Source of the DNA: Paraphysomonas bandaiensis
Lineage: Eukaryota; Protista; Chrysophyceae
Length of the DNA stretch: 27,223 nucleotides
NCBI GenBank assembly: GCA_965644295.1
Contig: CBFFRP010000552.1
Span: 1-27,223 of the forward strand
Direction of reading: 5' to 3'
Below the pieces are notes generated by a model. The model was not told the DNA's origin and did not search any database. It worked only from the letters and a program-made list of their open reading frames with translations. Below, one piece after another: positions 1-27,223 of the stretch; the stretch's first letter is position 1; each line of letters opens with the position of its first letter. A program made the translations under genes and the position numbers.

Positions 1-43
1 TTATATAAATCAAGGTTTTTATATAAAAATTGGGACGTTTTTG

Positions 44-150
44 CTTAAAGCTTCGCCATTATATCACTACAACTACATTCCAGAGCTTAAAGCATATTCG
101 CCATTATATCACTACAACTACATTCCAGAGCTTAAAGCTTTGCCATTATA
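44..150 (+). repeat. 45-bp tandem repeat (2 full units plus a partial) inside the left inverted repeat
   Basis: ttcgccattatatcactacaactacattccagagcttaaagc starts at 52 and 97 (period 45). Confidence 0.95.
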
Positions 151-155
151 CATTA

Positions 156-338
156 TTATAAAAAAGTCATATAGATAACAAAGTAGATTTAATAAGTAGT
201 TTTAATGGTAGAATCCCGGGGTTTTATAACCTTTACAAATTTAAATTATTTTTCATTTTAATTTTTCCCTCCCCCTATATCTACTATTAAATCTACTTAT
301 TAAATCTACTTTACTATCTATATTACTTTTTATTATAA
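156..338. repeat. Internal foldback (imperfect inverted repeat, ~57-bp arms) inside the terminal repeat; mirrored at about 26815-26998
   Basis: 156-212 (ttataaaaaagtcatatagataacaaagtagatttaataagtagttttaatggtaga) pairs with the reverse complement of 280-338 (ttataataaaaagtaatatagatagtaaagtagatttaataagtagatttaatagtaga). Confidence 0.9.
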
Positions 339-342
339 ACAT

Positions 343-460
343 TATAAATAATATATAAAGTTATTAATTTTATTTAAGAATATAAATAATATATAAAGTA
401 ATTAAAAGTTATTAATAATATATAAAGTTATTAAAAGTTATTAATAATATATAAAGTTAA
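343..460 (+). repeat. AT-rich minisatellite built on aataatatataaagt(t/a)attaa; longer version at about 26655-26810
   Basis: aataatatataaagt occurs 4 times on the left; its reverse complement actttatatattatt occurs 5 times on the right. Confidence 0.85.
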
Positions 461-880
461 ATTAGCAAAGAGAAGGAATTACAACCGAAGGTTGTAATTT
501 GAAACACTCGAAGAGAAGAGGCCCCTTGAGGGGCGTTTGGGGGGTAGAAAAAAAGGCTTGTCCTTGTCCCCGCCTCCCCGTTTTTTCATTTTCAAACTCA
601 GTTATCTTCCGAGGTGATACGTACAGTATTTCTTAGTAAGGGCATATATCGAAAGAGTATCATTAATATTAAAATCTTACATCGCAGGATATATTTGCTG
701 CAGGACAGAGTTAAGTAACTCTTAGTGCTGTATCCCTAAAATATATGCATCACACTTTGTGCACCCTACTATGTTATATAACAATAATCACAGTTTAGAA
801 TGTATCAATAGTTGAAGCCTTGAACATCGAACACACCGGGTCAGTGTTGATATTCTTCACATCAACAAAGACCTACGCTA

Positions 881-2501
881 TCAGGGAACTGAAATCTGGC
901 TCCAATGGCTACAACATAAATGACAAACGGTAAATGTGGTGATGACATAAGACAGCCAACTCACAATGTCGATATTCAAACCAGATAACAATTTTTCTTG
1001 TGACGAATCATATTCGGTGCCTGTGACTGGTTGTCCAGACAAAGTGGCACTCTTCTGAGGTGGCATATCACTAGACTCTTTCTGGCTAGACTTCTCTCCC
1101 AACATAGCAGCTGCCATTTGTTGATACGCGCTCTCGTATGATTTCTTTTTATTCTGTATAAATACGTGACATGCCATGAAGCGTATACACAGTGATAAGG
1201 TCAAGATACAGTGTAAAAGAACATATTTCCTTGCTATGGTAAATTCACGAAACACAACATGAATTGATCTTCAATAGCGGCAAAACTCGCTCAATAAAAT
1301 ATATGTAATATATATTATATGTAGTGACAAATGCTTGCACAGATAGTGTGTAACGGACAGGATATATAGTAGTGTAGCACATGATCTCCCTAACCTGTAC
1401 AGCAACAAGCTCGTGACGTACAGCAGCATCATTTGGAACAAGGGAAAGCACAGTCTTTAGGTCATCCATAGCCGCACTACAAATAGTCTAGTTTTACATT
1501 CATATACTCGACTAATGTAGAGACAGCATACTTACTCATATTCATCTAGTGCGCTGTGCGCCCTAGCTCTACGGAAATATGCCTTGGCCTTGGACTCCAC
1601 TGTAACTTTACTACGTGCAGACTCACTTTCTCTCACTGCCTGGTAAGGTTCCGAATATATAATTAGTGGTTCGTCCGGCAACAAAGTACATGTCACATGG
1701 ACGGCTAAAATATCTCAGACAAACCTGAGAAGCAGTATCGAGGGCTTCTCTGCGATGGCCCATGTGTTCATAACACTTCGATATGTTGCAGAGGCTGGCA
1801 TGGCGGACACTATCGAGCTTTTCTTGTTCTTCGTCATCTTCCGGAAAGCAGTATTCATAATACGACAAAGCCTAACATGACACCATAATCGAAAATACAA
1901 CACCCAAGTGAAATACGCACCAATTGGTATTGCTCAGCAGCTTTTGGAATGAGGCCTTCATGATATAAGTAGTTTCCTATAACATTCACCTCAGGAACTC
2001 AAATGTAATCAAGTCACATTATAATACTCACCAAGAATTCTATGTCGCTCACAAAATCTCATTTTCTCTGCTTCAGGAAGCTCAAACATTTTCCTTTCCT
2101 ATAGTCATATTAATAACAGTGTAATTCGTTAATAATGATATTATAACCTCTCCATGATCATGACAATGACCAGTAAAATTTGCTTCATCAACCATAGTTT
2201 GTAATTTTAATTTGGCATCATCTGTTTGTTGTTGTAATTCTTCAATATCTTCCCATTTATTCCAATATTGATAAGATTTTGTCCAATCACCATCATTGGA
2301 AGATACATTTTCAGTATTTAATTGTTTCATTGTATTCTCTGCTTGAATTAATTGTTGTGATAGATCAATATATCTTTTTTTAGTTCTATCAATTTTAGAT
2401 TCAGTTTGAACACTTGGTATGCCTTGTAATATACCAGTGAATGGTGTGGAATGACAAGTATGATGAGTGGTTTCATGTGAGTGATGATTACAGTGATTCA
2501 T
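881..2501 (-). CDS. Spliced tetratricopeptide-repeat (TPR) protein, co-chaperone-type 3-TPR domain preceded by a coiled coil and an HCHDH motif
   Basis: Joining exons at GT-AG sites gives ...HCHDHGE|ERKMFELPEAEKMRFCERHRIL|GNYLYHEGLIPKAAEQYQL|ALSYYEYCFPEDDEEQEKLDSVRHASLCNISKCYEHMGHRREALDTASQ|...KAKAYFRRARAHSALDEY|..AMDDLKTVLSLVPNDAAVRHEL..|KKKSYESAYQQMAAAML. These match TPR consensus helices. The start (ATG 2501 or upstream) and the last exon are approximate. Confidence 0.8.
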
Positions 2502-2605
2502 TGGAGTGTAATTGATTATATAGTGTGTGTGTTTGATAGTATTGTAGTGGTATGTTAATAGATAGATTGGAGTGTGGTACATCTAGACATGATCATGTCT
2601 GTGTG

Positions 2606-2640
2606 TGTGTGTGTTTTCATATATAGGAAATATAAACTGA
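2606..2640 (-). promoter_or_regulatory. Putative TATA-containing promoter motif with a (GT)n tract, upstream of the TPR gene
   Basis: tgtgtgtgttttcatatataggaaatataaactga; the minus strand reads CTATATATGAAAACACACAC. A near-identical copy is at 23763-23796. Confidence 0.45.
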
Positions 2641-3199
2641 TTAAATATTCAGCATTTAATGGGCTATTTCGTGTTAAAATCACTGTATTTCGATTGCTAA
2701 AATGAAAAAGTTATGGAATTAAACATAAAAGACACTTTTTCGCGATTTTTTTCATGATTTTTACCCAGCAAACGAGTGTAATTTTTCTAAATTAGTAAAA
2801 GTATGAAAAATAAATTACACAGCCTTAAACTCTAAAAAACCCTTATTTTAAGTATAAAAGTGCACTTTTTAAGCATAAAAATCCATCATATTACTGGAAC
2901 TGTTGAGTAGAACACTCATAGTTTACCAACTGGAAATTCAATGTACATCAACTAACTGTAATTGTGTTATATAATGGAACGAGCTAGACTGAGTCTTGTT
3001 GTTCAAGGGCAGGCTGAAAGAAACGTTGTCACAAAGACGAAAAAACAGTATCTTCGATATGTAAAGTACTCACCAAGATACTAAACAAAGACGAGGATAT
3101 AAGAAAAGAAGCACTGGTGACTAATGAGGATGGTGAAGCTACCAAGCACACTGGAGAAGCTAAAGACATTTACGTAATACAGCCAGGCTAATAATATAA

Positions 3200-3262
3200 T
3201 ATGTTTCAACTAAAGACATGGCGGCCGACATATTCACGAAAGCGCTATCTTCGAAGCTATTA
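3200..3262 (+). mobile_element. 63-bp relic of a second Ty1/copia RNase H C-terminus
   Basis: Translates YVSTKDMAADIFTKALSSKLL, versus HVSTKDMAADIFTKALSTKLF at 5142-5204. Confidence 0.85.
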
Positions 3263-4115
3263 GGATCTGTGGTGGTTTGGTGACCCTAGTAGACATATAG
3301 GGCCACTGAAAAAGGTAAGGTCTGTAGATCATTGCCCTAGGAAGACCTACGGCGCTAATTGCAGTAGAATGAACCGAGTGGTTACCTTATTTATAACTTA
3401 TAACTTGTAACAGGGCTAGGAAACAATATATTGCAATACTATTGTTAGAGACAAGGCCTGATAATGGTTCATTAATGGTTGTCCAGTTCCCGGCAATTAT
3501 AATGGCATTAATGAAAAATGTCCCGGCAATTATAATGGCCGTTAATGGCCCATTAATGGCCATTAATACCTACTAACCTAAAGTAGATAGCACCACTCAT
3601 ATAATAGTGTTGTGCTCCCTAAATAACTAATTTTTAGTTAAATATCAGACTACAAATTTTAACTACTTCTCGCTCTCTACTGGCACATCAGGATCTTCTT
3701 ACATGGAGAGCTTACAGGGCTTCATGGAGGGTATAGACATCCCACAACATGTAATTGGCTCTTAGGAATAGCAACGATTCTAGACGATATGGATTCATGT
3801 TTCTACGCTCAGGTGTCATAATCAACTTTGCACGACTATAAAGAGCCTCTCAACAACATTAGATTGTGCTTCAATATGAAGCATGCAGCGGTAGTTGGAC
3901 TCATAGGTACCAAGTCGAGCTCTCTTGGTGACATCAGCGCTGTCCAGAACACGCTGTGCGAAATCAGTTCCTTCACTCTCGTCCTCGTTATTTCTGTCGG
4001 GTACACCAACCTCCATGGATGAAGAAATTTATTAAGTGAATATAAAAGACAATGTCATCACGCATTGCATCATTAACACATCGTCCACACAGCATATAAT
4101 AATCTACTAAAAGCA

Positions 4116-5294
4116 GTGATAGACCAACGTTACGATATACATTCACGTCCATTGAACCATCGAGCGAACGAATGTCCCCAAAATTCAACTGGAAAGACCA
4201 AGAAACCCCAGAAATCTGGGAAGGTTTTCACATTCGAGAATATCCGCAGAGGAGGAACCGAGTCTGACTCGGAGTCCGAAGCGAATATGCTTTATGACTG
4301 CGGTGTTGATATATATGATAAAAGTGACACATGTTGTATGATTGGTACTGCTGAACACTATACATACATAGATACATGCTGCTCATCGTCTATGTTTTTG
4401 ATAAATGATCAGCAAGTATTCGATGAATCAACTCCATCAGATAGAGTTATCAGAGGCTCCAAGAAAGGGAACAGTAGAAAAAATAAGGAAGCTCCGTTGC
4501 CATCAAATGCACAAGAACTACTAGCTGCAGAACGGGAACTTACATCAGAACAGGAGGACTGGGTCTCAAAATTTCCGTATCGTAGTATTATTGGAGCAAT
4601 CCTGTATCTCGCACTCCACACAAGACCAGATCTCGCCTATGTAATCGGACTACTATCGAGATACAGCAGTAATCCTACATACGCATCGTGTCGTTTAGCT
4701 ATTCATTTATTGAAATATTTGAGAGGCACCACCGGCAAAGGAATCAAATTCAGTGGGAGTAAGTTTGGTTTACATGTATTTAGTGATGCGGACTGGGCAG
4801 GTGATATACTAACGAGACGTTCAACTACCGGTTATATTGTATTCTTATGTGCTGGAGCAATCGCATGGCAGTCCAAACTGCAGACTACAGTGGCAACTTC
4901 CAGTATGGAGTCCGAGTATATGGCTGAATATGCGGCCATGCAAGAACTGGTGTGGCTACGGGGGGTGTTACGAGAGCTAGGACTCGCATTGACGAAGCCA
5001 ACCCCATTCTTCATGGACAGCAAGAGTGCAAAAGATTTGTCAGAAAATCCAGTCTACCACAAAAGATCAAAACATATTCAGATAAAGTACCACTGGGTTC
5101 GGGAACACGTAAATGGAAGGTTTCCTACAGCCAGATTGATTCATGTATCGACTAAGGATATGGCGGCCGACATATTTACAAAAGCGTTATCTACAAAGCT
5201 CTTTAAACTCCATGAAGAAACTATCACAAGGGAAAAGAGGAGCATTTCAAATGAAGTTGAGAAGAATCAGAAGAAGCGGTTCAAGAAAGGTTAA
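4116..5294 (+). pseudogene. Internally deleted Ty1/copia gag-pol remnant (partial zinc knuckle, protease motif, RT C-terminus, RNase H)
   Basis: NHRANEC (HX4C half of the CCHC knuckle), YIDTCCS (protease-like D-T/S motif), FPYRSIIGAILYLALHTRPDLAY (copia RT end), FSDADWAGDILTRRSTTGY, SSMESEY, HKRSKHIQIKYHWVRE and MAADIFTKAL (Ty1 RNase H). No integrase and no YxDD core. Confidence 0.92.
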
Positions 5295-5453
5295 GGGTGT
5301 GTTTTTTTAGTGGGTAAGAATCCCACATAACTGTGTTACAGCGAAGTGTGATGTTCACAGTATCTTTATGAAGATTTTCACATCCGTTTTATCCTAAGAT
5401 GACTAGATGATATATATAGCTGCAGTATAATGACGATTACTCGTTTCTACATT

Positions 5454-5748
5454 GAGGAGGAGTGTTGGAATGCGTATGGTTCTCTAAGATAGTACTGTAG
5501 AATACGTTAAATACAATGTGAAAAACAGTAATACGTAGTCAATAGTCAAAGGTGCTATATAGCTATAACTGTGAAACTGAAGTATTATATCATGACGATT
5601 CAAGAAACGGAAGTTGAGCAGTGGTTGACATGAACGAAATAAGTTATCATGTTGTTGACATGTCTTACATGACAACACACACAATTGTGTATACAATTAT
5701 AATAAAGTAATCTATCTAGTTTGACTAACTTAAACTTCTCTTACAACG
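5454..5748 (+). mobile_element. Polypurine tract and probable 3' LTR of the copia element
   Basis: gaggaggag (5454-5462) is immediately followed by TGTTGG at 5463. AATAAA is at 5701 and the candidate end is ..TACAAC(g) at 5742-5748. No matching 5' LTR seen, so the right boundary is uncertain. Confidence 0.6.
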
Positions 5749-6717
5749 ATCTTAATCATCTAAAAATGGTCAATTGTCAATAACGAGTGGCAATTGCGTA
5801 GACCAACGAAATCGTGTGCTTGAGGGTAAATCCTAGTAATCTAGCGGTCTGTAGTCTTTTCTCTTCATAATAATCTAAACCTACCACATTCGTTTGCATG
5901 AAACCGGCTACTCATCCTATATATCGTTAGTTAACATATTATAGTGATGTCATTAAACATGTCTAAAGGTGCTATAAAAGCCCACGGTTTTACTGCACCG
6001 ATTTGACCAGATAGCTTCGGTTAGCACTATGTTGACGATTCGCATAGCATAGAAGTATGTATGATTATTAATTAATAATAGTATATATACTATTAAAAAA
6101 TGACTACCAAATCGCGGAAGTCAGTCTCGTCAATCATACCATTGGCATACAATGTGTTAAGCAGCGATTTTAGTTCTTTTTTTAACTCTTTTCTATCGTT
6201 TGCTGTGTACGCTGCCTTGAAAAATTCGAAACGATTGGCCGCGGTTTCGTTTAGCTTATCGCCAAAACTATTCCAATTTTTTTGAAATTCTGTGAAAATT
6301 CATGGATTGTTTTAATATTATATCGATACTATTTTACACACCACATAATACATAATAAGCATAATACTATTACTATCATGAAACTAGATAGCGAAACGTA
6401 ACATCAGAAACAACTTCAAAACTTGAGGTTACGCACAAAACACAAATGATTAATCACAAAAAAATTGAAAATGAATATGATGGTAACTTCATAAAGGGAG
6501 TGGAGTAGCCAGAGCTCTCTCCATCTGAATTAGAACAAGACCAAAACAAAATTGAGCAAATCTTTTCCAACACAGTTATGTTAAAACTTAGCACATACAA
6601 TTAAACTAAAACTGAAATATATATATTACAAAAAAGGTATACCTCAACATCAATAACTCATTTTCTGTATCTTGTACACGCAAGTCCTGTCGCACGATTA
6701 GTCATCCACAGAATGTA

Positions 6718-9700
6718 TCAGAGTTCAAATTCAGATGAATAATCGTTTTCATAATTGCCACCAAATCTGATGAAAAAAAAATAAAAAATCGCATTATTTT
6801 TGAGATTATATCCTTACACTTCTTTGAATAAGTCAGGCTCACTATCAGAAGAGAAATCCATATCTAACAGATGCGCAACATTACTCATAACAATGGAACC
6901 ATCGGATGCGGTATTACGTTGAAATGTGAGACTGGTTTTCTCAGCAGGTCGAAAATTACTGGAATCGCCATATGAAATAGTCGAAACAACAGCAGCTTCG
7001 GTATCTGTGTCAGCAGCAACAATGGGATCAAGTTTAGTTGTTGGTAGTAGTGGGACAATGGTGGTATCGGGCCCCACTTCTACAACGGAGGGGAAATCGT
7101 TCCTGTGTCGCTGCTGATGGCTAGTTGGGTCACTGCTGGAGAGGTGACGGGGACTGTGTCCCTCTTCCGTGGCTGTAGGAGTACTATCATTATTCAGACG
7201 ATGCGTTCCCTCCTCTCCAGTAACACAAGAAGCAACAGGTGACACTAATGCTGGGCATTGACCGACTTTATTTGAAATTCGCTCTTCCGCCTGATTTTTC
7301 CACGAGTAGAGATAGCGGTATCCGACATACACTACAAGTAGCAGAAGAACAATGAAATATATGGGATGGTACCACATATATTGCCACATCATGATCAGAG
7401 ATACTGCAAAGAGTGGCTGGAGAAGATGAATGATCATACGCTGCCAAGTGCTGCTCACTGCACCGAGTTGTTGAACCAAGATAGATAACAGAGCTATCAC
7501 AGAGAAACGTCTCGTATAAGTTCGACCGGAAGGAACCACAGCACCACTTCTATAGTAAAATTCACTCCTGTCTTTCCATTTCTTAGCCACTGCACCCGGA
7601 TAAAGACTGTGATAGGACCGCACAATTGCGCTCTCCAATTGATGCGGGAAGAATTTGGCAACATTCACGGATACAAACATATACTGAGGCGTATCAAGTA
7701 CCAGATCGTTCGATTCTTCTGACCTATTGCTGATACTTTCAATTGCATTGTAGAGTGCAGCTTGAGCAGCCATAACTTCATACCGGACTAAACTTGGAAT
7801 GATAAAATGAATTATGGCGACTTCAGACGACTCATACAGCAAAATCTCAAATAGAAATTGCAGTATGCATGCAAAAAGAAACATCATCTGCCACTCGAGT
7901 CCTCGTTGAAGACCTCGTAACATGGAGTAAAAAATAAAGCAGAGATTCAGCAGCACAACCAAAGCCCACATTATGCCTTTTACAAACTTTGAAACAACGT
8001 AGGTGTGGCGAAATCTGAAAAACACAACACAGCAAATATGAGATATCAGCAATGGTTTATTGGTGTATCACAGTCAACTCACTCTTCCTCTGATTTCGTC
8101 TCAAATATTTTGGCTGCCGGTGAAGCTACAAACACCAAGTAGGTAAGTACATTTATTGCGTAGAAAATTGCAATATCGCATATATGCAACATAGGAACGC
8201 TTTTTACCTGTACCGAGGACATCCAGCACAAACATGTGGAGCAGCTCCAGACCAATATGTATGTCTTCGACTTGATTCAATTTATTCCGCTTGACAGCCA
8301 CTTCCTTCTTTACTAAAGCAAGGTGTTCCTTCAGCGTTTTCTCAATAATACTCGCATACTTTGGCTTGAATTGACCATTGCTTCCTAAGCTGCAAGTAAC
8401 ACACTTAACGCAAAAACTTAAAAACATATCATAATACACATACCACCAGGCCATCATGAATGCATCCTTTTGTCTAGTGGTTCTTAGGCATCTCATTTGT
8501 TCCGCAATATCGTTGCACAGGTCCGTATATAAATCGTCTGTTGAGATGGACAGAATAGTAGACGAAATTGCTGCCACAGTATCCACTCCCTCAGACTGCT
8601 GGCTTACGGGACAGAGGCCATAATAGGGCTGAAAACTACTTGAATGTGAGTGAGGTGTACCCGTATTTCTGCTTAAGCGCTGACTACGACTGGAACGACG
8701 TTCAATGATTTGTAAGGATGGATTTACTTCTGCGACGATACTGCTAAGCGAAGATGACGCCAACTGCTGGGCGGCAATACAAGAATATGGCAGGTGGCGT
8801 GTTGATTCAATCGTTATGAGAGACGACGTTTTTCTCTTCCTCTCCACACTACTTCTAAATTGATCAGATAAATTTGTAGTAATGGCTGACACTCGTCTGC
8901 CAAATTGAGCCACACGCCGTTGAATCCGACCGTTTATTTGCTCAGCAGCATTTTTCCTAGAGCAGCATGCAGTGGGAGCAGCTAGAATGTCGAATATAAA
9001 GTCGACAATTGCATTTCCGAACATGCTGAAGATGGAGCATATAACAGAGGCAATCATGATAGCCTAATAAACACATACAGACGAGATGTAAAGACCAATG
9101 CTACGATGGAAAAGGGGGTTTATGTACCTTCAGAGTAACCTCAGGGCTAACATATACACACGAGTATCCCCCAATCGTGTCGTCATCTTCAACCCACTGA
9201 CACACTCTCTGGGATGAATCCAGCATTGACTTCTCAGTTGCGCACTGTGAGGCAGTGATATGAGCCTCACATTTTCCATTGTCTTCTGGATACTATAAGA
9301 ACGTCATTAGCATTACGAAAAGCAATATATACTACAAATATAGTTGGGTGATAATAATAAATGCAACTACCTCAAAGTCATACAACAACGCCAGGAAAAA
9401 CATCAGCATAGATAGTGTCGTTAACAGGTGCAGCAACACTCGAATTCTGTGGTCCACTGTATTCGTATAGTCTTTCGAGAGAACTACAGCAATGTAACGA
9501 TGATGGCTCTTAAGCTCTCTCCACAATCGACTCCACGGCAATTCTGTGTTGTACACTGCCGGGAAAACTTCCTTGACATACGAATGAAGTCGCATTTTCA
9601 TTGAATCCGTGGTTATTGCATTATGGGAAGCACTATTGAGGTCAGCACTCGGGATCGTCGCACATTTTAATTTCTTACTTTTGGGACCATACGCTGACGT

Positions 9701-12700
9701 TGCAAACATATAACACATTGCAAGGAACCCCATGCTCCAAATTGTACCGAACAACGATACCACCAACAGTACTGCTTTCAAGTCCTCAGGGGAATCGAAC
9801 TCCTGAGCCATAACAACAGTTGCAGAAAAGTCGCCAGCAATGTACTCTGACGTGCTCACGAGTTCCACATACCACGACTCTCGCAGAATCGCCTGCTCCT
9901 GCCCTGTCTCATCAACGCGTCGCTGAGAGGGAAAATGGTGTGTATCATACGATGCCAGCTCATCACCTCGGAATGGATATCCTATTGAAGTGGGTCGACA
10001 CAAGCATGTGGTGTTCCACACAGTATAGGAGTCAACAGTGCAGTTGAAGTTCCCTCTGGTGGACAAGACTCGGCAATGAGGTTCAGAGAAAATATCCGGG
10101 CAATGTAGCCTTACTTCTGCGGCAGTGCCATTACAAGTGACATTCACAGCTGACGGGTGACAGGGCAATATGTGAGTGGTGTACACATCATGATCACAAG
10201 TCACATTAAATGTGGTATTGCTAGCGTGTACTTGGCCGTAGTAGATAGGATAATTATTTTGTATAATTATCTTGAAAGAATCGTTGGTGTATATTGAGCC
10301 ATCAATAGCCATTTGCAACACATCCGAATTGTAATTCTCATTATTGTCATAAAGCTTCGACCGAATACTACTCAATGAAACCTTTAAACTCCGCGAGTGG
10401 TGCCGTGTACTGTTTCTATGAAATAGGAGAGACGACGCCAGTAATCCAGCCGACGTTTTTGCAAATGACTGTGGTACTGTCATTGAAATATCTTCACTAT
10501 TAACTGAAGAGGAAAAAATTTCTGTGATTTGTTGAAATGACTTTCGTAAAATCCGATTCCCGCGTTGGCCCTCAATCAGAGATCTTCTTACACCTGACCC
10601 ATACGTGTCCAGTGCGGACGCAACTCGGGATGCGATGAATGAGCTCTCGTTGAGGAGGAGGCTGCCGCGAGGATGAATGTTACTCGACGAGGCCGTTGAG
10701 GATGGCAAAATATTCATTGAAACAGTGGCAATGCTGTCTACTGCTGTCAGAGTGTCACTATACGCCTCATATGTGTCCACCGATTGCAGTGTAGCGTTAC
10801 TTAAAATCACATCAGCAATGTTGAGACCATACTCTGCCCCCAATTCAGATAGTTCACTCAATTGTGTCGTAAGAGTAACTAAAATTTGTTGCCATTCCAG
10901 AATCGACTCCACAGTTGGATCATCCACTCTAGTGACACCATCTAACTCCTTGAGATTGGCTACTCTCATATCAGTGCGTACTCTCGCCTCCTCAGCTGTA
11001 TACTCACAAAACAAGCCACTGAATCCTTTATCACATAGACACTTCGCCTCACATGAAGAGTCAATCAACAGACACTCGGACATAGCAGCTCCGCTGTCAC
11101 TGTCCTGAAGTATGCAACTGCCTCGATGCGAGCAGTTGCCGGTACATGTCTTCCGAAGAAAATCGCAAACGGAGGATGACTCCGTATTCTTACAGTACTC
11201 CCATACACTGCAGTCATAGTCAGTGTCACAAACCACACCTGGAGAAGGTGTTAGCAAATCGCTTTTAGGTACACAACCATGGTTAGATGCACCATCTTCT
11301 CCCACATACCCATCCAAGCACGATCCACATGTATGATCAACACTAAAACACTCATGACGGTTCAGAGAGGTACAGTTGGGTGCTGAGGAGCAGTTCTTGG
11401 TATTCAGATAAGAACTGGACAATGAGAGGATATGCTTCGTCAACTCAATATTGTTTCCACTCGATTCTAGTTCCAATCGAAACTTCTCGCGTGCTAATGT
11501 TGTCGAGAGGGCTGTATTGGAACGAACCACAACTGACATCTGCAACCGAGAAGCTGCATCCAAACTATCCAGCACACGAACATAACACAACAATATGTAT
11601 CCATTCATACTGTCTCCAGGTGGAAATGTGGAGCTGGCATAAGACATCTCCAACCGACTTCTCACAATCGGATAGCGGTCATCCTCTACATAACCCATTA
11701 TATAGGACAATGGCAAGTCTTCATCAGACCAAGACTCCGCAATGAGCGTAAAGACTGTATCCCAAGCTATACCTGAGGGAGGGAACACTGAAAGTAGACC
11801 AGGCTGAGGAGGAGTATTAAACATCACTGTCAATGATACTGTGGACGAGCCACAAGTAAGTGAAAATACATAGGGAACCGACCGACCAGGAATAGAGCCG
11901 GCACTAACAACCAAATTGACTGACTGTAGCCCTTTTGCTAGTGATACATACGTCGCCGTAGTTGTAATAGAAGCCAGATCAACAGATGGCTCGTTGATTG
12001 CCCAAAATGCTGATTGGGACACACTTAATTGCGCAGTTCCCAGCAAAACCAGAGAAGACAGAGGGTTGACACCATTCGCTGCTCCGCTCCTCCTTATAGA
12101 CACAATCGGAGCCAATGCTTCAGTCACTCGCACAACCACTGAGCTCTCCGCTTGCCTGCCGTCAGCAACACTAAGCACTTCCACACTTATCGAATACTCC
12201 GAGCGCTCCCTTGTCTTATTCGTAGTAAATATATGAAGTAAATGTGGAGTTGTGGTAGCATTTGATTGTATATTCAAATCATCACACCGCAGAAGGAGAG
12301 CTGGAAACAACTGCATACAAGTCCAACGGAATTCAAACCCACTGCTCTCAGCTGGAGGGCGTAATTCGGGTGGAATATTTTTATCGTAACTGCCAGATGC
12401 ATCCAATAACACACTTCCGCCGATTCGCAATGATTGCTGTGATCCTCCCTCAATGATTGCCACAATATCGGACTGAACTACTGACACGTACACAACTGTG
12501 GATGAGGACAGCCCCGACAGAGAGTTTGTCACAGATAACTTTATTTCGTAAACAGAACTTACGTTAAAAGAATAAGGTAGCAACTTAAATTTTCTCGGGT
12601 CACTCGACAATGACACTAACTCAGAGTGCTCCACTTCACCCTCAAATATTTTCCAATCATAGATTAAGTTGGAATACGATACAGAACCGTCGCATTCAGT

Positions 12701-15700
12701 TAAAAAAGCATTAGATTGCAGTACCAGAGGAGTGTAAGTGAATATATGTCGAGAGAGTTGTCCCACCATAGAAACATACGGCAGAATATCATTTACCGTT
12801 TTTATGATAGCTATGGCAGAGCTGCATTCACCGAGAAAATTGCACAGCCATAGCTCAAAGATGTACCTATAACCGCCTTGAAATAGTTGCGCTGGCATTG
12901 CAGGTGGTGGGCTAATCACGTAATTCTCGACAAGCCATTCCTGAACTGTATGGACGGTATCGCTAACACTGGTCACAGTGATGTTGAAGTGTTTCCATGG
13001 TCGACCACCCGAACCAGAGGAGGCAGTAATATCGATCACAGGTCTGTCGCAGGGACCGGAGACTTTTGGGTGTGTCACAACGAGGGTGGGTGAGATGGGG
13101 TCGTAGGGGGCAGCTAAAACCATCTCTGTCCTGTTCACAGTAGCCCAGCCACTACACTCTGACGATGTGGAGGTGCATTGAGCTCTCAGTTGACCCCGCA
13201 GTAGCACCACAATATCACCCACTTCAGGTAGAAGAGGCCCTTTGAAATACACAGTAAGTGTGGTGGCCGAGGTCCAAAGGCAGTCTGACGATAAGGCCCC
13301 AGCTACATCCAGGAGACGAGAGCACTTGAAATATGAGGAATACTGCGCCTTGTCTGTAGGTGAATCAAATTTCAGGACAGCGGACTCACCACTATTTGAG
13401 AACTGAGCTGACATTAAACGCGGGGTGCTGGGTTCTACTTCAGAGGACTCTACAGTGAACGACTGCCCACTTCGGAAGATTACATCATACTCCTGCTGCA
13501 CTGCAAAATCCATCATAGTCACCTGTAGTGTGTACAGTCCCGGCGCACAGTTGGCGACAGTGAAGTAATGTGTCTTCGACCATGAGGAATGTGTAACAGT
13601 CACAATGTCATCCAGAAAGGGGGATACAGTGTACGAACCACTGCTGTTTGACACCCCAGCAGATATCCACATATCACTGCTGGATGACGGAGCTGCCGAA
13701 AGGGTTACTACAACCATATTCCAGCCCACACTATCTTCTTGCAGCACAAACATATTCAAATCCACAAATATGCTCTTACAACAGAGAGTTTCCCAAACGA
13801 CTGCATTCGAGAGCATTTCTTCATATGAGGTAGCTAACAGGTGGTCGTTTTGCGTGACACAATAGAGCGTGTAATTCGTGGACGGTGTTAGAGATGTTAT
13901 CGTGATTGCGGCGTTAACAGAAGTATCATCCACATAGTCAAAATTGTTTGTAGAAATTACAGAACTTACAGAGTCTACGATTAACATAGATTCAAAGCTT
14001 GCGCAATAGACATAGCCTCTGTTTGAGAGCTGAATTGAAAGTGTAACGCGATCTCGATACGCAGTCCAGTCCATACGTAATACTTCAGGTAAATGTGCAA
14101 CTGAAGGAGCATGCTTCGATGGAAAAGACGAATGTAGTTGTCCAGATGGCGCACCTGTAGGTTCACTAAATGGTTGTCGTGTTGGCTCACTCGATGGCTG
14201 TCCAGTGGGGATACCAGACGGCTGTCCAGTAGGTTGATCAGATGGTTCACCTGTAGGGAAACTAGATGGCTGTTCTGTTGGTTCACCGGATGGCAGTCCT
14301 GTTGGTTCACCGGATGGCTGTTCACTAGGGATCCCAGATGGCTCACATGTGGGTTGACATGATGGCTCACCTGTAGGTTCACTAGATGGCTGTTCTGTTG
14401 GTTCACCGGATGGCAGTCCAGTAGGTTGGCCAGATGGCTGTCCTGTTGGTTGACATGATGGCTGTCCACTAGGGATCCCAGATGGCTCACATGTGGGTTG
14501 ACATGATGGCTAACCTGTAGGTTCACTAGATGGCTGTTCTGTTGGTTCACCGGATGGCAGTCCAGTAGGTTTGCCAGATGGCTGTCCACTAGGGATCCCA
14601 GATGGCTCACATGTGGGTTGACATGAAGGCTCACCTGTAGGTTCACTAGATGGCTGTTCTGTTGGTTCACCGGATGGCAGTCCAGTAGGTTGGCCAGATG
14701 GCTGTCCTGTTGGTTGACATGATGGCTGTCCACTAGGGATCCCAGATGGCTCACATGTGGGTTGGCATGATGGCTCACCTGTAGGTTCACTAGATGGTTG
14801 TCGTGTTGGTTCACTAGATGGCTGTTCTGTTGGTTCACCGGATGGCAGTCCACTTGGGATCCCAGATGGCTCACATGTGGGTTGGCATGATGGCTCACCT
14901 GTAGGTTCACTAGATGGCAGTCCACTAGGTTCACTAGATGGCTGTTCTGTTGGTTCACCGGATGGCAGTCCAGTAGGTTGGCCAGATGGCTGTCCTGTTG
15001 GTTGACATGACGGCTGTCCACTAGGGATCCCAGATGGCTCACATGTGGGTTGGCATGATGGCTCACCTGTAGGTTCACTAGATGGTTGTCGTGTTGGTTC
15101 ACTAGATGGCTGTCCTGTTGGTTGACATGACGGCAGTCCACTAGGGATCCCAGATGGCTCACATGTGGGTTGGCATGATGGCTCACCTGTAGGTTTACTA
15201 GATGGTAGTTCACTAGGTTCACTAGATGGCTGTTCTGTTGGTTCACCGGATGGCAGTCCACTAGGGATCCCAGATGGCTCACCTGTGGGGAAACTAGATG
15301 GCTCACCTGTAGGTTTACTAGATGGCAGTCCACTAGGTTCACTAGATGGCTGTTCTGTTGGTTCACCGGATGGCAGTCCAGTAGGTTGGCCAGATGGCTG
15401 TCCTGTTGGTTGACATGACGGCTGTCCACTAGGGATCCCAGATGGCTCACATGTGGGTTGGCATGATGGCTCACCTGTAGGGAAACTAGATGGTTGTCGT
15501 GTTGGTTCACTAGATGGCTGTCCTGTTGGTTGACATGACGGCTGTCCACTAGGGATCCCAGATGGCTCACATGTGGGTTGGCATGATGGCTCACCTGTAG
15601 GTTCACTAGTTGGCTGTCCTGAAGGGAAATGAGTCGGTGCAGATGTCGGTCTCAAGCATTCATGGTAACTGGTTTGTGTGAGGTAGAATTCTGATAATTT

Positions 15701-18700
15701 AGTCATTGTGCATAGTTCGGAAGGGTAGACACCTGTGAACATATTGTTATCTCCCCTTAGGGCTTTTAATTCGGTTAGACTGGAAAAAGAGTCGGGGAGA
15801 GGACCCGTTAAGGAGTTATCCTTTAGAATGAGAGCAGTAAGAGAAGTCAACTGACCCAATGATGAGGGGAGAGGACCCGTTAAGGAATTGTAATATAGAC
15901 CGAGATAACGAAGAGAGGTCAGCTGACCCAATGATGAAGGGAGAGTACCCGCTAAGGAATTGGAATGTATATGGAGAACATGAAGAGACGTCATTTGACC
16001 CAATATTGAGGGGAGAGTACCCGCTAAGGAATTGGAATGTAGATTGAGACTAACAAGAGAAGTCATCTGACCCAATGATGAGGGCAGTGTACCGGTGAGA
16101 GAGTTGAAACCAATATTCAACAAAGACAATGCAGTCATATCACTGATAGATGAGGGGAGAGATCCTGATATCCCATAATAAACTATGTCCACACTGGTTA
16201 TGTCTGATCCTGTACATGTGACTCCACTGAAAGTGCATTTATTCCCCACATTCGCACAGGTCCATTCAGACCGTTTGGAGGTAACATCCGTAGCCTCAAT
16301 GAAATCACACAGCGCTGCCTCTTCCAGGCTAATTGTCGGTTCACTAGTTGGCTGTCCTGAAGGGAAATGAGTCGGTGCAGATGTCGGTCTCAAGCATTCA
16401 TGGTAACTGGTTTGTGTGAGGTAGAATTCTGATAATTTAGTCATTGTGCATAGTTCGGAAGGGTAGACACCTGTGAACATATTGTTATCTCCCCTTAGGG
16501 CTTTTAATTCGGTTAGACTGGAAAAAGAGTCGGGGAGAGGACCCGTTAAGGAGTTATCCTTTAGAATGAGAGCAGTAAGAGAAGTCAACTGACCCAATGA
16601 TGAGGGGAGAGGACCCGTTAAGGAATTGTAATATAGACCGAGATAACGAAGAGAGGTCAGCTGACCCAATGATGAAGGGAGAGTACCCGCTAAGGAATTG
16701 GAATGTATATGGAGAACATGAAGAGACGTCATTTGACCCAATATTGAGGGGAGAGTACCCGCTAAGGAATTGGAATGTAGATTGAGACTAACAAGAGAAG
16801 TCATCTGACCCAATGATGAGGGCAGTGTACCGGTGAGAGAGTTGAAACCAATATTCAACAAAGACAATGCAGTCATATCACTGATAGATGAGGGGAGAGA
16901 TCCTGATATCCCATAATAAACTATGTCCACACTGGTTATGTCTGATCCTGTACATGTGACTCCACTGAAAGTGCATTTATTCCCCACATTCGCACAGGTC
17001 CATTCAGACCGTTTGGAGGTAACATCCGTAGCCTCAATGAAATCACACAGCGCTGCCTCTTCCAGGCTAATTGTCGGTTCACTAGTTGGCTGTCCTGAAG
17101 GGAAATGAGTCGGTGCAGATGTCGGTCTCAAGCATTCATGGTAACTGGTTTGTGTGAGGTAGAATTCTGATAATTTAGTCATTGTGCATAGTTCGGAAGG
17201 GTAGACACCTGTGAACATATTGTTATCTCCCCTTAGGGCTTTTAATTCGGTTAGACTGGAAAAAGAGTCGGGGAGAGGACCCGTTAAGGAGTTATCCTTT
17301 AGAATGAGAGCAGTAAGAGAAGTCAACTGACCCAATGATGAGGGGAGAGGACCCGTTAAGGAATTGTAATATAGACCGAGATAACGAAGAGAGGTCAGCT
17401 GACCCAATGATGAAGGGAGAGTACCCGCTAAGGAATTGGAATGTATATGGAGAACATGAAGAGACGTCATTTGACCCAATGTTGAGGGGAGAGTACCCGC
17501 TAAGGAATTGGAATGTAGATTGAGACTAACAAGAGAAGTCATCTGACCCAATGATGAGGGCAGTGTACCGGTGAGAGAGTTGAAACCAATATTCAACAAA
17601 GACAATGCAGTCATATCACTGATAGATGAGGGGAGAGATCCTGATATCCCATAATAAACTATGTCCACACTGGTTATGTCTGATCCTGTACATGTGACTC
17701 CACTGAAAGTGCATTTATTCCCCACATTCGCACAGGTCCATTCAGACCGTTTGGAGGTAACATCCGTAGCCTCAATGAAATCACACAGCGCTGCCTCTTC
17801 CAGGCTAATTGTCGGTTCACTAGTTGGCTGTCCTGAAGGGAAATGAGTCGGTGCAGATGTCGGTCTCAAGCATTCATGGTAACTGGTTTGTGTGAGGTAG
17901 AATTCTGATAATTTAGTCATTGTGCATAGTTCGGAAGGGTAGACACCTGTGAACATATTGTTATCTCCCCTTAGGGCTTTTAATTCGGTTAGACTGGAAA
18001 AAGAGTCGGGGAGAGGACCCGTTAAGGAGTTATCCTTTAGAATGAGAGCAGTAAGAGAAGTCAACTGACCCAATGATGAGGGGAGAGGACCCGTTAAGGA
18101 ATTGTAATATAGACCGAGATAACGAAGAGAGGTCAGCTGACCCAATGATGAAGGGAGAGTACCCGCTAAGGAATTGGAATGTATATGGAGAACATGAAGA
18201 GACGTCATTTGACCCAATGTTGAGGGGAGAGTACCCGCTAAGGAATTGGAATGTAGATTGAGACTAACAAGAGAAGTCATCTGACCCAATGATGAGGGCA
18301 GTGTACCGGTGAGAGAGTTGAAACCAATATTCAACAAAGACAATGCAGTCATATCACTGATAGATGAGGGGAGAGATCCTGATATCCCATAATAAACTAT
18401 GTCCACACTGGTTATGTCTGATCCTGTACATGTGACTCCACTGAAAGTGCATTTATTCCCCACATTCGCACAGGTCCATTCAGACCGTTTGGAGGTAACA
18501 TCCGTAGCCTCAATGAAATCACACAGCGCTGCCTCTTCCAGGCTAATTGTCGGTTCACTAGTTGGCTGTCCTGAAGGGAAATGAGTCGGTGCAGATGTCG
18601 GTCTCAAGCATTCATGGTAACTGGTTTGTGTGAGGTAGAATTCTGATAATTTAGTCATTGTGCATAGTTCGGAAGGGTAGACACCTGTGAACATATTGTT

Positions 18701-21700
18701 ATCTCCCCTTAGGGCTTTTAATTCGGTTAGACTGGAAAAAGAGTCGGGGAGAGGACCCGTTAAGGAGTTATCCTTTAGAATGAGAGCAGTAAGAGAAGTC
18801 AACTGACCCAATGATGAGGGGAGAGGACCCGTTAAGGAATTGTAATATAGACCGAGATAACGAAGAGAGGTCAGCTGACCCAATGATGAAGGGAGAGTAC
18901 CCGCTAAGGAATTGGAATGTATATGGAGAACATGAAGAGACGTCATTTGACCCAATGTTGAGGGGAGAGTACCCGCTAAGGAATTGGAATGTAGATTGAG
19001 ACTAACAAGAGAAGTCATCTGACCCAATGATGAGGGCAGTGTACCGGTGAGAGAGTTGAAACCAATATTCAACAAAGACAATGCAGTCATATCACTGATA
19101 GATGAGGGGAGAGATCCTGATATCCCATAATAAACTATGTCCACACTGGTTATGTCTGATCCTGTACATGTGACTCCACTGAAAGTGCATTTATTCCCCA
19201 CATTCGCACAGGTCCATTCAGACCGTTTGGAGGTAACATCCGTAGCCTCAATGAAATCACACAGCGCTGCCTCTTCCAGGCTAATTGTCGGTTCACTAGA
19301 TGGCTGTCCTGAAGGGAAATGAGTCGGTGCAGATGTCGGTCTCAAGCATTCATGGTAACTGGTTTGTGTGAGGTAGAATTCTGATAATTTAGTCATTGTG
19401 CATAGTTCGGAAGGGTAGACACCTGTGAACATATTGTTATCTCCCCTTAGGGCTTTTAATTCGGTTAGACTGGAAAAAGAGTCGGGGAGAGGACCCGTTA
19501 AGGAGTTATCCTTTAGAATGAGAGCAGTAAGAGAAGTCAACTGACCCAATGATGAGGGGAGAGGACCCGTTAAGGAATTGTAATATAGACCGAGATAACG
19601 AAGAGAGGTCAGCTGACCCAATGATGAAGGGAGAGTACCCGCTAAGGAATTGGAATGTATATGGAGAACATGAAGAGACGTCATTTGACCCAATGTTGAG
19701 GGGAGAGTACCCGCTAAGGAATTGGAATGTAGATTGAGACTAACAAGAGAAGTCATCTGACCCAATGATGAGGGCAGTGTACCGGTGAGAGAGTTGAAAC
19801 CAATATTCAACAAAGACAATGCAGTCATATCACTGATAGATGAGGGGAGAGATCCTGATATCCCATAATAAACTATGTCCACACTGGTTATGTCTGATCC
19901 TGTACATGTGACTCCACTGAAAGTGCATTTATTCCCCACATTCGCACAGGTCCATTCAGACCGTTTGGAGGTAACATCCGTAGCCTCAATGAAATCACAC
20001 AGCGCTGCCTCTTCCAGGCTAATTGTCGGTTCACTAGATGGCTGTCCTGAAGGGAAATGAGTCGGTGCAGATGTCGGTCTCAAGCATTCATGGTAACTGG
20101 TTTGTGTGAGGTAGAATTCTGATAATTTAGTCATTGTGCATAGTTCGGAAGGGTAGACACCTGTGAACATATTGTTATCTCCCCTTAGGGCTTTTAATTC
20201 GGTTAGACTGGAAAAAGAGTCGGGGAGAGGACCCGTTAAGGAGTTATCCTTTAGAATGAGAGCAGTAAGAGAAGTCAACTGACCCAATGATGAGGGGAGA
20301 GGACCCGTTAAGGAATTGTAATATAGACCGAGATAACGAAGAGAGGTCAGCTGACCCAATGATGAAGGGAGAGTACCCGCTAAGGAATTGGAATGTATAT
20401 GGAGAACATGAAGAGACGTCATTTGACCCAATGTTGAGGGGAGAGTACCCGCTAAGGAATTGGAATGTAGATTGAGACTAACAAGAGAAGTCATCTGACC
20501 CAATGATGAGGGCAGTGTACCGGTGAGAGAGTTGAAACCAATATTCAACAAAGACAATGCAGTCATATCACTGATAGATGAGGGGAGAGATCCTGATATC
20601 CCATAATAAACTATGTCCACACTGGTTATGTCTGATCCTGTACATGTGACTCCACTGAAAGTGCATTTATTCCCCACATTCGCACAGGTCCATTCAGACC
20701 GTTTGGAGGTAACATCCGTAGCCTCAATGAAATCACACAGCGCTGCCTCTTCCAGGCTAATTGTCGGTTCACTAGATGGCTGTCCTGAAGGGAAATGAGT
20801 CGGTGCAGATGTCGGTCTCAAGCATTCATGGTAACTGGTTTGTGTGAGGTAGAATTCTGATAATTTAGTCATTGTGCATAGTTCGGAAGGGTAGACACCT
20901 GTGAACATATTGTTATCTCCCCTTAGGGCTTTTAATTCGGTTAGACTGGAAAAAGAGTCGGGGAGAGGACCCGTTAAGGAGTTATCCTTTAGAATGAGAG
21001 CAGTAAGAGAAGTCAACTGACCCAATGATGAGGGGAGAGGACCCGTTAAGGAATTGTAATATAGACCGAGATAACGAAGAGAGGTCAGCTGACCCAATGA
21101 TGAAGGGAGAGTACCCGCTAAGGAATTGGAATGTATATGGAGAACATGAAGAGACGTCATTTGACCCAATGTTGAGGGGAGAGTACCCGCTAAGGAATTG
21201 GAATGTAGATTGAGACTAACAAGAGAAGTCATCTGACCCAATGATGAGGGCAGTGTACCGGTGAGAGAGTTGAAACCAATATTCAACAAAGACAATGCAG
21301 TCATATCACTGATAGATGAGGGGAGAGATCCTGATATCCCATAATAAACTATGTCCACACTGGTTATGTCTGATCCTGTACATGTGACTCCACTGAAAGT
21401 GCATTTATTCCCCACATTCGCACAGGTCCATTCAGACCGTTTGGAGGTAACATCCGTAGCCTCAATGAAATCACACAGCGCTGCCTCTTCCAGGCTAATT
21501 GTCGGTTCACTAGATGGCTGTCCTGAAGGGAAATGAGTCGGTGCAGATGTCGGTCTCAAGCATTCATGGTAACTGGTTTGTGTGAGGTAGAATTCTGATA
21601 ATTTAGTCATTGTGCATAGTTCGGAAGGGTAGACACCTGCAGAACATATTGTTATCTCCCTTAGGGCTTTTAATTCGGTTAGACTGGAAAAAGAGTCGGG

Positions 21701-23352
21701 GAGAGGACCCGTTAAGGAGTTATCCTTTAGAATGGAGAGCAGTAAGAGAAGTCAACTGACCCAATGATGAGTGAAAGTGCATTTATTCCCCACATTCGCA
21801 CAGGTCCATTCAGACCGTTTGGAGGTAACATCCGTAGCCTCAATGAAATCACACAGCGCTGCCTCTTCCAGGCTAATTGTCGGTTCACTAGATGGCTGTC
21901 CTGAAGGGAAATGAGTCGGTGCAGATGTCGGTCTCAAGCATTCATGGTAACTGGTTTGTGTGAGGTAGAATTCTGATAATTTAGTCATTGTGCATAGTTC
22001 GGAAGGGTAGACACCTGTGAACATATTGTTATCTCCCCTTAGGGCTTTTAATTCGGTTAGACTGGAAAAAGAGTCGGGGAGAGGACCCGTTAAGGAGTTA
22101 TCCTTTAGAATGAGAGCAGTAAGAGAAGTCAACTGACCCAATGATGAGGGAGAGGACCCGTTAAGGAATTGTAATATAGACCGAGATAACGAAGAGAGGT
22201 CAGCTGACCCAATGATGAAGGGAGAGTACCCGCTAAGGAATTGGAATGTATATGGAGAACATGAAGAGACGTCATTTGACCCAATGTTGAGGGGAGAGTA
22301 CCCGCTAAGGAATTGGAATGTAGATTGAGACTAACAAGAGAAGTCATCTGACCCAATGATGAGGGCAGTGTACCGGTGAGAGAGTTGAAACCAATATTCA
22401 ACAAAGACAATGCAGTCATATCACTGATAGATGAGGGGAGAGATCCTGATATCCCATAATAAACTATGTCCACACTGGTTATGTCTGATCCTGTACATGT
22501 GACTCCACTGAAAGTGCATTTATTCCCCACATTCGCACAGGTCCATTCAGACCGTTTGGAGGTAACATCCGTAGCCTCAATGAAATCACACAGCGCTGCC
22601 TCTTCCAGGCTAATTGTCGGTTCACTAGATGGCTGTCCTGAAGGGAAATGAGTCGGTGCAGATGTCGGTCTCAAGCATTCATGGTAACTGGTTTGTGTGA
22701 GGTAGAATGTTGATAATTTAGTCATTGTGCATAGTTCGGAAGGGTAGACACCTGTGAACATATTGTTTTCTCCCCTAAGAATTTTCAATTTGGTTAGACT
22801 GGAAAAAGAGTCGGGGAGAGGACCCGTTAAGGAATTGCCAAATAAAAAGAGATAACTAAGAGAAGTTCTCTGACCCAATGATGAGGGGAGAGCACCCGTT
22901 AAGGAATTGTCATGCAGACTGAGAAGACGAAGAGAAGTCATTTGACCCAATGATGAGGGGAGAGTACCCGCTAAGGAATTGACATATAGATGGAGATCGC
23001 GAAGAGAAGTCATCTGTCCCAATGATGAGGGCAGTGTACCGGTGAGAGAGTTGGTACCTATATCCAAAAACGTCAATGCAGTCATATCACTGATAGATGA
23101 GGGGAGAGATCCTGATATCCCATCATTATTTAGATTCACATTGGTTATATCTGATCCTGTACATGTGACTCCACTGAAAGTGCATTTATTCCCCACATTC
23201 GCACAGGTCCATTCAGACCATATGGAGGTAACATCCGTAGCCTCAATGAAATCACACAGCGCTGCCTCTTGTGAGGCAACTGAAGCAACTGTGAATGTTT
23301 TCAATACAGAAAAACTGATAAAAAGAAATAAAAAGCGAATGAAAAGATTCAT
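6718..23352 (-). CDS. Giant polycystin-1-like surface receptor gene (signal peptide, tandem LRR modules, Pro/Ser/Thr stalk, REJ/PKD-like, EGF-like, GPS-like, multi-TM); disrupted as assembled
   Basis: Signal peptide MNLFIRFLFLFISFSVLKTFTVAS at 23352. ORFs 22129-23352, 21752-22141, 14510-21610 and 9332-14074 are collinear, and the last two share one frame separated only by a TAG at 14510-14512. 3' exons join at GT-AG sites (9371|~9292 YPEDNGKCEAH...EVTLK|AIMIASVICS...). The final stop is either at 6814 or at TGA 6718 after a last intron. Confidence 0.8.
9371..14074 (-). other. REJ/PKD-like, Cys-rich EGF-like and degenerate GPS-like region plus first TM segments of the giant gene
   Basis: AIIEGGSQQSLRIGGSVLLDASGSYD..FRWTC and NTPPQPGLLSVFPPSGIAWDTVFTLIAESWSDEDLPLSY are REJ hallmarks. 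CLCDKGFSGLFCE is EGF-like. CTVDSYTVWNTTCLC is GPS-like. LLVVSLFGTIWSMGFLAMCYMF and VLLHLLTTLSMLMFFLALLY are hydrophobic segments. Confidence 0.8.
14140..15630 (-). repeat. Coding 12-bp-unit repeat encoding a Pro/Ser/Thr-rich P(S/T)xx stalk
   Basis: PSCQ PTCE PSGI PSGQ PTGL PSGE PTEQ PSSE tetrapeptides arranged in higher-order blocks. Confidence 0.95.
15600..23280 (-). repeat. Coding tandem array of 738-bp (246-aa) capped LRR modules: 8 intact, 1 truncated, 1 with a 1-bp deletion, 1 divergent
   Basis: Exact 738-bp period (15859, 16597, 17335 ... 21025). Each unit has a Cys N-cap (WTCANVGNKCTFSGVTC), 24-aa plant-type extracellular LRRs (LxxLxLxxNxLxGxLPxxLG), a Cys C-cap and a PT/PS linker. 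Confidence 0.97.
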
Positions 23353-23762
23353 ATGTATAGAAACATCTATATAAACATATATAAGAAAGAATAGTATGAA
23401 ATATATAAGAAATTATCATTTTATGGTTGAGAATTGCAATTGCAAGTGCTATTTGGCTAGCTATTTGGATAAAAGTTGTCCAGCCCACTGGACTCAAATA
23501 GTACACAGTCATACTAGTATATCTGTGTGTGGGATTACAATCTCATCCAAACATTACTTTGTATAAGGAAGTCTAGAAGTCAGTGCACGATTGGCTCCGC
23601 TTTTTTTTGGTCATTTTTAGATGTCCATAATTTGGAAGGTTCCCCGTCCTTCCTCGCCATCCCTGAGAATACGCACCGTAATACAGTTTTATTTCGACTA
23701 CATAACAAAACTGTGCGTAGTCTGATACTACATACAGTTCAGCTGACTGTCTCCCCCTGTGT

Positions 23763-23796
23763 TGTGTGTGTTTTCATATATAGAAATATATACTGA
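23763..23796 (-). promoter_or_regulatory. Second copy of the putative TATA/(GT)n promoter motif, in the divergent intergenic region
   Basis: tgtgtgtgttttcatatatagaaatatatactga differs from 2606-2640 by one indel and one substitution. Confidence 0.45.
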
Positions 23797-24112
23797 AATT
23801 TCCGGATTTTTGGATTTCTAGATTAGATATCTCCTGTTTTATCACATGAACAAGATGCACATCCTTCTGTACTCGAGATCCATCATGCGGGCAAAATAAT
23901 AATTTTGTCCTGTACAACAATTCCATCAGTATATACATGTATGTGTATATGATCACCAAATACAAAATTATAATCAGACAAAATTACCTCGTAATAATTC
24001 ATACCAACACACTTGCTTGAGCGAGCAAATCCCTTAAACACATCAGTGGCTTCATCATCTACTATCTACACCCACACATCATATATATATACATATAATC
24101 ATTAGAAGTGAA

Positions 24113-26282
24113 ATGGCAAATATTCCAGTAACATCTTTCTTACCTCGTGTTGAGAATAGAGGGTGTCGGTCAGTTGATTATGATGTACTGAATCCTGAAA
24201 TATCTCAACAGGAAAACTCAGCGATACGTGTATTATCTGATCTTAAAGAAGGAAAGATTACAGTCAGTGATTTAATGGGACCATTATATGGGGAAACTGG
24301 ACTTACTACGAGTGTCAGTCTTCCTCCAGGGTCAACACAACAGGTACCTGCAGCCGCTGCAGTACACTTTGAACCCAAAGATGAATTCAATGATATTCTA
24401 GATAATAATGTACATCCTACTAATTACATGAACCCTGAACCTGTAGAAATATATGATCTAGTTGTCATTGGTGCTGGGGTGTCTGGCTTGCTTTCTGTAA
24501 TCACAGGAAAGTGGCTAGGCAAGAGATGTGCACTAATTGAGTCACATGCTATGGGGGGAGATTGCTTAAATATCGGCTGTGTACCTTCCAAAGCCTTGCT
24601 TGCAGCTTCTCGTGCTCTGTCTAATGTCCGCGATTCTGAGCAGTTTGGAGTTATCTTGCCTCCAGGTGAAGTCAAGATTGACTTCGGTGCAGTTATGCGT
24701 CGCATGCGTAAAATACGGTCAGAAATCTCTGCCCATGACTCAGTGGAGAGATATTCGCGAGATTTTTGCGAACATGTATATGTAGGCCGAGGAGTGTTTT
24801 CATCTGATGCTCCGAATACTGTGGTTGTGACGGGCGACGATGGATCGACGAGACAGTTGAAATATAAGAAGGCAATGATCGCCACTGGTGCCTCGGCCAG
24901 CATCCCGCCTCCCCTGCTGTCTATTCCCCACCTCACCAATGCCAATTTCTTCAATCTTACAGAGCTTCCCCCTCGCATGGTAGTCGTTGGCTGTGGGCCA
25001 ATTGGACTGGAAATGTCACAGGCGATGGCGGTCTTTGGTACGCGGGTGACCTGTTTGGAGTTCTTCGACAGGGTGCTTCCGAGAGAGGATCCCGATGCAG
25101 CATCTATTTTATTGGACCAACTTAAGAGAGACGGTACGTCCGTTGCACTACTAGTTGTATTACTTTATGAAGATATGCCATGATCAGATATGTGTCTCAA
25201 TAATCCTTTCGTTAATCACTATTCTGTCGGGTAGCGTTACATTGGACTCATTTGTTTTATAGGTATTCAGTTCATGCTTCAATCTAAGGTGACCTCAGTC
25301 GAGCTTGCTCGCGAAGGGTCTTCACTGTATTGTGCACCATGGCCACTATACCGGGTCACGGTTGAGAATACTGTTACTGGTGAAACCGAATTGCTAGAGT
25401 GCGAGGCGATTCTGAATGCCACAGGCCGTGTGCCGAATGTATTTAATATTGGATTAGAAAATGTAATGTAATGTTTGTTCGTTTGTTTTCACACGATGAT
25501 GTTCGGTTTTTATGTACAGGTGGGCGTAACGTTTGACAGTCGAAATGGCGTGCATATAAATGATGCGTTCCAAACAGCCAATCGCGATATTTACTCGTGT
25601 GGGGACTGTGCAACTGTGTACAAATTTACACATTCCGCCGATTTCCAAGCCCGTCTAGCGGTTCGAAACATGTTTCTTGGCGATGCCAACCGCCTGAGTG
25701 ATATGTTGATTCCATGGTGTAAGTATGCGTTGCTATCTTACAGCGACATATACACTTCTGCGACCGTGCTGTTTTTTTCCTTCTGGTGTTTGTTCTCATT
25801 CCTAATATATGTATAGGTACGTACACACACCCTGAGATTGCGCATGTTGGAAAGTATGAATCGGAACTAGATAAAGAAGGTGTTGACTATGAAAGTTTCA
25901 AGCGAGATCTCCCCCCTGTAGACAGGTGGCAATATAAATTCTTCTATGTCTTATAATGCACTCAAGTAAACTTCTCAGATGCCGTTGTGATGGTGTCGAG
26001 GCCGGTTTTGTCAAAATAACTGTTGCAAAGGGGACTGACAAGATATTAGGCTCCACGATATGTGGCCCTAATGCCGGTGATATGATAGCAGAGCTAACTC
26101 TGTGCATGCAGTATGGCATCGGCGTTGCTGAGCTGGCTGGTACAATACACTGCTACCCCACTACTCAAGAGGCGGTTCGACAATGTGCGCTGCAGTATTA
26201 CAAGTACTACAAAGACCCTAATGGACTACCTATGACTGTTCTAAACAAACTTATGGCAGAAGTGGAATCCCAGAGCACGTAA
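24113..26282 (+). CDS. Spliced class-I pyridine nucleotide-disulfide oxidoreductase, mercuric reductase-like (5 exons)
   Basis: Motifs YDLVVIGAGVSG (FAD), GGDCLNIGCVPSK (redox disulfide), VVGCGPIGLE, ATGRVPN, IYSCGDC, FTHSAD, IPWCTYTHPEIAHVG and IHCYPTTQEA. GT-AG introns at about 25134-25262, 25463-25519, 25719-25816 and 25926-25978 restore one frame. Stop is TAA at 26280-26282. Confidence 0.92.
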
Positions 26283-26529
26283 TGCAGTTCATGTCCTTGA
26301 TTTTATCGTATGGTTGCTATTGACGTATTTTACTATAGCAGATAGCAGTACTGGAAGCCGTGATGTAGATACTTTTCTAGTCTATTTACACGTGCTGGTT
26401 CGACAGCGAAAATTAATTTTACTTTATCCTTCAAAGTTTGTATTGTACAAGTTAGTTGTGTAACAATGTACTAATTATTAGGATTACAAGAATTAGAATT
26501 GAGATAATGATTTAATATTTAATAACTAC

Positions 26530-27223
26530 GAAAAACGAGAGAGACGGAGGCAAGGACAAGCCTTTTTTCACCCCCCAAACGCCCCTCAAGGGGCCTCTTC
26601 TCTTCGAGTGTTTCAAATTACAACCTTCGGTTGTAATTCCTTCTCTTTGCTAATTTAACTTTATATATTATTAATAACTTTTAATTACTTTATATATTAT
26701 TTATATTCTTAAATAAAATTAATTACTTTATATATTATTAATAACTTTTAATTACTTTATATATTATTTATATTCTTAAATAAAATTAATAACTTTATAT
26801 ATTATTTATAATGTTTATAATAAAAAGTAATATAGACAGTAAAGTAGATTTAATAAGTAGATTTAATAGTAGATATAGGGGGAGGGAAAAATTAAAATGA
26901 AAAATAATTTAAATTTGTAAAGGTTGTAAAACCCCGGGATTCTACCATTAAAACTACTTATTAAATCTACTTTGTTATCTATATGACTTTTTTATAATAA
27001 TGTATAATGGCAAAGCTTAAAGCTCTGGAATGTAGTTGTAGTGATATAATGGCGAATATGCTTAAAGCTCTGGAATGTAGTTGTAGTGATATAATGGCGA
27101 ATATGCTTAAAGCTCTGGAATGTAGTTGTAGTGATATAATGGCGAAGCTTTAAGCAAAAACGTCCCAATTTTTATATAAAAACCTTGATTTATATAAAAA
27201 CCCTTAATTTTAATAATAAAACT
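26530..27223 (-). repeat. Right copy of the long inverted repeat
   Basis: Reverse complement of 1-587. The inner boundary decays around gaaaaacgagagagacggaggcaaggacaag (26530-26560), versus gaaaaaacggggaggcggggacaaggacaag for the left copy. Confidence 0.97.
27004..27155 (-). repeat. 45-bp tandem repeat (3 units) inside the right inverted repeat
   Basis: agctctggaatgtagttgtagtgatataatggcgaa starts at 27021, 27066 and 27111. Confidence 0.95.

Follow-up and report, generated by a model that had tools for sequence, protein, structure and literature searches.

Paraphysomonas bandaiensis, a unicellular marine relative of the algae, carries a family of giant predicted surface receptors whose leucine-rich repeat (LRR) heads have most probably been diversified by an inherited process that combines positive selection, unequal crossing-over, and gene conversion. 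The window analyzed here is the whole of a 27.2-kb contig (C552; C-numbers denote contigs) of a 62.6-Mb eukaryotic assembly. One receptor gene of this family occupies the minus strand from 23352 to approximately 6814. It encodes, in order, a signal peptide, 11 LRR modules, a Pro/Thr stalk, a REJ domain, a Cys-rich stretch, and approximately seven hydrophobic helices. The features, in window coordinates, are as follows:

23266..23352, minus strand: start codon and predicted signal peptide; the nearest relative is the signal peptide of the C366 gene.
22600..23265, minus strand: LRR module 1 (m1), 666 nt, with a Cys N-cap, plant-type 24-residue LRRs, a Cys C-cap, and a short Pro/Thr linker.
23145-23125, 23073-23053, 23001-22981, 22929-22909, 22857-22837, 22785-22765, and 22713-22693, minus strand: the cassettes of m1 that carry the variable x residues.
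21863..22599, minus strand: module 2, array type; one base is absent in a G run near 22147, giving a frameshift in the assembly.
21485..21862, minus strand: module 3, truncated, with a 361-nt out-of-register deletion (junction 21772/21771) and three 1-nt indels.
15600..21484, minus strand: modules 4–11, eight 738-nt copies that are 0–2 nt apart.
14075..15620, minus strand: stalk rich in Pro/Thr/Ser/Gln, made of 24-nt repeats.
11507..12673, minus strand: REJ domain (Pfam PF02010, E 7e-43), 96–97% identical to the genes on C600, C566, and C526.
9332..11506, minus strand: Cys-rich EGF-like stretch, a GPS-like motif (by eye only), and two hydrophobic helices.
6814..9331, minus strand: spliced 3′ part with approximately five further hydrophobic helices and a tail; the exons were read singly and are unjoined.

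Each module is predicted to be a capped plant-type LRR solenoid. The repeats follow the 24-residue consensus of the plant-specific class, LxxLxLxxNxLxGxxPxxLGxLxx, and lie between Cys caps. An AlphaFold model of a module has a pLDDT of 94 and places the x residues on or beside parallel strands at the xxLxLxx segments. The top PDB matches of the modules are plant receptor ectodomains (GSO1, FLS2, PEPR1, MIK2, and SERK), and a word search with module 1 retrieved only generic LRR proteins at 27–47% identity. The heads of the family are continuous, intronless ORFs. Pfam matches on the ORFs were LRR, PT, and REJ only; NB-ARC, kinase, and Roc-COR domains were not found in the receptor ORFs by Pfam. 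For the 3′ part, searched exon by exon, Pfam gave no GPS, PLAT, or PKD channel domain, and the PDB gave no sequence match for this polycystin-like part. The Rfam search gave no match. It is by its REJ domain only that the body would be called polycystin-1-like.

As assembled, the window copy of the gene is broken by frameshifts and by one in-frame TAG in the stalk (14510–14512; GAG in the sister repeats). The breaks in modules 2 and 3 look like consensus noise, and the damage to module 3 is probably a noisy consensus. The TAG, if real, would yield a secreted multivalent LRR protein lacking a membrane anchor. No contig was accepted as allelic to the window locus; the 3.1 kb upstream of it occurs only once in the assembly, and a shared downstream flank was not found.

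The contig holds several other features. The same AT-rich 550-nt repeat stands in inverted orientation at both contig ends (1–587 and 26530–27197). It has 45-nt tandem units and an internal hairpin. The genome contains at least 40 copies, most of them close to the ends of contigs. Possibly an integrated element is bounded by this repeat, and the assembly is interrupted there. Positions 4116–5783 contain a Ty1/copia-like reverse transcriptase and RNase H remnant, recognized by eye (no Pfam match). At least 29 other copies of it are approximately 98% identical over 1.3 kb, thus suggesting recent activity. Two minus-strand ORFs at 881–2582, one of which was scanned and had no Pfam match, are probably exons of another spliced gene. 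A single-copy, spliced, and expressed gene for a mercuric-reductase-like pyridine nucleotide-disulphide oxidoreductase (24113–26282) is divergent from the receptor gene, and its nearest named relatives are from ochrophyte stramenopiles such as Heterosigma, Fibrocapsa, and Chrysoparadoxa.

A first-pass annotation had stated that module 1 differs from the other modules almost only at the x residues and is one 72-nt LRR shorter. Both statements were borne out, and every motif listed was found in its place; which LRR is absent is ambiguous, as several placements each give 60 differences. Compared with the module 4 type, 38 of 105 nt differ in the 35 x codons (24 amino acid changes) versus 22 of 561 nt outside them (9 amino acid changes; Fisher p 5e-19 for the contrast). 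The caps, linkers, and scaffold had also been described as nearly identical. This holds for the caps and linker (99%), but the LRR scaffold is just 93–94% identical. Between m1 and the array, the caps and linker show 2 differences in 261 nt and zero synonymous changes, whereas the scaffold of the LRR core differs at 17–20 of 300 nt (p ≤ 0.002 for this contrast). The caps thus date from far more recently than the cores, and crossing-over or conversion has presumably homogenized them. On this view, module 1 and the array module would combine recently homogenized caps with two older LRR cores that have been under different selection. The annotation had set its reading against an even divergence with many synonymous scaffold changes. 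An excess of non-synonymous change at the x positions was found, together with 9–11 synonymous codon changes in the core scaffold. The “other modules” are one type amplified approximately ten times, with variants among modules 4–11 spread as a gradient along the array. The window alone is a single pairwise comparison, with a pN/pS at x codons of only approximately 1.9, and the inference therefore rests on family-wide data.

At least 14 contigs carry the same type of head, and C66 alone has eight clusters. Approximately 19 related loci with LRR heads fall within approximately 75 REJ-domain receptor genes. From the loci read, a set that leaves out C66:298–311 kb and approximately 60 distant REJ genes, we extracted 436 LRR units, 298 of them distinct. 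Unit entropy is highest at positions 2, 3, 5, 7, and 8 of LxxLxLxxN. In the x codons, bases 1 and 2 vary while the third is nearly fixed, and 87% of the x residues are Tyr, Ser, Asp, Gly, His, Thr, Asn, or Arg. The number of internal LRRs per module ranges from approximately 2 to 46. The longest series is a single module of approximately 46 LRRs (C66:258200–262000), in which a few units, including an unusual acidic one, are repeated in changing order. In a paralogue at C114:35700–38900, a C-type-lectin-like region (by eye) precedes the LRR modules. Several paralogues contain frameshifts. LRR fragments outside intact genes occur on C36, C457, and C584, and these look like ordinary decayed copies.

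We estimated pN/pS along a minimum spanning tree of the distinct units at several distance cut-offs. At every cut-off, the ratio was 3.0–3.45 for x codons and 0.33–0.53 for the scaffold; these values are approximate, as the units recombine, the tree carries no codon model, and changes copied by conversion are not independent. Restricting the count to single-step codon changes gave 169 non-synonymous and 16 synonymous changes at x codons (pN/pS 3.5, bootstrap CI 2.3–6.4) and, for single-base codon changes in the scaffold, a pN/pS of 0.39. The ratio is thus above 1 at the x residues and below 1 in the scaffold, and the diversifying selection that the annotation had proposed for these residues is supported. 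An unlikely alternative is relaxed constraint only, in which exposed residues drift neutrally, conversion homogenizes the caps, and positive selection plays no part. The cap homogenization is real and inflates the contrast first reported, and the ratio for the m1–m4 pair is low. Neutral drift, however, predicts a pN/pS of approximately 1, whereas the family-wide lower bound is 2.3, and scaffold positions that are exposed on the convex side vary far less than the x positions.

The sharp localization of the change could also suggest a mutator targeted to the x codons, of the DGR or deaminase type. Synonymous change, however, is equal or lower at x codons than in the scaffold (0.039 vs. 0.041, and 0.024 vs. 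0.039), thus indicating selection and not a mutator, and the interleaved Leu codons remain conserved. All six types of substitution occur, with no A-only or C-to-T pattern. The hallmarks of a DGR (adenine-specific change and a template repeat with a reverse transcriptase) were not seen at the window, where the only reverse transcriptase nearby is of the copia type. The flat synonymous rate and the unbiased spectrum largely refute such a mutator, which we regard as highly improbable.

Exchange was seen at several levels. Within units, nearby sites are more compatible than distant ones (PHI-like test, p 0.001, main unit class), and the left and right halves of the cassettes look combinatorial. 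Within a gene, identical units reappear in changed order, in the 72-nt register. One module of C600 consists of units 15–19 of one neighbour followed by units 10–13 of another, in perfect 72-nt register. Larger pieces have moved as well. C366 is the nearest relative of the window signal peptide, N-cap (2–4 mismatches per 72 nt), and 3′ half of the array module, yet its REJ domain is only 35% identical to that of the window; the window body, in contrast, is 96–97% identical to those of C600, C566, and C526. This chimerism demonstrates, at the level of the assembled sequence, that heads have been swapped between predicted receptor bodies. Five contigs (C600, C191, C124, C526, and C639) have upstream flanks that are 96–99% identical over 1–3.5 kb and very different heads, and C584 is also grouped with these. 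The five may be alleles or recent duplicates. Misassembly of repeats from long reads could account for some of the mosaics. The family as a whole shows sequence exchange between paralogues, genes of chimeric origin, and variation in repeat number. The cassette-like exchange suggested by the annotation is thus supported within units, in blocks of units, and for whole heads, whereas a dedicated cassette library or a programmed system is not supported. The annotation had proposed a test of whether identical variable segments recur in different orders or loci; new orders within a gene were seen. Between loci, only 17 of 231 cassettes are common to different ones, and among the approximately 19 loci read, none of the nine regex-captured cassettes of the window had an exact copy elsewhere.

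Other samples (runs X1, X3, X8, and X10) were compared as assembled contigs only. The X3 flank is identical to the window, and its array pieces have depths of 467 and 393 versus 41 for the flank, corresponding to approximately 10–11 copies; the amplification of the module is therefore real. X10 is RNA, as the intron 25134–25262 is skipped. Its strain departs from the window at 4 of 1124 nt in the neighbouring gene, and the array-type piece 22428–22659 is present exactly, at a depth of 580. The array-type module is thus expressed and conserved in another strain. X8, which derives from a different study, is a marine metagenome of 2019; it contains the 263-nt m1 core with one mismatch and exact pieces of module 2; m1 depth equals that of the array pieces, and the unique flank was not seen in these incomplete records. 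Alleles of m1 are at single-copy depth in X1. They were not seen in X3 or X10, whose contigs have holes, so that absence is no proof; turnover might be faster than assumed. The first module and the copy numbers may differ between strains, as the data hint. With regard to the variation at x sites for which the annotation had proposed a check in reads and strains, the cassettes are identical or nearly so across strain and sample.

These samples bear on the remaining explanations. The indels and the deletion at modules 2–3, together with the frameshifts in several paralogues, would fit mis-polished long reads as the source of the array or of the m1 differences. An independent contig matches the m1 core with 1 mismatch in 263 nt, the depths in X1 and X3 agree with one m1 and an amplified array, and the differences preserve the reading frame and are located in x codons. 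The independent contig and the depth refute an artefact as the source of m1 and of the amplification, where it is scarcely credible; it may still account for modules 2–3 and the TAG.

A programmed assembly resembling that of VLRs or of antigenic variation would draw short variable segments from a pool of donors and copy them into a scaffold that stays constant as the clone grows. The combinatorial cassette halves, the near-identical upstream flanks with quite different heads, the stray LRR fragments, and the failure to see m1 in X3 and X10 are what it might produce. However, the genes are full ORFs rather than stubs, the window gene lacks a flanking cassette library, and the window cassettes are without exact donors among the loci read. 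A non-coding library of the VLR kind was not found in the window and the 10-kb stretches read, which contain complete heads and few stray fragments that look ordinarily decayed. For AID/APOBEC, the best match to PF08210 (APOBEC_N) had an E of 0.09, under the cut-off, in a search of one family in which introns could hide a gene. Cassettes are also stable across strain and sample, and their sharing would speak against different genes being assembled in the cells of one individual. We consider such assembly very unlikely. The receptor-diversification system that the annotation saw as possible in a protist is best read as inherited diversification; a programmed system with a donor library, an APOBEC-type gene, and changing cassettes is not supported. 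Frequent mitotic recombination could instead generate many head variants per locus in culture, that is, a receptor repertoire within a lineage. We hold this to be improbable. If true, C600, C639, C124, C191, C526, and C584 would be such variants, and a unicellular eukaryote would have a receptor repertoire selected by viruses or prey.

Inherited diversification, the reading we prefer, would work as follows. The receptor would have a polycystin-1-like body, made up of the REJ and membrane parts, from which a mucin-like stalk carries one or more LRR heads. Selection favours point mutations at the five exposed residues per repeat, as the pN/pS statistics show. The conserved scaffold would let the 72-nt units mispair, giving unequal crossing-over and short conversions of which the observed mosaics are the presumed products, and mispaired units would lead to repeats being added, dropped, and recombined. 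Similarly, the conserved caps, linker, and stalk would allow whole modules to be amplified (approximately tenfold here) and heads to move between bodies, a proposed route to the chimerism observed, and would also homogenize the caps within a gene. An amplified module would add avidity for one putative ligand. The selective agent may be a varying external ligand, such as prey surfaces, viruses, or parasites.

Several known systems share parts of this arrangement. In plant type I fast-evolving NB-LRR clusters, for example coffee SH3-CNL, Ka/Ks > 1 is confined to the x residues of xxLxLxx, and plant R clusters show conversion, unequal crossing-over, and chimeric genes (PMC3113787). As in plant R genes and receptor-like proteins, the repeats here are of the plant-specific 24-residue type, selection acts on the x residues, and paralogues exchange sequence. 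Unlike plant NB-LRRs or LRR-RLKs, the receptor has no NB-ARC or kinase domain, and the host is a unicellular stramenopile. It also differs from plant R genes in carrying a tandem series of small LRR modules, each with its own caps, on a stalk and a REJ/membrane body, and in unit DNA that is far more uniform, thus suggesting exchange in a single-repeat register. In the brown-algal ROCO LRR-GTPases, 72-nt LRR units are reshuffled with positive selection on four concave-face sites (Zambounis 2012, PMC3341825; Teng 2024, PMC11378527). Every LRR there occupies a separate exon, the GTPase is intracellular, and somatic recombination has been proposed but not shown (PMC3341825, PMC11378527). The host group, the 72-nt shuffling, and the concave-face selection are alike, but the head here is intronless and extracellular, with neither an LRR-per-exon structure nor Roc-COR; shuffling therefore cannot use introns or splicing.

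The VLR solenoid of lampreys and hagfish sits on a Thr/Pro-rich stalk. The family resembles VLRs (PMC3308329) in its capped short LRR solenoid, variable concave face, variable repeat number, and patchwork units, but differs in having complete germline heads, a plant-type rather than VLR-type repeat, and sequences that are stable between strains. With polycystin-1/REJ receptors, it shares an N-terminal LRR and the REJ domain. It also has several membrane helices, approximately seven compared with the 11-helix channel-like region of polycystin-1, and a putative GPS-like motif seen by eye, and the C114 paralogue would add its C-type-lectin-like region to the resemblance. Polycystin-1 does not have the many hypervariable LRR modules or the approximately 75 genes seen here, and Pfam matches to GPS, PLAT, or the PKD channel were not found in the exons of our receptor. 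We found no paper on Paraphysomonas LRR receptors or on stramenopile LRR-REJ families, in a search that most subscription papers lie outside.

Plants and brown algae already provide examples of the evolutionary mechanism, and the present case is best read as a variant of it on intronless, extracellular, polycystin-1-like receptors. How single-celled eukaryotes recognize viruses, parasites, and prey is largely unknown, and this family bears what would be a strong arms-race signature on a predicted extracellular receptor. The heads, compact and intronless, lend themselves to amplification, to sequencing clone by clone, and to expression in modules of 200 residues. The question raised in brown algae, whether LRR shuffling is inherited or somatic, thus becomes directly testable in a clonal organism.
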